The notes under the pieces: model-generated
What the model was told of the DNA's origin: nothing
What the model saw: the letters and a program-made list of their open reading frames with translations, nothing else
Database searches by the model: none
Assembly (NCBI GenBank): GCA_036574205.1
Contig: JAINCQ010000020.1
Coordinates: forward strand, 19,688-83,687
Origin: Elusimicrobiota bacterium
GTDB lineage: Bacteria; Elusimicrobiota; Elusimicrobia; Elusimicrobiales; UBA9959
Length of the DNA: 64,000 nucleotides
Reading direction: 5' to 3'
Part shown: piece by piece, positions 1 through 64,000 of the stretch
Position numbering within the stretch: the stretch's first letter is position 1
Layout of the letters: the number at the start of each line of letters is the position of its first letter
Made by a program: the position numbers and the translations under genes

Positions 1-10
1 AGGATATATT

Positions 11-679
11 ATGAATAAATGGGGAAGTAAAAAAAACGGATTTACGTTAACTGAACTTCTTGTATCAATTATAATATTTTCATTTATGGCTATGACACTT
101 GCTTCTGTTTATGCCACAGCAAACAGATATTTTTATCAGCAATATAGACAGGATTTATATAAAAACAAATTTACACTTTCAATGAAATTTATAAAAAATA
201 AGCTTGTTCAGGCAACTGATATAGATATACCTACTTCTGGTTCAACATCTAATGATTTGTTATTTTATACTAATTTTGTAAAAGATTTTGGTAGTCCTTA
301 TATTGGTTCAGGCTGTGCTCCAACAACCGCTATATCTTCTAACTGGCACTATTTCTGCGTTGCTGGAACCAAATTATATTATCATACTGGAACTTTAGCT
401 GGTGTAGTCGCCTGCCCAAATACTGCTCCCACAAATAATAATGTGGCGTTTATTCCAGCCTGCGGATCTGCTGGCGGAGTTATGCTTTCAGATAATATTG
501 TTTTGCCTAGTGCTGGAAGCTACTTTCAAAGAGGTGGAAATCTTCCTCCAAATGTAGTCAGGATCTCCTTAAAAATGAGCTGGCAGACAAAACAGTCTCT
601 CGGTGGCTCAACTGCCATAAGAACCATAACATCAGAAGATGAATCTTATGTATCTGTTAATAGACCCGGACAGTGGTAG
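11..679 (+). CDS. Prepilin-type N-terminal cleavage/methylation domain protein (type IV pilin / T2SS pseudopilin-like)
   Basis: The N-terminus MNKWGSKKNGFTLTELLVSIIIFSF has a basic leader, a G|FTLxE class-III signal and a hydrophobic helix. The C-terminal half is variable and contains Cys. AGGA lies 6 nt upstream of the ATG. Confidence 0.75.
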   Translation: MNKWGSKKNGFTLTELLVSIIIFSFMAMTLASVYATANRYFYQQYRQDLYKNKFTLSMKFIKNKLVQATDIDIPTSGSTSNDLLFYTNFVKDFGSPYIGSGCAPTTAISSNWHYFCVAGTKLYYHTGTLAGVVACPNTAPTNNNVAFIPACGSAGGVMLSDNIVLPSAGSYFQRGGNLPPNVVRISLKMSWQTKQSLGGSTAIRTITSEDESYVSVNRPGQW

Positions 680-715
680 CTTGAAAAAGACAGTTTCTTG
701 TGCTAAAATGTAAAT

Positions 716-1015
716 ATGAATGTTGCAAGAAAAAGAAAAGCGTCTTTGTCAGCTACTATTTTATTATGTATAGCTATAATAACCATGGCTACTTATATTA
801 TGAAATGGGCCCTTGATAGACACATGACAGCTACAAGGTTTTATAGAAGCTCCATATCTAAATCAAGAGCCGAGGGTATTATGTTAAATCGAGTGGCATG
901 TTGTCCAAATTCAGCTGGTTGTCGAACCTCAGCTGACGGAAAAACTGCCACAATATCCATTAACTGTTCAGCAAGCGCAGCCACAGCTTTTACAGTTACA
1001 ATATCTGAAGATTAA
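716..1015 (+). CDS. Hypothetical small membrane-anchored or secreted Cys/Ser/Ala-rich protein (possible pilus accessory)
   Basis: 99 aa with a basic N-terminus and one hydrophobic helix (ASLSATILLCIAIITMATYIM). It is co-directional and starts 37 nt after the pilin-like gene. I recognise no family. Confidence 0.35.
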   Translation: MNVARKRKASLSATILLCIAIITMATYIMKWALDRHMTATRFYRSSISKSRAEGIMLNRVACCPNSAGCRTSADGKTATISINCSASAATAFTVTISED

Positions 1016-1086
1016 ACAAAAACAACTTTTAAATAAAGCCAGTTTATTTAATATTTAACTGATTGATAGTAGATTTTAAATTTATG

Positions 1087-1782
1087 TTATTTAAATCCTA
1101 TTTTTTTAAATGGCTTAAATTCAAGAGTATTATTTGATTTTTCATTCATAATACTAGACTCAAGCCAGTTAAACCATTTCTTTTCAAAATCATCATAATC
1201 AATTATTCTATAATTTTCCCATAATGATTTATTAAAATCTTTGCCCTTTAACAGATCTGAGCAAAATCTTATAAAAAGCAATTTTTTTTGAGGAGTATAA
1301 AGATATCTGACTATTCCATAAGCCTGAAGATACCAGTTTGCTATATCGTTATCATTTTTAATGGAGTTTAAATCTGTTTTAAAAAAGGAAGAAAATTTTA
1401 AATAAGAACTTTTTGGTGAATACTTAAGCGCCTTTTCCCATGGGGATTCATCCTCGTAAGCTTTATCTTCCATATAAACAGCAAGCCCTTCATTTAACCA
1501 TAGAGGCGGATATTTGAGCGCTTGAGCAAAATAACTTTCAAAATAAAGATGGGTTAATTCATGAGTTATAGTTGGAAAAATAGAATCTTTTTTTTCGCTC
1601 TTGTATACTACTATCGTCTTTTTTTCATAATATGCAAGTCCCCTTGACCATTTTGGCGGTTTAAACTCCCCATTTATGTAGTTTTCATAAGAAGAGTATA
1701 TATATATCTTTGTTTTTTCCCTTGTCATCCAGGGTGAAAAAAATGAAAGATTTAAATTCATTAAGTTATAAATTCTTTCCAT
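1087..1782 (-). CDS. Putative zinc metallopeptidase (HExxH, MA-clan-like)
   Basis: HELTH (HExxH) followed by NEGLAVYME, a candidate third-ligand Glu (gluzincin-like). The ORF stays open upstream to 1917 without a canonical start (see findings). Confidence 0.5.
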   Translation of the reverse strand: MERIYNLMNLNLSFFSPWMTREKTKIYIYSSYENYINGEFKPPKWSRGLAYYEKKTIVVYKSEKKDSIFPTITHELTHLYFESYFAQALKYPPLWLNEGLAVYMEDKAYEDESPWEKALKYSPKSSYLKFSSFFKTDLNSIKNDNDIANWYLQAYGIVRYLYTPQKKLLFIRFCSDLLKGKDFNKSLWENYRIIDYDDFEKKWFNWLESSIMNEKSNNTLEFKPFKKIGFK

Positions 1783-1917
1783 CTCAATAGTAATAGAAGG
1801 GATCGTCCATTTACCTTCTATGTATATATCAAAATGTTTGGTTTCAAGCCTGTTCCATACTTGAGATTGGGTATTTAAATTCTGGAGTGATAGAAAAATA
1901 ACTAAAAAAAAAATTAA

Positions 1918-4689
1918 TCATTTAATATACTCTTTAATTATGGATTTTTTACAAAAACTTATATCCTTTCTTGGTCCCTGATATATAAGATTGCCACCGT
2001 CAGGACCTCCACCAGGACCAAGCTCTATAATCCAATCAGCAGATTTTATAACATCAGTATTATGTTCTATTATTACTATTGTATTGCCTCTTTCAAGAAG
2101 TTTATTAATTACCTTTAAAAGTTTTTCCACATCAGCAAAATGAAGTCCTATAGTTGGCTCATCCAGTATATAAAGATTTCTACCGTTTGTTCTCTTTGAA
2201 AGTTCCCATGCTATTTTTATCCTTTGTGCTTCTCCACCACTTAAAGTAGAAGAGCTTTGACCAAGTTTTATATAATCAAGTCCAACAGAAGATAGAAGTT
2301 TTAGTTTGGAACTTATTGAAGGTATGTTTTCAAAAAAAGGAATTGCTTCAGCAACGCTCATATCTAATACATCAGATATACTTTTATCTTTATATTTTAT
2401 TTCAAGTGTTTCTTTGTTAAATCTCTTGCCATTACACTCATCGCATAGTACATGAAGATCTGGAAGAAATTGCATTTGAATATTAAGATAACCTTCTCCT
2501 TTACATTTTTCACAACGTCCACCTTTTAAATTAAAGGAAAATCTGGAAGGTGAATATCCTTTTCTTTTTGCTGCCGGGGTTTGCGCAAAAAGTTGCCTTA
2601 TATCATCAAAAAATCCAATATATGTTGCAGGATTTGATCTTACTGACCTTCCTATAGGGGATTGGTCCACTATAACTATTTTTTCTATATTTTCATATCC
2701 TCTTATCTCTTTAAATTTACCAGGTTCTTCTTTAAAAAAAGGATTTATTTTTTTCATTATTCCCTTATAAAGTATTTCATATAAAAGCGTAGATTTACCC
2801 GACCCTGATACTCCGCAAATTACAGTCATAAGCCCAATAGGTATTTTAATATCTATATTTTTAAGATTAAACTGAGCTGCTCCAGTTATTGTTATAAATT
2901 TATATGGAATTACAGATTTCCTCTCAATAGCAACTTTTCGCTCTCCATTAAGATATTTTGCCGTAATAGAGTTTTTATCTTTTAGTATCTCTGAAAGAGC
3001 TCCTTTTGTAACGACATTACCGCCGTAAATCCCTGCTCCAGGACCAAGTTCTATTATATAATCGGAATTTCTTATGGTAGCTTCATCATGTTCAACAACA
3101 ATAAGAGTATTTCCTATATCTCTAAGTGACTTTAATGTTCTTATGAGCTTCTCATTGTCTTTGGGATGAAGTCCTATTGTTGGTTCATCCAGAACATAAA
3201 TAACTCCTTCAAGTCCACAACCTAACTGAGTTGCAAGAGATATTCTCTGAGCCTCACCACCACTTAAAGTCTGAGAGTATCTTGAAAGGGTTAGATATCC
3301 AAGTCCTACATCTATAAGAAAGGAAAGTCTTGAATTTATTTCTTTGAGTATAACTCTTGATATTTCAAGCTCAGTTGGAGTTAGTTTTATTGATGAAAAA
3401 AAATTTTTAATTTCTATTATTGTTAAATCAGATAGATCTGATATATTAATTCCATTTATAAAAACTGATAAGGCATCCTCCACAAGTCTTTTTCCATGAC
3501 ATTTGGGACAAAGTATTTCTTTCATATATTTTGAGTATATTTCTGTTTTTACAAATTCAGATTCTGTTGTTAAATACCTTCTTTTTATGTTATTTATTAC
3601 TCCTTCAAATTCACCATCACCATATAATATTAAGTCAATATGTTTAGGAGGAAGTCTTGAAACAGGAATATCCATCCTTACCCCATATTTTGACGCAAGA
3701 CTTGTTATTATACTTTTATAATAGTTTGACCATGAAGTTTTCCATCTATTTGTTCTTGTAGTTATAGGATTTTCCCACGCTATTATAGCTCCATCAGATA
3801 AAGATTTTGAAAAATCAACCACAAGATTTTTATCCACTTCGGTTACAAAACCTATTCCCTCACATTCAGGACATGCACCATATGGAGAATTAAAGGAAAA
3901 AAGTTTTGGTTCAAGATCCTTTAAACTTATATTACAATATGGGCATGAGTTTTTCTGACTGTAAAGAACATTATCATCAGATGAGGAAATCTCAACCTTT
4001 GAATCTGACTCCTTCAAGGCTATCTCAACTGAGTCATTTAGCCTTTCTATCTCATCCTCTTTAAGTGTGAAACTATCAACTATTATAGATATATTATGTT
4101 TTTTATATCTCTTAAGAAATGGAAGATTTTCTGAAGAATAAATCTTTGAGTCAACCTCAAACTGAACAAATCCTTTCTTCTTCATTCTTGAAAAAAGTTC
4201 TTCATATGTTCCAGTTTTTTGAATAATAAGTGGTGATTTTATAGCTATTTTTTTGCCTAAGAATCTTTTTTTTATATCGGTTATCATTAAATCTATGGGC
4301 CAGCTTTTTACCGGTCGTCTACATAAAGGACAGTGTTGTTTCCCTATTTTTGAATATAAGAGCCTCAGATAATCATATATCTCAGTAACCGTTCCAACTG
4401 TTGATCTTGGATTTTTAGATGGAGAATGTTGCTCTATTGCTATGGAGGGGGAAAGTCCATCTATAAAATCAACATCAGGTTTTTCCATCATCTCAAGAAA
4501 TTGCCTTGCATAAGCATTAAGGCTCTCTATATATCTGCGCTGCCCTTCTGCATATATAGTATCAAAAGCTAAGGATGACTTTCCGCTACCACTTAACCCT
4601 GTTATTGTTATAATTTTATTTTTTGGAATTTGAAGATTTATATTTTTGAGATTATGGGTCCTTGCACCTTTTATTATTATTTTTTCCAT
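1918..4689 (-). CDS. uvrA: Excinuclease ABC subunit A
   Basis: 923 aa with GLSGSGKSSLAFDTIYAEGQRRYIESL, a second ABC module GVSGSGKSTL, two LSGGE signatures and CxxC zinc modules. Confidence 0.95.
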   Translation of the reverse strand: MEKIIIKGARTHNLKNINLQIPKNKIITITGLSGSGKSSLAFDTIYAEGQRRYIESLNAYARQFLEMMEKPDVDFIDGLSPSIAIEQHSPSKNPRSTVGTVTEIYDYLRLLYSKIGKQHCPLCRRPVKSWPIDLMITDIKKRFLGKKIAIKSPLIIQKTGTYEELFSRMKKKGFVQFEVDSKIYSSENLPFLKRYKKHNISIIVDSFTLKEDEIERLNDSVEIALKESDSKVEISSSDDNVLYSQKNSCPYCNISLKDLEPKLFSFNSPYGACPECEGIGFVTEVDKNLVVDFSKSLSDGAIIAWENPITTRTNRWKTSWSNYYKSIITSLASKYGVRMDIPVSRLPPKHIDLILYGDGEFEGVINNIKRRYLTTESEFVKTEIYSKYMKEILCPKCHGKRLVEDALSVFINGINISDLSDLTIIEIKNFFSSIKLTPTELEISRVILKEINSRLSFLIDVGLGYLTLSRYSQTLSGGEAQRISLATQLGCGLEGVIYVLDEPTIGLHPKDNEKLIRTLKSLRDIGNTLIVVEHDEATIRNSDYIIELGPGAGIYGGNVVTKGALSEILKDKNSITAKYLNGERKVAIERKSVIPYKFITITGAAQFNLKNIDIKIPIGLMTVICGVSGSGKSTLLYEILYKGIMKKINPFFKEEPGKFKEIRGYENIEKIVIVDQSPIGRSVRSNPATYIGFFDDIRQLFAQTPAAKRKGYSPSRFSFNLKGGRCEKCKGEGYLNIQMQFLPDLHVLCDECNGKRFNKETLEIKYKDKSISDVLDMSVAEAIPFFENIPSISSKLKLLSSVGLDYIKLGQSSSTLSGGEAQRIKIAWELSKRTNGRNLYILDEPTIGLHFADVEKLLKVINKLLERGNTIVIIEHNTDVIKSADWIIELGPGGGPDGGNLIYQGPRKDISFCKKSIIKEYIK

Positions 4690-4695
4690 AAAAAA

Positions 4696-6297
4696 TTAAA
4701 TATATCTATTATAAATTGTATTTCTGGGAGTCTTTAATTTGTGAGGATGGTCTTCATTATAATAAACGCCTCTTGATTCCTTTCTCTTCAAGGAACTTGC
4801 TATTATCATTTTTGCAACAAGCGCTATATTCCTTAATTCCACAAAATTTTTATTTGGCTTATATCTTTTATAGTAATAATTTATCTCCTCAACAATAAGT
4901 TCTATTTTTCTTTTCGCTTTTTTTAGCCTTTCATCACTTCTTATTATACCAGCATAATTATTAGTAAGAGTTCTTATCTCTTTCCAGTTTTGTGATATTA
5001 TTATATCTTCTTTTGAAGGGACTGTTTTTAGATAATCCCATAATATATGGCGAGCGGTCAAAGTTGGAGTTAGTATTCTGTCATTTTTGATTGACTCATA
5101 GGCTCTATGCGCAAAAAAAGAAGCTTCAAGTAGCGAGTTTGATGCAAGGCGATTTGCTCCATGAAGGCCTGTGTGGGAGGTTTCTCCAACAGCATATAGG
5201 TTTTTTATAGCCGTAAGGCTATTTTCATCAACCTCAACACCCCCACAAAAAAAATGAGCCGCTGGAACTACTGGTATGGGAGTTTTAGTTATATCTATTC
5301 CATAGTTAAGGCATGTCTTATAAATATAAGGAAATCTTTTTTTTATATATGTTGAAGGCTTAAATGAAATATCAAGATAAACGAAATCATCCCCAGTCTT
5401 TTTTATTTCATTAGCAATTGCCCTTGAAACAAGATCGCGTGGAGCAAGTTCCATTCTATTAGAATATTCACTCATAAATCTTTTACCGCTTTTTGTTTTT
5501 AAAATAGCACCTTCACCTCTTAAAGCTTCTGATATAAGAAAGTTATCAGCATTAGGATGATAGAGACATGTTGGATGAAATTGCACAAATTCCATATTTA
5601 TAAGATTAAGCCCAGCTCTAAATCCCATAGCCATTCCATCGCCTGTGGCAGTCTTTGGGTTTGAAGTATAAATATATGTTCTACCTGCTCCGCCACAGGC
5701 TAAAATAGTTTTTGATGCTATAAACGAATATATTTCATTCTTTTTTATATCTATAATATAAGCGCCTATAGCTTCATTTCTTGAAGGTTTTGTGAATTTA
5801 GGATGTGATTTAAGTATTATATCAACAGCAATATGATTTTCAAATACTCTTATTTTTTTATTTTCCCTTATCCTTTCAATCAATGTAGTTATTATCTCTT
5901 TGCCTGTATAATCATAATGATGTAAAATCCTTCTATGTGAATGCCCTCCCTCAAGCCCCAGATCAAAATTATTTCCTTTCCTGTTAAACTTAACACCCAT
6001 TTTTAAAAATTCCATTATTATCGCAGGGGCAGATTCAACGACCAGTTTAACAATTTTTTTATTGGCTAATCCTGCTCCTGTTTTAAGAGTGTCATTTATA
6101 TGATTTGAAAAAGTGTCTTCTTCCCCGAAAACAGCAGCAATGCCGCCCTGAGCATATATAGAATTTGAAACTGATAGGAGATCCTTTGTAACAAGATTTA
6201 CGCTTCCTATCTCTGAAAGCTTTATAGCGGAAAATAATCCAGCTAATCCACTACCTATAACAAGAAAATCGCTTGAATATATTTTTTTATTTTTCAT
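4696..6297 (-). CDS. nadB: L-aspartate oxidase
   Basis: 533 aa with the FAD fold DFLVIGSGLAGL, QFHPT and ESRG motifs of the aspartate oxidase/SdhA flavoprotein family. The size fits NadB better than SdhA. Confidence 0.75.
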   Translation of the reverse strand: MKNKKIYSSDFLVIGSGLAGLFSAIKLSEIGSVNLVTKDLLSVSNSIYAQGGIAAVFGEEDTFSNHINDTLKTGAGLANKKIVKLVVESAPAIIMEFLKMGVKFNRKGNNFDLGLEGGHSHRRILHHYDYTGKEIITTLIERIRENKKIRVFENHIAVDIILKSHPKFTKPSRNEAIGAYIIDIKKNEIYSFIASKTILACGGAGRTYIYTSNPKTATGDGMAMGFRAGLNLINMEFVQFHPTCLYHPNADNFLISEALRGEGAILKTKSGKRFMSEYSNRMELAPRDLVSRAIANEIKKTGDDFVYLDISFKPSTYIKKRFPYIYKTCLNYGIDITKTPIPVVPAAHFFCGGVEVDENSLTAIKNLYAVGETSHTGLHGANRLASNSLLEASFFAHRAYESIKNDRILTPTLTARHILWDYLKTVPSKEDIIISQNWKEIRTLTNNYAGIIRSDERLKKAKRKIELIVEEINYYYKRYKPNKNFVELRNIALVAKMIIASSLKRKESRGVYYNEDHPHKLKTPRNTIYNRYI

Positions 6298-6372
6298 TTT
6301 TTATAAAATATAAATAAGAACGCTCTTATGTGATTTTAAGGCGTCTTACAGTATATTTTAGCATTTTTTTTA

Positions 6373-7446
6373 TTGATGAAAAAGATTTTTAAATTCATAC
6401 CTCTTATTGTAGCTAGTGTAATACTTTATTTCTTAATATATCCAAACTATCACAAAATAATAAAAATTTATTATGTTTCATCAAAATTCTGGCTTTTTAT
6501 GGCTTTTGTCGCAGCAATGGGAAGCTACTTCTTTATGAGTCTTTCTTTAAATGAGATGCTTAAAATAATGGGATATAAAATTTCTTTTTTAAACTCATTT
6601 TCTATAACAATGATATCAACAACTGTTAATTATTTTTTTTCATCAGCCGGAGCAAGTGGATTTGCCATAAGAACGCATCTTCTTAACAAAAAAGGAATAC
6701 CTGTAAGTATATGTCTGAGCACTTCTGTTGTTTTAACCGCATTGATATATCTAGTATTGGGACTGATAATCTTTCAAAGTTTTTTTCTTTATTTTATTGA
6801 AATCAGAAAATTAAATATCCAGATAATAGAGGGAGCGGCAGGCTCTTTTATAGTTCTATTTCTATCTTTTTTTATGGCAATTATAATTTATAGTTATAGA
6901 TTCAGGAATAGATGGGCTATAAGAATATTTTATTTCATAAACTCAACACTTTATCAAATAACAAAATATCAGATTCCAAAAGAAGATTTTAGAGATTTTA
7001 AAAACAAATTAAATCACGGGATAAACATACTTCATAAAAGAAAATATGAGCTTCCAAAGGTTATGGGATATGTTCTCCTTGATTGGATGCTTAATATAAT
7101 AGTTTTATATTTTGCTTTTCTTTCAATAAACATAAAAATACCATTATTGAAACTTATAATAGGCTTTTCATTTGGTATGGTGATGACTATTATACCTGTG
7201 CTTCCATCTGGACTTGGCGCAATGGAGGTCGTTATATCAGGCTTTTATTCAAATTGTGGAATTCCTCTTGAGTCAGCCATATTTGCAAGCCTTGTCTTTA
7301 GAATTTTCTATTACATAATTCCATCAATAATAAGTATGGTAATGTTTTACGGAATGAAAATAGTAGAACCTGATATTGATAGAGATGATTTAGATTATAT
7401 TGAAAAAAACGGGAGGAAGAATGATAGAAAAATTCATGAAAAATGA
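6373..7446 (+). CDS. Polytopic membrane protein, UPF0104 / lysylphosphatidylglycerol-synthase-TM (flippase-like) family candidate
   Basis: 357 aa with about 8 hydrophobic helices and no soluble domain. The start is TTG 6373 or ATG 6376. Confidence 0.45.
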   Translation: MMKKIFKFIPLIVASVILYFLIYPNYHKIIKIYYVSSKFWLFMAFVAAMGSYFFMSLSLNEMLKIMGYKISFLNSFSITMISTTVNYFFSSAGASGFAIRTHLLNKKGIPVSICLSTSVVLTALIYLVLGLIIFQSFFLYFIEIRKLNIQIIEGAAGSFIVLFLSFFMAIIIYSYRFRNRWAIRIFYFINSTLYQITKYQIPKEDFRDFKNKLNHGINILHKRKYELPKVMGYVLLDWMLNIIVLYFAFLSINIKIPLLKLIIGFSFGMVMTIIPVLPSGLGAMEVVISGFYSNCGIPLESAIFASLVFRIFYYIIPSIISMVMFYGMKIVEPDIDRDDLDYIEKNGRKNDRKIHEK

Positions 7447-7927
7447 ACCTGTAATATCACCAAAAGCCTATATCCACAAAACTGCTGTTATAATAGGAAA
7501 TGTGGAAATTGATGACGATGTTTCTGTCTGGCCATATGTTGTTTTAAGGGGAGACATAGATAAAATAAAAATAGGCAAAAGAAGCAATATACAGGACCTT
7601 TCTGTTTTTCATCCAAACAGAAACAAACCTATTATAATTGGTGAAAATGTAACTGTAGGACATGGGGCTATTGTCCATGGTAGTGTAATAGGGAACAACT
7701 GTCTTATAGCTATGAATGCCACTGTAATAGATAGCCAGATAGGTGATAATTGTCTTATAGGAGCAAATTGTCTTATAACTCCAAATTCTAAAATTCCTCC
7801 AGGTTCATTGGTTGTTGGCGTTCCATTTAAGATAGTAAGGGAACTAACAGATAAAGAGATAAAAGCCATATCTGAATCAGCTGAGGATTATTTTAATCTT
7901 ATGAGTGCATATATGGGGAATAAATGA
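7421..7927 (+). CDS. Gamma-class carbonic anhydrase family / hexapeptide-repeat protein (YrdA/PaaY-like)
   Basis: Left-handed beta-helix hexapeptide repeats (IGNVEIDDDVSVWPYVVLRGD...IGKRSNIQD...VGHGAIVHG). I prefer ATG 7421 over the track start 7400 because GGGAGG lies 5 nt upstream. Confidence 0.75.
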   Translation: MIEKFMKNEPVISPKAYIHKTAVIIGNVEIDDDVSVWPYVVLRGDIDKIKIGKRSNIQDLSVFHPNRNKPIIIGENVTVGHGAIVHGSVIGNNCLIAMNATVIDSQIGDNCLIGANCLITPNSKIPPGSLVVGVPFKIVRELTDKEIKAISESAEDYFNLMSAYMGNK

Positions 7928-8292
7928 AAAAAATATTGATCATAGAAGACAACAGGCAAACAACATCTGTTCTTAAAGAGATTTTTGAAAAGGAAGGGTA
8001 TGCTGTAATTACAGCAACTGATGGAATTGATGGGATCCGGCAGGCAAAACATCAGCTACCAGATCTTATTCTTCTGGATCTTTTACTCCCCAAAATAAGT
8101 GGATTTGATATATGTCTTAAGTTAATGCAGGATGACAAGACAAGAAAAACCCCAATTATAATAATTTCTACTCTTGCTGACGAAAAACAAACCAGAGAGA
8201 AATTAAAGACATGCGAGGTTGTAAGATTTATGAAAAAGCCATACACTATTGAAGATCTTATACAGGAGATTAAAAATATCTTAAAAAATTGA
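7924..8292 (+). CDS. Stand-alone response regulator receiver domain (CheY-like)
   Basis: 122 aa with KILIIEDN, the phospho-acceptor context LILLDLLLP and a conserved KP near the C-terminus. It has no output domain and no kinase is adjacent. Confidence 0.85.
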   Translation: MKKILIIEDNRQTTSVLKEIFEKEGYAVITATDGIDGIRQAKHQLPDLILLDLLLPKISGFDICLKLMQDDKTRKTPIIIISTLADEKQTREKLKTCEVVRFMKKPYTIEDLIQEIKNILKN

Positions 8293-9062
8293 ATATAGAT
8301 TTTCAAATGAACCAAAGTATATTATCAGAAATTTATCAATTACTATATCAAAAATTTGGTCCTCAGGGATGGTGGCCAATATGCGACAAACAGACAGGAA
8401 TTTCAGTTTACAGAAAAAATTTTTTTGGAAAGTTAAGCTCAACTGAAACTTTTGAAATAGCAATTGGAGCGATATTAACACAGAACACTACATGGAAAAA
8501 CGCTGAAAAAGCTATTTTTTCGCTTAAAAAAAACTCAATACTTACTCCAAAATCCATTCTTTCATCCCCAAAAAAGACTTTATATAAACTTATAAGATCC
8601 AGCGGATATTACAAACAAAAAACAAAAAAAATAATTGAATTTTGTCTATGGATTCAAAAAAATGGCGGAGATCTTAAAAGAATATTAGGAATAAAAAAAG
8701 GAGAGATATTAAGAAATGAGTTGCTTCAAATAAATGGAATAGGCAGAGAAACTGCGGATTCTATCTTGCTTTATGCTGGATATCTGCCTTTTTTTGTTAT
8801 AGATGCTTATACAAGACGTTTATATTCAAGAGTATTTCTAGATCCTACCGTTTATAAATATGACGAACTTCAAAATATTTTTGAAAAAAACATTGATAAA
8901 AACTTTAAAACATATATGGAGTTTCATGCTCTTATAGTGAAACTTTCAAAAGAATATTGTTTTAAATTTGAGCCTGCTTGCGAAAAATGCATTATTTCAA
9001 AATATTGTAAAAAAGGAATTCTGTATGATAAAAATAAAAGAAAAGATAGAAAATTATCTTAA
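8289..9062 (+). CDS. HhH-GPD base-excision DNA glycosylase (endonuclease III-like) with C-terminal Cys cluster
   Basis: Helix-hairpin-helix INGIGRETADSILLYA, a catalytic-region Asp (VIDAYTRR) and C-x6-C-x2-C-x5-C at the C-terminus. The start is TTG 8289 or ATG 8307. Confidence 0.7.
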   Translation: MNIDFQMNQSILSEIYQLLYQKFGPQGWWPICDKQTGISVYRKNFFGKLSSTETFEIAIGAILTQNTTWKNAEKAIFSLKKNSILTPKSILSSPKKTLYKLIRSSGYYKQKTKKIIEFCLWIQKNGGDLKRILGIKKGEILRNELLQINGIGRETADSILLYAGYLPFFVIDAYTRRLYSRVFLDPTVYKYDELQNIFEKNIDKNFKTYMEFHALIVKLSKEYCFKFEPACEKCIISKYCKKGILYDKNKRKDRKLS

Positions 9063-10068
9063 CAATGAAAATATAAAGTCAGCATTAAAACTTGTAAGAA
9101 AACTGAATAAGAAATCTTCTTATTACTTTTACTATATGGCTCAAATAAAACGGATGATGGGATTTATGAAAGAGGCGGAAAAATATTACCTTAAAGCCAT
9201 AAAAGGAGGTTTAAAACTTGAAAAACAGGATTATCTTGACTGTCTTTTAAAGTTAGCCTCTATTTCAAGGTCATTTGGTTTAAAACATCAGAGCCTTAAA
9301 TACCTTAATATGGCTTTTAAAATAGATCCACAAAATACAAATGTGATTCTTGAAAAAGCTATGTATTTCAGGATGATAGGGGACTTTGATAATTCAATTA
9401 AAGTTATGAATACTTTGCTTAAAAAGTATCGTAGGGAAAAAGATTTTCAAGGCATTTCTTATATTTTATGGGCAAAAGGGGGAATTTACAGGCTTTCAGG
9501 CAAATTGAAACTTTCAATTTCATCATATCGTAGCGCATATCATTATAGCTTAAAAGCAAAAGACCTATCCCTTAAAATATACTCTCTTTTAGGACTTGCC
9601 GGGGTTATGAGGATAAGTGGGGATGTGAAATCTTCCTTAAAAACATATCTTAAAGCTAAAAAATATATTTCTAAAAATGATATCTTTGCCTCTGCCTATG
9701 TTTATTGCGGAATAGGAAATTCATTAAGGCAGATGGGGGATTTAGATAATGCCCTTAAAAACTACAAAAAATCCTATCTGCTCTATTTAAAAACAGGAGA
9801 TTTTCTTGATCTTGGGCTTGTTTTATGGGGGATAGGAGAGTGTTATAAACGAAAAGGAAAATTTTCTTCGGCATTGAAATATTTTAATAAAGCGTCAGGT
9901 TTATTTAATAAAGGTTTTGAACCAAGAGGTAAAATATTGAATATGATGTCTATTGCCCAAATTTATTATCTTACAGGTAATATCAAAAAAGGAAGAAAAA
10001 TTTATGATCTTGCATATTCGCTTTCAAGAAAGAATAATTTATCCACATATCTTGAAATTTTTACATAA
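9025..10068 (+). CDS. Tetratricopeptide-repeat protein
   Basis: Repeated 34-aa A/Y/L-patterned helical units (e.g. AEKYYLKAI, ALKNYKKSYLLY, ALKYFNKA). The track start 8968 overlaps the previous gene by 95 nt, and ATG 9025 is more plausible. Confidence 0.7.
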   Translation: MIKIKEKIENYLNNENIKSALKLVRKLNKKSSYYFYYMAQIKRMMGFMKEAEKYYLKAIKGGLKLEKQDYLDCLLKLASISRSFGLKHQSLKYLNMAFKIDPQNTNVILEKAMYFRMIGDFDNSIKVMNTLLKKYRREKDFQGISYILWAKGGIYRLSGKLKLSISSYRSAYHYSLKAKDLSLKIYSLLGLAGVMRISGDVKSSLKTYLKAKKYISKNDIFASAYVYCGIGNSLRQMGDLDNALKNYKKSYLLYLKTGDFLDLGLVLWGIGECYKRKGKFSSALKYFNKASGLFNKGFEPRGKILNMMSIAQIYYLTGNIKKGRKIYDLAYSLSRKNNLSTYLEIFT

Positions 10069-10097
10069 TACTTACGCTATATGCTAAAATATATTCT

Positions 10098-10775
10098 ATG
10101 AGATCCTTATATTTTTTTGCTTTTTGTTCATTTTTTTTATCTATTTCTATTTTTGCCGAGGATAAAAAAAGAGATTTTTTGATGGGGAGTATTGTAAAAA
10201 GTGATTTATGGGAGATAGATCGTAAGAATAATATTGAGTATTTTAAAAAAAATGTTTCATTCAGAAATGATAGATTTTTTTTTAAATCAGATAACGCAAT
10301 TTATGATCATAATAATAAAAAATGGAATGCTTATGGAAATGTTTATGCTAAAGACAATATAGAGAAAAACTCTTTTATTGAAGTTTTTTGTGGTAAAGCA
10401 AATTATAATGAAAATAATGAAGAAGTGTTTATGGAGTCATTTCCAGATAAAAACAAGTTTATATATTATAATGATAATAAATATCCTTATACTGCCTATT
10501 CATATAAAGCAATTGCAAACAATTTCTCAAAGGAGATACTTTTTACAGGAGCCTTTGAACTTCATACATCAAGTATTTCTGCTTATAGCGATAATGCTTT
10601 TTATAGAGAGATTGATAAAACTTTTGAATTAACATCTTCCCCTTATCTTACAGGTTCAAACCACTCTTATAATTTTAAAATTACAGGAGAAAAGATAAAG
10701 ATTTTCAAAGATGAACGGAAAGCATATATTACAGATAATATATATGGAGTTATAAGTTCTGAAAAAAAAGAATAA
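10098..10775 (+). CDS. Periplasmic OstA/LptA-like protein (putative LPS transport)
   Basis: Signal peptide, beta-rich sequence with A-x-Y-D...GNV-type OstA-like strands, and a position immediately upstream of lptB. Confidence 0.45.
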   Translation: MRSLYFFAFCSFFLSISIFAEDKKRDFLMGSIVKSDLWEIDRKNNIEYFKKNVSFRNDRFFFKSDNAIYDHNNKKWNAYGNVYAKDNIEKNSFIEVFCGKANYNENNEEVFMESFPDKNKFIYYNDNKYPYTAYSYKAIANNFSKEILFTGAFELHTSSISAYSDNAFYREIDKTFELTSSPYLTGSNHSYNFKITGEKIKIFKDERKAYITDNIYGVISSEKKE

Positions 10776-10786
10776 AATCTTTCAAT

Positions 10787-11506
10787 ATGAAACTTGAAAC
10801 TAAAAAACTTGTAAAAATATACAATAAAAAGAGAGTTGTAAATGGAATATCAATATCGATTTCTTCAGGTGAGATAGTTGGACTTCTTGGTCCAAATGGG
10901 GCAGGAAAATCCACAACATTCAATATGATAATAGGGTTTATTGAACCTGATGAGGGGAAGGTATTTCTTGATGAAAGAGATATATCTTTAGAACCGGTTT
11001 ATAAAAGAGCAAGACTTGGACTTGGATATCTGGCACAGGAGCCTACTATATTCAGGGAATTAACTGTAGAAGAAAATCTTATAGCCATAATTGAAAGAAA
11101 CGAAAAAGATAAGAAAATAATTAATGACAGAGCTTCTGATCTTCTTAAAGAATTTTCTATCGAGCATCTAAAAAAACAAAAGGCCTCTACCCTTTCAGGA
11201 GGAGAAAAAAGAAGACTTGAAGTAGCAAGGGTTATGGTAAACAACCCAAAAATTATAATGCTGGACGAGCCCTTTGTAGGGATAGACCCTATAACTGTTA
11301 ATGATCTTAAAAATATCATAAAACACCTTAAAAAAAAGGGTATAGGAATTTTAATAAGCGATCATAATGTGAGAGAAACTCTTTCAATAGTGGATAGGGC
11401 ATATTTAATATACAGGGGTGAGGTTCTTGTAGAAGGGGACTCAAAGAAGCTTACTGCTGATGAAAGGGCAAGAAAGTTTTATCTTGGCGATGATTTTTCT
11501 TTGTAA
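10787..11506 (+). CDS. lptB: LPS export ABC transporter ATP-binding protein
   Basis: Walker A GPNGAGKST, LSGGEKRRLEVAR, Walker B IIMLDEP and the C-terminal KFYLGDDFSL tail typical of LptB. Confidence 0.85.
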   Translation: MKLETKKLVKIYNKKRVVNGISISISSGEIVGLLGPNGAGKSTTFNMIIGFIEPDEGKVFLDERDISLEPVYKRARLGLGYLAQEPTIFRELTVEENLIAIIERNEKDKKIINDRASDLLKEFSIEHLKKQKASTLSGGEKRRLEVARVMVNNPKIIMLDEPFVGIDPITVNDLKNIIKHLKKKGIGILISDHNVRETLSIVDRAYLIYRGEVLVEGDSKKLTADERARKFYLGDDFSL

Positions 11507-11508
11507 AG

Positions 11509-12042
11509 ATGAAAAAATTTTTTTTGATTTCGATTTTATTTTTGTTTTCCTGTAATAGAAATAAAGATGAAATATTTATCAGCAAAAATACTTTTATAAA
11601 AAAACTATCAATAGATCATATTAAAGACAATGAAAAAAGATGGACGCTTTTCTGCGATAACGCTATAGTTGATGAAGAAAAAAACTTTTTTAAATGTTAT
11701 AAGACAAAAATAAAGGTTTACAAGGATAATAAGATTGCTTCAATTATAACATCTGAAACTGGATATGGGGATATTTCTGTTAATTCTTTTTATCTTAAAA
11801 ATAATTGTCAGATTATATCATATCTGGAAAACATTGACCTTCTAACCCAAACAATAAATTTTGACTCAAAAAATGAAAAAATTTATTCCAAAGATATAAC
11901 AAAAATATTAAGAAAAAAAGAAAACATAGAGATTATTTCAAAAGGTTTTGAGGCAAAAAGCGATCTTTCCAATATAAAATTTTTTAATCACACCACCCAT
12001 ATGATAAACAGTAATTTGCATGACATAAAACCCAAAATATAA
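11509..12042 (+). CDS. Putative lipoprotein, possibly LptC-like
   Basis: Lipobox-like LFLFSC and a beta-rich 177-aa body. It starts 2 nt after the lptB stop. The assignment rests on context only. Confidence 0.3.
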   Translation: MKKFFLISILFLFSCNRNKDEIFISKNTFIKKLSIDHIKDNEKRWTLFCDNAIVDEEKNFFKCYKTKIKVYKDNKIASIITSETGYGDISVNSFYLKNNCQIISYLENIDLLTQTINFDSKNEKIYSKDITKILRKKENIEIISKGFEAKSDLSNIKFFNHTTHMINSNLHDIKPKI

Positions 12043-12045
12043 ACC

Positions 12046-13017
12046 CTATATTATTCCTTCTTTTATCAGATCCCTTTCGTCTATTATCCCTACTACTTTT
12101 TTAGAATCATCAACTACTGGAATATTGTCTATCTTTTTGGAATGCATTATATTGGCCGCCAGTATTGCCATTTCATTTTGATTTATTGAAATTGGATCTC
12201 TGGTCATATGTTTTTTTATGCTGTCTTGAAGTTTTATGTTATTAAAGTTTCTTCTTATATCCCCATCAGTAAAAAAACCAACAAGCCTTTTTTTTGAATC
12301 AACTACTGAAACCGCTCCAACCGATGTTTTTGTCATAGCAGAAATCGCATCTTTTATTTTTTTGTCAGCGGAGATAACTGGATTGGCTTTTCCTTTTCTC
12401 ATTATATCAGAAACTTTTACATAAAGTAATCTTCCTATATTTCCACCAGGATGATTTAGAGCAAAATCTTTTTTACCATATCCTTTCATTTTCATTAATG
12501 TTATAGCAATAACATCACCAAAAACCATCATTGCAGTTGTTGAAGATGTAGGAACTATGTTATGTGGACACGCCTCGCCGGGAGTTTTAAGATTAATGGT
12601 TATATCTGAAATAGATGATATTTTAGAGTTTTCATTATTAGTAATAGCGATTATCTTAACTCCCTTCTTTTTTATAATAGCAGCAAACTTATTTGTTTCT
12701 GATGTGTCGCCTGAGTTTGAAAATAAAATAGCAATATCTTCTTTGAATATTATTCCAAGTTCGCCATGAAGCGCTTCTACAGGATGAATAAAAAGACTTT
12801 GAGTTCCAGTTGAAACCAGTGTAGAAGCTATTTTTTGAGCCACAAGCCCTGATTTCCCAACACCGCTTAATATTATCTTACCTTTTGAATTTAATATTAA
12901 ATCCATCATTTTTAAAAAATTTTTATTTATGGCTTTATCCTTCAAAGATTTTAAAGCATCAATCTCAGATTCAATAACTGCTTTTGCAAACTTTATTATA
13001 TTCTGTTTCTCTATCAT
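12046..13017 (-). CDS. kdsD: Arabinose-5-phosphate isomerase (SIS + tandem CBS)
   Basis: SIS motif ILSGVGKSG...FSNSG.T.E followed by two CBS domains, within a Kdo gene context. Confidence 0.85.
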   Translation of the reverse strand: MIEKQNIIKFAKAVIESEIDALKSLKDKAINKNFLKMMDLILNSKGKIILSGVGKSGLVAQKIASTLVSTGTQSLFIHPVEALHGELGIIFKEDIAILFSNSGDTSETNKFAAIIKKKGVKIIAITNNENSKISSISDITINLKTPGEACPHNIVPTSSTTAMMVFGDVIAITLMKMKGYGKKDFALNHPGGNIGRLLYVKVSDIMRKGKANPVISADKKIKDAISAMTKTSVGAVSVVDSKKRLVGFFTDGDIRRNFNNIKLQDSIKKHMTRDPISINQNEMAILAANIMHSKKIDNIPVVDDSKKVVGIIDERDLIKEGII

Positions 13018-13283
13018 GGCTGGGGTTTTTTATATGGATAAAGCCAGGGGGTCATTTCGGCTGGAATTATCCTTTGATCGTAAGGAGGCGGAAGTTTATG
13101 TAAAATGCCGCTTAATAGAAAATATAAAACCCCCAGGGTTATATAGATAATTGAAAGAGTTTTAATATGCCACTTAGTATCACAGAACCAAACGGGAGGT
13201 TTAGATAGATCTTTGCCGCATTTTTTACAAAACTTTAGATTAGCTTTATTTTCAAAACCACAGTCCGGACACTTCATAACCAC
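13014..13283 (-). CDS. Zinc-ribbon plus single-TM protein of unknown function
   Basis: CPDCGFEN...CKKCG zinc ribbon, then one TM helix (LSIIYITLGVLYFLLSGIL). It overlaps the kdsD start by 4 nt. Confidence 0.5.
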   Translation of the reverse strand: MVMKCPDCGFENKANLKFCKKCGKDLSKPPVWFCDTKWHIKTLSIIYITLGVLYFLLSGILHKLPPPYDQRIIPAEMTPWLYPYKKPQP

Positions 13284-13284
13284 C

Positions 13285-14118
13285 TCACATAATAGATTTT
13301 ACCAATTTATCCAATTTATTTAAAATACTCACATAACTTTTTACTTCAGCAAGCGGAAGTGAATTACTTCCATCGGATAACGCCTTTTCTGGATTTATGT
13401 GAGTTTCAAAAAAAACACCTGCAATTCCCTGAGCAACCGCAGATTTAGAAAGTGGAAGAATAAATTGCCTGTCTCCCCCTGTTTTAAAAGCAAGTCCGCC
13501 AGGTCTTTGAACTGAGTGTGTGGCGTCAAAAACGATTGGATAGCCAAATTGCTTCATTATTTCAAAACCTCTCATATCCACGACAAGATTGTTATAACCA
13601 AAAGTAGTTCCTCGTTCAGTAATTATGATTTTATTATTCTTAGTAGATTCTATTTTTTTTATTATATTTTCCACTTCATATGGCGATAAAAACTGTCCTT
13701 TTTTAACATTAACAGCTTTTTGAGTTTCACCTGCAGCCAGAACCAAATCAGTCTGCCTGCACAAAAAGGCGGGTATCTGTATTATATCCGCTACCTCTTT
13801 AACTTTTTGAGCCTGATCAGGAAGATGTATATCAACCAATATTGGCAGTTTAAATTTTTGTTTTACAGTTTTAAGTATTTCAATTGCTTTATCAAACCCG
13901 ATCCCCCTAAAAGAATTTATTGAACTTCTATTTGCCTTGTCAAATGAAGCCTTTGCTACAAATTTAGAGTTTAAGATTTCAAAATATTTTTTTAAATCCG
14001 AAATAGTTTTAAGATAATTATCCCTGCTTTCTATAACACAGGTTCCAGCTATATACACAAGCGGCAGATCGTTTGAAAAGATTATATCATCTGATATCTT
14101 AACCACTTTAGATTTCAT
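13285..14118 (-). CDS. kdsA: 3-deoxy-8-phosphooctulonate (Kdo-8-P) synthase
   Basis: 277 aa with KASFDKANRSS, IPAFLCRQTDL and FDATHSVQ motifs. Confidence 0.9.
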   Translation of the reverse strand: MKSKVVKISDDIIFSNDLPLVYIAGTCVIESRDNYLKTISDLKKYFEILNSKFVAKASFDKANRSSINSFRGIGFDKAIEILKTVKQKFKLPILVDIHLPDQAQKVKEVADIIQIPAFLCRQTDLVLAAGETQKAVNVKKGQFLSPYEVENIIKKIESTKNNKIIITERGTTFGYNNLVVDMRGFEIMKQFGYPIVFDATHSVQRPGGLAFKTGGDRQFILPLSKSAVAQGIAGVFFETHINPEKALSDGSNSLPLAEVKSYVSILNKLDKLVKSIM

Positions 14119-15712
14119 CAGCTCTCCTTAAAAGACATGTTTTCACAAAATTAACAAATAAAGGATGCGGGGAAAGCGGTCTTGAGTTAAATTCGGGATG
14201 AAACTGAACACCTATAAAAAATGGATGATTTTTGTACTCTATTATTTCAACAAGTTTATCTTTAGAGTTAAAACCTGATATCTTCATTCCTTTTTTTTCA
14301 AATTTTTGAATGTAAATATTATTGAATTCAAATCTATGTCTGTGCCTTTCCAAAATAGTGGTCTTTTCATAAATTCTATATGCAAGTGTCCCTTTTTTGA
14401 TAGAACATGGATAATTTCCAAGTCTCATTGTTCCACCCTTATTAACATTTTTCTGTCCTTCTATCAATGTTATTACAGGATCTTTGGTCTTAGGATTAAA
14501 TTCAAGGGAATGTGCTGTTTTAAGGTTTAAAACATTTCTTGCAAACTCTATCGCAGCACATTGCATTCCAAGACATATTCCAAGAAAAGGGACTCCATTT
14601 TCTCTTGCTATTTTTATAGCATATATTTTGCCTTCTATTCCTCTTTCACCAAAACCACCTGGTATTATAAGTCCATTTGCACTTTTTATTGTGTTTTCTA
14701 TAAAATCAAATTTTTCTTCTGTATCAAGATATACTATTTCAAGATTAGCATCATTGGCAATAGAAGCGTGAAGCAGTGCTTCATTAAGCGATTTATAGGA
14801 ATCTTTAAGTTTCGTATATTTTCCAGCCATAACTATGCTGATTTTTCTGTATTTATCCATTTCTTTTACTTTAGAAACAAACCTTTCCCAGTCTTTCGCA
14901 TCATATTGATTACTTCTAAGTCTTAAAAGCATCATTATCTGTTCGTCTATTCCCTGTTTTTTTAAAAGTTCAGGGACTTCATAAATACTTTTCACATTAT
15001 GCACTTCTATTATAGCCTCAAGTGGGACAGAAGAAAATAACGCTATTTTTTTCTTAAGCTCAGAGTTCAAAGGTTTTTCAGATCTAGTAACTATTATGTC
15101 TGGATCTATCCCTATCTCCCTTAATTTTGTGACTGAATGTTGAGTAGGCTTTGTTTTAAGCTCATCAGTTGAGCTTAGATATGGCACAAGCGTCACATGA
15201 ATATAAATCACATCACTTGTATTTCTATTTATTTTCATTTGTCTTGCAGCTTCTAAAAAAGGAAGGCTTTCTATATCTCCAACAGTCCCTCCTATTTCTA
15301 TTATAACTATATCATATCCTTCTCCAGCTTTTATGAATCTATTCTTAATTTCATCTGTAAGATGTGGAATTATCTGGACAGTCTGTCCCAGATAAAGTCC
15401 TTTTCTTTCCTTTTCTATAACAGCGCTATAAACTTTTCCTTCGGTTATGTTACTGTCAGAAGACATCTTTACTTCCACAAACCTTTCATAATGTCCTAAG
15501 TCAAGATCTGTTTCAGCTCCATCTTCAGTAACAAAAACCTCACCATGCTGAAATGGGCTCATAGTTCCAGCGTCAACATTTAGATAAGGGTCACACTTTA
15601 TCATATTGATCTTAAATCCATGAGATTTCAATAACCTGCCAATTGATGCGCTTGTTATTCCTTTTCCAAGCGAACTAACAACCCCACCAGTTATGAATAT
15701 ATATTTAGCCAT
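14108..15712 (-). CDS. pyrG: CTP synthase
   Basis: MAKYIFITGGVVSSLGKGI N-terminus and a glutamine amidotransferase domain with GICLGMQ and HRHRFE. Confidence 0.95.
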   Translation of the reverse strand: MAKYIFITGGVVSSLGKGITSASIGRLLKSHGFKINMIKCDPYLNVDAGTMSPFQHGEVFVTEDGAETDLDLGHYERFVEVKMSSDSNITEGKVYSAVIEKERKGLYLGQTVQIIPHLTDEIKNRFIKAGEGYDIVIIEIGGTVGDIESLPFLEAARQMKINRNTSDVIYIHVTLVPYLSSTDELKTKPTQHSVTKLREIGIDPDIIVTRSEKPLNSELKKKIALFSSVPLEAIIEVHNVKSIYEVPELLKKQGIDEQIMMLLRLRSNQYDAKDWERFVSKVKEMDKYRKISIVMAGKYTKLKDSYKSLNEALLHASIANDANLEIVYLDTEEKFDFIENTIKSANGLIIPGGFGERGIEGKIYAIKIARENGVPFLGICLGMQCAAIEFARNVLNLKTAHSLEFNPKTKDPVITLIEGQKNVNKGGTMRLGNYPCSIKKGTLAYRIYEKTTILERHRHRFEFNNIYIQKFEKKGMKISGFNSKDKLVEIIEYKNHPFFIGVQFHPEFNSRPLSPHPLFVNFVKTCLLRRADEI

Positions 15713-15731
15713 AAAACCTCCAGAAAATAAT

Positions 15732-16472
15732 CTATTTAATGTTTTGAGCGTAATTCTCCGCTTTCTTTATATCAGCAGGAACATCTATTGCCGGTCCTTG
15801 ATCTTTAACTAAAACAGTCCCTATAATAAATCCATTATCAATAGCTCTTAACTGCTCAAGCCTTTCAAGAACTTCGTTTTTAGTTTGGGGGAGAGAAACA
15901 AATTTTCTTAAAGACTCTTTCCTGTAAACATAAATACCGCAATGTTTAAAATATGGGACTTTTTCTGACAATTTAGAAAGGCTATGATGATATGGGATAG
16001 GTAACCTTGAAAAATAAACTGCCCTTCCATCATTTCCGATAGCTACTTTTACGCAATTTGGATTATTTATATCTTTAATGTCAGATATTTTTGATACAAC
16101 AGTTGTTATATCAAATAAGTTTTTTTCTTTAATTTTAAGCCAGGCTTTTCTTATTGTATCAGATTTTATAAAAGGTTCATCAGCCTGCAAATTTACCACT
16201 ATGTCATAATCTTTATTTTTAACCACCTCCCATACTCTATCACTTCCAGATTGGCATTTTTCACTGGTCATTACCGCCTTTGCATTTATTTTAATAGCAA
16301 AATTCATAACTTTTTCATTTTCCGTTGCAATAATGATCTCATCAGCTATATTAGCTTTTGCGGCCTTTTCCCATACCCATTGAAGGATAGGTTTTCCTAA
16401 AAGTGGGAATAGGACTTTTCCAGGAAATCTAGTTGAAGCGTAACGCGCTGGTATAACTATTACTGTTTTCAT
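15732..16472 (-). CDS. kdsB: 3-deoxy-manno-octulosonate cytidylyltransferase (CMP-Kdo synthetase)
   Basis: VIPARYASTRFPGK N-terminus, NLQADEP motif, 246 aa. Confidence 0.9.
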   Translation of the reverse strand: MKTVIVIPARYASTRFPGKVLFPLLGKPILQWVWEKAAKANIADEIIIATENEKVMNFAIKINAKAVMTSEKCQSGSDRVWEVVKNKDYDIVVNLQADEPFIKSDTIRKAWLKIKEKNLFDITTVVSKISDIKDINNPNCVKVAIGNDGRAVYFSRLPIPYHHSLSKLSEKVPYFKHCGIYVYRKESLRKFVSLPQTKNEVLERLEQLRAIDNGFIIGTVLVKDQGPAIDVPADIKKAENYAQNIK

Positions 16473-17473
16473 TTATTTATAGCCTCTATTAGTTCCTCAA
16501 CAGTTGCTGTAGCTGTTCCTAATTTGGCAACAACTATCCCTGCAGCATAGTTTGATATAACCGCTGAAGTTAATATATCCTTTGAGCAGGCATAAGCAAG
16601 AGAAAGAACCGATATTACGGTATCACCTGCTCCAGTTACATCATAAACTTCTCTTGCTTCTGTGGGTATATGAGAGATTTTGATTTTACCATTAAAATTA
16701 TCAAAAACTGTCATCCCATTTTCGCTCTGAGTTATTATAAGAGATTTTAACCTTAGCTTTTTAACTATTTCAACTCCAAGCTTCTCTATATCTTTCTGTT
16801 CCTTTGATTCAATTTTTCTCATTCCAGAAAAAGCTTCAGTAATATTAGGGGTCATAGATGTTATTTTTTTATATGAAAAAAAATGTTCTATTTTTGGATC
16901 TACAAAAATTGGAATATTAAATAAGTTAGCTTTTGAAATAGAATATTCAATTATTTCCTTTGAAAGGACTCCCTTGCCATAATCAGATAAAATGATAGCA
17001 TCAACTTTCTTTTTTATCACCTCATCTATGTTATATAATATTTTCTTTTTAATTTCATGGGTATAGGAAAATTTTACTTCCTTATCTATTCTTACTATCT
17101 GTTGATGTTCAGCTATCGCCCTCGTTTTTTCTGGAGTTTTTTGAAAATCACTTTTTATTATATAATCTGTATATATATTGCCTTTTTTCCCAATCATTGA
17201 TAAGATCTCATCACTAGCCAAATCGTTTCCTATGACTGATACAAGATATGATTTAGCTCCAAGATCTGATATGTTATTTGCCACATTGCTTGCTCCACCG
17301 AAAGAAGTTTTTTGCGAAACTACCTCAAGCACAGGAACCGGCGCTTCCGGAGATATTCTTTTCACTTTCCCAAATATATATCTATCAAGAATTATATCCC
17401 CGATTATGGCTATTTTTTTATTTTTAAACTCTTTTATTATTTTAAGAAGGGTTTGTTTTGATTTTCTATCCAT
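16469..17473 (-). CDS. hldA: D-glycero-beta-D-manno-heptose-7-phosphate kinase (RfaE domain I, PfkB family)
   Basis: PfkB-type ribokinase fold with DVTGAGDT near the C-terminus. At 334 aa it has no adenylyltransferase domain. Heptose/Kdo context. Confidence 0.8.
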   Translation of the reverse strand: MDRKSKQTLLKIIKEFKNKKIAIIGDIILDRYIFGKVKRISPEAPVPVLEVVSQKTSFGGASNVANNISDLGAKSYLVSVIGNDLASDEILSMIGKKGNIYTDYIIKSDFQKTPEKTRAIAEHQQIVRIDKEVKFSYTHEIKKKILYNIDEVIKKKVDAIILSDYGKGVLSKEIIEYSISKANLFNIPIFVDPKIEHFFSYKKITSMTPNITEAFSGMRKIESKEQKDIEKLGVEIVKKLRLKSLIITQSENGMTVFDNFNGKIKISHIPTEAREVYDVTGAGDTVISVLSLAYACSKDILTSAVISNYAAGIVVAKLGTATATVEELIEAINK

Positions 17474-17572
17474 ATAATATATTATATTAAAGAATAGTTA
17501 ATACAAAAAGTTTTTTTGAATATTTAACTCAATTTTTTTAAAGGCCAGTTTTTTTATATATAATTATATGAG

Positions 17573-19051
17573 ATGAAAAAAATACTCATTATAAGATTTT
17601 CTTCCCTTGGCGATATAATACTTACTTTTCCTGTTCTTAAAAACATAAAGCTTAATGACAAAAACATCAAAATTTTTTATCTTACGAAAAAAAACTTTTC
17701 AGCTGTTTTACGATCAAATCCAAATGTGGATAAGGTTTTGGAGTTTAATGGTTTTTTAAATACAATTTCGCTTTTAAGAAAAGAAAAGTTTGATATTTTA
17801 ATAGACCTTCACTCAAATCTTAGAAGTTTTATTTTTACCAGATTTATTATTTCTAAAATAAAAATAAGATATAATAAAGATTCCATATACAGACGACTTT
17901 TCGTTAACTTCAGGTATATATCTCCAAGATTAAAAAAACATGTGGTGGAAAAATATCTTGAGACTATTTCAAAATTAGGGTTTAAAATTTATTCAAAAGA
18001 TTTAGAGATAGAAAATGTAAATCTTTCACAACAATTAGAAAAAAAACCAAAAAAAATTTTAATTATACAAACTGCGTTTTTAGGCGATTTATTTTTAACA
18101 CTTCCAATGATAAAGGAAATAAAATCTAAAATTAAAGATTCTTATGTCGCTATCTTAATAAGAGGCGAAAATGAAAAAGCTGTTGAAAAGGTAGAAGGTA
18201 TTGATGAAATAATTTCTGATTGGAAAACAGAGAGAAGTTTTTTTTCTGAGTTTAAAAGACTATTAACTTTAATAAAATCCAAAAACTTTGAGATAGCGAT
18301 AATTCCTCATAGATCATTAAGATCAGCTATGCTTGCTTTTCTTGCAGGAATTAAAATAAGAATAGGATTTGATATTAAACCAGCTTCTTTATTTTATACA
18401 CATGTTTTACCATTTGAGTGGCTTATACATGATTCCAAAAGAAACAGTATGCTTCTTTCTCCATTAATTGGCACAAATCTTATAGAATTTCCAGAGATAA
18501 AAGAAGATTTGGGTGAAAAATTTTCAATTCTTTCAAAGATTTCTCCTCTTATAGTTTTAAACACCTCTTCTGTCTGGCCAACAAAAAGATGGCCAGATTA
18601 TAAGTTCATAGAATTATCTTTGAAATTATATGAAAAATATAAGGCTCCTGTGGTGTTGATAGGAAGCAAAAAAGAGGAAAGTTATATAAAAAACATAGAA
18701 AATGCTCTTAGGGAAAAATGTATAAATATAACGGGCAAAACAACACTTGGGGAATTGATATCCATCATAAAAAAAGCTGATGTTTTAATAACAAACGACT
18801 CAGGTCCAATGCATATAGCATCTGCTACTTCAACCCCGGTGATAGCCATATTTGGACCAACGACCAGGGAACTTGGCTTTTATCCTTGGGGGAAACATGC
18901 AAGAGTTATTGAGAAAAAAATTAAATGCAGACCATGCAGACTCCATGGTTCAAATTTATGTCCGAGAGGACATTTTTTATGTATGAAAACAATAAAAGTA
19001 AATGATGTTTTAAACGAGACACAAAAAATTCTAAAATATAAATATGGATAA
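17573..19051 (+). CDS. Glycosyltransferase family 9 (LPS heptosyltransferase-like) with a duplicated N-terminal half-domain
   Basis: Two GT9 N-terminal signatures (KKILIIRFSSLGDIILTFPVLKNIK at aa 2, and KKILIIQTAFLGDLFLTLPMIKEIK at about aa 160). There is only one C-terminal half (GKTTLGELISIIKKADVLITNDSGPMHIA...IFGPT). Confidence 0.75.
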   Translation: MKKILIIRFSSLGDIILTFPVLKNIKLNDKNIKIFYLTKKNFSAVLRSNPNVDKVLEFNGFLNTISLLRKEKFDILIDLHSNLRSFIFTRFIISKIKIRYNKDSIYRRLFVNFRYISPRLKKHVVEKYLETISKLGFKIYSKDLEIENVNLSQQLEKKPKKILIIQTAFLGDLFLTLPMIKEIKSKIKDSYVAILIRGENEKAVEKVEGIDEIISDWKTERSFFSEFKRLLTLIKSKNFEIAIIPHRSLRSAMLAFLAGIKIRIGFDIKPASLFYTHVLPFEWLIHDSKRNSMLLSPLIGTNLIEFPEIKEDLGEKFSILSKISPLIVLNTSSVWPTKRWPDYKFIELSLKLYEKYKAPVVLIGSKKEESYIKNIENALREKCINITGKTTLGELISIIKKADVLITNDSGPMHIASATSTPVIAIFGPTTRELGFYPWGKHARVIEKKIKCRPCRLHGSNLCPRGHFLCMKTIKVNDVLNETQKILKYKYG

Positions 19052-19850
19052 ATTATTATGGGCTTTGCCATTAATTGGAGCTTATTCTTTTAGATGGAGC
19101 TGGTGGTTTAAGAATAAAAAAGGATTAAATGTTCTTGTTTATCATAAAATAGGTTATCCACCAAAAGATAGTAAATTAAAGGAATTATGGGTTACCCCTG
19201 AAAGGTTTGAAAAACATATTTTGTGGCTTAAGAAAAATGGATATAAAGCCATTGTTTTTTCCGAGTTACTAGATTACTATAAAAATAATAAACCTGTAGA
19301 TAATATTGTGCTTATAACTTTTGATGATGGATATGAAAATAATTATAGATATGCTTATCCAATACTAAAAAAATATGACTCAAAAGGGAATATCTTTGTT
19401 GTTTATAACACAATAGGCAATGTGAATATATGGCATAATCCTGAAACTGAGGCGTGGCAAAATATGGCGACAAAGGAAATGCTTATAGAAATGAGCGAAA
19501 GTGGGGTAATTGAATTTGGAGCTCATACAATGAACCATCCACGCCTTGAAAAAATTCCTCTGGAAGATGCGGCTTGGGAAATAAGGGAATCAAAAAAACA
19601 ACTTGAAAATTTATTAGGCAAAGAAATAATTTCTTTTGCTTATCCTTATGGAAATGGAGCTTATAACCAAAAGATAAGAAAAATAGTTCTAAATTCTGGA
19701 TATATCTTTGATTTTAGTTTTAAACAGGGCAAAACCTCCTGGCCCTGGGAAAGAGAAACCAACCCTATAGATAGGCTTTTTATAGAATATGACGACAGTT
19801 GTTTTGATCTTATGCTTCACATCAAAAAAGGAATTGATAGGGTCTTTTGA
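19044..19850 (+). CDS. Polysaccharide deacetylase (NodB homology domain)
   Basis: ITFDDGY and HTMNHP motifs. It overlaps the GT9 stop by 8 nt. Confidence 0.75.
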   Translation: MDKLLWALPLIGAYSFRWSWWFKNKKGLNVLVYHKIGYPPKDSKLKELWVTPERFEKHILWLKKNGYKAIVFSELLDYYKNNKPVDNIVLITFDDGYENNYRYAYPILKKYDSKGNIFVVYNTIGNVNIWHNPETEAWQNMATKEMLIEMSESGVIEFGAHTMNHPRLEKIPLEDAAWEIRESKKQLENLLGKEIISFAYPYGNGAYNQKIRKIVLNSGYIFDFSFKQGKTSWPWERETNPIDRLFIEYDDSCFDLMLHIKKGIDRVF

Positions 19851-20926
19851 TGGATATCGAAAAAATTAGGAATGAAATAAGAAAGAAGTTCTGGGGTGCT
19901 TTATTGCTTAAATTTTTAAGCTTCATATATTATTTTCTTTTTATTACAAAGAAAAAAGGACATGATATTGGATTATTGAAAGTCAATAAGTATTCAAAAC
20001 CAGTAATATGTGTTGGGAATATTTCATCAGGGGGAACAGGAAAAACAACTTTTGTTATATCCATTTCAAAAAAACTTTCTAATATAGGAATTAGACATAC
20101 AATAGTCTTGAGAGGATATAAAAGCGAATCTAAATATAATGATATAATTGATTTAAACGACACTAACTTTGATAGACTTATGTTAGATCCTGCTATAAGT
20201 GATGAAAGCAAATTAATAGCGCTTTCTTTAAAAGGGCTTGGGGTTCCGGTCATTTCATCCAAAAACAGAAAAAAGTCGATAGAATTTGCAATTCATAATT
20301 ACAATCCACAGCTAATTATAATGGACGATGGTTTCCAGAATTTTTCAATCAAAAAAGATTTAAGTATAGTTATAATAAATCTAAATATGATTGAAGATTT
20401 TTTGCTTCCTTTTGGAAATCTAAGGGAAAGTTATAACGGAATTAAAAGAGCAGACTTTATTATTTTAAATCATTGCGAGCTTTTTGAAAAAGACTTTATA
20501 AAAAAATCTGTGGAAAAGATTTCAAAGTATTCAAATAAAAAAATTATAGAAGCATTTTACAAGCCTTGGGGATTTCTGGATTTAATAAAAAACGAAAAAA
20601 TAATCCTTTCAAAATTCAAATGGAAAGAAGTTGCTATATTCTCTGGAATAGGTGATAATAGTCAGTTTAAAAAGTTGCTTGAAAAATATGGTTTTATTAT
20701 ATCAAAATCCTGGCAGTTTTCTGATCACCATAAATATTCTATTCAGGAATTAGAATCAATTAATAAAATAAGAGAATCTTTGCCGTTAATTACTACATTA
20801 AAAGATGCAGTTAAGTTTTATTCTCGTGCAAAAGAAATATTCAGAGAAAAGATCTATGCTCTGGATGTAGATATTGTAATTGATGACACCACTGTTATAT
20901 CAAAAATACAAGAAATATCAAAATGA
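19847..20926 (+). CDS. lpxK: Tetraacyldisaccharide 4'-kinase
   Basis: P-loop GNISSGGTGKT after an N-terminal membrane helix, DDGFQ motif, 359 aa. Confidence 0.8.
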   Translation: MMDIEKIRNEIRKKFWGALLLKFLSFIYYFLFITKKKGHDIGLLKVNKYSKPVICVGNISSGGTGKTTFVISISKKLSNIGIRHTIVLRGYKSESKYNDIIDLNDTNFDRLMLDPAISDESKLIALSLKGLGVPVISSKNRKKSIEFAIHNYNPQLIIMDDGFQNFSIKKDLSIVIINLNMIEDFLLPFGNLRESYNGIKRADFIILNHCELFEKDFIKKSVEKISKYSNKKIIEAFYKPWGFLDLIKNEKIILSKFKWKEVAIFSGIGDNSQFKKLLEKYGFIISKSWQFSDHHKYSIQELESINKIRESLPLITTLKDAVKFYSRAKEIFREKIYALDVDIVIDDTTVISKIQEISK

Positions 20927-21486
20927 AAATAATATACCTGCCTTCAAAAATTTTAAAACCTTCCATATTCCTGGATAGAGATGGTGTAATAAACAAAGAT
21001 GTTGAAGGAAAATATATAACTTCTATAAAAGATGTTAAGATATACAAATCTGCGATAGAGGGTTTGAAAAAAATCAACCTTGATAAATATCATCTAATAA
21101 TAATTACAAACCAATCAGCTATAAATAGGGGGCTTATAGATTTAAAGCAGTTTAAAAAGATAAGCGATTATATAATTGAAGAACTTAACAAGCACAATAT
21201 TAAAATAAATGCTGTTTATTTTTGCCCGCACAGGCCAGAGGAAAATTGTAAATGTAGAAAGCCCAAAACTGGACTTATTGAGGAAGCTATTTTGGATTAC
21301 AAGATAGATATTAAGAAATCTTTTTTTGTTGGAGATAAAAAAACAGATATTGATACGGCAAAATCAGCGGGGATAAAATCAATATTTGTTGGGACGGGGC
21401 AGGCAAAAAATCAGAGATTAAAATACAAAAAAATAGAAGCTGATATCACAATAAAAGATTTAAGAGAACTTAAGAAATATGTTTAA
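20923..21486 (+). CDS. gmhB: D-glycero-D-manno-heptose 1,7-bisphosphate phosphatase (HAD-IIIA)
   Basis: FLDRDGVIN nucleophile motif, Zn-site CPHRPEENCKCRKP and GDKKTD. Confidence 0.85.
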   Translation: MKIIYLPSKILKPSIFLDRDGVINKDVEGKYITSIKDVKIYKSAIEGLKKINLDKYHLIIITNQSAINRGLIDLKQFKKISDYIIEELNKHNIKINAVYFCPHRPEENCKCRKPKTGLIEEAILDYKIDIKKSFFVGDKKTDIDTAKSAGIKSIFVGTGQAKNQRLKYKKIEADITIKDLRELKKYV

Positions 21487-22258
21487 AATATTTTTAATAA
21501 TTTCCTCTTTCTTAAATTCCTTTGAAAATCCTTTTGATTTTTATAAAAAAGTTAATACCGATACATGTGATCTTTGCGGAACGACCTATCATTATGAAAT
21601 ATACTGGGGGTTTATAAATGTTGGATCTGCTAAAATAGAAATCGATTCAATCGTTGAAATTTCAACAACAAGTTATGCCTATAAAATAATAGCCACAGCA
21701 CATTCAAATTCTTTCATAGATGGAATTTTTAAAGTGAGGGATACGAATATAGCGTTTCTTGACATCTTGCTTAAAAAATCATATGGATATTACAAAGATA
21801 TAAATGAGGGAAATTATTTTTTAAAAGAATATACTTTTTTTGACTATAATCAAAAAAAGTTTTACGGAGAAAAATCTATAAACAAAAAAGAACCCAAAAA
21901 GCATTCTGGTGATATTTTTGAATCTGTATACGATGTTCTTTCATCTTTGTTTCTTTATATAGGCACAAAAGACGAGATAAAAAAGGAAAGAAGCATAAAC
22001 ATAATAACAACAAAGCCATGGACACTTAAGGTTATAAATCACGGTATAGAAATTGTAAAAACGGAAATGGGAAAATTTAATACTTACAAACTTGAGCCAA
22101 AGGTTGGAGAAGAAGGAATTTTTATGTCAAAAAAAGGAAGAAGCCTTTATGTTTATATATCAAAAAATGAAAGATTTCCAGTTCTACTTAAAGCCGAAGT
22201 TTTTATAGGAAGCGTTTCTGCAAAACTTGTCAAAATTGATAAAAAAGAAAAAAGATGA
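21479..22258 (+). CDS. DUF3108-like exported protein
   Basis: N-terminal hydrophobic segment and a beta-rich body with a YEIYWGFINVGSAKIEI pattern reminiscent of DUF3108. Weak, memory-based assignment. Confidence 0.4.
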   Translation: MFKIFLIISSFLNSFENPFDFYKKVNTDTCDLCGTTYHYEIYWGFINVGSAKIEIDSIVEISTTSYAYKIIATAHSNSFIDGIFKVRDTNIAFLDILLKKSYGYYKDINEGNYFLKEYTFFDYNQKKFYGEKSINKKEPKKHSGDIFESVYDVLSSLFLYIGTKDEIKKERSINIITTKPWTLKVINHGIEIVKTEMGKFNTYKLEPKVGEEGIFMSKKGRSLYVYISKNERFPVLLKAEVFIGSVSAKLVKIDKKEKR

Positions 22259-22292
22259 GAAGAACGGTCTTTTTTGCTATAATAATTTTATA

Positions 22293-22817
22293 ATGAAACT
22301 AAAGTTAGTTTTGCTGTTGAATATAGTGTTTTTTGTTCAAATCCCCTGTTATGCTTTTTTAATCTCCCCTTCATATAAAGTAACAAACATATCTACATAT
22401 AATACTCCAAACTCAGAATATAAAATTTCCTACAGTTACAGGCTTTTTGGCAATATAATTGGAACAGGATATGAAGGATTTAGCGGAGCAACTATAAATC
22501 TTTATCCTGAAGTCTTAGGTCTTTCCAGAGGTCCGGAGGTTACGGTTGAAAAAGCTTATGCTTTTCCAAATCCATGCAACCTGAGATATGGTTGCAATGG
22601 AGTAGCTTTTACAAAATTAACTCTTATTTGTGAAATACGCATATTTACTATCTCAGGGGAGCATGTTGCAACAATAAATAAAAATTCCAACAATGAAAGT
22701 ATAAGCTGGGATCTGAAAGATAAAAATGGCAAAATAGTTTCAAGTGGACTTTATATATTCTATATAAAAGATAATGGAGGAAATACAAGAAAAGGAAAAT
22801 TGGTAATTATAAGATGA
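22293..22817 (+). CDS. Small secreted protein with C-terminal FlgD-Ig / T9SS-C-terminal-sorting-like beta-sandwich domain
   Basis: Signal peptide MKLKLVLLLNIVFFVQIPCYAF. The C-terminus AYAFPNP...IRIFTISGEHVATI...WDLKDKNGKIVSSGLYIFYIK...KGKLVIIR matches the FlgD_ig/Por_Secre_tail pattern. I prefer ATG 22293 over the track start 22227. Confidence 0.55.
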   Translation: MKLKLVLLLNIVFFVQIPCYAFLISPSYKVTNISTYNTPNSEYKISYSYRLFGNIIGTGYEGFSGATINLYPEVLGLSRGPEVTVEKAYAFPNPCNLRYGCNGVAFTKLTLICEIRIFTISGEHVATINKNSNNESISWDLKDKNGKIVSSGLYIFYIKDNGGNTRKGKLVIIR

Positions 22818-25800
22818 AATCTTTAAATAATATTTGTGGAGGACATATGCTTTTTAGATTAATTTTATTTTTATTCTTTTTTATTCCAGCAATAAAATCA
22901 TTTTCAGGAGAAATCAAATCCGGTTCGGTTCCAAACTCAATAGTTTATCAGGGTAGGGTTGAAAAAGATAATGCGCCTTTAAATGGGCTTATGCATATAA
23001 TATTTAGAATATACGAATACCCAAGTGGAGGAACACCAGTATGGACAAGTAGTGAATATTTAACTGAAGCAAGAGCAGGTATATTTTCAGTTACAATAAG
23101 CTCAATACCAATTTCTATTTTTTCTAATGGAAAAACTCTTTATTTAGAAGTGGAGATAGAAGGCGAAAAGCTTTCACCAAGAGAGCCAATAAATAGTGTT
23201 ATATACTCAATGGTTGCTAAAAAACTTGAAGATGGGGCATTTGTTCATTTTAGCTCTTTTACTGTTGGAACAAACCCAAATGCAATAGGCCCTTCAGGTC
23301 AAAGAGCAATAATACTGGATGGGGGAATATATACAGACAGGATATGCTTCACGGATAATAGTTGTATATCTACAGTCGGAGGATCATCGGCAGTTAATGA
23401 GGTATTCTCATCGACAACCGTTTATTTACGATCTGATAGCGACAACAATGGAAGTGGGGATATAATTTTTCAAACAGCTACAACACCTAAAGCTATAATA
23501 ACAAACTCAGGTAATATGGGAATAGGGACAACTACACCTTCTGAAAAACTTGTAGTAAATGGAAGCGCTACAATAACAAATAACCTCATAATTGGCGAAA
23601 ATCTCTATTTATCTGGAAATTTTAACAATGGAATAATAAGAGGAATAAATAATGAACAAATAAGTATTGGACAAAGTAATGATAGAATAGATTTTATTAT
23701 AAATGGTTCAACTCAAATAACTGTAAATAATGATAGACTTGGTATAGGAACGCCAAACCCATCTGAAAAACTTGATGTTAACGGCAATATAAAGGCGCAA
23801 GACATAACCGCAAATAACCTCATAGTTTCAAACGAAATAAAAAACAATACTGGAAATCTTATAATTCAAAAAACTGTTTTATCAAATGTTGGTATAGGAA
23901 CTGATACCCCAAAAGAAAAACTTCATGTTGCTGGAACGATTAAAGCAGACCTTGGAATATCAGCAGCCACAGCTACCTTCACTTCAGATGTTAATATTTT
24001 AGGCAATTTAAATGTAAGCAATTTTGGAAGGACTATTACTCTTTCATCTACCACAATTTATGGAACTCTTGATGTAAAAGGTGGATTTACTTTAAATAAT
24101 GATAATATAGCAGCTTTAGCATCAACTCAAACCTTTACTGCTCAAAATACTTTTTTAAATCAACTTACAATTTCAAGCCATGTTTTAATAAATAATTTTT
24201 CAAGGCTTGCAGTTGGTTCCCAGAGTTTTATATATCCCATGTCAACCTATCTTCAGATAGGGGACTCAAATCTAACCTCTTCAACTGCAACTCTATATAT
24301 GTCAGCAGGAGCAAATTCAAACGGCAATATAATTTTTTATAGGGGATCAAATAAAGTGGCTTCTATTAAAACATCCGGAAATAATTTAAATATTACATAT
24401 GGAAACTCTGATATACAAAAAACTTATATAGATGAGTCACATTTTAAAATTTATAATTCTACTGTTATAATTTCTCCATCAACTGATGATTTAAACCCTG
24501 CAATTTATGTAAGTGGAAATTCAAACGTAGGTATAGGAACTACTAACGCAAATCACAAACTTACTGTTGCCGGAAATATCAAATTAACTGGAGTTGGAAC
24601 TGGAATAATTTTTAATGATGGTACAATACTTACATCAAGCGGTTCTCTATCTGTTGGAGCGATATCAAATACAGGTGATGCGGTCATAGTTGCTGACTCA
24701 GACAATAATGGTTATGGTTCTATAGTGATGAAAGTAAAAGATAACACAGCAATGGCAATAGATAATACGGCAAAAATAGGAATAGGGACTCTTTCTCCTT
24801 CCGATAAACTTCAAGTTATAGGTGGAGATGTTGTTATAGGAAACACATTAAATCCCTATTCTCAGGACGGCAAAGAAGACCTTATAGTCGCCGGGAATAT
24901 AGAAGTTGATGGGATGTTAAAACAAAGATCTTCAATACCAGTTGAGTTTACCTCATTATATGTATCCAATGATGTATTTCTTTCAACTGCTTCAGGATAT
25001 AGAACAGGGATAGGGACCATTTCTCCGTCTGAAAAATTGGATGTGAATGGAAATATAAGAGCAACTGGAAACATAAAAATAGAAGGGTTAAGCGCAAGTA
25101 GAATAGTTGCAACTGATGGATTTAAGATTCTTTCAAGTTCTATAACAGCTGATAACCTTAGAAGTTCGGTTTCAGGCACAACGGGGACTGGCAATCTCGT
25201 TTTTAATACTGTCCCTTCCTTTACAACAGGAATAACTGTAAATGGATATGGAAACTTTACAGGAATCACTGCCTCAAGCGGAACATTCACTGCCACAGGT
25301 CAATATAGTATTCAAAGTTCATCTGGAATTTTAATTTCAGCCGGAACAGTCAATCTAAACAATACTGCAAGAATAAAAAATTCACCTGAGCCACTTGAAA
25401 ATCAGGATGTTGCGACAAAATATTATGTAGATCAAATTGGTGGGGGAGCAAGCGATGTAGGAGCATGGGTCAAAACTGGAAATAATCTTGGAACATATAA
25501 TAAATTAGGGAGCACAAACCCAAAAGATGTTGTTTTTATAAGAAACAACTCGACTCAATTTACTATGACAGCTTCTGGTGTAAATTTTTCTGTACCAATT
25601 TTATCAGGATATTCTATTACTGCCTCAAGTGGAACATTTACAGCCACTGGTCAATATAGTATTCAAACTTCATCTGGGATTTTAATTTCAGCCGGGACAG
25701 TCAATCTAAACAATACTACAAGAATAAAAAATTCACCTGATCCACTGGAAAATCAGGATGTTGCGACAAAATATTATGTAGATCAAATTGGCGGGGGAGC

Positions 25801-27031
25801 AAGCGATGTAGGAGCATGGGTCAAAACTGGAAATTCTCTTGGAATATATAACAAATTAGGAAGTACAAACTCAAAAGATGTTATTTTTATAAGGGACGAC
25901 ATAACTCAATTTAGTATGACAGCTTCTGGTGTAAATTTTTCTGTACCAATTTTATCAGGATATTCTATTACTGCCTCAAGTGGAACATTTAGCTCTGGAA
26001 TACAGGTAAATAGTGGAAAAATAGTAACTCCTGCTTTTCAAATGACTACTGGCGCCTCAGACGGATACTTTTTGGTATCAGATGGAGCTGGTAATGCTAT
26101 ATGGAAAGACGCAACCAGTGCAGGGTTGGGTGATAAAGTAGTTGGAAATGAAGTACTTGATTCTTATGATAGCTCTTTAACAAGGACAGGTAGTGGAACA
26201 TCTCTATCTCCATATAAATTAAAACTTAATCTTTCAAATCCAAATACATGGACCGCCACTCAAACTTTTAACAAGGGAATTACTGCTTCAACAATTACTG
26301 TCTCAGGATTTTCAACTGCTGGTTTTGTCAAAAATGATGCAAGTGGAAATTTAAGCGGTGGAAATTCAATTTCCGCCACAGATATCCCAAGAAGTAGTCT
26401 TGTTAATGGTACAGGCATAAGTATGACTGGAACTTTAACAAATAGACTTGTAGGTTCTGAAGGTAATGTTACTATAAATGTAGCAGCAAATGTTCCCACT
26501 TCTGTTACTAATGATACAAATGTAACTGGTTCTATAACAAGTAACGTTTTAACTTTGGGGTGGGCAGGACAACTTGGATTAAGTAGAGGTGGAACAGGTG
26601 CTGATTTAAGCGGTGCTGCAGACGGTCCTATTAAAAAATCTGGATCGTCTTTAGGAGTTTATGCTATAAGTCTTTCAACAGATGTGGTTGGAACCCTCCC
26701 AGCTTTAAAAGGCGGAACTGGAATAAGCGGAGCAGGTGGAACTGCAAATAGAATTTTATTAACTACTAATGGCTCAAGTTGGTCGGCAGGACAAATTAAT
26801 TTAAATTCAGATCAAGTCACCAATACTCTACCGGTTTCTAAAGGCGGAACTGGAAGCACATCTTATACAACAAACCGGCCAATAATTTATAATGGCACAA
26901 ATTTAGTTTCATTCAACGGTTTTAATGGAAGTTTTACCGTTGCAAAATCAACTAATCCAGCTGCCGGTTGTATGCAATTAAATTACCAATATGGCATATT
27001 AACTTCAACCGATAGTGTTTCATGCCCATAA
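22814..27031 (+). CDS. Giant secreted repeat protein with tail-fibre-like motifs (putative cell-surface fibre/adhesin)
   Basis: 1405 aa with a signal-like N-terminus (LFRLILFLFFFIPAIKSFSG). It carries six GIGTxxPxxKLxVxG motifs, two NSP(E/D)PLENQDVATKYYVDQ motifs and three xxGGTGx motifs near the C-terminus. It is Thr/Ser/Gly/Asn-rich, and its start overlaps the previous stop (ATGA). Confidence 0.7.
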   Translation: MKSLNNICGGHMLFRLILFLFFFIPAIKSFSGEIKSGSVPNSIVYQGRVEKDNAPLNGLMHIIFRIYEYPSGGTPVWTSSEYLTEARAGIFSVTISSIPISIFSNGKTLYLEVEIEGEKLSPREPINSVIYSMVAKKLEDGAFVHFSSFTVGTNPNAIGPSGQRAIILDGGIYTDRICFTDNSCISTVGGSSAVNEVFSSTTVYLRSDSDNNGSGDIIFQTATTPKAIITNSGNMGIGTTTPSEKLVVNGSATITNNLIIGENLYLSGNFNNGIIRGINNEQISIGQSNDRIDFIINGSTQITVNNDRLGIGTPNPSEKLDVNGNIKAQDITANNLIVSNEIKNNTGNLIIQKTVLSNVGIGTDTPKEKLHVAGTIKADLGISAATATFTSDVNILGNLNVSNFGRTITLSSTTIYGTLDVKGGFTLNNDNIAALASTQTFTAQNTFLNQLTISSHVLINNFSRLAVGSQSFIYPMSTYLQIGDSNLTSSTATLYMSAGANSNGNIIFYRGSNKVASIKTSGNNLNITYGNSDIQKTYIDESHFKIYNSTVIISPSTDDLNPAIYVSGNSNVGIGTTNANHKLTVAGNIKLTGVGTGIIFNDGTILTSSGSLSVGAISNTGDAVIVADSDNNGYGSIVMKVKDNTAMAIDNTAKIGIGTLSPSDKLQVIGGDVVIGNTLNPYSQDGKEDLIVAGNIEVDGMLKQRSSIPVEFTSLYVSNDVFLSTASGYRTGIGTISPSEKLDVNGNIRATGNIKIEGLSASRIVATDGFKILSSSITADNLRSSVSGTTGTGNLVFNTVPSFTTGITVNGYGNFTGITASSGTFTATGQYSIQSSSGILISAGTVNLNNTARIKNSPEPLENQDVATKYYVDQIGGGASDVGAWVKTGNNLGTYNKLGSTNPKDVVFIRNNSTQFTMTASGVNFSVPILSGYSITASSGTFTATGQYSIQTSSGILISAGTVNLNNTTRIKNSPDPLENQDVATKYYVDQIGGGASDVGAWVKTGNSLGIYNKLGSTNSKDVIFIRDDITQFSMTASGVNFSVPILSGYSITASSGTFSSGIQVNSGKIVTPAFQMTTGASDGYFLVSDGAGNAIWKDATSAGLGDKVVGNEVLDSYDSSLTRTGSGTSLSPYKLKLNLSNPNTWTATQTFNKGITASTITVSGFSTAGFVKNDASGNLSGGNSISATDIPRSSLVNGTGISMTGTLTNRLVGSEGNVTINVAANVPTSVTNDTNVTGSITSNVLTLGWAGQLGLSRGGTGADLSGAADGPIKKSGSSLGVYAISLSTDVVGTLPALKGGTGISGAGGTANRILLTTNGSSWSAGQINLNSDQVTNTLPVSKGGTGSTSYTTNRPIIYNGTNLVSFNGFNGSFTVAKSTNPAAGCMQLNYQYGILTSTDSVSCP
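23519..25051 (+). repeat. Six dispersed intragenic copies of the GIGTxxPxxKLxVxG motif
   Basis: MGIGTTTPSEKLVVNG, LGIGTPNPSEKLDVNG, VGIGTDTPKEKLHVAG, VGIGTTNANHKLTVAG, IGIGTLSPSDKLQVIG and TGIGTISPSEKLDVNG, read from the translation. Confidence 0.8.
25270..25995 (+). repeat. Intragenic tandem duplication, period 351 bp (117 aa), two full copies plus the start of a third
   Basis: TGCCTCAAG recurs at 25270, 25621 and 25972. The copies align without indels, with roughly two dozen substitutions by eye. Confidence 0.9.
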
Positions 27032-27032
27032 A

Positions 27033-28298
27033 TTAAATTTTAAATATTTCCTTAATTATTTTATCTGTTGCGCCTTTAAGAGACAAAAGCGCTTTATTGG
27101 AATTTAAAGACGCAGTAATAAGATATTTTTCTGATAAAAGAACTTCTATTCTTGATTTTAAATCATATTCATCTTTTACAACAAATCCTCCCTTATATTC
27201 TATGAGTCTTTGGGCAGCTTCTTTCTGGTTAAAATAATTTGGTCCAAAAAGAACTGGCTTTGAAAAGATTGATGGCTCAAGAAGGTTATGCCCACCGATT
27301 TTATTAAGAGTTCCTCCAACAAAACATATACAGGATAAAAAATAAAATTTTAATAGAACACCTATTTTATCCACTATCAAAATTTGAGTATCAAATAAAT
27401 TTATCTTTTCCTCATTGCTTTCGCCAATATCAGAAAATTTCAAATATTTTAATCCAATTTTTTTTATCTTTTCTTCAAAGAAACGAGTTTTTTCCACATG
27501 TCTTGGAACAATTATATATTTTATATTTTCCTTATCATAAATAAGGTCATAGCTCTTAAGTATTATATCTAACTCTTCTAAATGAATACTTCCGAAGGTT
27601 ATTAACTTTTTTTTATCAAAACCTATTTTACTTAGCAAAAATTTTATATCGTCTGCATCTGATGTTTTAACATATACATCATATTTTGTGTTACCACTAA
27701 CATATATTTTTTCTTTATCTATAAAATGGGAAAACCTTTTAGCGCTTTCCTCATTTTGAACAAATATCTTCAAAGCTTTCTTAAATGAATATTTTAAAAG
27801 AGGAGATATGATTTTATACAGAGTAAAAGAGTTTTCTGAAATTTTTGCATTTATATAATAAAGTTTTGACCTTTCAGAGCATACTTTAACAAAACTTGGC
27901 CATAACTCAGTCTCAGCTATAAATATAAAATCTGGATTTACCTTTTTTACAAATTTTTTGATAACTGGATAAAAATCAAAAGGTATTATAAAAGCATTTT
28001 CAGTTATCTGTTTTGCTGCCAAAAGTGCTGTTTCTGTAAAAGTAGTTATGACTATGGTATAGTTGGGGAATGAGTTTTTAAAAAATTCTATAATGGACTT
28101 TATCGCATTTATCTCACCTATAGAAGAGCAATGAAAAAGGACCGTTTTATTTTTGAAAGCTTTGATCTCTGGAAAAATTCTTTTAATCCAGTATTTAAAA
28201 GTAAATGATTTTGTTCTTATAACTATAACTAACGGAAATGAGATAATAATAAAAAAAGGAATGAGGGTATTATAAAATAAAAACAAAAGAAAGCCCAT
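27033..28298 (-). CDS. waaA: 3-deoxy-D-manno-octulosonic acid (Kdo) transferase
   Basis: 421 aa with an N-terminal membrane anchor, the FHCSSIGE motif and a GT30-like C-terminal half (VGGTLNKIGGHNLLEP). Confidence 0.85.
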   Translation of the reverse strand: MGFLLFLFYNTLIPFFIIISFPLVIVIRTKSFTFKYWIKRIFPEIKAFKNKTVLFHCSSIGEINAIKSIIEFFKNSFPNYTIVITTFTETALLAAKQITENAFIIPFDFYPVIKKFVKKVNPDFIFIAETELWPSFVKVCSERSKLYYINAKISENSFTLYKIISPLLKYSFKKALKIFVQNEESAKRFSHFIDKEKIYVSGNTKYDVYVKTSDADDIKFLLSKIGFDKKKLITFGSIHLEELDIILKSYDLIYDKENIKYIIVPRHVEKTRFFEEKIKKIGLKYLKFSDIGESNEEKINLFDTQILIVDKIGVLLKFYFLSCICFVGGTLNKIGGHNLLEPSIFSKPVLFGPNYFNQKEAAQRLIEYKGGFVVKDEYDLKSRIEVLLSEKYLITASLNSNKALLSLKGATDKIIKEIFKI

Positions 28299-28910
28299 TT
28301 ATTTTTTCTTCTTTGTAACCCATTTAAGATAAAAAAAACGGGTATATAAAGGTTTAAAAGAATCGTTTTCAAAAAAAACTGAAATTTTATTAGATAAAAG
28401 TCTTTCAGAAAGTTCTTTAAGAGGAAATTCAACTAATTTTTTTCCATCAACATAGAGATAAACGGGGTCTGATACTTCAAAATTTTCTTTTTTTGATTCT
28501 TCAGCTACCATTTCACAAACAGACTTTACTGCCGTGTTAGAATAAACATCCATAATAATTTTTGAAACTGCTAATTCAAAATCTTCAAGTAACGCCATTT
28601 TTTGCTCTATATCAGATCCCATAGTTATTATTACAAATGAATAAATATTACAACCCTTTGTGTCCAAAGAGGAAATTATGTCTTTTCCAAAAAGTTTCTC
28701 CATCTCTATCATTTCTATTGTGTCATAAACAGCTGATGGAGATAAGTATGATACAAAGTTTGAAACATATTCTTTGAAATTTTTTTCATAATTTTCTTTG
28801 CCGCCAAATAATTCAATAGCATCTATCCCTTCTTTCTTTGATTTTCTCTCTATATCATAATAATAAATTGGTATTTTAAAATTTTTTACCTTTCTCATTT
28901 TTTTCAACAA
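28299..28910 (-). CDS. Hypothetical cytoplasmic protein
   Basis: 203 aa with no TM helix or signal and no motif I recognise. It is tightly packed between secF and waaA, with its stop adjacent to the waaA start. Confidence 0.5.
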   Translation of the reverse strand: MLKKMRKVKNFKIPIYYYDIERKSKKEGIDAIELFGGKENYEKNFKEYVSNFVSYLSPSAVYDTIEMIEMEKLFGKDIISSLDTKGCNIYSFVIITMGSDIEQKMALLEDFELAVSKIIMDVYSNTAVKSVCEMVAEESKKENFEVSDPVYLYVDGKKLVEFPLKELSERLLSNKISVFFENDSFKPLYTRFFYLKWVTKKKK

Positions 28911-28924
28911 CTACTATTTTAGGA

Positions 28925-29797
28925 TTAGTCCTTTTGCCACTGGTATGTAAGAGTGGTTGCTATAGCAACAGTTGAGTAAACTCCAGAAATAGTTCCTATA
29001 AGCATACAAAAAGCAAAATCATTTATAGCTGATCCACCCATCAAATATAAAAATAATAGAACACCAAAAACTGTTACGGAAGTAATTATGGTCCTTGAAA
29101 GGGTTTCATTTATACTTGTGTTTATTATTTCACCAAGCGGCATTTTCGGAAATTTTCTAATATTTTCTCTCATCCTGTCAAATATAACTATAGTGTCGTT
29201 TATGGAATATCCTGCTATAGTCAACAGTGCCGCCACTATAACAAGATCAATCTCTCTGTTCGTAATGGACATTGCTGCAATAGCGACTAAAACATCATGC
29301 AACAAGGCTATAACTCCTGTTATGCCCCATACTGGATTTGTAAATCTAAAAGCTATATAAACTATTATTCCAAACATAGAAAGTATAATTGCAAATATAG
29401 CTTTTCTTGCAAGTTCTTTTCCAACAACAGGACCAACAAAATCTCTTTTCTCTTCAATAAACTTAAGGGCTTTAGAATTTAAAATATCTATTATTTTATT
29501 GGCATATTCATTAACATTTTCCTGTTTGCCTTTAACCATTATCCCAAAAGAATTATCATAGCTTCTTATCTGACAGTCAATCCCTCCTTCTTTAAGTATT
29601 TTCCTTAATGTTCCTATATCTATTTTTTCTTCAAACTTAAGTTGTAACATCGTTCCACCGACAAAATCAAGTCCAAGGTTAATACCTTTCAGATATATTG
29701 AGATAAACCCACTTATTATTACAATAATAGAAATAGCAAAAAAATAATATCTTTTACTGATGAAATTTATGTTAGTTTTTGGAATAATTTTAATCAT
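28925..29797 (-). CDS. secF: Protein translocase subunit SecF
   Basis: 290 aa, 6-TM SecF pattern with YSINDTIVIFDRMREN. Confidence 0.9.
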   Translation of the reverse strand: MIKIIPKTNINFISKRYYFFAISIIVIISGFISIYLKGINLGLDFVGGTMLQLKFEEKIDIGTLRKILKEGGIDCQIRSYDNSFGIMVKGKQENVNEYANKIIDILNSKALKFIEEKRDFVGPVVGKELARKAIFAIILSMFGIIVYIAFRFTNPVWGITGVIALLHDVLVAIAAMSITNREIDLVIVAALLTIAGYSINDTIVIFDRMRENIRKFPKMPLGEIINTSINETLSRTIITSVTVFGVLLFLYLMGGSAINDFAFCMLIGTISGVYSTVAIATTLTYQWQKD

Positions 29798-29806
29798 AAA
29801 ATCCTC

Positions 29807-31240
29807 CTATATTTTTAAGTCCTTTGGATTTGAAGTCAGCCAGAACTCATAAATAATCCTTGTTACATACACAGAAGTAAACACACCTATTAAAAGGCCT
29901 ATTGTTAAAGTTGTCGCAAATCCTTTAACAGGACCCGAACCAAATTGAAATAAAAACACACTTGTAATCCAAGTTGTCAGGTTTGAGTCAAATATGGCGC
30001 TCCAGGCTTTTTCATAAGCGGTGGAAATAGTTATAGGTATAGGTTTTTTAAGTAATAATTCTTCTCTCATCCTTTCAAGTATAAGAACATTAGCATCAAC
30101 TGCCATTGCCAAGCTCAATATCATGCCTGCTATTCCGGGCAAAGTCAATGTTGCATTGAAATATGATAAAGATGCAAGAAGAAAAAGGAAATTAAAAGCA
30201 AGAGCAATAGATGCAATAAATCCACCTCCTGAATAATAAATAATCATAAAAATAACCACAAAAGAAAATCCGATAAGACTTGCTCTTAAACCTTTTCTAA
30301 TAGAATCTTCTCCAAGCGTAGGACCAACAACTCTTTTCTCTATTATTTTAACAGGAGCTGGTAAAGCACCGCTTCTTAAAACCAGAGCAATATCTCTTGC
30401 TTCCTCCATAGTAAAATTTCCTTCAATTATGCCTTTGCCTCCTGTTATTTTTGTTTTAATTCTGGGGGCTGTATAGACAACATCATCAAGTACTATAGCA
30501 AGAAATCTTCCAACATTTTTGCCAGTATAATCCTCAAATATCTTTCCACCCTCTTTATTAAAAGAAAATGCTATATATGGCATCCCAAATTGAGAATCAG
30601 TTTGAACCCTTGCATTTTCAAGATATGCACCCGTTACTACAATAGAAGACTCAAGGACATAATATTTTACCTCAGATGTGCCTTCCTCTGATTTTCCTTT
30701 AAGTATAGTTAGATTTTTGGGAAGCATTTTAGCTATATATGGGTCTATTGCTCCTGTATTATCTATTGCAGGTCTATCAAGCTTTGAAATTTCAGAAAGA
30801 ATATTTGCGCTGGTAGTGGATTCATCAACAAGCATAAATTTAAGTTGAGCAGTTTTACCTATTAAAGCCTCAGCCTGTTCTGTTTTAGATATTCCAGGCA
30901 GATCAACACTAATCCATCTATCTCCAACTTTTGCTATTGGTGTTTCAGCTATTCCATAAGCATCAACCCTATTTCTAACTATCTCTATTGCTCTTTGCAT
31001 AGCATCCTGCAATTTTTCATTTTTATCAAGTTTATCTATCTCAAGCTCAAGTAAAAGGTGTGTGCCACCTCTTAAGTCAAGCCCCAAATTAAGTATATGT
31101 TTAGGTCTTTGTTTCATTGCTTCTAATTTTTCTCTTTCCAAAGCAGATTTAAAATACCAATCAAAAGTTGGATAAAGTAGAAACAATGAAATTATTATCA
31201 GTCCTATCACTAAAGACATTTTCCAGTGAAGCGCTTTCAT
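29807..31240 (-). CDS. secD: Protein translocase subunit SecD
   Basis: 477 aa with LGLDLRGG, a periplasmic domain and a C-terminal 6-TM region with AVDANVLILERMREE. Confidence 0.9.
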   Translation of the reverse strand: MKALHWKMSLVIGLIIISLFLLYPTFDWYFKSALEREKLEAMKQRPKHILNLGLDLRGGTHLLLELEIDKLDKNEKLQDAMQRAIEIVRNRVDAYGIAETPIAKVGDRWISVDLPGISKTEQAEALIGKTAQLKFMLVDESTTSANILSEISKLDRPAIDNTGAIDPYIAKMLPKNLTILKGKSEEGTSEVKYYVLESSIVVTGAYLENARVQTDSQFGMPYIAFSFNKEGGKIFEDYTGKNVGRFLAIVLDDVVYTAPRIKTKITGGKGIIEGNFTMEEARDIALVLRSGALPAPVKIIEKRVVGPTLGEDSIRKGLRASLIGFSFVVIFMIIYYSGGGFIASIALAFNFLFLLASLSYFNATLTLPGIAGMILSLAMAVDANVLILERMREELLLKKPIPITISTAYEKAWSAIFDSNLTTWITSVFLFQFGSGPVKGFATTLTIGLLIGVFTSVYVTRIIYEFWLTSNPKDLKI

Positions 31241-31267
31241 ATATACTCCTTTTTAGATATAAGATAT

Positions 31268-31543
31268 TTAACTATTTAAAACTGTGGTTATTGCAGATTT
31301 TAAAGCAGTTACTTTAACATTTTTAGAGATTTCAAGCTCTATCTCAGAGTCTTTTATTGAAACAACAGTACCTATTAAGCCCCCTACGGTAATAACCCTA
31401 TCTCCGGATTTAATGTTTTCAAGCATTTTTTGTCTTTCTTTTGCCTGTTTTTGTTGCGGCCTTATTAAAAGGAAATAAAATATAACTATCATTATTATAA
31501 AAGGAAACATTTGAGCTAAAATACCTGGTTGAGATGAGTTCAT
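31268..31543 (-). CDS. yajC: Preprotein translocase subunit YajC
   Basis: 91 aa with a single TM helix, then RPQQKQAKERQKML and GDRVITVGGLIGTV. Confidence 0.85.
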   Translation of the reverse strand: MNSSQPGILAQMFPFIIMIVIFYFLLIRPQQKQAKERQKMLENIKSGDRVITVGGLIGTVVSIKDSEIELEISKNVKVTALKSAITTVLNS

Positions 31544-31615
31544 CTTCTCCTCCTGATTTTAAAATACACTTATTATTTTATCATATTTAGAAAATAAATA
31601 ATATTATGAAATGGA

Positions 31616-32749
<1,134 letters not shown>

Positions 32750-32766
32750 TTAATCCTCATTATTAT

Positions 32767-33828
32767 TTAAATTATCAAACAGGAATCTCCATAGGAATAA
32801 AATCTATATTTTTCCTTAACCGCTTCTTTATATGCTTTAAACAAAAGTTCTTTACCACAAAAAGCGGCTGTCATATAAAGAGGGGGAGAATCCGGAACAT
32901 GAAAGTTTGTTATAAAAGCATCAGCTACAGAAAATTTATGTCCAATACTTATAAATATATCTGTTTCGGTTTCTCCCGCTTTTACAAATCCATCTCTGGT
33001 TTTCATTTTTTCAATCGTTCTCATTGTAGAGGTTCCAACCGCAAAAATTCTTTTTCCATTTTTTTTAGTTTCATTAATTATATCTGCTGCGGCAGGTAAT
33101 ATCCTGCAATATTCACCGGGCATAACAAAATTTTCAGGATCTTCCCTTACCATTTTAAAAGTTCCCCATCCAATATGAAGCAATATTTTTACCACTTTAA
33201 CACCCTTAGATGATATTAAATTAAGAAGTTCTTCTGAAAAATGAAATCCAGCAGTTGGAGCTGCAACAGAACCGGGCTCTTTTGCAAAAACAGTTTGATA
33301 TCTTAGATCATCTTCATAAAAACTGTTTTTTTCTTCGATCTTTTTCCTTCTTTTTTCTATGTAAGCTGGAAGGGGAATTTTACCATACTTTAAAATATAA
33401 TCATCAGTTATTGGGGATTCAAAATAAAAAACAAAACTTCCATCATCTTTTTTTTTAATTTCAAGTATTTTTATTCCACCTTCAAGAAAATATTTTTTTG
33501 ACGGATTTATCTTTTTAGAAAGGGCAATCCAACTTTTACCATCCTCCCCAATTTTTTTTAAAAGAAGTATATCTTTTTTATTCCCCATCTCATCAGTTAA
33601 ATATATTTTATTTTTCACAACCATTGTCTCATTTAAAATGATACAATCCCCGGGATTTAAATAATTTATTATATCGTAAAAAAATGAATGTTTTATAGTT
33701 TTGTCTTTTCTGTTTATAATCATCAATCTTGAATTATCTCTTTTTTCAAGAGGAAAAGGAGCTATTAAATCAGATATTTCAAGTTCTCTGAACTCGCTTA
33801 ATTCAGTTGCCATAACCAAGTTTTTCAA
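32767..33828 (-). CDS. queA: S-adenosylmethionine:tRNA ribosyltransferase-isomerase
   Basis: PLPAYI and AAPTAGFHF motifs, with the C-terminal YRFYSYGDSCLI. Confidence 0.9.
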   Translation of the reverse strand: MKNLVMATELSEFRELEISDLIAPFPLEKRDNSRLMIINRKDKTIKHSFFYDIINYLNPGDCIILNETMVVKNKIYLTDEMGNKKDILLLKKIGEDGKSWIALSKKINPSKKYFLEGGIKILEIKKKDDGSFVFYFESPITDDYILKYGKIPLPAYIEKRRKKIEEKNSFYEDDLRYQTVFAKEPGSVAAPTAGFHFSEELLNLISSKGVKVVKILLHIGWGTFKMVREDPENFVMPGEYCRILPAAADIINETKKNGKRIFAVGTSTMRTIEKMKTRDGFVKAGETETDIFISIGHKFSVADAFITNFHVPDSPPLYMTAAFCGKELLFKAYKEAVKEKYRFYSYGDSCLII

Positions 33829-34960
33829 AATCTATAATTTTAGAACCGGGATAATAAAAACTAAGTATTTTTTTATAATTATAACCCTTATCTGCCATAA
33901 ATCTTGCTCCATCCTGACATAACCCAACACCATGACCCCATCCTTTTCCATAAAACTTATAGCCGCTAGCAAGTTTTTCTATCTTTGTGATAAATGTGCT
34001 TTTTAAATCATAAGTTCCTATAAAGTTTCTAAAATCTTTAGCCTCCAATTTAATATTTCCCCTGTCAGTTTTAAAAAGTAACTTTATTGCCCTTCCAGAT
34101 CGGTCTTTTGAATATATCTTAATATCCTTTACCTTTGTTGCTCCATATCCGTTTTTATTTATGAATCTTAAAATATCTAAGTTCGTAATATATATATACC
34201 ATTTTGCATTCCTGGAGTATTTATAATAAGGATCGGATACGCCTTTAAGAGGCAAAATTACGTTTGAATTCCACGCTCCACTAGGGGTTGTTGTATGTCC
34301 ACCAGAATTTGCATGATAATAAGCATAAAATATATCATCTTTATATGAAAGAACCTCTCCACGTGTTTCATTGACTGCAGAGATTATCTGAGGAGATATA
34401 TTTTCAAACCCTGTGTATACCTGATGGGATGTAGTATTTGTCATATCATACTCTGCATTTTTATCAATAGATTTCAATGTATATGTTCTTGCCGCCACAG
34501 CCTGTGCTTTTAATGCTTCTATAGGCCAGCTTACTCCCATCTCAGGTCCTAAAACACCCCATAGATATCTTTCTAAATCTACATACTCTATTACGTTTAT
34601 ATATCCATTTTTATTTAAGAATTTAAATTTTCCACGATATTTCTTATCATTAATAATCAAATAACTTGATGGATTATTGCTTTCAATATATATTGGAGAA
34701 AGAACTTTTTCATCTGTTATAAGCAAAAAATTATCACCTTGTGGAATTATCTCATAATTAGAATTTTCCAGAAGAATATATTTTTCTTTAGTTTTTTCTT
34801 CATAAACATAAACCGATCCAAATGTTTTTATGTTCACTTTTGAAACCCCTTTCTCAATAAGTATCCTTACCTCAATAGATTTAGAAATACCATCAGCGCT
34901 AAAAATAAAGCTAGATGAAAAGAAGTAAAAAATAAAAAAAAATTCAAAAAAGAGTTTCAT
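33803..34960 (-). CDS. spoIID: SpoIID/LytB-domain protein (canonical signature intact)
   Basis: Signal peptide, GPEMG...EALKAQAVAARTY and GKGWGHGVGLCQDGA...YKKILSFYYPG. Confidence 0.8.
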   Translation of the reverse strand: MKLFFEFFFIFYFFSSSFIFSADGISKSIEVRILIEKGVSKVNIKTFGSVYVYEEKTKEKYILLENSNYEIIPQGDNFLLITDEKVLSPIYIESNNPSSYLIINDKKYRGKFKFLNKNGYINVIEYVDLERYLWGVLGPEMGVSWPIEALKAQAVAARTYTLKSIDKNAEYDMTNTTSHQVYTGFENISPQIISAVNETRGEVLSYKDDIFYAYYHANSGGHTTTPSGAWNSNVILPLKGVSDPYYKYSRNAKWYIYITNLDILRFINKNGYGATKVKDIKIYSKDRSGRAIKLLFKTDRGNIKLEAKDFRNFIGTYDLKSTFITKIEKLASGYKFYGKGWGHGVGLCQDGARFMADKGYNYKKILSFYYPGSKIIDFEKLGYGN

Positions 34961-35957
34961 TTTTTTTAGCTACAATGCCAAGATGTTTATATGATTTTTC
35001 GGTAAGTATTCTACCTCGCGGAGTCCTTTGTAGAAAGCCAGATTTTATAAGATATGGCTCTATAACATCAGCTATAGTGTCAATTTCTTCTGAAAGAGCA
35101 ACAGCAATATTTTCTATTCCAACAGGTCCGCCATTAAATTTTTCTGCTATTGTTTTAAGCAGCATTCTATCAAGATTATCAAGTCCCTGTGAATCTATCT
35201 CCATAGCTTGAAGAGAAGAAGCAGCTATATCTTTCGTAATCACCCCATCTCCTTTTATTTCAGCAAAATCCCTTATTCTTTTCAACAACCTATTTGCTAT
35301 CCTTGGAGTTCCGCGGGAGCGCCTCGCTATTTCCATAATACCATCTTGTGTGGTTTTAATTTTTAATATAGATGCTGAACGCTTTATTATTTCTCCTATT
35401 TCACTTTCATCATAAAAACCAAGATTCTCTATAATTCCAAATCTATCCCTTAAAGGAGTAGTTAAAAGTCCACTTCTTGTGGTAGCTCCTATTATAGTAA
35501 TTCTGGGAGTTTTTATCTTCAATGTTGTAGCCCCAACTCCTTTTCCAGTATTTATAAAAAAATAAAAATCTTCCATAACAGGATAAAGCGCTTCTTCAAC
35601 TGAAACATTTAATCTATGTATTTCATCTATAAAAAGAACATCTCCATCAGAAAGTTCGCTTGTCAAAGTAGCAGCAAGATCGCCCGGTTTTGTAAGAACA
35701 GGACCCGATATTACTTTTATATTTACTCCCAATTCATTGGCTATTATATAAGAAAGTGTCGTTTTGCCAAGACCCGGGGGGGCGTAAAAAAGGCAATGAT
35801 CAAGTGGTTGTTTCCTTTTCCTGGCAGCTTCTATATAGACCCGCATATTTTCTTTCATTTTTTTTTGTCCAATAAATTCATCCAGAGTCTTTGGTCTTAA
35901 AGAATATTCAAAAGCTTCTTCCTCTGGATTAAGATTTTTATTGTATATATAATCCAT
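34944..35957 (-). CDS. ruvB: Holliday junction branch migration helicase RuvB
   Basis: LRPKTLDEFIGQ, Walker A GPPGLGKTTL, FIDEIHRL and the RGTPRIANRLLKR sensor. Confidence 0.95.
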   Translation of the reverse strand: MDYIYNKNLNPEEEAFEYSLRPKTLDEFIGQKKMKENMRVYIEAARKRKQPLDHCLFYAPPGLGKTTLSYIIANELGVNIKVISGPVLTKPGDLAATLTSELSDGDVLFIDEIHRLNVSVEEALYPVMEDFYFFINTGKGVGATTLKIKTPRITIIGATTRSGLLTTPLRDRFGIIENLGFYDESEIGEIIKRSASILKIKTTQDGIMEIARRSRGTPRIANRLLKRIRDFAEIKGDGVITKDIAASSLQAMEIDSQGLDNLDRMLLKTIAEKFNGGPVGIENIAVALSEEIDTIADVIEPYLIKSGFLQRTPRGRILTEKSYKHLGIVAKKNETLF

Positions 35958-36572
35958 TTAAACCCCTGATAATTTTTTAAGTGAAAGCTTTATTAAATCC
36001 TCTATATTTATATTTTTATCTTTAAACTCTTCTCCCACAGTATTAACAGCCATACGAGCATCAGAAAGTTTATATCCAAGACCGACCAGAGCGTTTATTG
36101 CTGTTTCATAATGTTTGGAAAAAACTGTAAAAGAATATTTAGATTGCTCTTCTGTTTCAAGTCTGTCAACCTTATCTTTAAGAGAATCAATTATTTTTTG
36201 GGCGGTTTTAGGAGTAAAGCCAAAAAGATTTTTCAAAGTCTTAATATCCTGAGTTTTAATAGCTTTTTTAAAATCAGAGACAGATTTCAGTATTTTATTA
36301 AGATAATCCATTGCCTTTTTAGCTCCTGTATCTGGAACCGAATCGCAAAGTAAATTAAAAATTACTTTCTCACTGAGACTTAAAAATCCATACATCTTTC
36401 CGCCTTCATAAGGGCTGAAAGAATTATGAATATAAAACTCACATATTGAATTTATTGAAATTTTTGAAATATCAAAGTCGCATAAAAAGATTTCCCATCC
36501 TATTCCATTATTTTCTACCAAAACGTTATTGCCAGAAATATTTATTACTTTTCCCTTAAGATAGGATATCAT
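35958..36572 (-). CDS. ruvA: Holliday junction DNA-binding protein RuvA
   Basis: MISYLKGKV N-terminus, a HhH-like middle region (GAKKAMDYL) and a position between ruvC and ruvB. Confidence 0.8.
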   Translation of the reverse strand: MISYLKGKVINISGNNVLVENNGIGWEIFLCDFDISKISINSICEFYIHNSFSPYEGGKMYGFLSLSEKVIFNLLCDSVPDTGAKKAMDYLNKILKSVSDFKKAIKTQDIKTLKNLFGFTPKTAQKIIDSLKDKVDRLETEEQSKYSFTVFSKHYETAINALVGLGYKLSDARMAVNTVGEEFKDKNINIEDLIKLSLKKLSGV

Positions 36573-37054
36573 AATAAAATACCTGTTGAACGCATCCTTA
36601 TATCCACAAGTGCTATTGCTATTGCATCAGCTATATCAGGATAAATAGTATTTTTAATTGAAAAAAGGGTTCTAATTACATTTTGAATCTGTTTTTTGTT
36701 AGCGTTTCCATTGCCAGTTATATTTTGCTTTATGGTTTTAGGATTATATTCTTTATATTCTATTCCCAAGTTTTCAAGAGCAAGCAGTATCACTCCCCGA
36801 GCGTGAATTGTAAGGCTTTGAGTTTTGATTTTATTTATAAAAAAAACTTCTTCTATAGCTGCGCAATCAACGTTAAACTCCATTATTTTTTTAGTCAGCT
36901 GTTCATATATAACTTTTAGTCTTTTTGAAAGAATCATATTATGTGGAGTTTTTATAAGACCAAAATCTTTGAGCATAATTTTATTTTTTTCAGATGAGAG
37001 AACAGCCCATCCAGTGTCTTCAAGCCCGGGATCTATTCCTATTACTGTCTTCAT
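36569..37054 (-). CDS. ruvC: Crossover junction endodeoxyribonuclease RuvC
   Basis: IGIDPGLEDTGWAV N-terminus, catalytic IEEVF and DAIAIAL, 161 aa. Confidence 0.9.
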   Translation of the reverse strand: MKTVIGIDPGLEDTGWAVLSSEKNKIMLKDFGLIKTPHNMILSKRLKVIYEQLTKKIMEFNVDCAAIEEVFFINKIKTQSLTIHARGVILLALENLGIEYKEYNPKTIKQNITGNGNANKKQIQNVIRTLFSIKNTIYPDIADAIAIALVDIRMRSTGILL

Positions 37055-37815
37055 TATTCTTTTATAAGTTTATCAAGTAATTCTGAAGGTATATCAAAAT
37101 TAGAAAAAACATTTTTTACATCATCATGATTTTCAAGCTCATCCATCATAGTAACTATCTTTTCTGCCAGCTCAGCATCTGAAACTTTAACCTCATTTTT
37201 AGGTATCATTGTGGCTTCCGCAGAAGAAACATTTATTTTTCTTTCAATAAGTTTATTTTTAATTTCTTCAACCTTATCAGGAGAAACAAAAATTTCATAA
37301 AACTCAGTATCCGGTTCATTTTTAATATCTTCCGCTCCTACATCTAATGCTATATTAAAAAGATCATCTTCAGAAATAGAATTTTTAGGAACTGTTATAT
37401 ATCCTCTTCTTTCAAAAATCCAGCTAACACAACCAGTAGTTCCCATATTTCCGCCATGTCGTTCAAGTATAACTCTGAGTTCATTAAAAGTCCTATTTTT
37501 ATTATCAGTTGTTGCATCAATCATTACAGCAATACCAGCTGGTCCATAACCTTCATAAGTTATTTCTTCATAAACGGCTCCTGGTATCTGTCCAGTTCCT
37601 CTCATTATTGCTCTTTTAACATTATCAAGCGGCATATTTACTTCTTTCGCGTCATCAATAGCCTTTCTCAATCTTGGATTTTTGTCTGGGTCTCCACCAC
37701 CCATTTTTGCAGCAACTGTTATTTCCTTTATTAATTTTGTATAAATTTTGCCTTTTTTTGCATCATTTGCAGCTTTCTTATGTTTAATTCCAGCCCAATG
37801 CGAATGTCCACCCAT
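37054..37815 (-). CDS. yebC: YebC/PmpR family DNA-binding transcriptional regulator
   Basis: MGGHSHWAGIKHKKA N-terminus and YEGYGPAGIAV, 253 aa. Confidence 0.9.
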   Translation of the reverse strand: MGGHSHWAGIKHKKAANDAKKGKIYTKLIKEITVAAKMGGGDPDKNPRLRKAIDDAKEVNMPLDNVKRAIMRGTGQIPGAVYEEITYEGYGPAGIAVMIDATTDNKNRTFNELRVILERHGGNMGTTGCVSWIFERRGYITVPKNSISEDDLFNIALDVGAEDIKNEPDTEFYEIFVSPDKVEEIKNKLIERKINVSSAEATMIPKNEVKVSDAELAEKIVTMMDELENHDDVKNVFSNFDIPSELLDKLIKE

Positions 37816-37854
37816 AACTGTTCCTCCTTAATTTATCGCAATATCTTACTATAC

Positions 37855-37883
37855 AGACTAATATTTATTTTATAAAATATAAT
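37855..37883 (+). promoter_or_regulatory. Possible sigma-70-type promoter for tRNA-Arg
   Basis: Perfect TATAAT at 37878-37883, 22 nt before the tRNA 5' end, with a weak -35 (AGACTA) at 17-nt spacing. An AT-rich background makes chance matches likely. Confidence 0.3.
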
Positions 37884-37904
37884 CTTATTTTACAAACTGT
37901 CCGT

Positions 37905-37977
37905 GCCCCCTTAGCTCAAAGGATAGAGCAGCTGCCTTCGAAGCAGTCGGTTAGAGGTTCGAGTCCTCTAGGGGGCA
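37905..37977 (+). tRNA. tRNA-Arg (anticodon TCG)
   Basis: Hand-folded cloverleaf: acceptor GCCCCCT/AGGGGGC, D arm GCTC/GAGC, anticodon arm GCTGC-CTTCGAA-GCAGT, T arm AGAGG-TTCGAGT-CCTCT and discriminator A. CCA is not encoded. Confidence 0.9.
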
Positions 37978-38345
37978 TGCTGGTACTGACCAACAGCGGT
38001 AAGCTGTTGCGCGAGGTGAGAACAGCCTTTAGAGCAAAACCTAAACGGTTTTGCGTGCTGTTCGCAAGGCCGCAGTTTGCCTTGGGCTATGCAGGCAAAC
38101 GAGGCGGGGTCGCGCAAGCCGTCAGGGCTATGCGTGACAGAACAGCCTTTAGAGCAAAACCTAAACGGTTTTGCGTGCTGTTCGCAAGGCCGCAGTTTGC
38201 CTTGGGCTATGCAGGCAAACGAGGCGGGGTCGCGCAAAGCCCACCAGGCTTATGCGTGACTCGAAAGCCCGCAGGCAAACTTGGGCATACAGTTTGCCGA
38301 GGGGGAAGGGTTTGAGAAAAATTTTGCAGTGAGCAAAATTTATTT
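37978..38345 (+). ncRNA. Candidate structured RNA or structured repeat block of unknown class, contiguous with tRNA-Arg
   Basis: G+C is 55-60% (33/60 and 36/60 in two counted lines) against about 28% in flanking coding sequence. It has multiple nested perfect helices and ends at the AT-rich hairpin AAATTTTGC-AGTGA-GCAAAATTT (38319-38341). I do not see conserved cores of RNase P, tmRNA, SRP or 6S RNA. Confidence 0.3.
38019..38237. repeat. Tandem direct repeat: 99-bp perfect unit, 120-bp period, two copies plus a diverged partial third linker
   Basis: 38019-38117 is identical to 38139-38237. The 21-bp linker GCCGTCAGGGCTATGCGTGAC recurs in diverged form at 38239-38262. Confidence 0.95.
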
Positions 38346-38374
38346 GTAGAAAAGTTCCTTTTAAATATTAAAAT

Positions 38375-38528
38375 CCCTTCCCCCTTGATGGGGGAAGGTG
38401 AGGATGAGGGTGAAATAATTAAATCTCCTTGCTGATGCTTATGTTTCCTCTCACTTGATAGGAGAAGAATAAGGTGAGGGTGAAAAATAAAATCTCCTCA
38501 CCCTAACCCTCTCCAAAAAAGGAGAGGG
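38375..38528. repeat. Three copies of a small G/C-arm hairpin plus GGTGAGGGTGA-type tail element (two on +, one inverted)
   Basis: E1 is CCCTTCCCCC-TTGAT-GGGGGAAGG+TGAGGATGAGGGTGAAA (38375-38415). E2 is CCTCTCA-CTTGAT-AGGAGAAG...AAGGTGAGGGTGAAAA (38446-38485). E3 is CTCACCCTAA+CCCTCTCC-AAAAAA-GGAGAGGG (38494-38528), the same architecture on the opposite strand. Confidence 0.7.
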
Positions 38529-38665
38529 AATATAACAATTAAACCGTCCCGGAAGGTAATACTCAAAAGTCTGCAGCAAAATATTTAATACAACAAACCC
38601 CATTTTTTTGAATTGCTCATATATTAATGCCTCATAAAACAAGATGTTTTGTATAATATTTTAAT

Positions 38666-40690
38666 ATGAAAAATATTTTAGTATTCTTAATCATAGTCTT
38701 CCATTATTCTTTTTTAACTGCAGTTGAAGATTTAAACAAAATATATGAGGGAGCTGTAAATTCTTGGAAACACGGCAGGGTATCAGATGCAATTGGCGGA
38801 TTTGAATATATTGTTTATAATTCAACAGATGATGATATAACACTCAAGGCAGGAAGGGAACTGGTAACGCTTTTAAATGAAACGAATGAAAACTCTCTTG
38901 CTATCGCATATATAGATAAATTAAAAGCTATTTCCAAAAATGATCCATATCTTGAATTTGAAAAGGGGATTGCTCTTTATTCCTTAAATAAATATAAACA
39001 GGCTGAGGAATCTTTTGATAACATTTTTACTATGACATCAGATGAAGATCTGATATTTTTTTCAAGATTTATAAAATCAATGCTTGAAATGGATTTAAGT
39101 GGTTATGAAAAAGCATTGGATGAACTTCAGACTGTTTATAAAAGATATCCTGCGCTTCTTGCGCCGTCAACATATATGGTTTCTTATCTATATAAAAAAC
39201 TTGGGAAAAAAATGCCAGCTTTAAATTTCTTGAAAGACTCCTTAAAATACGATTCTCAAAACATTCAGGCTTTAATAGATTTAGCGCAAATCTATGATGA
39301 TGCATCTTACTACTTACCTGCCTGGCAGTCATATTTCACATTAAAACAATTAGACTATACAAATCCATATTTTGAAAAAAAATCTAATAAGCTTATAAAA
39401 AAACTTGGGAAAAAACCTGATGAAATATTTTACTGGTCAAGGCTTGGCTGGCCGGTGCATAACGAACCGCTTAAAAACACAAAAAAACTAACACCATTAA
39501 AAATAGGATTATACTGCGATAATTTAAAAAATCTTTCTTACCTTGATTCATTTTATTTTATATCCAACTCAGATTTTGAAATCTATGATAGTGTTTTAGG
39601 TAAAACATTTTCAGGTAAAAAAAATATGCAATATAAAGTTGAGTATATAAAGTCCAACAGGATATATGAACTTAAAGATAACTCAAATTCAAAACTATAC
39701 TCCACACGTGTTAATTTTGAAATAAGACTTAAAGATCCAAATGGGGTTATCCTTATCAAAAACCCATCTATTCTAAAAGATTTCTTTGGGGTTAACAGAA
39801 GCGATAAAGAGGTCTCTAATAAGATAGAGATTATCGTTTCAACAACTGGAATGAAATTAATAAATCATACTTATTTAGAACATATACTCCCATCAATTGT
39901 CTCTTCTATAAAAGGACCAAAAGAAACATATGAGGTTATAAAAGCGCTTACAATACTTGTAAGAACAAAATTAACTAAGGATATAACGGAGAAAAAAACA
40001 TATATACCTGACAATGATGATTTATTTGAATTTAAAGGTTTACAATATGAAAAAGAACAATATGTATCTGCCATGAATGAGACAGCTGATAGTATTTTGA
40101 TAGATAAAAATTCATCTATTTACAATGTTTTTTACTCCATAAACGCAGCAGGAATGACATACTCAAATGTAAATGATAATTCATCAAAACCAGAATATAT
40201 TACGCCATTTTCACTTTTTAAATGGTTAGCATTTGATTTCTTAAAAAAACCAGCATACTCTCTTCCCATAGATCAAACCCAGCTTTCTGAAGCTATATGG
40301 CTTTTGGTTCTTGAACCAAAATGGATTGAAGATAGGATAAATGAAAAGTATAAAGTTGGTAAGATAAAAAACATAATAGTTTTAAAAAGAGATGATTTTG
40401 GTATAGTAAAATCTATTAAAATAGAAGGGACAGCCGCTGATATTGAAATAAATGGAGAAAAGGAGATATCGAGATTTATTTCAGGGGGGGTATTAAGGTC
40501 AAATCTTTTTTTTATAAGACCAATTATGAAAGGCAATTTTCCACGCTTTTTTATTGTAAGAGGTGCAGGAACAGGTAATTTTAAAGGAATGTGTATATAT
40601 GGCGCAAATTACCTTGCCAAAAATATGGGCTATAAATATAATCAAATAATAAGACACTACTTCCCGGATGCAGTATTAAAGGAAAAATGA
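38666..40690 (+). CDS. TPR-containing SpoIID/LytB-family paralog with a degenerate catalytic signature
   Basis: Signal peptide, an N-terminal TPR-like helical repeat region and a C-terminal SpoIID-like region. That region aligns without gaps to the canonical paralog in this window (EHILPSIVSSIKGPKETYEVIKALTILVRTKLTK vs ERYLWGVLGPEMGVSWPIEALKAQAVAARTYTLK) and ends ...GAGTGNFKGMCIYGA...IIRHYFP. Confidence 0.65.
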   Translation: MKNILVFLIIVFHYSFLTAVEDLNKIYEGAVNSWKHGRVSDAIGGFEYIVYNSTDDDITLKAGRELVTLLNETNENSLAIAYIDKLKAISKNDPYLEFEKGIALYSLNKYKQAEESFDNIFTMTSDEDLIFFSRFIKSMLEMDLSGYEKALDELQTVYKRYPALLAPSTYMVSYLYKKLGKKMPALNFLKDSLKYDSQNIQALIDLAQIYDDASYYLPAWQSYFTLKQLDYTNPYFEKKSNKLIKKLGKKPDEIFYWSRLGWPVHNEPLKNTKKLTPLKIGLYCDNLKNLSYLDSFYFISNSDFEIYDSVLGKTFSGKKNMQYKVEYIKSNRIYELKDNSNSKLYSTRVNFEIRLKDPNGVILIKNPSILKDFFGVNRSDKEVSNKIEIIVSTTGMKLINHTYLEHILPSIVSSIKGPKETYEVIKALTILVRTKLTKDITEKKTYIPDNDDLFEFKGLQYEKEQYVSAMNETADSILIDKNSSIYNVFYSINAAGMTYSNVNDNSSKPEYITPFSLFKWLAFDFLKKPAYSLPIDQTQLSEAIWLLVLEPKWIEDRINEKYKVGKIKNIIVLKRDDFGIVKSIKIEGTAADIEINGEKEISRFISGGVLRSNLFFIRPIMKGNFPRFFIVRGAGTGNFKGMCIYGANYLAKNMGYKYNQIIRHYFPDAVLKEK

Positions 40691-41826
40691 AAATAATACA
40701 TGTTATAACAAAATTAGAGCTTGGTGGAGCACAACAAAATACTTTATGGACCTGTAAAAATTTAGATATAAATAAGTTTGATACTACTCTTGTCTGTGGT
40801 AAAGGTGGAATATTAGATAAAGATGCTCAAACTAATGTTTCAAAAATAATATTTTCAAAATATTTAGTAAGAGAAATATCACCATTCAAAGATATGATGG
40901 CTTTTTTTGAACTATTTTTCATATTTAAAAAGGAAAAGCCTGATATAATACATACTCATTCTTCCAAGGCTGGAATAATAGCAAGAATTGCTGCTTTTTT
41001 GGCAGGCGTTAAAAAAATTATTCATTCTTATCATGGTTTTGGTTTTAACAACTCTCAACCTGCTTTGATAAGGTATTTTTATATATTACTTGAAAAAATT
41101 TCTGCTATATATACTGATGCTTTTATATTTGTTTCAAATGATAACATAAAAACAGCAATGAAATATAAAATAGGTAATCCAGAACGATATAATTTAATAA
41201 GAAGTGGAATAAATCTATCAAAATTTTCAAAAGAAAAAGACTTTTCTTTCCTTGAAAATCTGGGAATAACAAAAAATAACTCAAAAATAATCTCCACAGT
41301 GGCAAATCTAAAGCCTCAAAAAAATCCTCATGATTTTATAAAAATAGCTGAACAGATAATCAAAAAAGGGATTGACGCATATTTTATATATGCTGGGGGA
41401 GGCAAAAATATAAATTATTTCAGAAAACTGGTTAACGAAATGGGAATTGCCACAAGATGCATTTTTGTTGATTGGGTTTCAGAACCATTTAAAGTTTATC
41501 GGGCATCAGATATCTTCCTTCTCACTTCTTTGTGGGAAGGACTTCCGCGAAGTCTTATTGAAGCAATTTGTAGCGGAGTCGTTCCAGTATGTTATAAAAC
41601 TGATGGGGTTAATGATATAATAATAGATGGAGTAAACGGCTTTATGGTTGAACAAAAAGATATTGCTAAAGCATCTTCAATAATAGAAAAACTCATCACA
41701 GACAATGAGTTTTATGAAAAGATAAAAAATAATGTATTGAAAACTAATCTTAATGAGTTTGATATAGACAATATGGTAAAAAAACAAGAAATTCTTTATA
41801 CAACTTTGATGGAAGAACATGCCTGA
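40687..41826 (+). CDS. Glycosyltransferase family 4 (GT-B, retaining)
   Basis: N-terminal KLELGGAQQ and the C-terminal EGLPRSLIEAICSGVVPV (E-x7-E region), 379 aa. Confidence 0.8.
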   Translation: MKIIHVITKLELGGAQQNTLWTCKNLDINKFDTTLVCGKGGILDKDAQTNVSKIIFSKYLVREISPFKDMMAFFELFFIFKKEKPDIIHTHSSKAGIIARIAAFLAGVKKIIHSYHGFGFNNSQPALIRYFYILLEKISAIYTDAFIFVSNDNIKTAMKYKIGNPERYNLIRSGINLSKFSKEKDFSFLENLGITKNNSKIISTVANLKPQKNPHDFIKIAEQIIKKGIDAYFIYAGGGKNINYFRKLVNEMGIATRCIFVDWVSEPFKVYRASDIFLLTSLWEGLPRSLIEAICSGVVPVCYKTDGVNDIIIDGVNGFMVEQKDIAKASSIIEKLITDNEFYEKIKNNVLKTNLNEFDIDNMVKKQEILYTTLMEEHA

Positions 41827-42757
41827 GATATCAATAATAGTACCAATATATAACGAAGCGGAAAATATATCCAATCTTTGTAAGGAGATTGCATCAGTTG
41901 AAATTGAAGATTTTGAGGTTTTGCTTGTAGACGATGGTAGCAAAGATGGAGGATGGGAATTGATAAAAGAAATTTCAAAAAAAGACAATAGATTTAAAGG
42001 AATAAAATTGTCCAGAAACTTTGGACAAACTGCTGCAATTAAAGCCGGGATTGAAAATGCAAAAGGAGATATAATAGTAACTATGGATGGTGATCTTCAA
42101 AACGATCCACAAGATATCCCGACACTTATATCATATGTAAGAAAAGGATATGATGTAGCAAGTGGATATAGAAAAAATAGAAAAGACCCGTTTTTAACAA
42201 GAGTTTTACCTTCTAAAATTGCAAACTATATAATATCAAAAATAACAGGGATTCATCTTAAAGATTATGGCTGCACACTGAAAGCATATAAAAAAGATAT
42301 ATTAAAAAAAATAGATTTATATGGAGAAATGCATAGATTTATACCGGCGCTTTGTGGATATGCAGGAGCAAATATAATTGAAATTGAAGTAAATCACAGG
42401 CCAAGGATGAGGGGAAAATCAAAATATGGGATATCCAGAATATTTAAAGTGATTCTGGATTTAATGATAGTCAAGTTTATGGGTAATTTTATAACAAAAC
42501 CAATTTATTTTTTTGGGTTCTTTTCAATAACATTTATATCTATTTCTTTCGCTTTTTTTTTGATAACTCTTTATAATAAATGGTATAATAATATTTTTGT
42601 GAAAGACCAGCCGCTTTTTTTGGTGGCAATCTTTCTTTCTCTTATAGGAATACAGCTTGGACTTATAGGTGTAATAGCTGAGATGCTTACAAGAATTTAT
42701 TATTCAAAAGAGAAAAAAGATTATTATATAAAAGAGACTACATATGATAAAAAATGA
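41819..42757 (+). CDS. Glycosyltransferase family 2, polyprenyl-phosphate sugar synthase type (ArnC/GtrB/DPM1-like) with two C-terminal TM helices
   Basis: SIIVPIYNEAENI, LLVDDGSKDG, the TMDGDLQNDP DxD region and a C-terminal hydrophobic pair. Confidence 0.8.
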   Translation: MPEISIIVPIYNEAENISNLCKEIASVEIEDFEVLLVDDGSKDGGWELIKEISKKDNRFKGIKLSRNFGQTAAIKAGIENAKGDIIVTMDGDLQNDPQDIPTLISYVRKGYDVASGYRKNRKDPFLTRVLPSKIANYIISKITGIHLKDYGCTLKAYKKDILKKIDLYGEMHRFIPALCGYAGANIIEIEVNHRPRMRGKSKYGISRIFKVILDLMIVKFMGNFITKPIYFFGFFSITFISISFAFFLITLYNKWYNNIFVKDQPLFLVAIFLSLIGIQLGLIGVIAEMLTRIYYSKEKKDYYIKETTYDKK

Positions 42758-43217
42758 ATTTATTTATGATTTTAAAAAAATATTCGAAAATGGAGGACTG
42801 TGCGAATCATTTGATATTAATATCGATTCATTCAAAGATTCTTTCAGCAATATGGTTCAACCTGAAAATATTTATGTGGAAATTGTTTTCTCTGTTTTAG
42901 ACAATTCTATATCTTTAAAAGGTAGAATAGAAGCTTCGGTCAAGCAATTATGTTCAAGATGTGGAATGCCTTTCAAAACTGTTTTAAAAGGTGATTTTGA
43001 AGATCTATATCCTACAGGTAATAATGAAATTGATATACAACCTTTGATAAGGGAAGCATTGACATTAAGCGAACCTATGAAAGCCATATGTTCTCCCAAT
43101 TGCAAGATGCAACATCTTGAGTATTTTGACTATAAAAGATTTGATATAAACGCTGAAAAACAAGGAGCTTATTATGCCAAATCCAAAACGAAAACACACA
43201 AGATCCAGAAGAGATAA
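42744..43217 (+). CDS. yceD: YceD/DUF177 family protein
   Basis: 157 aa with CxxC...C-x-x-x-C motifs and the conserved position immediately upstream of, and overlapping, rpmF. Confidence 0.65.
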   Translation: MIKNEFIYDFKKIFENGGLCESFDINIDSFKDSFSNMVQPENIYVEIVFSVLDNSISLKGRIEASVKQLCSRCGMPFKTVLKGDFEDLYPTGNNEIDIQPLIREALTLSEPMKAICSPNCKMQHLEYFDYKRFDINAEKQGAYYAKSKTKTHKIQKR

Positions 43218-43383
43218 AAGAAAATATCAGAGCTGGAAACTTGAATTAACAAATCTTTCCGTCTGTCCCAATTGTGGAGCTCTTAAAAAGCCGCATATTG
43301 TCTGCCCTTCATGTGGTTATTACAAGGGTAAGATAGTTATAAGCAAAAAGGATAAAAGCAAAGAAAACAAAGAAAACAAATAA
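43174..43383 (+). CDS. rpmF: 50S ribosomal protein L32
   Basis: MPNPKRKHTRSRRDKRK N-terminus, zinc ribbon CPNCG...CPSCG, and AAGGAG upstream. Confidence 0.9.
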   Translation: MPNPKRKHTRSRRDKRKYQSWKLELTNLSVCPNCGALKKPHIVCPSCGYYKGKIVISKKDKSKENKENK

Positions 43384-43398
43384 ATAGTCTATAAACCT

Positions 43399-44433
43399 AT
43401 GAAAATAGCTATAGATGCTCATGGTGGAGATTTTGGAATAAAACCTAATATTGAGGCAAGCATTAGGGCAGTAAAGGAATTGGATGTAGAAATAGCTATT
43501 GTCGGAAAAGACTCAGAAATAAGAGATGAATTCAAAAAAATAGGTTTCTCCAATTTACCACCCAGGATAACAATAGTAAATTCAACAGAAGTAATAGATA
43601 TGGGAAAAGAGCCTGTTGAAGAATGCAAACTTAAGCCAGATTCATCTATTATGGTAGGATGTGAACTTGTCTCTTCAAAAAAAGCTGATGCGTTTATATC
43701 CGCCGGGAATTCAGGAGCCATAATGGTGGCTTCATTACTTAAAATAGGGAGAATAAAAGGTGTTGCAAGACCCGCAATAGCTGTTTCATTCCCTACCGAA
43801 AAAGGCTTTTCGCTTCTTCTTGATGCTGGTGCAAATATGGATTGTCGTCCTTATCATATGTTTCAATTTGCAATAATGGGAAGTATATATGTAAAAAATA
43901 TAATGGGGATAGAAAAACCAAAAGTGGGAATACTCTCAATAGGTGAAGAGGAGACAAAAGGAAATTCAATAGTTATAGAAACAATTGGATTGCTTAAAAA
44001 TTGTTCTTCGATTGATTTCTATGGTCCTATTGAAGGAAGAGATATACCCTATCAGATAGTGGATGTTATAGTTACTGACGGTTTTACTGGCAATATAGTA
44101 TTAAAACTTTCTGAGGGATTGGCACGTTTTTTGTTTTCAAATATCAAAAAGGAAATAGACAAAAAATGGTTTTACAAAATCGGTGCTCTTATTCTTAAGA
44201 AAATATTTGTTGAACTAAAGAAAAAATCCGATCCTGATGAGTTTGGTGGAGCACCTCTGCTTGGAATAGATGGGATAGTCATTGTTAGCCATGGCAAATC
44301 TTCTTCCTACGCAATGTTTAACGCAATCAAAAATGCAAAAAATCTTATATCTCAAAATATTATAGAAAAAATAAAAAGTGAAATAGCAAAAACCCTTGAG
44401 GGAACAAAAACAGTAGTTTTATCAGAAGATTAG
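43399..44433 (+). CDS. plsX: Phosphate acyltransferase PlsX
   Basis: IAIDAHGGD N-terminus, FISAGNSGA, VTDGFTGNI and a GAPLLG-type motif, 344 aa. Confidence 0.9.
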   Translation: MKIAIDAHGGDFGIKPNIEASIRAVKELDVEIAIVGKDSEIRDEFKKIGFSNLPPRITIVNSTEVIDMGKEPVEECKLKPDSSIMVGCELVSSKKADAFISAGNSGAIMVASLLKIGRIKGVARPAIAVSFPTEKGFSLLLDAGANMDCRPYHMFQFAIMGSIYVKNIMGIEKPKVGILSIGEEETKGNSIVIETIGLLKNCSSIDFYGPIEGRDIPYQIVDVIVTDGFTGNIVLKLSEGLARFLFSNIKKEIDKKWFYKIGALILKKIFVELKKKSDPDEFGGAPLLGIDGIVIVSHGKSSSYAMFNAIKNAKNLISQNIIEKIKSEIAKTLEGTKTVVLSED

Positions 44434-44441
44434 GAGAATAA

Positions 44442-45185
44442 ATGGAAATACTCAAAGGAAAGGTTGCAATAATCACAGGGGCCGCCTCCGGAATAGGAAA
44501 GAGAATTGCGGAAAAATTTGCAGAAAGCAAGGCTAATCTAGTTCTTACTGACATAAATGATGATATCAAAGTTAGAGCGGAAGAATTAGCTAAAAATTAC
44601 TCTATTTCAGCAATAGGATTAAAGCATAATGTTTCTATTGAACAGCAATGTAAAGAGGTTGTTGAAAAAACTATTGAGATTTTTAAAAAAATAGATATAT
44701 TGATAAATAATGCAGGCATTACCCGGGATGGTTTAGCAATAAAAATGAAAGAAGAAGATTTTGACAGTGTAATATCGGTCAATTTAAAAGGTCCATTTCT
44801 TATGTCAAAACATTCATTTGTTTATATGTCAAAGCAAAGAAGCGGAAAGATAGTAAACATTTCTTCAATAGTTGGACAGACAGGACAGGCTGGACAGGCA
44901 AACTATTCAGCATCAAAGGCTGGACTTATAGGGCTTACAAAATCCCTTGCGAGAGAATTTGCAAGAAGGAATATTAATGTAAATGCAATTGCTCCAGGAT
45001 TTATAGCCACAAAAATGACAGAAAAGTTAGATGAAAAAGCTATTTCAACAATTATACAACAAATACCACTTCAAAGACTTGGTACGGTTGATGATGTGGC
45101 AAACCTTGCGCTTTTTTTATCATCGGATGAAAGCTCATACATAACAGGGCAGGTAATAGGGGTTAATGGTGGACTTTATATGTAA
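44442..45185 (+). CDS. fabG: 3-oxoacyl-[ACP] reductase
   Basis: SDR with ITGAASGIGK, NNAG, the Y-x3-K site (YSASKAG) and the C-terminal ITGQVIGVNGGLYM. Confidence 0.85.
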   Translation: MEILKGKVAIITGAASGIGKRIAEKFAESKANLVLTDINDDIKVRAEELAKNYSISAIGLKHNVSIEQQCKEVVEKTIEIFKKIDILINNAGITRDGLAIKMKEEDFDSVISVNLKGPFLMSKHSFVYMSKQRSGKIVNISSIVGQTGQAGQANYSASKAGLIGLTKSLAREFARRNINVNAIAPGFIATKMTEKLDEKAISTIIQQIPLQRLGTVDDVANLALFLSSDESSYITGQVIGVNGGLYM

Positions 45186-45189
45186 TTTT

Positions 45190-45219
45190 TTGCGATATAT
45201 ATTCTAAAAAAGGTATAAT
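45190..45219 (+). promoter_or_regulatory. Possible sigma-70-type promoter for acpP
   Basis: TTGCGA (45190-45195), an 18-nt spacer, TATAAT (45214-45219), then the GGGAGG SD before ATG 45252. Confidence 0.35.
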
Positions 45220-45251
45220 AATATTTTATATTAAAAGGGAGGAAAAAAAAG

Positions 45252-45503
45252 ATGGCGATGACAAGAGAAAATATAGCAGAGGAGATAAAAAAGCTTATAT
45301 CGGAATCAATCTCTACCGATATAAACGAAATAAAAGAAGATTCTAAATTTGTTGATGATCTGGGAGCAGATTCATTAGATATAGTAGAGCTTGTTATGGC
45401 GATGGAAACAAAGTTTGATATTGAAATACCGGATGAAGATGCTCAAAAAATAAAAACAGTGGGAGAAGCAATAGACTATATCTCCAAAAAACTTTCCAAA
45501 TAA
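45252..45503 (+). CDS. acpP: Acyl carrier protein
   Basis: [27 protein letters not shown] with the phosphopantetheine Ser, 83 aa. Confidence 0.95.
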
Positions 45504-45509
45504 GTCAAG

Positions 45510-46181
45510 ATGTTTTTTGATTATAGCGAATTGGAAAAGAGGATAGGGTATTTTTTTAAAGACAAAAAATTGATAGACAAATCTTTAACTCATAAATCAT
45601 ATTCAATAGAAAGGAAAATTCTTTATAATAATGAAAGGCTTGAATTCCTTGGAGACAGCGTTATAGGTCTTATAGTTTCAGAATATTTAATCAAAAAATA
45701 TTCCGAAAAAGATGAAGGATATCTTTCTAAAATAAAATCCTATATGGTTTCTTCAAAAAATCTTTATAAATGGGCAAAAACAATAGAATTGGATAAATAC
45801 ATAAAACTTTCAAAAAGTGAAATTTCAAGCGGTGGTAGGCTTAACTCAAAGTTAATAGCAAATGCTTTTGAAGCATTTATAGGAGCGATATATCTGGATG
45901 GCGGGTTTGAATATGCCAAAAAATTTATAGAAAGATTAATAAAAGAGACAGGTAGTTTTTTGCCATCCGATTATAAATCAGAAATTCAGGAATATTGTCA
46001 GAAAAGATACAAAACCCTTCCCTACTACAAGTTAATTTCTCAAACAGGGCCCGATCATGAAAAACTTTTTAAAATCGCCCTTTTTATAAATAATCAGAAA
46101 ATATCCGAGGGGGAAGGGGCAAGCAAAAAAGAAGCAGAACAGGATGCTGCCAGAAAAGCTATTATTGCCATAGGATTATAA
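45510..46181 (+). CDS. rnc: Ribonuclease III
   Basis: NERLEFLGDSV catalytic signature, EAFIGAIYLDGG and a C-terminal dsRBD (GPDHEKLF...GASKKEAEQDAA). Confidence 0.9.
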   Translation: MFFDYSELEKRIGYFFKDKKLIDKSLTHKSYSIERKILYNNERLEFLGDSVIGLIVSEYLIKKYSEKDEGYLSKIKSYMVSSKNLYKWAKTIELDKYIKLSKSEISSGGRLNSKLIANAFEAFIGAIYLDGGFEYAKKFIERLIKETGSFLPSDYKSEIQEYCQKRYKTLPYYKLISQTGPDHEKLFKIALFINNQKISEGEGASKKEAEQDAARKAIIAIGL

Positions 46182-46202
46182 GAATACTATTTTGGAGGAA
46201 TT

Positions 46203-47414
46203 ATGTTATTTGAATTAACTGAAAACCAGAAAGAAATACAGAAGTTATCTAGAGATTTTGCTCATAACATACTCAAACCTCTTTCATATGAATATGATGA
46301 AAAAGAAGAGTTTCCAGAGGTTTTGTTCAAGCAATATAAAGACTCAGGTTTCTACTCTATAATCTATCCTGAAATTTATGGTGGTATAAATGGAGGTCTT
46401 ACCGGACTTTGCATATGTATTGAGGAGCTTTCTAAAATTGACGGATCTTTAACACTTTTACCAGCCACACATGCTCTTGGTGCAATTCCACTTATACTCT
46501 TTGCAAATGATAGCCAGAGGGAAAAACTTTTTCCACTTTTTGCCTCAGGACAGAAAATAGTAGCATTTGCTTTAACAGAACCTCAATCCGGTTCAGATGC
46601 AACTTCCATAACCACAGCAGCGAAAAAAGACGGAGATTATTATATTATTAATGGGATGAAACACTTTTGCTCTTCCGGAAATATATCAGATATATATGTC
46701 ATATTTGCCAAGACAGCACCTGAAAAAGGAGCAAGAGGTATTAGCTGTTTTTTTGTAGATAAAAACACCGAAGGTTTTAAAATAGGGAAAAAAGAAAAGA
46801 AACTTGGAATAAGGTCAAATCCAACCACAGAAATATATCTTGAAAATGTCAGGGTTCCAAAAGAAAATCTGATTGGAAAGGAAGGATTTGGAATATTTAT
46901 TCTACAGGAGACTTTTGATTATTCAAGACCAGGTGTTGCGGCCCAGGCAATTGGTATGGCAGAAGGAGCTTTAGATATTACAATTAAATACCTTAAAGAA
47001 AGAAAACAATTTGGTCAATCAGTTTTGTCATTTCAGGGCGTTTCTCATAAAATTGCAGAACTTGCTACAAAGCTTGAAGCCGCAAGGGCTTTTTTATATT
47101 CAATAGTTAAAAAAATGGATGAAACATATATTCCAGCTTTTGAAAATGCTATTAAAAACAAAACTCCTTTAAGAGATGAAATTAAAAAACTTTCCCCAAC
47201 CAGATGGACTAAATATTCTGCTATGATAAAACTTTATGCAAGTGATGTTGCTTTTGAAATATGTCAGGAGTGTGTTACTCTGTGTGGAGGGATTGGTTAT
47301 ATGAGGGACTTTGGACTTGAAAAATTTATGAGAGATGCAAAAGTCACACAAATATATGAAGGTGCAAATAACATTCAAAAAAATGAGATAGCTCTTGCTT
47401 TAACCAAAGAATAA
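46203..47414 (+). CDS. Acyl-CoA dehydrogenase (short-chain/butyryl-CoA type)
   Basis: ALTEPQSGSD, the catalytic-region YEGANNIQ and 403 aa. EtfBA is encoded 8 kb downstream. Confidence 0.85.
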   Translation: MLFELTENQKEIQKLSRDFAHNILKPLSYEYDEKEEFPEVLFKQYKDSGFYSIIYPEIYGGINGGLTGLCICIEELSKIDGSLTLLPATHALGAIPLILFANDSQREKLFPLFASGQKIVAFALTEPQSGSDATSITTAAKKDGDYYIINGMKHFCSSGNISDIYVIFAKTAPEKGARGISCFFVDKNTEGFKIGKKEKKLGIRSNPTTEIYLENVRVPKENLIGKEGFGIFILQETFDYSRPGVAAQAIGMAEGALDITIKYLKERKQFGQSVLSFQGVSHKIAELATKLEAARAFLYSIVKKMDETYIPAFENAIKNKTPLRDEIKKLSPTRWTKYSAMIKLYASDVAFEICQECVTLCGGIGYMRDFGLEKFMRDAKVTQIYEGANNIQKNEIALALTKE

Positions 47415-47510
47415 AATAATCTTCATATTAGTAATAATCCACTACCTAAATAAGAGGAAAAATTTAAGGGAGTTAACTTTAAACTTCAAAGAGATATATT
47501 AAAATCTTTT

Positions 47511-48110
47511 TCAAAATCCATTTTCTTTTAAAAAATCCAGTGTTATTTTTTTTTCTTCTTTGTTTAGATATTTAGCAATTATATCAAATTCTATGTTTAC
47601 AAAATCGCCTGTTTTTAAAAATTTTAAATTTGTTTTTTCATAAGTATGAGGAATTACCGCTACATCAAATATATTGCTTCTTAAATTAAATGGAGTAAGA
47701 CTTATTCCATTTATGGCTATTGAACCTTTTTCAGCTAAATATTTAAAATCTGAAACCTTAAAGCTAAAAACATATGAATCACTTTGTTTTTCTATATTAT
47801 AAATCCTGCCAAGTTCATCAATATGCCCGCTCAAGATATGACCACCTATTCTATCTCCAAGCTTTAATGCTCTTTCCATATTAACATATAATCCTGGCTT
47901 CAAATATTTAAAATTTGTCCTTTGATAAGTCTCGGGGCTTATATCAAATAGTATTTTTTTAGTATCAAAATCACTAACTGTAAGGCAGACCCCATTTATG
48001 CTAATGCTCTCTCCATCTTTAAGATCTTTGTAATGATTTTCAACAGTTATCTTTCTATCAGTTAATTTTATTATTCTTGAGATTTGTTCAACTATTCCGG
48101 TAAACATCAC
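47511..48110 (-). CDS. ribE: Riboflavin synthase (alpha chain)
   Basis: MFTGIVE N-terminus and duplicated lumazine-binding halves (GESISINGVCLTV / GSIAINGISLT). Confidence 0.9.
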   Translation of the reverse strand: MMFTGIVEQISRIIKLTDRKITVENHYKDLKDGESISINGVCLTVSDFDTKKILFDISPETYQRTNFKYLKPGLYVNMERALKLGDRIGGHILSGHIDELGRIYNIEKQSDSYVFSFKVSDFKYLAEKGSIAINGISLTPFNLRSNIFDVAVIPHTYEKTNLKFLKTGDFVNIEFDIIAKYLNKEEKKITLDFLKENGF

Positions 48111-49186
48111 TCCCTCTCATAAACTGCCATGATATCATCATCTAAAATTTTATACTTTTTTAAAACAAGTTTTAAGCCCAAATTATTATTTTTAGTTTTT
48201 AAGATAAAATTAAAACCTTCAATTCCATCTTTTCCTATCAAAAGAGGGGCAAAAAAAACAATAAGTCTATCAAATAGATTGTGCTTTATGAAACTTCCGA
48301 CGGTTTTTCCACCTCCCTCCACTAATATATGTCTAATTCCTCTGTTATATAACGTTTTTATTAATTTTTTCAAATTAAGTTCTTTTTTAAATTTCATATT
48401 TATAATTTCAACATTAAAAGGATATTTATTGGACTTTACCTCGGAAATTATATAAATCTTTCTTTCTTTAATTTTAAAAATCCTTGAATTTAATGGAGTT
48501 TTCAATTCTCTATCTATTATGCAGATATCAGGATTTTTTCTGTAATTGCAATATCTTATATTTAATAATGGATCATCTTTAATTATGGTATTAACACCCA
48601 CCAAAATACAATCAGACTCTGCTCTAAAATAATGAGAGTACTGTCTTGATTTTTCTGAGGTTATCCATTTTGCATTATAGCTTTTATTTGCTATTTTTGA
48701 GTCAATTGATGTCCCAAGTTTAAGAGTGATATAAGGAAGATTTTCTTGCATATTTTTAAAAAATGGTTTGTTTAATTCTATGGATTCTTCTTCTAAAATA
48801 CCATACTCCACTTCAATATTATTTTTTTTAAATAATTCGATAGATTTTCCAGTATTTAAAGGATTGGGATCTAAAGTTGAAAATACAACTTTTTTTATTT
48901 TTGATTTTATTATCAAATCAGTACAGGGGGGGGTTTTACCATAAGTAGAGCAAGGTTCAAGACTCACATATATTGTAGAGTTTTTTAATTGCTGGGGAGA
49001 AAGTTTTTTTATGGCGTTTACTTCAGCATGTGATTTTCCAAACTCCTTATGATATCCTTTTGATAGGATTTTGCCGTCTTTTACTATTACAGCTCCAACC
49101 TTTGGATTTGGATGAACAAAAACCCCGCCTTTTTTAGCTTCCTCAATGGAAAGTTTTATAAATTTTTCATCTTCATTTATACTCAT
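48107..49186 (-). CDS. ribD: Bifunctional diaminohydroxyphosphoribosylaminopyrimidine deaminase / 5-amino-6-(5-phosphoribosylamino)uracil reductase
   Basis: Deaminase HAEVNAI...LEPC...PPC and a C-terminal reductase domain (ILVEGGG). Confidence 0.9.
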   Translation of the reverse strand: MSINEDEKFIKLSIEEAKKGGVFVHPNPKVGAVIVKDGKILSKGYHKEFGKSHAEVNAIKKLSPQQLKNSTIYVSLEPCSTYGKTPPCTDLIIKSKIKKVVFSTLDPNPLNTGKSIELFKKNNIEVEYGILEEESIELNKPFFKNMQENLPYITLKLGTSIDSKIANKSYNAKWITSEKSRQYSHYFRAESDCILVGVNTIIKDDPLLNIRYCNYRKNPDICIIDRELKTPLNSRIFKIKERKIYIISEVKSNKYPFNVEIINMKFKKELNLKKLIKTLYNRGIRHILVEGGGKTVGSFIKHNLFDRLIVFFAPLLIGKDGIEGFNFILKTKNNNLGLKLVLKKYKILDDDIMAVYERE

Positions 49187-49208
49187 TGGAAGTTTTTATA
49201 GATTTTTG

Positions 49209-49670
49209 TTATTTTATTTGATCAAACAAGTTTGCCATCTCAAGTGCGGTCATTGCTGCATCAAAGCCCTTGTTGCCTTGCTTTGTCCCGGCTCTTTCTA
49301 TAGCCTGTTCAATATTGTCTGCAGTTATTATTCCAAAAGCAACCGGGATTTCTTTATCAACTGAAACCATCGCTATTCCTTTGGCAGTTTCAGATGCTAT
49401 ATAATCAAAATGAGGGGTATCACCTTTTATTATAGCACCGAGAGCAATTATAGCATCATAATTTTTGCTGGTTAATTTTTTTACTGTTACAGGAATTTCA
49501 AAAGCCCCGGGTACCCAGAAAATATCTACTTTATTTTCCTCAACTTCATGTCTTTTAAGGCAATCAATAGCGCCATCAAGAAGTCTATTTGAAAGCAAAC
49601 TATTGAATCTTGAAACTACTATGGCAAACCTTTTTCCGCGTCCACTAAGCTTACCTTCTATATTTTTCAT
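49209..49670 (-). CDS. ribH: 6,7-dimethyl-8-ribityllumazine synthase
   Basis: [31 protein letters not shown], 153 aa. Confidence 0.9.
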
Positions 49671-49679
49671 ATTTCCTCC

Positions 49680-50879
49680 TTATAACAAATGACCTAATTT
49701 AAATTTTTTTGTAATCAAATATTTTTTATTATATATATTAGGTTGAATCTTTATTGGCATCCTGTCAATTATTTCTATGCCGTAAGCTTTAAGTCCTATT
49801 ATCTTCTTAGGGTTGTTAGTCATTATAATCATTTTCTTTATGCCAATATCCGAAAGTATTTGAGCTCCGATTCCATAATCTCTAAGGTCTGGCTTAAATC
49901 CTAATTTTTTATTAGCCTCAACTGTATCATATCCTTTTTCCTGAAGATGATATGCTCTAATTTTGTTTCCAAGCCCTATACCTCGCCCTTCCTGCCTCAT
50001 ATAAAGTAAAACCCCAGCATTTGCTTTGCTTATAATCTTAAGCGCTTTTTCAAGCTGATAACCACAATCACATTTAAGCGAGCCAAAAACATCTCCGGTT
50101 AAACACTCTGAATGAACCCTAACAAGGACCCTGTCATCTTTCCTTATCTTACCCTTTATTAAAGCTGTATGTTCCACACCTGTAAGTTTTTCTCTATAAA
50201 CCCTGATTTCAAACTCTCCGTATTTTGTAGGAAGATTTGCTTTTGAAACAAATTCTATAAGAGTTTCTTTTTTTCTTCTATACTCTATTATTTTTTCTAT
50301 GGATGTTATCTTTAAATTATGTTTTTTTGCAAAATCAATCAAATCATTAAGCCTTGCCATCCTACCATCATCCTTCATTATCTCACAAATAACAGCAACA
50401 GGAGGTAAGGATGCCAGTTTCATCAAATCAATAGCAGCCTCGGTATGTCCAGCTCTGACAAGAACACCACCTTCTCTGGCAAGAAGGGGAAATATGTGCC
50501 CTGGCTTTGTAAAATCTCGAGCTTTTGATTTGGGATTCGAAATAGCTTTTATTGTCTTGGCTCTGTCAGCTGCAGATATTCCAGTTGTAACACCTTTTCT
50601 GGCATCAACGCTTATAAGCCAGTTCGTTTTATATGGATCAGAATTTACTTTATCCATTGGATAAAGATCCAGCCTTTTGGCTATATTTTTATCAATTGGT
50701 ACACAGATAAGTCCTCTTGCATATTTAAGTATGAAGTTTACGTTTTCAGGATTTGCAAATTTAGCTGATAATATTACATCACCCTCATTTTCCCTTGACT
50801 CATCATCAACAACTATAACCATCCTACCTTTTTTAATATCTTCTACTGTTTCAATAACACTGTTAAGAGTTTTCTCCAT
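49680..50879 (-). CDS. ribBA: Bifunctional 3,4-dihydroxy-2-butanone-4-phosphate synthase / GTP cyclohydrolase II
   Basis: VDDESRENEGD, RAGHTEA, then the GCHII Zn site HSECLTGDVFGSLKCDCG. Confidence 0.9.
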   Translation of the reverse strand: MEKTLNSVIETVEDIKKGRMVIVVDDESRENEGDVILSAKFANPENVNFILKYARGLICVPIDKNIAKRLDLYPMDKVNSDPYKTNWLISVDARKGVTTGISAADRAKTIKAISNPKSKARDFTKPGHIFPLLAREGGVLVRAGHTEAAIDLMKLASLPPVAVICEIMKDDGRMARLNDLIDFAKKHNLKITSIEKIIEYRRKKETLIEFVSKANLPTKYGEFEIRVYREKLTGVEHTALIKGKIRKDDRVLVRVHSECLTGDVFGSLKCDCGYQLEKALKIISKANAGVLLYMRQEGRGIGLGNKIRAYHLQEKGYDTVEANKKLGFKPDLRDYGIGAQILSDIGIKKMIIMTNNPKKIIGLKAYGIEIIDRMPIKIQPNIYNKKYLITKKFKLGHLL

Positions 50880-50914
50880 AGATATATTATATTAAAAGAA
50901 AAAGATATGTTAAA

Positions 50915-53080
50915 ATGATTTTTATGACAAAAAGAAAAAGGCAAAACGAATCTATTCAAATCAAATCAAATGAAGATTTATTTAAAAAGAAAAACATTAT
51001 AGCTTTTTTCTTCCTTATTATCATCTCATATTTTACACTCAAAACATATTTTTTGAGATTTCCCATTAATATAGAAGCTTTTATTTCTTCATTAAACCCG
51101 TTTGAATACCTAACATTAAATATTTATAAAACTGCCTATTATAATCTAAAAGAAATTTCTAAAATGATCCTTTTACTATTATCTATTTTAGGATGGGGAA
51201 ATATTGCGATAAAAATATCAAAAATAAATGAAGATACAAAAGAAAACCTTATCCTTAAATATGCTCTGGGACTATGCATCATATCAGCATTTTCTATGTT
51301 AACAGGTTTTTTAGGATTAATAAAGACTACTCTATATATAGGCTTTCTTACAACAGGCATTTTTATCTGGTTTTATTATTTCATCAAATCAGGGTATAAA
51401 ATTAAAACATCATTCAAAACAGATATAATTTCTAATAAGATATTCTTCATTATTTTTTTGATTATTGTCGTTATAAATTTAGTTCAATCCCTTGCTCCGG
51501 AAATATTCTATGATACTCTCGTATATCACCTTGGAGTGCCAAAATGGTGGTTCCTCGAAGGGAAGATAAAGGATATGCAATACAATATCTACAGTAAACT
51601 GACCTTAAATCATTCGGTTATATATCTTTTTTCTCTTGTAAATTTTGGAGAACAGACTCCGCTTCTGGCAAATTTTCTCACTTCAATATTTTGTTTTATA
51701 GCAATAGGATGGGGATTTAGAAAATATATCACGGAAAAAACCTCGCTTACTGCAGCAATTATTTTTTATTCAATATTTCATGTCTCTCAATCATCTCAAT
51801 CTGCTACAAGCGATATTATAGCAGCTTTTTTTATCATTATCTCTTTTTATTCCATGATAAAATACACTGAAACAGGCAGGAAAATATGGCTTATCTATAC
51901 AGGACTTTTTTGTGGATTGGCTTTTGGAACTAAATATAACACCGCATTTATAATAATAGCCATATTTTTAATCAATATTTATAAACAAATAAAAGAAAAA
52001 AGACTTTCTTTTAAACAAACACTAATTGAAACCCTTCTGTTCTCAGCATTTTTCTCTGTTTTTACATTTCCATGGTTAGTTAAAAATTTTTTAAACTATT
52101 CAAATCCCTTATTTCCTTTTGCGTATTCAATCTTTAACAAAAATCTCTCTTCTATAGACACAGATAAAATAAATGGACTTATGCTTGAAATAAAACAGTT
52201 TCAAAAGTTTGATTTTATATCATGGATTAAGCATCCTTTTCTTATTTCAACAGGACAGATTCCAAACTCCGAATTTTTTACTCCATTATTTATGCTTGTT
52301 CTTCCTCTTGGATTATTCAACAAAAAAAGAAAAGAGTTTTTAGCTTATCTCTGGCTTACCTTTGGCTTTTCCTGGTTTATGTGGTCTTTTAGTTCTACAA
52401 CAATAAGACACCTTTTTTCTTCATATTTTGCTGCTTCTATTATAGCCGCATATTACATAAATGAAGCTTTTTATGGGATTACTCAAAAAATGCTTAAATT
52501 TCTTTTTTACCTTATACTGATATCAACTATATACTGGCTGATATTATCTATGAAAAACGAAGGCAGATATCTTGTGGTCACAGGAGTTATATCAAAGGAT
52601 GAATATCTTTCCGTTTCTCATCCAAGATATCCAAATCCATCTTATGCGGTTTATAAATATATAAACGAAAATCTTAAAACTTCCGATAGAATTTTAATAA
52701 TAGGTGATTCAAAAACATTCTATCTTGATAGACGTTTTGAAGCAAGCTCAGTCTTTGACCGAAATCTTTTAATAGATACTGTTATAACCTCGAAAAAACC
52801 GCAGGATATATATTTAAAATTAAAAGAAAAAGGGATAACACATATTCTTCTAAATGTAAATGAGGCTTTCAGGACAAATAAGGGTTATAACATCTTCTAC
52901 TGGGAACCTGGCGAAATATCAAAGTTTCACGATTTTTTCAATAAACATCTTTCTATAGAAAAAGACTATGAAAAAATAGCTGATGGAAGATATCTGGAAA
53001 AAGTTATTCTTTATAGGCTTGTAGAGAATAATCAAAATCCATCCGTAGATTATATATCACAAATATCAAACTTGAAATAG
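50915..53080 (+). CDS. Large polytopic membrane protein, GT-C-fold (ArnT/PMT-like) glycosyltransferase candidate with a C-terminal soluble domain
   Basis: 721 aa with at least 10 hydrophobic helices over the first roughly 520 aa, then a soluble tail. Its general architecture resembles GT39/GT83 enzymes. The start is uncertain, as it lies only 35 nt from the divergent ribBA start. Confidence 0.4.
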   Translation: MIFMTKRKRQNESIQIKSNEDLFKKKNIIAFFFLIIISYFTLKTYFLRFPINIEAFISSLNPFEYLTLNIYKTAYYNLKEISKMILLLLSILGWGNIAIKISKINEDTKENLILKYALGLCIISAFSMLTGFLGLIKTTLYIGFLTTGIFIWFYYFIKSGYKIKTSFKTDIISNKIFFIIFLIIVVINLVQSLAPEIFYDTLVYHLGVPKWWFLEGKIKDMQYNIYSKLTLNHSVIYLFSLVNFGEQTPLLANFLTSIFCFIAIGWGFRKYITEKTSLTAAIIFYSIFHVSQSSQSATSDIIAAFFIIISFYSMIKYTETGRKIWLIYTGLFCGLAFGTKYNTAFIIIAIFLINIYKQIKEKRLSFKQTLIETLLFSAFFSVFTFPWLVKNFLNYSNPLFPFAYSIFNKNLSSIDTDKINGLMLEIKQFQKFDFISWIKHPFLISTGQIPNSEFFTPLFMLVLPLGLFNKKRKEFLAYLWLTFGFSWFMWSFSSTTIRHLFSSYFAASIIAAYYINEAFYGITQKMLKFLFYLILISTIYWLILSMKNEGRYLVVTGVISKDEYLSVSHPRYPNPSYAVYKYINENLKTSDRILIIGDSKTFYLDRRFEASSVFDRNLLIDTVITSKKPQDIYLKLKEKGITHILLNVNEAFRTNKGYNIFYWEPGEISKFHDFFNKHLSIEKDYEKIADGRYLEKVILYRLVENNQNPSVDYISQISNLK

Positions 53081-53111
53081 TTTGCTTAAAAATTTGATAT
53101 CATATAAAAGT

Positions 53112-54518
53112 ATGGAAAAATTATATTCTTTATCCCCAATAGATGGAAGATATCATTTAAAGGTTGATGAGTTAAGAGATTATTTCTCTGAACTTTCTTT
53201 AATAAATCACAGAATATACGTTGAATGTGAATATTTTATATTTCTAATTCATTATCTTCATTCAAAAAAGAAATTAGATAAAAACCTTTCTAAGAAAGAA
53301 ATAGATGAGATAAGAGAAATTTATAAATATAAAGACAAAAATGCTTTTGAGGTAAAAAAAATAGAATTTTTAGGTGATAAGAATATAAAACCAACGAATC
53401 ATGATGTTAAAGCAGTTGAATATTATTTGAAAAAAAATTTTTCAAAAAAGATAAAAAACAATATAGAGTTTGTACATTTTGGCCTGACATCTGAAGATGT
53501 AAACAATATATCTTACTCAATAATGATATCCAGATTTATAAAAGAAATATACCTTCCACAAATAGGATTGTTACTTAATTCATTAAGCAAATTTATAAAT
53601 AAATATTATGCAGCTCCCTTTCCGGCAAGAACTCATGGGCAGATCGCATCTTCTACAACCTTTGGCAAGGAAATAAAAGTCTTCTACGAAAGAATAAGAA
53701 GGAAAAGAAACCTTATTAAAAATGATGTGTTAAGTGTCAAATTAAATGGCGCGGTAGGGAATTACAATTCTTTTTTTGCAGCATATCCAGAGATAAACTG
53801 GATAGACTTTACAAAAAAATTTATCAGATACCTAAGTCATAACCTTAAAATTGAATTAAAAACCAATTTATTTACAACCCAGATTGAAAATCATGATTCA
53901 TGGGTTGAGTTATTTGACGATATAAAACACATGAATAGTATCTTGATTGGTTTTTCACAGGATATATGGAGATACATAAGTGACGAGTTTCTGTGTTTAA
54001 AGCCAGTTGATGGAGAAGTTGGCTCATCAACAATGCCCCACAAGATAAATCCAATTAACTTTGAAAACGCCGAGGGAAATTTTCAAATTGCAAATTCTTT
54101 ATTTGAACTTTTTTCAGCCAAGCTCCCGATATCAAGGCTTCAAAGAGATCTTACAGATTCAACTGTTGAAAGAAATATAGGAGTCGCTTTTGCTCATACT
54201 ATAATAGCAGTTAAGTCTTTAATTGAAGGGTTATCAAAGATAGATTTAGATGAGGCAAAAGCATTAAAGATTATTAAATCTCATCCAGAAGTATATTCAG
54301 AAGCAATTCAAACTATATTAAGAAAATACGGTTTTAAAGAAGCCTATGAAGAATTAAAAAAATTGACAAGAGGCAATAAGGTTACTGAAAAAGAACTGGA
54401 AAACTTTGTTGAAAAATTGAATATCACAGAAAAAGCAAAAAAAGAGATAAAATATGTTCTATTAAAGCCTTACACTGGAATAGCGGATAAATTAGCTATC
54501 TACAAGACGGAGGAATAA
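53112..54518 (+). CDS. purB: Adenylosuccinate lyase
   Basis: SPIDGRY N-terminus and the fumarate-lyase signature GSSTMPHKINP. I prefer ATG 53112 over the TTG at 53082. Confidence 0.9.
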   Translation: MEKLYSLSPIDGRYHLKVDELRDYFSELSLINHRIYVECEYFIFLIHYLHSKKKLDKNLSKKEIDEIREIYKYKDKNAFEVKKIEFLGDKNIKPTNHDVKAVEYYLKKNFSKKIKNNIEFVHFGLTSEDVNNISYSIMISRFIKEIYLPQIGLLLNSLSKFINKYYAAPFPARTHGQIASSTTFGKEIKVFYERIRRKRNLIKNDVLSVKLNGAVGNYNSFFAAYPEINWIDFTKKFIRYLSHNLKIELKTNLFTTQIENHDSWVELFDDIKHMNSILIGFSQDIWRYISDEFLCLKPVDGEVGSSTMPHKINPINFENAEGNFQIANSLFELFSAKLPISRLQRDLTDSTVERNIGVAFAHTIIAVKSLIEGLSKIDLDEAKALKIIKSHPEVYSEAIQTILRKYGFKEAYEELKKLTRGNKVTEKELENFVEKLNITEKAKKEIKYVLLKPYTGIADKLAIYKTEE

Positions 54519-55531
54519 TGGTGGATGTTATAGTTGGTTTACAGGGTGGAGATGAAGGAAAAGGCAAAATAGCGGCATATCTTGCTATCAAAGATAAATA
54601 TGATTATTGTGTAAAAGTTGGCGGTCCAAATGCTGGACATACGGTTTTTTATAAAGGAAAAATATTTCCTCTTAAATCAATTCCTGCGGGGTTTGTAAAC
54701 CAAAAAACAAAACTTGTTTTATCATCTGGAACTTATATACTGATGGAATGGCTGTTAAGAGAGATAAAGGAAACTGAAACCGAAGAAAGAATAATCATAG
54801 ATCCAAATTGCGTTGTAATAACAGAAGAGCAAAGAAATATTGAAAGGAATAATTCGCATTTAATGAATTCCATAGGAAGTGTTGGAACCGGTCTTGGGAT
54901 AGCGATAAAAGACAGAATAGAAAGGAAAAAGATAAAATTTGCCAAAGATTTCAAAGAATTAAAAAAGTATATAAAAGATATTCCTCATTTATTAAACACT
55001 GAATTATCAAAGGGGAAAAAGATTCTTATAGAAGGGACTCAAGGATTTAAGCTTTCCCTTCTACACGGAGAATATCCATTTACTACATCAAGAGATACAA
55101 CTGCTTCCACATTCTTGGGAGAAGTTGGTCTGGGGCCCAAATATGTAAAGGACGTATATGGAGTCATTAAACCATATGTTTCAAGGGTTGGTCCGGGCCC
55201 GCTTGAGAAAGAAATAAAAGACCCGGTAAAACTTGAAAAATATCACAATCAAGGAAGAGAGATAGGGAGTGTAAGTAAAAGACTGAGAAGAATTGGTGAG
55301 TTTGAATTTGAGAATACAAAAAAAGCAATAATGATAAATTCAGCTACTAAACTAGCAGTTACACATTTTGATCTTTTAACCGGTCCTATTAAGAAATTAT
55401 CTGAGATAAAAGCAAAAGAAGCTAAAAAATTTTTAAAAGTTATTGAAAAATTATCTGAAACATATCCATATCCCCAGCTTACTATCATATCTGTTGGACC
55501 AAATACTGAGGATGTCATAGATTTAAGATGA
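54518..55531 (+). CDS. purA: Adenylosuccinate synthetase, short (archaeal-type) form
   Basis: GLQGGDEGKGKI P-loop, GGPNAGHTV and GTQGF. At 337 aa it is well below the roughly 430 aa of typical bacterial PurA. Confidence 0.85.
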   Translation: MVDVIVGLQGGDEGKGKIAAYLAIKDKYDYCVKVGGPNAGHTVFYKGKIFPLKSIPAGFVNQKTKLVLSSGTYILMEWLLREIKETETEERIIIDPNCVVITEEQRNIERNNSHLMNSIGSVGTGLGIAIKDRIERKKIKFAKDFKELKKYIKDIPHLLNTELSKGKKILIEGTQGFKLSLLHGEYPFTTSRDTTASTFLGEVGLGPKYVKDVYGVIKPYVSRVGPGPLEKEIKDPVKLEKYHNQGREIGSVSKRLRRIGEFEFENTKKAIMINSATKLAVTHFDLLTGPIKKLSEIKAKEAKKFLKVIEKLSETYPYPQLTIISVGPNTEDVIDLR

Positions 55532-56316
55532 TAATAATAGTTTGCGTCAAAGGCATACCAGAAGAAGAAAATATAAAATTTGATGAGAGGGGTAATCTCA
55601 TAAGAAAAAAGGAAAGTTTTATTATAAATCCCCCAGATAATTATGCTCTTGAGCATGCTCTTATGTTAAAAGATCTGCATAATTTCAATGTAATAACACT
55701 TACAATGGGACCGCTTGATTTAGGGGAAGATTTGATTAGATATACAATAGCGAAAGGATCTGATGATGGATATATATTGTCAAGCCAGTCGCTTAAAGGA
55801 GCGGATGCCTACATAACTTCTTTGATGCTTTCTAAAGCTATCAAAAAAATAGTCGCTGACAATTCTTTCATGGTCTTTTGCGGTGTTAAATCAAATGATG
55901 GGGAAACAGGAATTGTTCCTGCTCAAATAGCAGAACGGCTTTCTATCCCTGTCATAATAGGAGCAAAAAAAGCAAGATATGAAAATGGTAAAATCCTCGC
56001 TTCAATTTCATCAGGCAATACTATAACTGAATATCAAGCTTCTCCAAATTGCCTTATTTCTTTTGAAATATCTATTGAAACTAAAATAAGAGTCATCTCT
56101 TTAAAAAACAAAATAAAGTCTCGTTCTTTTATACCTAAAAAGTTAAGTTTAGAGAATATCGGGGTGCTGGATTTGAATTTTGACGCTATGTCAGAAAGTC
56201 CAACTGAGGTAATAAAAATAGATAAAAATCAGAAAACAACCTCAAGGAGCACAAAAGAAATAAATATTGAGGATGCAAATGAAATAAAAGAAATAAAAAA
56301 GATTATATATGAATAA
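55528..56316 (+). CDS. etfB: Electron transfer flavoprotein beta subunit
   Basis: IIVCVKGIPE...INPPDNYALEHAL N-terminus typical of EtfB. It overlaps the purA stop and the etfA start. Confidence 0.8.
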   Translation: MIIIVCVKGIPEEENIKFDERGNLIRKKESFIINPPDNYALEHALMLKDLHNFNVITLTMGPLDLGEDLIRYTIAKGSDDGYILSSQSLKGADAYITSLMLSKAIKKIVADNSFMVFCGVKSNDGETGIVPAQIAERLSIPVIIGAKKARYENGKILASISSGNTITEYQASPNCLISFEISIETKIRVISLKNKIKSRSFIPKKLSLENIGVLDLNFDAMSESPTEVIKIDKNQKTTSRSTKEINIEDANEIKEIKKIIYE

Positions 56317-57202
56317 AACTCTAATAATAACATCAAAGGAAAATTTTAATGAAATTTCATTTTTTGTACACCAAAAAGGAGCAAAACCAATAATTGCAGT
56401 AATATTTTCATCAAATAACATAGATATTGAAAAAACTTTTGTTGATAAAGCTTATCTGCTTATATCAGATAATATTCTGGATCTGGACGTTAACTCTATT
56501 AAAAAAATAATAGATTTTGAAAAACCGTCTTTGATTATATCAGATTCAACTCTTTTGACAAAGTTTGTTATCGCAAAACTTTCAATAAAATTAGGGTGCG
56601 GTGTGCTTACGGATTGTTTTGACTATAAACAGGAAGATAAAGATATAATAGCCCTTAAATATGCTTATGGATCAGAGGCTGTGGCTAAACTTCGCCTAAG
56701 ATCTAAAATCAAGATAATAACTCTTTCTAAAAACAAGCTGGATAATCGTATTTCTGGAGAAAAAAACACAGAGTATCAATATATAACACCTGAATATATG
56801 AATCTAATTAAAAAAACTTATCAAGAGCTAAAACAATCAAAATTACCAATAGATAAAGCAAATAAGGTTATAGGAATAGGTAGAGGAGTAGATCCACAAG
56901 ATTTTGAAATCATAAAAGAATTTGCACATAAAATAAATGCCACAATAGGATACACCCGCCCTGTTGTTTGCGATGGATTAGGTGATTGTGATTTTCAAAT
57001 TGGAATAACAGGAAAAATTATTTCACCAAAACTGTATATAGCAATAGGGATATCTGGAAAGGAACATCATATAAAGGGGGTGGAAAACGCAAAAACAATA
57101 ATATCAATAAACAAAGACCCCAACGCCCCTATAAAAGAATATTCCGATTATTTTATATGCGCTGATTACAAAAAAGTCATTGAGATTTTAAAAGATAATT
57201 AG
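56309..57202 (+). CDS. etfA: Electron transfer flavoprotein alpha subunit
   Basis: C-terminal FAD site YIAIGISGKEHHIKGVENAKTIISINKDPNAPI, 297 aa. Confidence 0.8.
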   Translation: MNKTLIITSKENFNEISFFVHQKGAKPIIAVIFSSNNIDIEKTFVDKAYLLISDNILDLDVNSIKKIIDFEKPSLIISDSTLLTKFVIAKLSIKLGCGVLTDCFDYKQEDKDIIALKYAYGSEAVAKLRLRSKIKIITLSKNKLDNRISGEKNTEYQYITPEYMNLIKKTYQELKQSKLPIDKANKVIGIGRGVDPQDFEIIKEFAHKINATIGYTRPVVCDGLGDCDFQIGITGKIISPKLYIAIGISGKEHHIKGVENAKTIISINKDPNAPIKEYSDYFICADYKKVIEILKDN

Positions 57203-57313
57203 TTTGACTTATAAATCCATAAAATAAATTTATCTAAAAAATCATTGTAAAAACAAACATAATTTAATAAAATCAAATTAGGGAAATATAGTTTATTCTT
57301 AAAGGAGAGTTTT

Positions 57314-58669
57314 ATGAAAACAAAAAAACAGGCAATTAAAAAAATATCTAAGGAAGAACTCATAAAAAAAGCTAATAAACCAGCTGAAGACGCAATGAAG
57401 ATGCATCCATTTTATAAAGGGAAAATAGAAATAACCCCAAAAGCTTGTATAAGAGATTATGACGATTTTGCGATATGGTATACACCCGGGGTTGCTGCTG
57501 TATGTAAGGATATCCATAAAAATCCTGAAAAAGTATTTGAGCATACAAATAAAGCCAATACTGTGGCTGTTGTAACAGATGGGACAAGAATTTTGGGTCT
57601 TGGTGATATTGGTCCTGAAGCTGGAATGCCAGTTATGGAGGGAAAATCGATGCTTTTTAAATATCTTGGGGGGGTGGATGCTGTTCCAATATGTCTTAAA
57701 ACAAAAGATCCAGATGAGATAATTAAAACCGTAATTAATCTAGAGCCATCATTTGGTGGAATAAATCTTGAGGACATAGAACAGCCAAAATGTTTTTATA
57801 TATTGGATGAGTTAAGAAAAAGAATGAATATTCCGGTATGGCATGATGACCAGCAGGGGACAGCAACCGTTTCTCTTGCAGGACTTATAAACGCTTTAAA
57901 AATAGTAAATAAAAAAATATCCGATGTAAAAATAGTTCTTTTAGGTGCTGGAGCAGCAAATATAAGGATAGGTAGTTTATATATGAAGTATGGTGCTAAA
58001 CCGGGAAATATAATATATGTTGATTCAAAAGGAACACTTCATAAAGGAAGAACCGATCTTCAAAAAAACCGGGAAAAATGGCATATGTGTCAAATAACCA
58101 ATGAAAACCAGATTGTTGGAACTCTTGAGGATGCGCTTAAAGGAGCGGATGTGTTAAGCGCCGCTTCCACACCGGGACCTGATGTTATAAGAAAAGAATG
58201 GATTGCTAAGATGAATAAAGATGCTATAGTTTTTGCCACAGCAAATCCAATACCAGAAATCTGGCCATGGGATGCAAAAGAGGCTGGAGCAAAAGTTGTA
58301 GCAACAGGAAGGAGCGATTTTCCAAATCAGGTTAATAACTCTCTTGGATTTCCAGGAATATTTAGAGGAACTTTAGATGTATACGCAAAGACAATAACCG
58401 ATGAAATGTGTATTGCCGCTGCCGAAGCTCTTGCAAAATATGCTGAGAAAAAGGGACTAAACGAAAATTATATAATTCCCACAATGGATGAACCCCAGGT
58501 ATACATAGAAGAAGCAATAGCTGTAGGGCTTAAAGCAATAGAGCAGCAAATTGCAAGAATAAAACTCAGTGAAAAAGAGCTTAGAAAATCCGCAGAAGAA
58601 AAAATAGAAAGAGCAATAAAAGACACAAAAATAAGGACAGAAAAAGGAATAATTAAAAATTATAAATAA
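57314..58669 (+). CDS. NAD(P)-dependent malic enzyme (malate dehydrogenase, oxaloacetate-decarboxylating)
   Basis: YTPGVA, TDGTRILGLGDIG, FGGINLEDI, HDDQQGTA and the Rossmann motif LLGAGAA. AGGAG lies upstream. Confidence 0.85.
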   Translation: MKTKKQAIKKISKEELIKKANKPAEDAMKMHPFYKGKIEITPKACIRDYDDFAIWYTPGVAAVCKDIHKNPEKVFEHTNKANTVAVVTDGTRILGLGDIGPEAGMPVMEGKSMLFKYLGGVDAVPICLKTKDPDEIIKTVINLEPSFGGINLEDIEQPKCFYILDELRKRMNIPVWHDDQQGTATVSLAGLINALKIVNKKISDVKIVLLGAGAANIRIGSLYMKYGAKPGNIIYVDSKGTLHKGRTDLQKNREKWHMCQITNENQIVGTLEDALKGADVLSAASTPGPDVIRKEWIAKMNKDAIVFATANPIPEIWPWDAKEAGAKVVATGRSDFPNQVNNSLGFPGIFRGTLDVYAKTITDEMCIAAAEALAKYAEKKGLNENYIIPTMDEPQVYIEEAIAVGLKAIEQQIARIKLSEKELRKSAEEKIERAIKDTKIRTEKGIIKNYK

Positions 58670-58716
58670 AACGAACAACTTATTTGCTTTTAACAAAAAT
58701 ATTCATATCATTTTTG

Positions 58717-58722
58717 TATAAT
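58717..58722 (+). promoter_or_regulatory. Possible -10 box (TATAAT) for tRNA-Met
   Basis: Perfect TATAAT 11 nt upstream of the tRNA 5' end, preceded by TG. There is no convincing -35. Confidence 0.3.
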
Positions 58723-58733
58723 ATATATTATAA

Positions 58734-58807
58734 GGCACCGTAGCTCAGTTGGTTAGAGCGGGCGTTTCATAAGCGTCAGGTCGGAGGTTCGATCCCTCCC
58801 GGTGCCA
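58734..58807 (+). tRNA. tRNA-Met (anticodon CAT), elongator-like; tRNA-Ile2(CAT) not excluded
   Basis: Hand-folded: acceptor GGCACCG/CGGTGCC, D arm GCTC-AGTTGGTTA-GAGC, anticodon arm GGCGT-TTCATAA-GCGTC (with G-U pairs) and T arm GGAGG-TTCGATC-CCTCC. The anticodon stem lacks the initiator-type run of three G-C pairs. Confidence 0.9.
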
Positions 58808-58879
58808 GTTATGCTATAATAAACATAGAATACCAAACTGGAGATTTTAAAGGTATAAGAGGGGTAGAAATAAAGAAAA

Positions 58880-59347
58880 ATGGATGAAATAATACTCACA
58901 GAAGAAGGATATAGAAAATTGAGAGAGGAACTTAATAAGTTATATGCTGAAAAACAGGATATAAATCAGGAACTTCAAGAAACAAGAGAACAGGGAGATT
59001 TAAGCGAAAATGCTGGATACCAATATGCAAAAGAAAAACAACTCAGGATTTTAAGAAGAATTTCAGATCTTGAATTAATGATTAAAAAAGCTAAAATAGT
59101 AAATCTTTCTGAGGTTAAAAAAGATGAGGTTAGAATTGGTGCAAAAGTGAAGATAATAGATAATGAATCAAAAGAGGAAAAGGTTTATTCTATCGTATCA
59201 AGCATCGAATCAGATCCTTTAAATGGAAAGATATCAATAGATTCTCCACTTGCTAAGGGATTAATTGGAGCTAAAGTAGGAGAGACACGACAAATAATTT
59301 TACCAACCGGCAAAAAAGAATTTACAGTGTTAAATATAGAGTACTGA
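58880..59347 (+). CDS. greA: Transcription elongation factor GreA
   Basis: ILTEEGYRKLREEL...GDLSENAGYQYAKE coiled-coil N-terminus and a C-terminal FKBP-like domain, 155 aa. Confidence 0.9.
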   Translation: MDEIILTEEGYRKLREELNKLYAEKQDINQELQETREQGDLSENAGYQYAKEKQLRILRRISDLELMIKKAKIVNLSEVKKDEVRIGAKVKIIDNESKEEKVYSIVSSIESDPLNGKISIDSPLAKGLIGAKVGETRQIILPTGKKEFTVLNIEY

Positions 59348-59370
59348 TAATGATATAAGAGGAGGAAAAA

Positions 59371-60720
59371 ATGGCTTTCTGGGGACAGAAGAACGAACCT
59401 GATAAAACACCAAATCAATCTGATAATATTAATATTTCTAAATATTCTTCACTTGAAGAGGCTTATAACGACTTGCTTAATTCAAAGACAAAATCTCCCG
59501 CTATAGACCTTGCAATAAAAATGAGTGATATGATATTAGAATATGCGATAAAAGAAAGAGCTAGCGACATACATATAGAAGGACAGGCTCAAAATCTTAG
59601 AGTAAGATTCAGAATAGACGGTATACTTCATGATGCTTTAAATGTTCCTAAAAATCCTCAACTTCCTTTGACCCAGAGAATAAGAGTCTTAGCCGGTTTT
59701 GACCCAGAGCCCCCATCATCATATAGGAATGAAGAAGGTAGATTTCAGAAAATAATAAACAACAAAGCAATACAGGTCCGGGTTTCTTCGTTTCCAACTA
59801 TAAATGGAGAGAAACTTGTTTTAAGGGTTCTTGATAAAGGACAGCTTGGACTTGATATAGAGCAACTTGGAATGCATGCAGATACATTATCTATTGTTAA
59901 AAAAATAATAAGAAACCCTTATGGTATATTCTTTATAACAGGGGCAACTGGTTCTGGAAAAACTACCACTTTATACGCTATGCTCAAAAACATAAACTCT
60001 CCTTCTATAAATATAATAACTCTTGAAGATCCAGTAGAATACAGACTTGAAGGTATAAATCAGGCTCAGATAAATGTTAAAACTGGATTTACATGGTCTG
60101 AAGGACTAAGGACAATTTTAAGACAGGATCCTGATGTTATTATGGTAGGTGAAATAAGAGATTACGAAACAGCTGAAATAAGCTTAAGAGCAGCTTTAAC
60201 CGGACATCTTCTTTTTACAACCATACATACCATTAGCGCGCCAAGCACAGTAGAAAGACTTTTTGAGATGGGGATCCCACCTTTTCTAATGGCTTCTTCA
60301 ATGATAGGAGCCATGTCTCAAAGGCTTGTAAGAAAGGTATGCCCTAAATGCTCTAAAAAAGCAGTACCTCCTACTGAGGCAAGCGTAAATGAATTTATAA
60401 AAAATATGGATCCATTTGAAGGTAAAATAGTTAAAGAGATGCTACTTCAACCAAATGCTGAATATCGTGTTGCTAAAGAGGATGGTTGCCCTGAATGCAG
60501 AAATACAGGCTATATGGGTAGAACAGGTATATTTGAGCTTATGATAATGAACGAAGATATAAGAAAAGAAGTTTTAAATCACGCCACAACTGATATAATC
60601 AAGAAAACAGCCATTCAAAGCGGCAAAATGAAAACTCTTCTTATGGATGGTATATTAAAAGCGAGAGCTGGTATAACAACTCTGTCTGAAGTAATAAGAG
60701 TTACTGCAACAATGGTTTAA
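59371..60720 (+). CDS. Type II/IV secretion system ATPase (GspE/PilB family)
   Basis: Walker A GATGSGKTTTLYA, Asp box, Walker B VIMVGEIRD, His box and a tetracysteine Zn motif CPKC...CPEC. GGAGG SD. The N-terminal region is short (449 aa in total). Confidence 0.85.
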   Translation: MAFWGQKNEPDKTPNQSDNINISKYSSLEEAYNDLLNSKTKSPAIDLAIKMSDMILEYAIKERASDIHIEGQAQNLRVRFRIDGILHDALNVPKNPQLPLTQRIRVLAGFDPEPPSSYRNEEGRFQKIINNKAIQVRVSSFPTINGEKLVLRVLDKGQLGLDIEQLGMHADTLSIVKKIIRNPYGIFFITGATGSGKTTTLYAMLKNINSPSINIITLEDPVEYRLEGINQAQINVKTGFTWSEGLRTILRQDPDVIMVGEIRDYETAEISLRAALTGHLLFTTIHTISAPSTVERLFEMGIPPFLMASSMIGAMSQRLVRKVCPKCSKKAVPPTEASVNEFIKNMDPFEGKIVKEMLLQPNAEYRVAKEDGCPECRNTGYMGRTGIFELMIMNEDIRKEVLNHATTDIIKKTAIQSGKMKTLLMDGILKARAGITTLSEVIRVTATMV

Positions 60721-60726
60721 TAATCA

Positions 60727-61686
60727 ATGAATCCGGGCGCTGTGCTAAAATTTGGGGGGAGCTCGCTTGCTAATAGCCAAAAATTAGCTTTTATTGCAAG
60801 AAAAATAAAAAAAATAAGCAAAAAATATAAAAAAATTATTATAGTGCTTTCCGCTCCAGCAAATATAACTGACAATCTTCTTGAACTATCCTCAAAATTC
60901 AAACAAATACCATCGGCTACTGATATGCTTATGTCAGCAGGAGAAACAATAAGCATCTCTATGATGGAGATGGCGCTAAACTCAATAAATGTCAAATCAA
61001 AGGCGCTAAATCCTTATCAGGCAGGGATTATCACCGACTCAAAACATCTTGACGCAAATATCCTTTATATAAAAAAGGAAGGAATAACCAGGCTTTTAGA
61101 TAAAAATATTATTCCAGTAATTGCAGGCTTTATAGGCATAAGTGAAAAATTCGAACTTACCACACTTGGAAGGGGTGGGTCTGATTACACAGCAGTTTAT
61201 CTTTCCGATGTATTTAAATCAGATTGCTTTTTATATAGTGATATAAAAGGGGTTTATTCTGCAAATCCTTCCAAAATAGAAAACGCTATTAAGCTTGATG
61301 AGATTTCTTATGTTGAACTTTTTGAAATTACAAAGGTTGATTCCTGTGTAAGACAAAATAAAGCTATGAGGTATGCGGAAAAGAAAAATATTTCTTTGCA
61401 TTTAGGTTCTATTTTTAGCAATGAGTCTCCAACTCTTATACGCAAAAAAACAAGAGAAGATATTAGAATAAAATATCTTTCAATAAACTATGAAGATGAA
61501 AAGACAACAATAAATTTTATAGGTGAAAATATTTCAAAAAATAAAAATATAATTGATAAAATAAAAAGCAGTTTTAATAAAATAGAGATAGAATCCAATC
61601 ACAGAATTAAATCAGAATTAAACCGATATATTGAAAAAGAAGAACTCATAAAAATATATAATTATTTTATTAATCCCAAAAATTAA
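60727..61686 (+). CDS. Aspartate kinase-like amino-acid kinase, atypically short
   Basis: LKFGGSSLAN and TLGRGGSDYTA signatures. It is only 319 aa, with at most one short ACT-like segment at the C-terminus. Confidence 0.6.
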   Translation: MNPGAVLKFGGSSLANSQKLAFIARKIKKISKKYKKIIIVLSAPANITDNLLELSSKFKQIPSATDMLMSAGETISISMMEMALNSINVKSKALNPYQAGIITDSKHLDANILYIKKEGITRLLDKNIIPVIAGFIGISEKFELTTLGRGGSDYTAVYLSDVFKSDCFLYSDIKGVYSANPSKIENAIKLDEISYVELFEITKVDSCVRQNKAMRYAEKKNISLHLGSIFSNESPTLIRKKTREDIRIKYLSINYEDEKTTINFIGENISKNKNIIDKIKSSFNKIEIESNHRIKSELNRYIEKEELIKIYNYFINPKN

Positions 61687-61781
61687 AACTCTATGTTATA
61701 CTCCACCAAAAATTAAAAGATAGTTTAATCAAGCATCTAAATTTTAAAATCTATAATTAAAGCCAATCAAGTTTTATCTTT

Positions 61782-63140
61782 TTAATTTTTTGCTTTTAAA
61801 TACATCCCTGATGGTTTTAAAAAAGAAGAATTGTTATAAACTATTTCTCCTCTAAGAATAGACATTTTGACCTTTCCATAAAGCTCAAAACCTTCATAAA
61901 CTGAATAATCGCATTTATGATAAAGATTTTTTGCTTTGACTTTAAATTTTTCATCTGGATTGAAAACACAAAAATCTGCCCAAAAACCTTTTTTTATCTC
62001 TCCTTTACCATAAATTCCAAAGATCTTTGCTGGATTTTTAGAAATCAACTCAAGCATTTTATAAGTAGATATATATCCCGGTTTTACAACATACGTATAT
62101 AAAAGTGAAACAAGAAGCTGCGATGAGGCTATACCCATAGGAATTTTAGTAAGATCATTTTTGAATTTTTCTTTATCCTTAGACATAAAAGCGCAGCTAT
62201 CAGTGGCAACTGTATCAAAATATTTAAGAAGTTTAAGCATCTTAAGCCTATTACTTTCATCTCTTAGAGGAGGGGTAAAAGTAAATAAATATGAGTCTTT
62301 TTTCTTATATATAGAGTCATTAAAAACAAAATAATGAGGAGATGTTTCAGCAAAAATCTCATATCCTCTTTCTTTATACTCTTTTATTATTTCAAAAGAC
62401 CTGGCTGATGAAATATGAACAAAATAAATCTTTGCTCTAAATTTTTCATTGAGTTTTAAAAGCTTAAAAATAGCATAATTTTCAGTAAACTCATCTCTTA
62501 TAATAGGATGAAATTTTATTGATTTTGCATTTTTCCCATACTTAACTAAATTATATGATATTAAATCTTCCGACTCAGCATGAACGCATACAACTATTCC
62601 AAAACGTTTTGCATTTTCCAGAATAGCTGATATTATAAACTCATCACTCATAAGTCCGCGTAACTTATAAGCCGTAAATATTTTAATTGATTTTGCTCCA
62701 ATTTTAGCTATTTTTTCAATTCTTTTTTGAGCTTCTAAAGGTGTTTTTATATTCTTAAGAACAAAATGAAAAGAATAATCTGCGTAAGAATCTTTTATCT
62801 GAGTTAACCTTTCATTTAAATCTTTTTCAACATCCTTATAATCCCCATCAGTAAAATCTATATAGGTTGTTATCCCGCCAGAAAGACAAGCTTTTGAACC
62901 TGATATGAAATCATCCGAATTAAACTTGTTTTTTTCAATCTTAAGATTGAAATGGGTATGAGAATCAATTAAGCCAGGGAAAAGATATAGAGATTTGAGA
63001 TCCAGAATATTATATCCCTTATAAGAAAAAGATGACCCAACAGAAATCCTCTCGATCAAACCATTTTTAACAAAAACGTTGCATTTTTTAAATCCACCAT
63101 CTGTTGCAATGATGGCGTTTTTCAATGCCAATTTTTTCAT
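61782..63140 (-). CDS. Cyclic amidohydrolase (dihydropyrimidinase/hydantoinase-like)
   Basis: PGLIDSHTHF metal site, SIKIFTAY (carboxylated-Lys context) and VHAE, 452 aa. Confidence 0.7.
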   Translation of the reverse strand: MKKLALKNAIIATDGGFKKCNVFVKNGLIERISVGSSFSYKGYNILDLKSLYLFPGLIDSHTHFNLKIEKNKFNSDDFISGSKACLSGGITTYIDFTDGDYKDVEKDLNERLTQIKDSYADYSFHFVLKNIKTPLEAQKRIEKIAKIGAKSIKIFTAYKLRGLMSDEFIISAILENAKRFGIVVCVHAESEDLISYNLVKYGKNAKSIKFHPIIRDEFTENYAIFKLLKLNEKFRAKIYFVHISSARSFEIIKEYKERGYEIFAETSPHYFVFNDSIYKKKDSYLFTFTPPLRDESNRLKMLKLLKYFDTVATDSCAFMSKDKEKFKNDLTKIPMGIASSQLLVSLLYTYVVKPGYISTYKMLELISKNPAKIFGIYGKGEIKKGFWADFCVFNPDEKFKVKAKNLYHKCDYSVYEGFELYGKVKMSILRGEIVYNNSSFLKPSGMYLKAKN

Positions 63141-63340
63141 TCCTGTTTTTTTGAAGAAAATAATACCGCAAAACTAACCACAGTAGAACCTATTATAATA
63201 AAAGAATAAAGCGCCACAAACCCCCATATTTGATCAAGAGTTGTAAGGGTTTTAACTGTAAGGTTAAAAAAATGAACAGAGAAAGCGACAGAGACTATCC
63301 AGAACACTAAAAAAATAGCTTTAACAATATAACTCACCAT
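63137..63340 (-). CDS. Hypothetical small two-TM membrane protein
   Basis: 67 aa with two hydrophobic helices. Its stop overlaps the amidohydrolase start by 4 nt. Existence as a gene is uncertain. Confidence 0.3.
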   Translation of the reverse strand: MVSYIVKAIFLVFWIVSVAFSVHFFNLTVKTLTTLDQIWGFVALYSFIIIGSTVVSFAVLFSSKKQE

Positions 63341-63387
63341 AATAAAATTTTACAATTTTTATAAGCAAAAAAATCAACAGAATATAT

Positions 63388-64000
63388 TTAAATTTTAATT
63401 TCACTGCGTTCAAATTTACACAAAATATCTTTTGCTATTAATATATCTTTTTTGATTCTTGTAATAAGAGTTTTAGCGGAAGAAAATTTTTTTTCATCTC
63501 TTATCCTGGAAACAAACTTTATTTCAATATTTTTGCCATATATATCTTTGTTAAAATCAAATATATGAACCTCACATATAAGAGCATTATTAAGAGTTTT
63601 CAATGTTGGCCTTGTCCCTATACTTGCCACTCCGCTATAACTTTTATTTTGAAGATAAATTTTAACTGCATAAACACCCCTTGGAGTAATTTTTAAGGGA
63701 TCCGTTTTAAGATTGGCTGTGGGAAACCCTATTTTCTTTCCAACCCCCGCTCCTTTTACAACAATCCCGCTTAAAGAATACATTCTTCCAAGACATATAT
63801 TGGCATCCCTGATGTTTCCTTTATGTAAAAAAGACCTTATTAATGAAGAAGAAACCTTATGTTGATTATATTTAATAAAATCTATAATCTGTAAATCTAT
63901 TGAATTCTCAATGCAAAAATCAACAAGCCATTTATTATTACCTTCCCTGTTATAACCAACTGAAAAATCCTTTCCTACAACTATAAATTTTGGCTTATAT
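63388..64000 (-). CDS. ribF: Bifunctional riboflavin kinase / FMN adenylyltransferase (5'-truncated by the window edge)
   Basis: The kinase domain has GVGKKIGFPTANL. My own translation upstream of the track Met (63783) stays open to 64000 and reads ...GKDFSVGYNREGN...VSSSLIRSFLHKGNIRDANICLGR, which is typical of RibF. Confidence 0.8.
   Translation of the reverse strand, partial: YKPKFIVVGKDFSVGYNREGNNKWLVDFCIENSIDLQIIDFIKYNQHKVSSSLIRSFLHKGNIRDANICLGRMYSLSGIVVKGAGVGKKIGFPTANLKTDPLKITPRGVYAVKIYLQNKSYSGVASIGTRPTLKTLNNALICEVHIFDFNKDIYGKNIEIKFVSRIRDEKKFSSAKTLITRIKKDILIAKDILCKFERSEIKI

What the first reader, a model, noticed from the sequence alone, without database searches (positions are those of the whole stretch)
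22293..27031. Tail-fibre-like giant secreted protein and a FlgD-Ig/T9SS-CTD-like partner at the end of the LPS-core operon
A 1405-aa ORF with a signal-like N-terminus carries six GIGTxxPxxKLxVxG motifs, two NSP(E/D)PLENQDVATKYYVDQ motifs and three GGTG motifs (LSRGGTGADL, LKGGTGISG, VSKGGTGSTS). From memory I associate these motif types with phage tail fibres and other trimeric fibre proteins. The window has no capsid, tail, integrase or lysis gene. Instead the gene is translationally coupled (ATGA overlap at 22814-22817) to a 175-aa secreted protein with a FlgD-Ig/T9SS C-terminal-sorting-like beta-sandwich. Both lie at the distal end of a co-directional, overlapping array: GT9, deacetylase, lpxK, gmhB, DUF3108-like. 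The fibre stop is 1 nt from the convergent waaA stop. This context suggests a host-encoded surface fibre whose production is tied to outer-membrane/LPS biogenesis. It does not look like a prophage remnant.
Basis: partly seen in the sequence, partly recalled or inferred. Interest (0 to 1): 0.6.

Follow-up and report, generated by a model that had tools for sequence, protein, structure and literature searches.

The report
Host-encoded tail-fibre-like surface fibre with anchoring partner
This is a chromosomal gene pair kept across Elusimicrobia that encodes a phage-tail-fibre-like surface fibre of the kind recently described in the predator Bdellovibrio, plus a small partner protein that probably fastens the fibre to the outer membrane.

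Summary
The window is an Elusimicrobiota MAG.

**What the fibre is.** The six GIGTxxPxxKLxVxG motifs are the "capping loops" of the MAT (mosaic adhesive trimer) fibres of Bdellovibrio. A family profile hits five solved MAT fibres (E down to 7e-18). The AF2 model's best PDB matches are the same fibres.

**It is not a prophage.**
- The pair small + fibre is present in 61 of 63 related Elusimicrobia loci.
- It always lies between the LPS heptosyltransferase gene and waaA.
- It is co-directional with the LPS block only in the window's own clade (3 of 53 loci).

**Start codon.** The likely start is ATG 22847 (strong SD, family-consistent), not the ATGA at 22814.

**New lead.** The partner's C-terminal domain best matches the retained CTDs of PorZ and PorU. 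In six other loci, fibres with the same N-domain sit next to a PorV/PorQ-family outer-membrane barrel gene, and five of these also have the small partner.

**Best model.** The partner docks on a PorV/Q-like barrel and tethers the fibre root. The variable C-terminal tip binds a ligand.

The kind is known, the variant is new, and the interest is moderate.

The parts
22293..22817 (+). Small secreted partner gene (174 aa). It has a Sec-type signal peptide (aa 1 to about 21), a conserved N-part of about 60 aa, and a C-terminal PorZ/PorU-CTD-like beta-sandwich (aa 84-174).
   Evidence: TIGR04183 32.9 bits, above cut-off 23; PorZ C-terminus E 2.8e-12; 224 clusters; every named one is Elusimicrobia or unclassified 'bacterium'; PDB: PorZ 5M11 CTD E 9e-6, PorU 6ZA2 E 0.049.
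22542..22814 (+). CTD-like domain of the partner (aa 84-174). Conserved motifs: YPNPC..GC..TFTRLTL..IYTISGE..WDL.N..G..VASGLY...KGKLVIIR.
22847..27031 (+). Fibre gene with the most likely start (1394 aa). The longest ORF starts at 22814 (1405 aa).
   Evidence: NCBI K6357_04450, 1394 aa; SD GGAGGA; start position conserved in relatives.
22847..22906 (+). Signal peptide of the fibre (MLFRLILFLFFFIPAIKSFS), read from the sequence. No predictor was available.
   Evidence: relatives have about 20 residues before the conserved AGEI..GSVPGS.NYQGR.
22919..23239 (+). N-terminal beta-sandwich 'root' domain (aa 36-142 of the 1405-aa ORF). It is the best conserved part of the family.
   Evidence: invariant Y45 Q46 G47 ... 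E139 G141; pLDDT 80-91, beta strands plus one helix; 10,172 clusters with E<=1e-3, mostly right after a signal peptide; no Pfam model.
23411..25093 (+). Conserved stalk (aa ~200-760) with six MAT-type capping-loop motifs at nt 23516-23563, 23738-23785, 23888-23935, 24527-24574, 24776-24823 and 25004-25051.
   Evidence: Bd2133 8OND E 6.8e-18, and four more Bd MAT sequences; Supplementary Fig. 18 motif list.
25268..25991 (+). Tandem duplication of a 117-aa module (351 bp x 2.1). Each copy carries NSP(E/D)PLENQDVATKYYVDQ. Matching stretches number 0 to 6 in relatives.
26060..26911 (+). Variable distal region. It has a DGYFLVSDGAGNAIW motif and three GGTG motifs spaced 41-44 aa apart (nt 26588, 26711, 26843).
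   Evidence: The structure could not be modelled (pLDDT 46).
26912..27028 (+). Terminal 39-aa element bracketed by Cys1386 and Cys1404 (tip class A). It is conserved in roughly half of the 46 closest family members even where the distal half differs.
   Evidence: (last ~40 aa pLDDT 77-81, beta strands).
17573..22258 (+). Flanking LPS block: GT9 heptosyltransferase II, polysaccharide deacetylase, lpxK, gmhB, DUF3108. The genes overlap and are co-directional here.
27033..28298 (-). waaA (Kdo transferase), convergent, with its stop 1 nt from the fibre stop.
   Evidence: convergent waaA downstream in 33 of 34 loci with enough DNA.

Best explanation
This is a vertically inherited two-gene module of Elusimicrobia.

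**Gene 2: the fibre.** It encodes a Sec-exported, non-S74 member of the MAT (mosaic adhesive trimer) type of phage-tail-fibre-like surface fibres. It has four parts:
- a conserved beta-sandwich root domain right after the signal peptide;
- a conserved stalk of about 600 aa built on the trimeric beta-helix plan, with six capping loops;
- a modular, fast-evolving distal half with a duplicated 117-aa module and GGTG repeats;
- a small Cys-bracketed terminal element.

**Gene 1: the partner.** It encodes a secreted protein of about 150 aa whose C-terminal half resembles the retained C-terminal domains of PorZ and PorU, the two T9SS proteins held at the cell surface by the PorQ and PorV outer-membrane barrels.

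**Most likely working.** The partner docks on a PorV/PorQ-family barrel, encoded elsewhere in this genome, and tethers or helps present the fibre's root domain at the outer membrane. The variable tip binds an external ligand such as a glycan or another cell's surface.

**Shown:** homology of the stalk to MAT fibres, the partner's CTD similarity, the phylum-wide synteny, and the barrel/partner/fibre gene association in sister lineages.

**Inferred:** trimerisation, surface display, the physical partner-barrel-root contacts, and the ligand-binding role.
For: **1. MAT stalk**
- The family profile A1 hits Bd2133 (8OND, E 6.8e-18) and four further Bdellovibrio MAT fibre sequences.
- The six motifs match the published capping-loop consensus and the listed Bd loops.
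- Foldseek of the AF2 model (mean pLDDT 69.8) ranks Bd2133, Bd3182 and Bd1334 first in the PDB, with T4 gp34 and Bd2439 further down.
- The same model gives 241 hits at E<=1e-3 to phage tail-fibre-like and S74 proteins in BFVD.

**2. Root domain**
- It is a confidently modelled beta-rich domain directly after the signal peptide, as the MAT paper describes for all 21 Bd MATs.
- The same domain heads fibres that end in Peptidase_S74, Peptidase_G2 or Collar/Gp10_C.

**3. Mosaic design**
- All invariant columns lie between aa 45 and 738, while the distal half varies in length and sequence.
- At least three different terminal classes occur among orthologues. One of them (class C) recurs in the separate fibre of L071.

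**4. Not a phage**
- 66 loci were found, all but one tiny spurious hit in Elusimicrobia or unclassified MAGs.
- The partner is adjacent in 61/63, GT9 is upstream in 53/54, and waaA is downstream in 33/34.
- tblastn against 50,697 phage records gives only three weak stalk hits and nothing for the distal half.

**5. Partner and barrel**
- The partner profile's best PDB hits are the CTDs of PorZ (E 9e-6) and PorU.
- The best NCBIfam hit is the PorZ C-terminus.
- A PorV/PorQ-family gene (NF033709, 103-169 bits, cut-off 90) is adjacent to a fibre with the same N-domain in L067, L051, L070, L071, L072 and L073. Five of these also have a homologous small partner.
- Glew et al. 2017 showed that PorQ anchors PorZ and PorV anchors PorU at the cell surface.
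Against: - No PorV/PorQ-family ORF lies in the 64-kb window or within 10 kb of the fibre in the other 64 loci. The barrel's presence in this genome is unverified.
- Homology of the root domain to the Bdellovibrio MAT N-domain could not be tested. The attempt to fetch Bd2133 failed, and afdb50 was unavailable.
- Only a monomer could be modelled, TM-scores to the solved fibres are low, and the distal half did not fold. Trimerisation and the tip fold are therefore inferred.
- Four of ten other N-domain fibre loci have neither partner nor barrel nearby. The trio is not universal.
- How the fibre crosses the outer membrane is unknown, as it is for Bdellovibrio MATs.
Confidence: 0.6

Rival explanations
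1. Secretion in trans. The partner is not a static anchor but a detachable secretion signal or chaperone. It binds the fibre in the periplasm, and its CTD carries the complex through a T9SS-like translocon and PorV shuttle. The cargo and its C-terminal sorting domain would thus be split into two genes.
For: - The partner passes the T9SS type A sorting-domain model.
- PorV-family barrels, the T9SS cargo shuttle, are adjacent in sister lineages.
- The fibre has a Sec signal but no recognisable outer-membrane export domain of its own.
Against: - The T9SS has been reported only in Bacteroidetes/Chlorobi (statement in PMC5562754).
- No Sov/SprA or PorKLMN genes were seen in any locus examined, though whole genomes were not searched.
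- The partner's best matches are the non-cleaved anchoring CTDs of PorZ and PorU rather than cargo CTDs.
- The barrels score higher against PorQ than against PorV.
Confidence: 0.15
2. LPS-tethered fibre. The root domain, or the partner, binds the Kdo/heptose inner core of LPS directly. The conserved position inside the lipid A/core gene cluster would then reflect co-production of the fibre and its LPS anchor.
For: - The pair lies between the heptosyltransferase gene and waaA in 53/54 and 33/34 informative loci, within a larger block of kdsA, kdsB, heptose kinase, lpxK and gmhB.
- PorZ, the closest relative of the partner's domain, is annotated as an LPS-delivery protein (PMC8545088 abstract).
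Against: - In 50 of 53 relatives the LPS block is transcribed divergently.
- In L051, L067 and L070-L073 the fibre module sits with no LPS-gene hit or annotation. The LPS neighbourhood is therefore not required by the module.
- The similarity to PorZ covers only its CTD, not its LPS-binding beta-propellers.
- The whole region (secDF-yajC-tgt-queA as well) is a slowly rearranging core block, so adjacency may be historical.
Confidence: 0.15
3. Structural coat. The fibre is an abundant S-layer-like or spacing element of the envelope rather than a ligand-binding adhesin.
For: - The scan returned one locus per genome record, with two records contributing two loci each. This is unlike the 21 paralogues in Bdellovibrio.
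- The gene is a core gene, with conserved context among envelope-biogenesis genes.
Against: The distal half is highly variable, with swapped terminal classes and changing repeat number. This is the pattern of receptor-binding fibres rather than of lattice-forming coats. No S-layer family was detected.
Confidence: 0.08
4. Remnant or domesticated prophage or tailocin tail-fibre gene.
For: Tail-fibre-type motifs are present, with fold matches to phage fibres. There are weak tblastn hits to three phage records, one annotated 'distal tail fiber protein'.
Against: - The 19 other ORFs annotated one by one between 12,046 and 34,960 include no phage gene, and no phage family is among the 25 shown of the 69 that hit the other 39 ORFs.
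- The chromosomal position is the same in more than 50 species-level genomes.
- The signal peptide and root domain are typical of cellular fibres.
- GC content is like the surroundings.
Confidence: 0.02

Closest known systems
Bdellovibrio bacteriovorus MAT (mosaic adhesive trimer) fibres, NS74 subgroup (Bd2133, Bd1334, Bd2439, Bd2734, Bd2740; Caulton et al. 2024, PMC10769870)
   Same: - A signal peptide followed by a beta-rich domain of about 110-130 aa.
- A long stalk with the same capping-loop motif (profile E 6.8e-18 to Bd2133).
- A conserved N-terminal part and a mosaic, swappable C-terminal tip.
- No S74 chaperone.
- Similar size, about 1,000-1,400 aa.
   Different: - Found in Elusimicrobia, which are not known predators.
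- Essentially one orthologue per genome at a fixed chromosomal position, instead of 21 paralogues.
- Always preceded by a small PorZ-CTD-like partner gene, which the MAT paper does not mention.
- The distal modules (117-aa NSP/ATKYYVD module, GGTG repeats, Cys-bracketed end) have no solved counterpart.
- Homology of the root domain to the Bd N-domain was not tested.
Phage tail fibres and tailspikes with S74 intramolecular chaperone (K1F endosialidase, T5 pb1 L-shaped fibre) and the T4 gp34 long tail fibre
   Same: - The same stalk fold class: 241 BFVD matches at E<=1e-3, and T4 gp34 among the PDB hits.
- Capping-loop motif shared with S74 proteins.
- ATKxYVD-type and GGTG-type motifs (a relative, P0037, carries BppL_N).
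   Different: - No phage context and no S74/Peptidase_G2 domain.
- Has a Sec signal peptide and a cellular root domain instead of a baseplate-attachment domain.
- By BLAST, the phage collection has only three weak stalk matches and none to the distal half.
T9SS attachment-complex pairs PorQ-PorZ and PorV-PorU of Porphyromonas gingivalis (Glew et al. 2017, PMC5562754)
   Same: - The partner's C-terminal 90 aa are most similar to the CTDs of PorZ (PDB 5M11) and PorU (6ZA2), which are retained and hold these proteins on PorQ and PorV.
- In six sister loci a PorV/PorQ-family barrel gene is adjacent to the fibre gene. In five of them the partner gene is there too.
   Different: - The partner is only about 150 aa and has no beta-propeller or sortase domains.
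- The organisms are outside the Bacteroidota.
- No Sov/PorKLMN genes were seen.
- The barrel is not adjacent in the window's own family.
- No partner-barrel interaction has been shown.
Trimeric autotransporter adhesins (YadA/BadA type)
   Same: Long, repetitive, probably trimeric surface fibres of Gram-negative bacteria with a conserved anchoring end and a variable binding end.
   Different: - Opposite polarity: the anchor here is N-terminal.
- No C-terminal beta-barrel translocator domain.
- No family hit.
- This is an analogy only.

Membership tests
MAT (mosaic adhesive trimer) fibre superfamily | Capping-loop motif V-G-G/N-pi-x-x-P-x-x-x-L repeated along a beta-helical stalk | tested here: met
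   There are six copies. The profile hits five Bd MAT PDB sequences, with E from 6.8e-18 to 1e-5, on exactly these motifs. They match the loops listed in Supplementary Fig. 18.
MAT (mosaic adhesive trimer) fibre superfamily | Conserved beta-rich domain of about 130 aa immediately after the signal peptide | tested here: inconclusive
   A domain of the right place, size and secondary structure is present (aa 36-142, pLDDT 80-91). It also heads S74-, G2- and Collar-tipped fibres. Sequence or fold homology to the Bdellovibrio N-domain could not be tested: Bd2133 was not retrieved and afdb50 was unavailable.
MAT (mosaic adhesive trimer) fibre superfamily | Intertwined homotrimer | not testable with these tools
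   Only monomer prediction was available. The monomer model's best PDB matches are the trimeric Bd fibres, but with low TM-scores.
MAT (mosaic adhesive trimer) fibre superfamily | Conserved proximal part with a diversified, exchangeable C-terminal tip | tested here: met
   All invariant columns lie between aa 45 and 738. There are at least three terminal classes among orthologues, and one class (C) recurs in the separate fibre of L071.
MAT (mosaic adhesive trimer) fibre superfamily | C-terminal Peptidase_S74 chaperone/protease (S74 subgroup only; 8 of 21 Bd MATs lack it) | tested here: not met
   No PF13884 hit at E<=1 on any segment. The protein would therefore belong to the NS74 subgroup.
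MAT (mosaic adhesive trimer) fibre superfamily | Display on the cell surface | not testable with these tools
   The only support comes from the sequence: a Sec-type signal peptide and two Cys pairs (C178/C184, C1386/C1404) in the mature chain.
T9SS type A C-terminal sorting domain (partner protein) | Match to the curated CTD models | tested here: inconclusive
   NCBIfam TIGR04183 gives 32.9 bits, above the cut-off of 23. Pfam PF18962 gives 19.5 bits, below the cut-off of 27. The best PDB matches are the PorZ and PorU CTDs.
T9SS type A C-terminal sorting domain (partner protein) | CTD sits at the end of a cargo protein and the genome encodes a T9SS (Sov/SprA, PorK/L/M/N, PorU, PorV) | not tested
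   The partner is almost nothing but the CTD-like domain (about 150 aa mature). Whole genomes could not be searched. PorV/PorQ-family genes exist next to related modules in other lineages, but none lies in the window.
Prophage or tailocin tail fibre | Located among phage structural, integration or lysis genes, with patchy distribution | tested here: not met
   The neighbours are LPS, Sec and other housekeeping genes. The position is fixed in more than 50 species-level genomes.

The most novel reading that the evidence does not exclude
The small PorZ-CTD-like protein and a PorV/PorQ-family barrel form a dedicated outer-membrane socket for the root domain of MAT-type fibres. That socket would be the "surface element" that Caulton et al. 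2024 said still awaits identification. It would work in bacteria that have no type IX secretion system, which would mean the T9SS attachment-complex parts have an older or independent role as a general fibre-anchoring device.
Probability: 0.3. Interest if true: 0.75.

Novelty: new variant of a known kind. Interest (0 to 1): 0.55.

Why it matters
MAT fibres were described in 2024 as the prey-recognition equipment of one predator, and their attachment to the cell was left unexplained.

- Here the same kind of fibre appears as a single, core, syntenic gene across the Elusimicrobia genomes the scan reached. Such fibres are therefore not tied to predation.
- The fibre gene travels with a small PorZ-like partner and, in sister lineages, with a PorV/PorQ-type barrel. 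This gives a concrete and testable proposal for how these fibres are held on the outer membrane.
- PorV/PorQ-family and CTD-like proteins are shown here working outside the Bacteroidota.
- The root domain has more than 10,000 clusters at 50% identity and no Pfam model, so it is a widespread, unannotated marker for this class of surface fibres.

Tried and rejected
- **Bd2133 retrieval failed.** I tried to fetch full-length Bd2133 by searching with its 141-aa PDB fragment. The root domain could therefore not be compared with the Bdellovibrio N-domain.
- **Distal half did not fold.** AF2 on aa 746-1405 gave mean pLDDT 46, unusable for fold search.
- **Few family hits on the fibre.** Pfam and NCBIfam gave nothing significant on any segment. 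PHROGs gave two unknown-function families, both on a capping loop.
- **Phage collection.** tblastn of the distal half found no match. The proximal half gave three weak stalk matches.
- **Promoters and terminators.** The scan found sites at chance level (56 found, 57 expected), so no transcription unit could be defined.
- **Literature.** Searches for Elusimicrobia plus T9SS, tail fibre or surface proteins found nothing relevant. The CASP16 paper concerned another Bdellovibrio protein.
- **Rejected: prophage remnant.** Ruled out by synteny.
- **Rejected: ordinary T9SS cargo.** The fibre has no CTD of its own.
- **Rejected: protein heptosylation by the neighbouring GT9.** That enzyme scores as LPS heptosyltransferase II (158 bits, above cut-off) and only 21 bits against the TibC/Aah model.


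Full report
**Observation**

The window carries an ORF at 22814..27031 (+, 1405 aa). Immediately upstream is an ORF whose first ATG is at 22293 (174 aa).
- six GIGTxxPxxKLxVxG motifs at aa 235, 309, 359, 572, 655 and 731;
- two NSP(E/D)PLENQDVATKYYVDQ motifs at aa 856 and 973;
- three GGTG motifs at aa 1259, 1300 and 1344.

The capping-type motif occurs in no other six-frame ORF of the window. The two NSP motifs lie in a recent tandem duplication of 351 bp (25268-25991, 93% identical; 106 of 117 residues identical). The fibre stop and the convergent waaA stop are one base apart.

Upstream are GT9 heptosyltransferase II, a polysaccharide deacetylase, LpxK, GmhB and a DUF3108 protein. Downstream on the other strand are WaaA, a conserved unknown ORF and SecF, followed by SecD, YajC, Tgt and QueA.

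The 19 other ORFs annotated one by one between 12,046 and 34,960 are housekeeping genes, plus that one conserved ORF with no family hit. For the remaining 39 ORFs only the 25 best-represented of 69 Pfam families were shown, and those are also housekeeping.

One correction concerns the start codon. The ATGA at 22814 exists, but ATG 22847 is the better start.
- GGAGGA lies 4 nt upstream of it.
- It is 33 residues before the invariant YQGR motif, as in relatives.
- It is the start NCBI uses, giving 1394 aa.

The genes are therefore close (about 29 nt apart) but probably not overlapping.

**Whose genome, and is it a prophage?**

The protein is identical to a hypothetical protein of an Elusimicrobiota MAG. 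Forty-seven protein clusters match with E below 1e-80; 45 are 37-78% covered relatives and every one that a source names is Elusimicrobia or "bacterium". A scan of one genome per GTDB species gave 66 loci, all but one tiny spurious hit in Elusimicrobia or unclassified MAGs. I ran tblastn of the window's proteins against these loci.
- The small gene lies directly upstream on the same strand in 61 of 63 loci that have upstream DNA.
- GT9 is upstream in 53 of 54 loci.
- A convergent waaA is downstream in 33 of 34 loci.

The wider block (kdsA, pyrG, kdsB, a sugar kinase, the LPS genes, secDF-yajC-tgt) is also conserved. This is a vertically inherited core locus, not a prophage.

The LPS block is co-directional with the pair only in the window and its three closest relatives. 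In 50 loci it is inverted, so that GT9 and the small gene diverge. The link to LPS genes is therefore a conserved neighbourhood, not a shared operon.

**What the large protein is**

Pfam and NCBIfam give nothing. A profile of 43 family members searched against PDB sequences hits the Bdellovibrio fibre Bd2133 (8OND, E 6.8e-18). It also hits four further "cell wall surface anchor family" sequences (8OML, 8OJN/8ONB/8ONC, 8ON4, 8OL4/8ONF), and weakly hits myelin regulatory factor.

These are the MAT (mosaic adhesive trimer) fibres of Caulton et al. 2024. The alignments fall on the GIGT motifs, which match the paper's "capping loop" consensus and the individual loops in its Supplementary Fig. 18, for example NVGIGATSPSAKLQ.

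An AF2 model of residues 1-762 (mean pLDDT 69.8) has a confident beta-sandwich at aa 40-130. Its best PDB matches are Bd2133, Bd3182 and Bd1334, with T4 gp34 and Bd2439 further down the list. Against predicted viral structures it has 241 matches at E<=1e-3, led by cyanophage tail-fibre-like and S74-domain proteins.

The paper defines MATs by four features:
- a signal peptide;
- a trimeric fibre;
- a variable tip that either is or is not an S74 chaperone.

This protein has the first two by position and predicted structure. It has the capping loops, it has no S74 domain, and it has the mosaic design. All invariant columns lie between aa 45 and 738, while the distal half varies in length and content. 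The extreme C-termini of orthologues fall into at least three unrelated classes. It is therefore best described as a non-S74 MAT-type fibre.

Two features remain untested. Trimerisation could not be modelled because no multimer tool was available. Direct homology of the root domain to the Bdellovibrio N-domain also could not be checked, because Bd2133 could not be retrieved and afdb50 was unavailable.

**The root domain is widespread**

A single-sequence search with aa 36-142 against 1.84 billion cluster representatives found 10,172 clusters at E<=1e-3. Most hits lie right after a signal peptide. Many of the proteins also carry capping motifs. Among 55 such proteins, a few end in Peptidase_S74, Peptidase_G2 (another autoproteolytic chaperone) or Collar/Gp10_C, and most have no Pfam domain. 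The domain has no Pfam model.

**The partner and a third component**

The small protein is 174-180 aa in about 60 loci. It has a signal peptide, a conserved N-part of about 60 aa, and a C-terminal domain with strongly conserved motifs. Every cluster of its family that a source names is Elusimicrobia or "bacterium" (224 clusters).

It passes the NCBIfam T9SS type A sorting-domain model. Its best NCBIfam hit is the C-terminus of PorZ. Its best PDB hits are the CTDs of PorZ (5M11, E 9e-6) and PorU (6ZA2).

I then looked at the gene neighbourhoods of other fibres that share the root domain. A PorV/PorQ-family outer-membrane barrel gene (NF033709, 103-169 bits, cut-off 90) lies next to the fibre in six loci. 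The small protein is present in five of them and is homologous over nearly its whole length (E 1e-27 to 1e-77 against my partner profile).

| Locus | Gene order |
|---|---|
| L067 | barrel, partner, fibre |
| L070 | partner, barrel, fibre |
| L072 | partner, barrel, fibre, second fibre |
| L073 | fibre with Peptidase_G2, partner, barrel |
| L051 | barrel (divergent), then partner and fibre |
| L071 | barrel, fibre |

Four other loci have neither partner nor barrel.

In every one of these barrels the PorQ model scores better than the PorV model. In Porphyromonas gingivalis, PorZ is held on the cell surface by PorQ and PorU by PorV, and truncating the PorZ CTD prevents its surface presentation (PMC5562754).

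**Most likely working**

The fibre is exported by Sec and forms a trimeric fibre. From the 0.4 Å per residue of the Bd2133 tip, its length is roughly 50 nm (my rough estimate). Its conserved root is held at the outer membrane by the small partner, whose CTD-like domain docks on a PorV/PorQ-family barrel. The variable distal half binds something outside the cell.

Shown:
- the fibre homology;
- the partner's similarity to the anchoring CTDs;
- the conserved pairing;
- the recurrent three-gene association in sister lineages.

Inferred:
- all physical contacts;
- surface display;
- the ligand.

The main weakness is that no PorV/Q gene lies in the window or near the pair in the other 64 loci. Its presence in this genome is therefore unknown.

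Four rivals remain:
- secretion in trans through a T9SS-like route;
- direct tethering to the LPS core, suggested by the conserved neighbourhood but not required, since the module occurs away from LPS genes in other lineages;
- a structural coat;
- a prophage remnant, which is effectively excluded.

**Comparison and novelty**

The kind, a cellular tail-fibre-like MAT fibre, is known. The MAT paper itself notes that other bacteria, "predatory and otherwise", may have such proteins.

New here:
- an Elusimicrobia-wide orthologue, essentially one per genome, at a fixed position;
- its obligatory small PorZ-CTD-like partner;
- the association of this fibre class with PorV/PorQ-family barrels.

That association offers a candidate answer to the paper's open question of what holds the N-terminal domain on the cell. 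I found no paper describing any of this. I rate it a new variant of a known kind, with moderate interest.

Noticed in passing
window 22919-23239 (fibre aa 36-142): The root domain has no Pfam model, yet it matches 10,172 clusters (50% identity level) at E<=1e-3, mostly right after a signal peptide. Some proteins carry 3-4 matched stretches of it.
   Followed up: partly
L067 4390-9607; L070 4257-8928; L072 4385-12204; L073 5001-9976; L051 4000-8445; L071 4841-8031: A recurrent gene trio: a PorV/PorQ-family barrel, a small PorZ-CTD-like protein and a fibre with the root domain. The gene order varies. L072 has two fibre genes in tandem.
   Followed up: yes
window 28299-28910 (-): A 203-aa ORF between waaA and secF is conserved at the same place in 43 related loci (24-48% identity) but has no Pfam or NCBIfam match.
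   Followed up: no
window 17573-22258 versus L004-L066: The whole LPS block (GT9 to DUF3108) is inverted between the window's clade (co-directional with the fibre pair) and 50 other loci (divergent). The fibre pair and waaA keep their orientation.
   Followed up: partly
window 17573-19051 (+): The GT9 heptosyltransferase has an N-terminal extension of about 160 aa with a weak Thioredoxin_9 match (E 6.5e-6). The GT9 domain starts at aa 161.
   Followed up: no
window 25268-25991; relatives P0002-P0012: The 117-aa module with the ATKYYVD motif is duplicated here at 93% DNA identity. In relatives the number of stretches matching it ranges from none to six (P0002), which suggests ongoing length variation of the fibre.
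   Followed up: partly
C-termini of P0001-P0046 and of L071/L072 fibres: There are at least three unrelated terminal classes among orthologues: a two-Cys '...C.QL..QYGILTST....CP' class, a four-Cys '..VCWK....LGYC......G.C.TCN' class, and a 'YYC..C.P.K.VVSTGT..G.F' class. The third also ends the separate L071 fibre. P0044 ends like the L072 fibres ('PY.QL..C.K').
   Followed up: partly
L015, L046, L059 (small-partner ORF): My automatic ORF calling gave 332-340 aa for the partner in these three loci, against about 177 aa elsewhere. This may be a wrong start choice or a real N-terminal extension. I did not check.
   Followed up: no
L074 3-4370: Two fibre genes ending in Peptidase_S74 lie in tandem on a short metagenomic contig. 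The second (P0351) carries the root domain.
   Followed up: no
window, one of the 39 ORFs outside 12,046-34,960 (position not determined): A type II/IV secretion ATPase (T2SSE, E 1.3e-114) is encoded somewhere in the window. I did not examine its relation, if any, to fibre export.
   Followed up: no

What the first reader, a model, noticed from the sequence alone, without database searches (positions are those of the whole stretch)
37978..38345. GC-rich, helix-dense non-coding block with a perfect 99-bp unit repeated at 120-bp period, fused to the 3' end of tRNA-Arg
Composition flips directly after the tRNA discriminator base. I count 33/60 and 36/60 G+C in 38041-38100 and 38101-38160, against 17/60 in a nearby coding line (38701-38760). 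38019-38117 and 38139-38237 are identical. Each unit folds on paper into nested helices. GAACAGC (38020-26) pairs with GCTGTTC (38057-63), enclosing GCAAAACC-TAAAC-GGTTTTGC (38034-54). GTTTGCC (38075-81) pairs with GGCAAAC (38094-100), and flanking CCGC/GCGG can extend that stem. TTGCGCG (38007-13) can close unit 1 by pairing with CGCGCAA (38111-17). A separate hairpin CAACAGC-GGTAA-GCTGTTG (37991-38009) precedes it. The block ends at an AT-rich hairpin (38319-38341). The three ORFs the track draws through it are Arg/Ala/Gly-rich read-throughs of the repeat on both strands. In an AT-rich genome such a block is the classic footprint of a structured RNA, possibly co-transcribed with the tRNA, or of a foreign structured repeat. 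I cannot place it in any family I know.
Basis: seen in the sequence. Interest (0 to 1): 0.7.

Follow-up and report, generated by a model that had tools for sequence, protein, structure and literature searches.

The report
Duplicated hairpin-rich tail of tRNA-Arg
A GC-rich, hairpin-packed stretch directly behind a tRNA-Arg gene in an AT-rich Elusimicrobiota genome is a lineage-specific tRNA "tail" shared with a few related species and recently enlarged here by a 2 x 120-base tandem duplication; it is most likely an unclassified structured trailer RNA, its function is unknown, and related species do without it.

Summary
tRNA-Arg(TCG) lies at 37904-37978. It is followed by a block of 57% G+C in a 31% G+C window, with a perfect 99-nt repeat at 120-nt period and eight perfect GC-containing hairpins in 540 nt.

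It matches no Rfam family and no phage or plasmid record. None of its six reading frames resembles any known protein. No mobile-element gene lies nearby, and no second copy exists in the 64 kb.

Relatives keep the gene order yebC | tRNA-Arg | 674-aa gene. Five lineages have no tail. Three or four carry a homologous core tail of about 125 nt. It has hairpin hp0, the motif GCGAGG-ACTCGAAAG-CCCGCAG, hairpin B and a long AT-rich hairpin. The stems change by compensatory substitutions, and conserved G-U pairs favour the tRNA strand.

The window's block is this core tail with two 120-nt three-hairpin units inserted into one of its loops. In one relative the tail is tandemly repeated together with the last 17 nt of the tRNA. 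It also carries an 11-nt antisense copy of the T-arm.

Best reading (about 0.5): an unclassified structured 3' trailer RNA of tRNA-Arg that grows by local duplication.

Main rival (about 0.3): neutral hairpin minisatellite DNA.

Interest is moderate. Transcription and function are untested.

The parts
37904..37978 (+). tRNA-Arg (anticodon TCG). CCA is not encoded. The discriminator base A is followed by TGCTGG.
   Evidence: ARAGORN. Rfam RF00005, 70.1 bits. The same tRNA sits next to yebC in all relatives examined.
37979..38018 (+). 5' part of the conserved core tail: TGCTGGT, hairpin hp0 (CAACAGC GGTAA GCTGTTG, 37991-38009) and the GCGAGG motif (38011-38016).
   Evidence: Orthologous to L017, L013 and L020. 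In hp0, 3 of 7 pairs covary with no mismatch among 6 sequences.
38019..38138 (+). Unit 1 of the tandem repeat. It has three hairpins.
- hpA, 38020-38063: outer stem GAACAGC/GCTGTTC, inner hairpin 38034-38054.
- hpB, 38070-38107: CCGC-A-GTTTGCCT, loop TGGGCTATGC, AGGCAAAC-GAG-GCGG.
- hpC, 38109-38138: GTCGCGCAAGCC, loop GTCAG, GGCTATGCGTGAC, with one G-U pair.
   Evidence: repeat. (perfect stems). (MFE -57.3 kcal/mol, z = -4.0, three hairpins). Absent from the orthologous tails of L017 and L013.
38139..38260 (+). Unit 2. Its first 99 nt are identical to unit 1. hpC (38229-38260) differs only by a new loop (CACCA for GTCAG) and by one added A and one added T, which together add an A-U pair.
   Evidence: identity and the two linker sequences. 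(same three-hairpin fold, 13-bp hpC).
38259..38311 (+). 3' part of the core tail: ACTCGAAAG-CCCGCAG (38259-38273), then hairpin B' (38274-38298). The stem arms of B' are swapped relative to the units (GGCAAACT ... AGTTTGCC), but the loop is kept (TGGGCATAC). GAGGGGG follows.
   Evidence: Homologous to the L017 tail: local score 60-66 against a shuffle maximum of 31; nhmmer E = 1.9e-6 and 3.4e-8. Pair table.
38312..38349 (+). Conserved long AT-rich hairpin that ends the core tail (core 38319-38341, then ATTTGTAG).
   Evidence: RNAalifold on window plus L017: 15 shared pairs, 2 compensatory double changes, 2 conserved G-U pairs plus one U-G/C-G pair. No U-tract follows in L017.
38359..38544 (.). 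Second, separate structured cluster, possibly unrelated. It is an imperfect palindrome with 70-nt-period repeats, including the hairpins CCTTCCCCC TTGAT GGGGGAAGG (38376-38398) and CCCTCTCC AAAAAA GGAGAGGG (38507-38528).
   Evidence: D3, I1, I8.. (self reverse-complement hit, E = 3e-7). (z = -5.2). No homologue was found in any relative.

Best explanation
The block is the 3' trailer of tRNA-Arg(UCG). It is a structured tail specific to one clade of AT-rich Elusimicrobiota, part of which lives in hot springs.

The ancestral form is a core of about 125 nt:
- hairpin hp0;
- a small hairpin GCGAGG / ACUCGAAAG / CCCGC, whose 5' arm and loop together are antisense to the tRNA's own T-loop and 3' T-stem;
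- hairpin B, with a conserved loop motif (C)AUAC/CUAUGC;
- a long AU-rich hairpin.

In the window's genome two 120-nt units were inserted in tandem into the loop of the small hairpin. Each unit has three hairpins (A, B, C) and is itself a diverged paralogue of the tail. This tripled the length of the tail.

Inferred mechanism: the tail is transcribed from the conserved tRNA promoter as part of the pre-tRNA. RNase Z cuts it off after the discriminator base, because CCA is not encoded. It then persists as a stable, GC-rich, hairpin-dense RNA. New modules arise by slippage or template switching between the many direct and inverted repeats.

What is shown: position, strand, repeat, hairpins, orthology, compensatory changes, and the absence of coding potential and of mobile-element genes.

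What is inferred: transcription, RNase Z release, stability, and any role. If there is a role, I think the likeliest is local: protecting or insulating the 3' end of the tRNA transcript, or modulating tRNA folding through the anti-T-arm motif. A trans-acting decoy that presents repeated loop motifs is less likely (about 0.2).
For: 1. Position and strand. The tail starts at the base after the discriminator, on the tRNA strand. No promoter-like or terminator-like site lies between it and the tRNA.

2. Orthology.
- The gene order yebC(-) | tRNA-Arg(+) | 674-aa gene(+) is conserved.
- L017 (YebC 81% identical to the window's) has the whole core tail.
- L013 has the first 52 nt.
- L020 has the first 37 nt, up to the end of its contig.
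- Window against L017: local score 60-66 against a shuffle maximum of 31; nhmmer E = 1.9e-6 and 3.4e-8.

3. Structure is conserved while sequence changes.
- hp0/hpA: 3 of 7 pairs covary and 0 of 42 cells are mismatched.
- hpB: 6 of 8 pairs differ between copies while pairing is kept in the window copies.
- AT-rich hairpin: 15 shared pairs, 2 double compensatory changes, 2 conserved G-U pairs plus one U-G/C-G pair.
- hpC: unit 2 gains an A and a T that add one pair.

4. Strand. Every module folds better on the + strand, for example -31.6 against -23.4 kcal/mol for the terminal part. G-U pairs would be A-C mismatches on the other strand.

5. Composition. G+C is 57%, like the tRNA (58%), in a 31% genome. 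A tail-less relative comes from the Mushroom Spring hot-spring mat (IMG 3300005452; PMC4911352).

6. Not coding., and the stop after 20 codons in the L017 tail.

7. Not dispersed, and no partner gene. There is no other copy in the window or in any held locus. Only housekeeping genes lie between 17.5 and 61.7 kb.

8. Anti-T-arm motif. GAGGACTCGAA is present in L017 and L013, with 0/1000 and 3/1000 shuffles reaching the score.
Against: - There are no expression data of any kind.
- The tail is dispensable. Five related lineages (L002-L010, L015, L016, L018, L021) lack it. L014 has an unrelated GC-rich block at the same place.
- Only two full-length and two partial orthologues exist, too few for a statistical covariation test. 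Hairpins in DNA (quasi-palindromes) can also be kept by template-switch repair without any RNA function.
- The two units are identical over 99 nt, so they say nothing about selection.
- In the window the anti-T-arm motif is split by the insertion, so that pairing cannot be essential.
- No recognisable terminator ends the proposed transcript.
Confidence: 0.5

Rival explanations
1. Neutral DNA. The block is a hairpin-rich minisatellite that builds up next to the tRNA gene through replication slippage and template switching on quasi-palindromes. It partly copies tRNA sequence in direct and inverted orientation. It may be transcribed passively but does nothing.
For: - Tandem duplication occurs in at least two lineages with different unit boundaries: 120 nt in the window, and 142 nt including the last 17 nt of the tRNA in L017.
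- The Logan contig L012 stops exactly 30 nt into the repeat seen in L017, as expected for a k = 31 graph.
- An 11-nt inverted copy of the T-arm lies in the tail.
- The stem arms of hpB are swapped wholesale, which is not a pattern of point mutation.
- Turnover is very fast: the tail is absent, truncated or replaced in close relatives.
- The 99-nt identity indicates a very recent event.
Against: - The core tail is alignable between lineages whose other intergenic DNA is not.
- Linear motifs (GCGAGG, ACTCGAAAGCCCGCAG, CATACA, ATTTGTAG) and all three stems are kept, with compensatory changes and conserved G-U pairs on one strand.
- Neutral DNA in a 31% G+C genome should drift towards A+T.
Confidence: 0.3
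2. Recombination scar. The tail and its repeats are leftovers (att-site arrays, or a miniature cis-mobilisable element) of integrative elements that target the T-loop to 3'-end segment of tRNA-Arg.
For: - The second unit of L017 begins inside the T-loop (GAGTCCTCTAGGGGGCG). From general knowledge, this is the identity block typical of T-loop-targeting tyrosine integrases.
- The site is a hotspot. L014 carries a different block. L025 carries an IS-like insertion between the tail region and the downstream gene.
Against: - No integrase, transposase or island lies within 20 kb. Both flanking genes are syntenic with tail-less relatives.
- Both att-like copies in L017 are followed by the same sequence, which indicates tandem duplication rather than integration.
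- The window's units have no significant similarity to the tRNA.
- Scans of viral contigs for the tRNA-end-plus-tail junction found nothing. The three hits to the tail motif are at the rate I estimate for chance matches and have unrelated contexts.
Confidence: 0.1
3. Dispersed repeat. The 120-nt unit is a REP/BIME-like or MITE-like element of this genome, seen here as a local cluster.
For: Clusters of GC-rich palindromes in intergenic DNA, tandemly amplified, are what BIME-type REP clusters look like (general knowledge). Relatives carry other small GC-rich hairpins in nearby spacers.
Against: - No second copy of any sub-motif exists in 64 kb, even with 3 mismatches, or in any held locus.
- The hairpin-B pattern gave only one chance hit in 185,579 species-representative genomes.
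- The unit has no terminal inverted repeats and no target-site duplication, and no RAYT or IS200-like gene lies in the stretch scanned, 17.5-61.7 kb.
- The rest of the source genome could not be searched.
Confidence: 0.05
4. Assembly artefact. The tandem repeat or a junction was created by the assembler.
For: Short-read metagenome assemblies can mis-join at repeats. The copy number of a 120-nt tandem repeat is hard to fix with short reads. The right junction has no independent check.
Against: - An independent Logan assembly reproduces the tRNA/block junction and then breaks inside unit 1, as expected for a true repeat.
- The two units have different linkers (21 and 23 nt), which anchor them.
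- Both ends of the block are orthologous to the tails of relatives.
Confidence: 0.03

Closest known systems
tRNA 3' external transcribed spacer RNAs, such as 3'ETS-leuZ of the E. coli glyW-cysT-leuZ operon, which acts as a sponge for the sRNAs RyhB and RybB (general knowledge; referred to in PMC6191717, found)
   Same: The sequence lies directly 3' of a tRNA on the same strand, would be made as part of the pre-tRNA, and could be released by 3' processing. It is a by-product that can acquire a function.
   Different: 3'ETS-leuZ is short, weakly structured, Hfq-dependent and not repeated. This tail is 370 nt, 57% G+C, built of hairpin modules and tandemly duplicated. No target, Hfq site or transcript is known for it.
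GC-rich islands that mark structural RNA genes in AT-rich thermophile genomes (concept from Klein, Misulovin and Eddy 2002; general knowledge)
   Same: The signal is the same one that flagged this block: a sharp G+C peak, equal to that of the neighbouring tRNA, in a 31% G+C genome whose clade includes hot-spring organisms.
   Different: That work concerned archaeal hyperthermophiles and stand-alone RNA genes. Here the island is an appendage of a tRNA gene and is absent from sister lineages.
REP/BIME clusters and intergenic VNTR or MIRU-type minisatellites of bacteria
   Same: Intergenic palindromic modules amplified in tandem, with copy number varying between close relatives.
   Different: REP and BIME elements are dispersed in tens to hundreds of copies and are linked to RAYT transposases. 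Here there is a single locus, no second copy in 64 kb and no such gene.
Modular protein-sponge RNAs (CsrB/RsmZ type)
   Same: One transcript would be built from repeated hairpins that present the same short loop motif (here GGGCUAUGC/GGGCAUAC, three hpB loops in the window), and it grows by internal duplication.
   Different: The block's loops carry no GGA motifs. No partner protein is known. The repeats are identical rather than degenerate. The link to a tRNA is not a feature of that class.
Partial tRNA 3'-end direct repeats (attL/attR) left by integrative elements that target tRNA genes
   Same: L017 carries a second copy of the tRNA from the T-loop to the 3' end, 142 nt downstream of the first.
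   Different: Nothing lies between the copies but the tail itself. The same sequence follows both copies, and no integrase is present. The window itself has no tRNA fragment.

Membership tests
Any Rfam 15 family (4227 covariance models) | Score at or above the family's gathering threshold | tested here: not met
   Only tRNA passes in the window. With relaxed filters on 37700-38800, the best non-tRNA hit overlapping the GC-rich block scores 17.5 bits against a cut-off of 85. The stronger non-tRNA hits, up to 22.9 bits, lie in the downstream cluster or on the tRNA itself. In the relatives L013, L014, L017 and L020 only tRNA appears at E <= 0.05.
REP/BIME | Many dispersed copies of the palindromic unit in intergenic regions of the same genome | tested here: not met
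   No other copy exists in the 64-kb window with up to 3 mismatches or by nhmmer. The rest of the genome could not be searched.
REP/BIME | An associated RAYT (IS200/IS605-like TnpA) gene in the genome | tested here: inconclusive
   None among the ORFs of at least 140 aa between 17.5 and 61.7 kb. The rest of the genome was not available.
MITE | Terminal inverted repeats and a target-site duplication flanking the unit | tested here: not met
   The unit ends (AGAACAGCC ... ATGCGTGAC) are not inverted repeats. The inverted repeats found are internal hairpins. Comparison with L013 and L017 shows only an ambiguous TG/TGA at the insertion boundaries.
CRISPR array | Repeats of 23-50 nt separated by unique spacers of similar length, usually with cas genes | tested here: not met
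   The repeat is 99 nt and the variable linkers are 21 and 23 nt, with two copies only. The CRISPR-DR models of Rfam give no hit in the block. No cas-like Pfam hit in the scanned neighbourhood.
tRNA 3'-ETS-derived RNA | Lies between the tRNA 3' end and the end of the tRNA transcription unit, on the same strand | tested here: inconclusive
   Same strand, contiguous with the discriminator base, and no promoter-like site in between. The end of the transcription unit cannot be located, because no canonical terminator is present.
tRNA 3'-ETS-derived RNA | A detectable, processed transcript | not testable with these tools
   No expression data are available.
Intrinsic (Rho-independent) terminator, for the hairpin at 38312-38349 | A G+C-rich stem followed directly by a U-tract | tested here: not met
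   The stem is A+U-rich. ATTTGT pairs within the stem. The sequence that follows is AGAAAAG in the window and AGAGTCC in L017. The terminator scan does not flag it.
Integrative-element att scar at a tRNA gene | A direct repeat of the tRNA 3' segment bounding foreign DNA, with an integrase | tested here: not met
   The window has no tRNA-derived repeat and no integrase. L017 has the repeat, but it bounds only the tail itself.
Type III toxin-antitoxin antitoxin array (ToxI-like) | A tandem array of short (about 36-45 nt) repeats directly upstream of a toxin endoribonuclease gene | tested here: not met
   The period is 120 nt. The downstream gene encodes a conserved 674-aa TPR/SpoIID-like protein and has a conserved promoter-like sequence of its own close to the start codon.
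Protein-coding gene | An ORF conserved in relatives, or similarity to known proteins | tested here: not met
   The six-frame query found nothing at E <= 10 among 5.8 billion proteins. Pfam gave only sub-threshold noise. The frame is interrupted in the L017 orthologue.

The most novel reading that the evidence does not exclude
The tail is a functional, self-expanding modular RNA tethered to tRNA-Arg(UCG). Its ancestral hairpin carries, across its 5' arm and loop, an 11-nt antisense sequence to the tRNA's own T-loop and T-stem, and so controls folding or maturation of this rare tRNA, or acts in trans on it. Duplicated modules, identical except for a replaced hpC loop (GUCAG versus CACCA), act as a multivalent decoy or scaffold. 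That would be a new class of tRNA-linked regulatory RNA found so far only in a hot-spring clade of Elusimicrobiota.
Probability: 0.1. Interest if true: 0.75.

Novelty: new variant of a known kind. Interest (0 to 1): 0.4.

Why it matters
If the tail is a real RNA, it adds a structured, modular and evolutionarily traceable example to the very short list of bacterial tRNA-trailer RNAs, from a phylum with no experimental RNA biology. It also shows such an RNA being built step by step: core tail, then loop insertion, then tandem units.

The anti-T-arm motif gives a concrete hypothesis to test about control of tRNA maturation.

If the tail is neutral, it is a clean natural example of how hairpin-rich DNA next to a tRNA gene grows by slippage and template switching. 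It would also be a caution that G+C peaks in AT-rich genomes are not always functional RNA genes.

In either case it is a lineage-restricted, dispensable element, so its wider impact is moderate.

Tried and rejected
- Known RNA families: none match.
- Phage or plasmid origin: blastn found nothing.
- Scan of species-representative genomes with a degenerate hairpin-B pattern: one hit, in a Longimicrobiales coding region with no stem, so a chance match.
- Scans of viral contigs. The tRNA-end-plus-tail pattern and the hairpin-B pattern gave nothing. The tail motif GCRAGGACTCGAAAGCCC gave three hits. One is in a coding region. Two are the same terminator-like hairpin in an AT-rich contig. By my rough estimate this is about the number expected by chance.
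- Homology of the unit junctions (GGGCTATGCGTGAC) to the tRNA 3' end plus tail start: not significant.
- Derivation of the units, or of the downstream cluster, from the tRNA in either orientation: not significant.
- Replication origin. The cumulative GC skew has a local minimum, and gene orientation diverges, near 38 kb. However, the skew follows gene strand throughout the window, and no DnaA box lies near the block.
- Leader or riboswitch of the downstream gene. In relatives that gene has a conserved promoter-like sequence next to its ATG, and the tail is absent from many of them.
- Right-hand contigs of the L017 species (L025-L027): they do not reach the tail.
- A covariance model of hairpin B was not built. 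MAFFT put the L017 stem out of register, and three sequences give little power.
Full report
**1.

ARAGORN and Rfam place tRNA-Arg(TCG) at 37904-37978 on the + strand. The sequence that follows switches from about 31% to 57% G+C. It is the only long G+C peak in the 64-kb window.

38019-38117 and 38139-38237 are identical, at a period of 120 nt.

Perfect hairpins with at least 7 bp and at least 4 G-C pairs occur eight times in 37991-38528. They occur only three times in the remaining 63.5 kb. The region folds far better than dinucleotide shuffles, with z = -6.9 on the + strand and -8.3 on the - strand.

An independent Logan assembly of SRR15502205 (L001) reproduces the tRNA/block junction and runs to 38044, inside unit 1. 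The left junction is therefore not a chimera, and a real repeat breaks the assembly graph there.

**2. Anatomy**

Each 120-nt unit folds into three hairpins.
- hpA has an outer stem GAACAGC/GCTGTTC around an inner hairpin GCAAAACC-TAAAC-GGTTTTGC.
- hpB is CCGC-A-GTTTGCCT, loop TGGGCTATGC, AGGCAAAC-GAG-GCGG.
- hpC is GTCGCGCAAGCC, loop GTCAG, GGCTATGCGTGAC, with one G-U pair.

The two units differ only in hpC. The loop is replaced (GTCAG becomes CACCA). One A and one T are added on opposite arms, which lengthens the stem by one A-U pair.

Before the units lie TGCTGGT, hairpin hp0 (37991-38009) and GCGAGG. After them lie ACTCGAAAG-CCCGCAG and a further B-type hairpin (38274-38298). In that hairpin the seven-base stem arms are swapped relative to the units, while the loop and the flanks are kept. 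A long AT-rich hairpin follows at 38312-38349.

**3. What it is not**

- It matches no Rfam family, even with relaxed filters.
- It has no similarity to phage or plasmid records.
- It is not coding. Pfam gives only sub-threshold noise for the ORFs that cross it. A concatenated six-frame translation finds nothing at E <= 10 among 5.8 billion proteins.
- No other copy of its sub-motifs exists in the window, even with three mismatches.
- All neighbouring genes are housekeeping: yebC, ruvCAB, spoIID, queA and tgt upstream; a TPR/SpoIID-like 674-aa gene, two glycosyltransferases, yceD and plsX downstream. No integrase, transposase, reverse transcriptase or cas gene lies between 17.5 and 61.7 kb.
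- No DnaA boxes lie near it.

**4. Source and relatives**

The window comes from an Elusimicrobiota MAG: its YebC is 100% identical to P0001, and its downstream protein carries the locus tag K6357_04520. The closest other YebC proteins are 77-81% identical. I fetched their contigs.

The arrangement yebC(-) | tRNA-Arg(TCG)(+) | 674-aa gene(+) is conserved.

Five lineages have only a short AT-rich spacer after the tRNA. These are L002-L010, L015, L016, L018 and L021. One of them is from the Mushroom Spring hot-spring mat metagenome, IMG 3300005452 (PMC4911352).

Other lineages carry a homologous tail.
- L017 has tRNA + TGCTGGTTCTAA + [GAAATGC GAATA GCATTTC] + GCGAGGACTCGAAAGCCCGCAG + [hairpin B] + GAGGGGCGG + [long AT-rich hairpin] + ATTTGTAG.
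- L013 has the first 52 nt.
- L020 has the first 37 nt, up to the end of its contig.

**5. The window's block is this core tail plus an insertion**

With 38019-38258 removed, the window aligns to L017 from end to end. The local score is 60-66 against a shuffle maximum of 31. nhmmer gives E = 1.9e-6 and 3.4e-8.

The 240 nt (2 x 120) sit between GCGAGG(TG) and ACTCGAAAG. In L017 and L013, GCGAGG and CCCGC can pair around ACUCGAAAG. This pairing is my reading of the sequence; RNAfold pairs this stretch differently in L017. On that reading the units were inserted into the loop of that small hairpin.

The units themselves are only weak paralogues of the tail. TCGCAAGGCCGCAG plus hpB resembles TCGAAAGCCCGCAG plus hpB', with 17 of 500 shuffles reaching the score.

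**6. Evidence that the hairpins matter**

- Across six hp0/hpA sequences, three of seven pairs covary (C-G/G-C/A-T, C-G/A-T and A-T/T-A). None of the 42 cells is mismatched.
- In hpB, six of eight pairs differ between copies. The two window versions are perfectly paired. L017 has a tandem G-A/A-G mismatch.
- The AT-rich hairpin shares 15 pairs between the window and L017, with two double compensatory changes, two conserved G-U pairs and one U-G/C-G pair.
- Every module is more stable on the + strand.

Taken together this favours a structure read on the tRNA strand, that is, RNA. With two full-length and two partial orthologues it is not a statistical proof.

**7. Evidence for local duplication dynamics**

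In L017 the tail is followed by GAGAG and then by a second copy of GAGTCCTCTAGGGGGCG. That copy is the tRNA from inside the T-loop to its 3' end. The same tail follows again, with one mismatch, up to the contig end. This makes a 142-nt tandem unit.

A Logan contig of the same species from another sample (L012) stops exactly 30 nt into that repeat. A k = 31 assembly graph would do exactly this, so the repeat has independent support. L020 also ends inside hp0.

L017 and L013 carry GAGGACTCGAA, the exact reverse complement of the tRNA's TTCGAGTCCTC (T-loop plus 3' T-stem). Only 0/1000 and 3/1000 shuffles reach that score. In the window the inserted units split this motif.

These features, together with the swapped hpB arms and the 99-nt identity next to a replaced loop, point to repeated slippage, template switching and gene conversion in a quasi-palindromic region.

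L014 has an unrelated GC-rich hairpin block of about 370 nt at the same site, with a remnant of hp0. L025 has an IS-like insertion upstream of the downstream gene. The spacer is clearly a hotspot.

**8. Interpretation**

The best-supported reading (about 0.5) is a lineage-specific, structured 3' trailer of tRNA-Arg(UCG). It would be made from the conserved tRNA promoter, because no other promoter-like site intervenes. RNase Z would release it, an inference from the absence of an encoded CCA. In this genome a recent tandem duplication enlarged it.

I commit to a local role as the most likely one: 3'-end protection or insulation, or modulation of tRNA folding through the anti-T-arm motif. A trans-acting decoy role is less likely.

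The main rival (about 0.3) is that the whole block is neutral hairpin minisatellite DNA. The two readings are compatible as origin and present state. Recombination scar (0.1), dispersed REP/MITE-like repeat (0.05) and assembly artefact (0.03) are less likely, for the reasons given under each.

**9. Comparison with what is known**

The block behaves like a tRNA 3'-ETS RNA in position, and like a VNTR or BIME cluster in dynamics. It meets the defining features of none of the families tested: Rfam families, REP/BIME, MITE, CRISPR, intrinsic terminator, att scar and type III antitoxin array.

I rate it a new variant of a known kind (a tRNA-trailer RNA, or an intergenic hairpin repeat). Interest is moderate (0.4). 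It is well defined and traceable through evolution. However, related lineages do without it, it is confined to one small clade, and there is no evidence yet for transcription or function.

Noticed in passing
window 38346-38565: A second, separate structured cluster lies after the tail. It is an imperfect palindrome of about 185 nt (self reverse-complement nhmmer hit, E = 3e-7) with 70-nt-period repeats (GGTGAGGGTGAAA twice) and a fold z of -5.2. The segment 38300-38313 (AGGGGGAAGGGTTT) can pair with 38372-38385 instead of the local hairpin 38376-38398, giving an alternative structure that bridges the tail's AT-rich hairpin. No homologue was found in any relative.
   Followed up: partly
L014 1-572 (reverse strand), ENA ERZ27247228 k141_598112: A relative (YebC 81% identical to the window's) has an unrelated GC-rich, hairpin-dense block of about 370 nt directly after the same tRNA-Arg. 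It contains only a remnant (GAAATGCGAAT) of the tail's first hairpin. A perfect DnaA-box sequence, TGTGGATAA, lies near the contig end.
   Followed up: partly
L017 3356-3555 (JGI Ga0067045_1003885) and L012 1-30: The tail is tandemly repeated (142-nt unit) together with the last 17 nt of the tRNA, starting inside the T-loop. A Logan contig from another sample stops exactly 30 nt into this repeat. The number of units is unknown, because both contigs end there.
   Followed up: partly
L017 3401-3411 and L013 (tail positions 32-42): GAGGACTCGAA in the tail is the exact reverse complement of the T-loop plus 3' T-stem of the adjacent tRNA (TTCGAGTCCTC). In the window it is split into GAGG (38013-38016) and ACTCGAA (38259-38265) by the two inserted units.
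   Followed up: yes
window 38075-38100 versus 38274-38298: The two arms of hairpin B are exchanged wholesale (GTTTGCC...GGCAAAC against GGCAAAC...GTTTGCC). The loop and flanks keep their sequence and orientation. Simple inversion does not produce this pattern, and neither do point mutations.
   Followed up: no
L001 position 1 (= window 38044): The Logan contig of the source organism ends at 38044. That is 4 nt short of the 38048 expected from a k = 31 graph with the two-unit structure. It may indicate a sequence variant in the hpA inner loop or a further copy with a different left flank.
   Followed up: no
L025 1-247 (JGI Ga0078972_1014426): In the L017-like species the spacer upstream of the 676-aa gene holds two direct repeats GTAACATTTTACATGAYTTGAT and the N-terminus of a minus-strand ORF (MKDTQVRYQRAENRKQKSRIISEVV...) that runs off the contig. 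It looks like the end of an insertion sequence.
   Followed up: no
window 38620-38668; L018 1385-1425; L015, L016, L025: The 674-aa TPR/SpoIID-like gene has a conserved promoter-like sequence (TTGACT, 17 nt, TATTAT in relatives; TGTATAAT in the window) only about 10-17 nt before its ATG, with no Shine-Dalgarno sequence. The mRNA may be leaderless or nearly so.
   Followed up: no
window 25268-25991, within ORF 22814-27031 (+): A 351-nt tandem repeat (2.1 copies, 93% identical) lies inside a 1405-aa ORF with no Pfam match. It is probably a repetitive surface protein.
   Followed up: no
L002 4860-4990, L015 2880-2990, L018 about 1180-1230: Tail-less relatives carry other small GC-rich hairpins between yebC and the tRNA promoter, such as GCAGGGCTTTAGCCCTGC, TCCCCCTTTATTAAAGGGGGA and GCTCCGACGATACGTCGGAGC. 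The promoter region TTATTTTATAAAATATAAT is conserved in every relative.
   Followed up: no
L015 3756-4246: ruvC is split into two ORFs (71 and 89 aa) in this JGI contig. This is either a frameshift or pseudogene, or a sequencing error.
   Followed up: no
L002 2451-4640 versus window 50915-53080: In the P0005 lineage a PMT_2 glycosyltransferase gene follows the tRNA-Arg. In the window a PMT-family gene (not checked for orthology) lies 13 kb away and the 674-aa gene follows the tRNA. A rearrangement may have its breakpoint at this spacer.
   Followed up: no

Follow-up and report, generated by a model that had tools for sequence, protein, structure and literature searches.

The DNA downstream of a tRNA-Arg gene in an Elusimicrobiota bacterium contains a hairpin in two forms, whose arms have changed places between one form and the other. 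This arrangement raises two questions: to what does the hairpin belong, and is the exchange in itself evidence that the helix is under selection, as a preliminary description of the locus had proposed? The reading that we favor, with a probability of roughly 70%, is that the hairpin is the second hairpin (hp2) of a conserved, tRNA-derived structured RNA and that its arms were swapped by copying between paralogous hairpins.

The tRNA-Arg locus and its arm-swapped hairpin

The window, by which we mean the whole 64-kb stretch of DNA that was analyzed, comes from an Elusimicrobiales genome and has a GC content of 31%. Within it, queA, spoIID, ruvB, ruvA, ruvC and yebC (minus strand) are followed on the plus strand by a tRNA-Arg with anticodon TCG (37904-37978; ARAGORN, and Rfam RF00005 at 70.1 bits), whose CCA is not encoded and which is preceded by a promoter-like sequence, TTATTTTATAAAATATAAT (about 37866-37884), that is conserved in relatives. 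The 340 nt after the tRNA are 53-62% GC and constitute the sole strong GC island in the window; beyond them lie further non-coding DNA and then a 674-aa gene. The flanks are syntenic housekeeping genes: yebC-ruvCAB lies on one side, and the other side has a gene of 674 aa (SpoIID/TPR-like) or one of 363 aa. The gap between the tRNA and these genes contains no sizeable ORF, and no integrase gene is adjacent.

Several simple identities for the GC-rich stretch were considered. A coding role finds no support in Pfam, where the ORFs at 37977-38315 (plus strand) and 37968-38237 (minus strand) have no match above cut-off, and the frame is not conserved, stopping after about 20 codons in the related locus L002 (as judged by eye). 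The AT-rich hairpin at 38318-38341 might be read as a terminator; it is the positional homolog of a third hairpin, hp3, and between 37700 and 38800 there is no plus-strand intrinsic terminator, the sole match being on the minus strand (38398-38376). A dispersed repeat of the REP or MITE type seems less likely: across the 64 kb of the window and ~720 kb of related loci, no copy of the element was found other than at the tRNA-Arg site.

In each of two tandem units, hp2 reads CCGCA-GTTTGCC-TTGGGCTATGCA-GGCAAAC-GAGGCGGGG (38070-38109 and 38190-38229 in the 64-kb window), with arms at 38075-38081/38094-38100 in unit 1 and 38195-38201/38214-38220 in unit 2. A third version reads CCGCA-GGCAAAC-TTGGGCATACA-GTTTGCC-GAGGGGG (38269-38305, with arms at 38274-38280/38292-38298). 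The arm-swapped hairpin is therefore real, its sequences and coordinates being exactly those first described, although the repeat is better defined by its 120-nt tandem period, 99 nt of which are identical (TRF and a repeat finder), than as the 99-bp unit of that account. The arrangement GGCAAAC-N5-20-GTTTGCC was found once in 64 kb where 0.02 occurrences are expected, and the opposite orientation, with GTTTGCC first, twice where 0.00 are expected; both lie so far above expectation that chance is no explanation for the arm-swapped hairpins. Both forms fold as perfect and stable hairpins (-19.3 kcal/mol, z = -3.65, for the third version). All seven pairs had been said to be exchanged, and base pairing is indeed preserved, but the outermost G-C and the innermost C-G map onto themselves, so that the two stems differ at only five of seven pairs; each is moreover 8 bp long, with a loop-side U-A pair that has not been swapped.

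The element behind tRNA-Arg(UCG) in Elusimicrobiota

Related loci were retrieved by way of yebC and by a sequence pattern for the 3' end of the tRNA, and each fetched locus with this tRNA-Arg was screened by script for downstream recurrence of the tRNA 3' part in both orientations. In at least 11 Elusimicrobiota loci, tRNA-Arg(TCG) is followed on the same strand by an element of ~155 nt; homologs of the window element lie in L002, Ga0067045 (L150/L153), L004, L007, L013, L019, L022, L025, L032 and L064. The nearest relative of the window is L002 (81% YebC identity), where 113 nt separate the tRNA from a perfect 31-nt repeat of its own 3' part, GAGTCCTCTAGGGGGCGTGCTGGTTCTAAGA. This 113-nt segment begins with a hairpin, GAAATGC-GAATA-GCATTTC, followed by CGCGAGGACTCGAAAGCCCGCA and GCGAGCT-TAATCATACA-AGCGAGC, and it continues with GAGGGGCGG, an AT-rich hairpin and ATTTGTAGGA. 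The last of these stands directly before the perfect 31-nt copy both in L002 and in Ga0067045, a JGI contig from a strain near-identical to L002 that has two 143-nt modules in tandem.

A common plan lies within ~160 nt of the tRNA in the high-GC loci (L004, L007, L013, L022, L025, L032 and L064; YebC identity 54-62%). About 31-47 nt downstream of the tRNA, these have an 8-11-nt reverse complement of their own T-loop/T-stem, and at ~120-135 nt a direct copy of the tRNA 3' part. The spacer between tRNA and element is 6-14 nt in these high-GC members, and in the window the element starts at 37979. The anti-T-arm strand and the tRNA-3' copy vary with each tRNA (GAGGGTTCGAA with CGAACCCTC in L007, CAGGATTCGAA in L025 and GGATTTGAA in L064), and the strands S5' and S3' of the resulting helix track the T arm of their own genome (GAGGGTTC in L007, CAGGATTC in L025 and CGGGATTT in L064). 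The direct repeats of the tRNA 3' end, perfect over 31 nt in L002 and Ga0067045, span 18-25 nt in L004, L007, L013, L022 and L032, and in all members the repeated part starts at the T loop. Between the strands, the high-GC loci have the motifs GAGCCGGGGTCGCG ... CGTGAC where the window units have GAGGCGGGGTCGCG ... CGTGAC; within the high-GC clade, conservation extends to the loops CCAGCAGG and GAGCGACGGCGAG.

From 5' to 3', the consensus consists of an acceptor-like 5' strand, a hairpin P1 in the position of the D arm, the anti-T-arm strand S5', hp2, hp3, and finally S3' with the acceptor 3' strand. S5' and the T-loop/T-stem 3' sequence together form helix S, which encloses a three-way junction with hp2 and hp3 as its branches, and an acceptor-like stem joins the ends (RNAalifold). 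This last stem is 81% paired across the members, being broken in L007, L013, L019, L002 and the window. Stem and tRNA-3' copy are both intact in L004, L022, L032 and L064, the copy is perfect in L002 and Ga0067045, and the copy of L022 encodes CCA. The acceptor-like stem may be a relic of an origin from a tRNA duplicate rather than a working processing signal.

Covariation in homologous loci, which the preliminary description had proposed as a check, is strong. In a plain MAFFT/RNAalifold alignment of six distant homologs, 20 of 54 pairs have changed on both sides with pairing kept, and in the variable stem of hp2 four of five pairs each have three sequences that are doubly changed and still paired. 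A covariance model, R1, built from these six with the window sequence excluded, recovered 11 members from 723 kb of fetched loci, including the window units, L002, Ga0067045, L019 and L064. Among these 11, 92.6% of pair cells are paired, compared with 32-41% when the partners are slid by 1-3 columns; 39 of 54 pairs are doubly changed, among them all five of the hp2 variable stem, and none of 500 shuffles reaches the observed values. The 11-member alignment was fitted to the model, and it is the six-sequence MAFFT result that serves as an independent check. The variable stem of hp2 differs by lineage (CGCUC/GAGCG, AGCCC/GGGCU, CCUGC/GCAGG, GUUUC/GAAAC and others). A K-turn in the hp2 internal loop (GA/GCA) was rejected, as it would unpair two covarying Watson-Crick pairs (by eye).

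The non-Watson-Crick cells indicate which strand is read. One G·U at the base of hp3 is kept by 10 of the 11 members and is thus near-invariant, and the 11 members have 24 G·U/U·G cells and only seven A·C/C·A cells, an asymmetry which argues for an RNA read from the tRNA strand and against duplex or cruciform DNA, the latter having been left as an alternative in the first account. Judged from this comparison of sequences, the structure of the hp2 helix is constrained as RNA, and the constraint follows from covariation in other genomes, not from the swap.

Could the elements instead be features of DNA, namely remnants integrated by a recombinase at the tRNA-Arg 3' end (an att duplication, CIME-like), with the 7-mers acting as protein-binding or cruciform sites? 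The perfect 31-nt repeat of the tRNA 3' end around the 113-nt insert of L002 and the tandem modules of Ga0067045 would suit such an origin, as would the similar duplications with unrelated inserts in L044 and L054, the differing presence and absence among close relatives, and a direct repeat that occupies the hp2 slots of L002. We regard it as quite improbable, given that the same 150-160-nt architecture recurs in lineages of 54-62% YebC identity, each of its helices showing compensatory changes, that the near-invariant G·U and the bias of G·U over A·C are meaningful for a single strand only, and that every member has the 5' boundary of the repeat at the T loop, as a single old origin would predict. 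The lack of a sizeable ORF between the tRNA and its syntenic neighbors points the same way, as does the absence of anything similar among viral, phage or plasmid collections: a phage, plasmid or other mobile origin was rejected on the basis that blastn gave no match in phages or plasmids and that five pattern scans of viral contigs yielded chance matches. Integron attC sites have the boxes R'' (RYYYAAC) and R' (GTTRRRY). GGCAAAC and GTTTGCC fit only their AAC/GTT cores (by eye), the units have the opposite order, and no integrase is adjacent, so this candidate was likewise discarded.

Nor does the element correspond to a known RNA family. Rfam 15, at gathering and E-value thresholds, returned only the tRNA for the window and its relatives, including a full-length member, with scattered miRNA and snoRNA noise below threshold; ARAGORN and the Rfam tRNA and tmRNA models found only the true tRNA in the window and six related loci. 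The ~155-nt element is apparently an undescribed, conserved, tRNA-derived structured RNA that follows tRNA-Arg(UCG) in many Elusimicrobiota.

An older module and two nested units in the window

The window matches L002 on either side of the units, at 37979-38016 and at 38260-38349, and the matching parts (all on the plus strand) form the core of an older module. Its 5' part, assigned by position and by sequence match to L002, L091 and L149, comprises a decayed trailer and acceptor-5' strand (37979-37990), the P1 hairpin CAACAGC-GGTAA-GCTGTTG (37991-38009) and the first half of S5' (CGCGAGG, 38010-38016). P1 of the core covaries among relatives (CAACAGC/GCTGTTG, AAACAGC/GCTGTTT, GAAATGC/GCATTTC). 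The 3' part, which has 74% identity to L002 over 98 nt in alignment, comprises the second half of S5' with the junction CTCGAAAGCCCGCA (38260-38273), the arm-swapped hairpin as the core's hp2, GAGGGGG (38299-38305), and the AT-rich hp3 homolog AAAATTTTGC-AGTGA-GCAAAATTT followed by ATTTGTAG (38318-38349). A probable decayed copy (R2) of the tRNA 3' part follows at 38350-38372, a weak assignment made only by eye from its position relative to L002 and Ga0067045 (AAAAGTTCCTTTTAAAT, compared with GAGAGTCCTCTAGGGGG in L002). The two 120-nt units are inserted in the S5' strand of this old module, between GAGG and ACTCG.

Comparison of hp2 between the core and L002 reveals conserved flanks (CTCGAAAGCCCGCA, CATACA and GAGGGG) around an entirely different stem. 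The L002 stem, GCGAGCUU/AAGCGAGC, has six Watson-Crick pairs and a tandem G·A and still folds, and the hp2 slots of L002 and Ga0067045 hold a direct repeat, AGCGAGC..AGCGAGC. By alignment, the third version is hence not a further copy of the unit, as it had first been taken to be, but the hp2 of the separate, older module that encloses the units, orthologous to the hairpin of L002 and Ga0067045.

The units are also members of the family. R1 detects them at 38135-38278 (45.6 bits, E = 5.5e-9 in 723 kb) and 38015-38130 (17.3 bits), and they carry P1, hp2 and hp3 in order. Where the family has the junction motifs GAGsCGGGGyCGCG and CGUGrC, the units read GAGGCGGGGTCGCG ... TGCGTGAC, with the G·U in UCGCGCA/UGCGUGA; the covariance-model alignment shows GAGGCGGGGUCGCG, CGUGAC and the conserved G·U kept in the units, and unit 2 aligned to the consensus retains the conserved GAGgCGGGGUCGCG together with the CGUGAC motif and the G·U. 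Unit 1 (38017-38139) contains an S3'-like GAACAGC (38020-38026) and an acceptor-5' remnant, GCCTTTAG, then P1 as GCAAAACC-TAAAC-GGTTTTGC (38034-38054), S5' as GCTGTTC (38057-38063), hp2 with its base CCGC/GCGG (38070-38073/38104-38107), and hp3 as TCGCGCA..TGCGTGA (38110-38137). Unit 2 (38140-38259) is the same as unit 1 over 99 nt and differs in the apex of hp3 (38230-38259).

The first 7 nt of unit 2, GAACAGC (38140-38146), double as the S3' strand that closes unit 1, pairing with its GCTGTTC in the minimum-energy fold: taken alone, 38030-38148 folds as P1 followed by S enclosing hp2 and hp3 (-57.6 kcal/mol, z = -4.4). Reading GAACAGC..GCTGTTC as a P1 with an insertion was rejected, since the covariance-model alignment makes GCAAAACC/GGTTTTGC the P1 and GAACAGC/GCTGTTC the S helix. 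Unit 2 has no perfect downstream S partner, and the S sequence of the units no longer matches the T arm of the tRNA. Both acceptor strands and the tRNA-3' copy are missing from the units, and the counterpart of that copy in the core is the decayed segment at 38350-38372. On this alignment, the window holds a derived, stripped-down form of the family, in which a decayed old module encloses two intact nested units.

The same alignment overturned an earlier view in which the units were specific to this lineage and the third version was the ancestral hairpin, as the units lie closer than the core to the phylum-wide consensus. Their identity to each of the other members is 36-46%, which indicates that they are old rather than a recent import and led us to reject recent transfer from any sampled high-GC lineage.

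The window array might nevertheless be a rearranged pseudogene of a real family, with stems that are perfect only because of recent duplication and template switching. Its acceptor stem and tRNA-3' copy have been lost or have decayed, the S5' of the core is split by the units, and the 99-nt identity of the two units marks them as recent. The element has furthermore been lost from, or is decaying in, sister lineages: it is absent from L003, L082-L090, L095, L096, L147 and L151 and decayed in L091. In the low-GC clade at least, the family can therefore be dispensed with, and the window copy could be disappearing. Set against these points, the units have stayed at 58-61% GC, compared with 31% for the genome, whereas the core's tRNA-3' copy next to them has decayed to AT; they keep the junction motifs, the G·U, all three hairpins and a co-varied S helix; and they still fold in spite of the age implied by their divergence. 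We therefore consider a pseudogene possible, though unlikely.

A mis-joined repeat in the assembly, which would make the third version or the duplication of the unit an artifact, receives almost no credence from us. The source is a metagenome-assembled genome, the copy number of the unit rests on short-read assembly, and three independent Logan contigs break at or within the element. The third version and its flanks are, however, collinear with the independent assemblies of L002 and Ga0067045, the units differ in their last 21 nt and can thus be distinguished by reads, and a chimeric join would not give an exact swap of arms with the loop kept.

Origin of the swap and relation to known RNAs

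How, then, did the arms change places? Inversion is excluded by logic in all its forms, because rc(A L A') = A rc(L) A'; when a perfect hairpin is inverted, its arms keep their places and the loop alone is turned around. The preliminary description had also dismissed simple inversion, correctly, but on the mistaken premise that the loop would be reverse-complemented along with an exchange of arms. A second possibility is that compensatory substitutions, accumulating one after another while selection maintained pairing, drove the stems apart, in which case the swap would itself prove selection. Although hp2 does change compensatorily across the family and both of its forms here are perfect and stable, we hold this to be very improbable. 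Independent changes would arrive at the exact reverse-complement arrangement with a probability of ~4^-7, the stem of the L002 ortholog is unrelated, and the shared sequence extends past the arms: an exact 10-mer, GCAGGCAAAC, and a 9-mer, CAGTTTGCC, are common to unit and core in opposite slots and reach 1-3 bases beyond the arms into (G/A)CA context, and (G/A)CA-G precedes both arm slots. The first account was thus right that the helix is constrained, as homolog covariation indicates at the RNA level, yet its reading of the swap as internal evidence of selection is not supported.

In appearance, the exact swap is the outcome of a single copying event rather than of base-by-base compensatory evolution, and the improbability of landing on a reverse complement by independent changes argues for physical copying between neighboring paralogous hairpins. 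The core arms are exact reverse complements or copies of unit arms located 54-200 nt away; the presence of the same sequence so close upstream, combined with the unrelated stem of the L002 ortholog, suggests that the core stem of the window was recently replaced. Copying of this kind is possible with or without selection.

A microhomology-mediated template switch, or conversion, between the neighboring paralogs may have placed a copy of one arm in the slot of the other, after which the opposite arm would have been re-templated on the new one (quasi-palindrome correction), restoring perfect pairing in a single step and yielding an exact swap. The direct repeat in the hp2 slots of L002 and Ga0067045 looks like the product of the first, one-arm step. 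The GUUU-first orientation of the unit also occurs in L013 (GUUUC/GAAAC) and L064 (..GUUUGCGCC/..GCGCAAGGCAAAAAC) and is on this ground probably the older state. The path as a whole is reconstructed from three states in two lineages, unpolarized, and we infer it on that footing. A copying model must take the shared start of the loop, TTGGGC, as ancestral.

Template switching can introduce several compensating changes into a stem at once, with sequence turned in place (PMC8794818). The stem changes discussed in the sections of that study drawn on here resemble ours in affecting multiple bases in one perfectly complementary event with a nearby source (Mönttinen and Löytynoja 2022). The categories given in those sections include no full exchange of both arms that keeps the loop, and the swap described here needs two linked events (PMC8794818). 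Together with the direct-repeat state of the relative, the swap offers a clean candidate for template switching that reshapes an RNA stem in one or two steps, and it bears on the practice of reading "compensatory" changes as independent evidence of selection.

The RNA itself could have originated from a tandem duplicate of tRNA-Arg that lost its anticodon arm and whose T loop was zipped and expanded into two hairpins. It would be co-transcribed with tRNA-Arg from the conserved promoter, and its two ends would form a tRNA-like stack of acceptor and helix by which full-length members might be cut out by RNase P and RNase Z; hp2 would be needed as a helix, its sequence being unimportant. The window units, having no acceptor stem, would rely on their own S helix, GCUGUUC/GAACAGC. 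Whether the ~155-nt RNA constitutes a functional class, made from the tRNA-Arg(UCG) transcript and with a middle segment that pairs with either of two identical segments, is to our mind evenly balanced. That middle segment would comprise the acceptor-5' strand and the anti-T-arm strand, and its partners would be the 3' part of the tRNA itself or the downstream copy. If so, the alternative pairing could allow tRNA-processing enzymes to excise the RNA, and the three-segment arrangement could, more speculatively, act as a switch that couples maturation of tRNA-Arg to folding of the RNA.

If the family holds, it would provide a well-supported structured RNA for a phylum in which hardly any non-coding RNAs have been studied experimentally, and a case in which a duplicated tRNA gene has become a different RNA whose 3' end is still identical to that of the parent tRNA. 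The locus would also offer a natural series in the multiplication and decay of a module, with full, tandem, stripped-down, decayed and lost states.

Integrases that act at tRNA 3' ends leave att-site duplications and cis-mobilizable remnants. These resemble the present elements in that an insert is bracketed by a direct repeat that begins in the T loop and extends a few nt beyond the tRNA end, and in their tandem modules and variation in presence and absence. In the Elusimicrobiota loci, however, the insert is a conserved structured RNA, no integrase lies alongside, and the 5' boundary is fixed across the phylum.

RNAs derived from the 3' external transcribed spacers of tRNAs, such as 3'ETS-leuZ of E. 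coli, are short, lineage-restricted sponges that act by base pairing. The element shares their location in a tRNA 3' trailer, from which release by tRNA 3' processing would follow, but it is ~155 nt long, with four or five covarying helices, and its conservation spans several families of the phylum.

tRNA-like domains occur in several RNAs that are not tRNAs, including the tRNA-like domain of tmRNA, the bacterial Y RNA YrlA and the mascRNA-type elements cut by RNase P and RNase Z. As in tmRNA, YrlA and mascRNA, the ends of the Elusimicrobiota RNA pair as an acceptor-like stem, which has a discriminator base and stacks on a second helix, and the RNA would belong to a tRNA transcription unit in the manner of a second tRNA, after a spacer of 6-14 nt. 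Unlike tRNA-like domains it has no T loop, the 3' half of the T-loop sequence being paired in a 9-bp helix, and unlike tRNA and tmRNA it lacks an anticodon arm and a tag reading frame, and no pseudoknots were detected. It also differs in that its 3' part is a literal copy of the 3' end of the neighboring tRNA, tracked genome by genome.

A structured stretch behind the element, and possible start signals of the downstream genes

Immediately 3' of the window element, positions 38355-38560 form another structured non-coding stretch, with an RNA fold z of -5.4. It contains a hairpin, CCTTCCCCC-TTGAT-GGGGGAAGG (38374-38398), whose 5' arm (TCCCTTCCCCCTT) is similar to the 5' end of the tRNA (TCCGTGCCCCCTT), as well as two copies of a 70-nt repeat that are 76% identical (38379-38415 and 38449-38485), each ending in the purine-rich AAGGTGAGGGTGAAA, and a long imperfect hairpin (38439-38535). 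No further copy of this stretch was found elsewhere within the 64-kb window.

The SpoIID/TPR-like gene of 674 aa that lies downstream has its ATG at 38666, just 8 nt past a TGTATAAT box (38650-38657), and in its homologues at the related loci L002, L095, L096, and L151, TATTATGATAAATTT immediately precedes the start codon. The mRNAs of the gene and its homologues are probably leaderless or near-leaderless. At six other related loci (L004, L013, L019, L022, L025, and L032), a conserved motif, GTAACnATTTTGTAACCAAAAGTTAACC..AACGCAAACA, is located 30-80 nt downstream of the tRNA-derived RNA, between it and a conserved 363-aa signal-peptide/HEAT-like ORF; this motif may be a promoter or a 5' leader.

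Other sequences after tRNA-Arg, and contig ends

At two related loci (L093 1-571 and L094 1100-1607, minus strand), where YebC identity is 80-81% and the tRNA-Arg is the same one as beside the window element, the tRNA is followed by a ~370-nt GC-rich series of short perfect hairpins, such as ATCCTGACC-TT-GGTCAGGAT and CCTCAG-CAAT-CTGAGG. The series has no similarity to the window element, and a search of Rfam returned no match for it. In two gut Elusimicrobiaceae (L044 and L054), a second tRNA-Arg 3' end is found 130-175 nt downstream, with a differing intervening sequence; the duplicated segment in L044 extends ~45 nt beyond the end of the tRNA, which indicates a partial tandem duplication. 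The 3' flank of tRNA-Arg seems to be generally prone to duplications of this sort.

Three Logan contigs, each from a different run, terminate within the element or exactly at its start (L001 1-66, L092 1-13, and L149 1-20), consistent with repeat-induced graph breaks. Because contigs end at the element, module copy numbers are uncertain in short-read assemblies.

Pairing of the anti-T-arm strand in L025

In L025, one of the distant high-GC Elusimicrobiota loci, the RNA ends (3481-3500) in a copy of the 3' part of the tRNA from which the acceptor half has been lost (CGAATCCTCATTAAGGACC). The anti-T-arm strand of this RNA, CAGGATTCG, is a closer match to the T arm of the tRNA itself (CGAATCCTG) than to the downstream copy, a hint that base pairing between this strand and the tRNA may be important.
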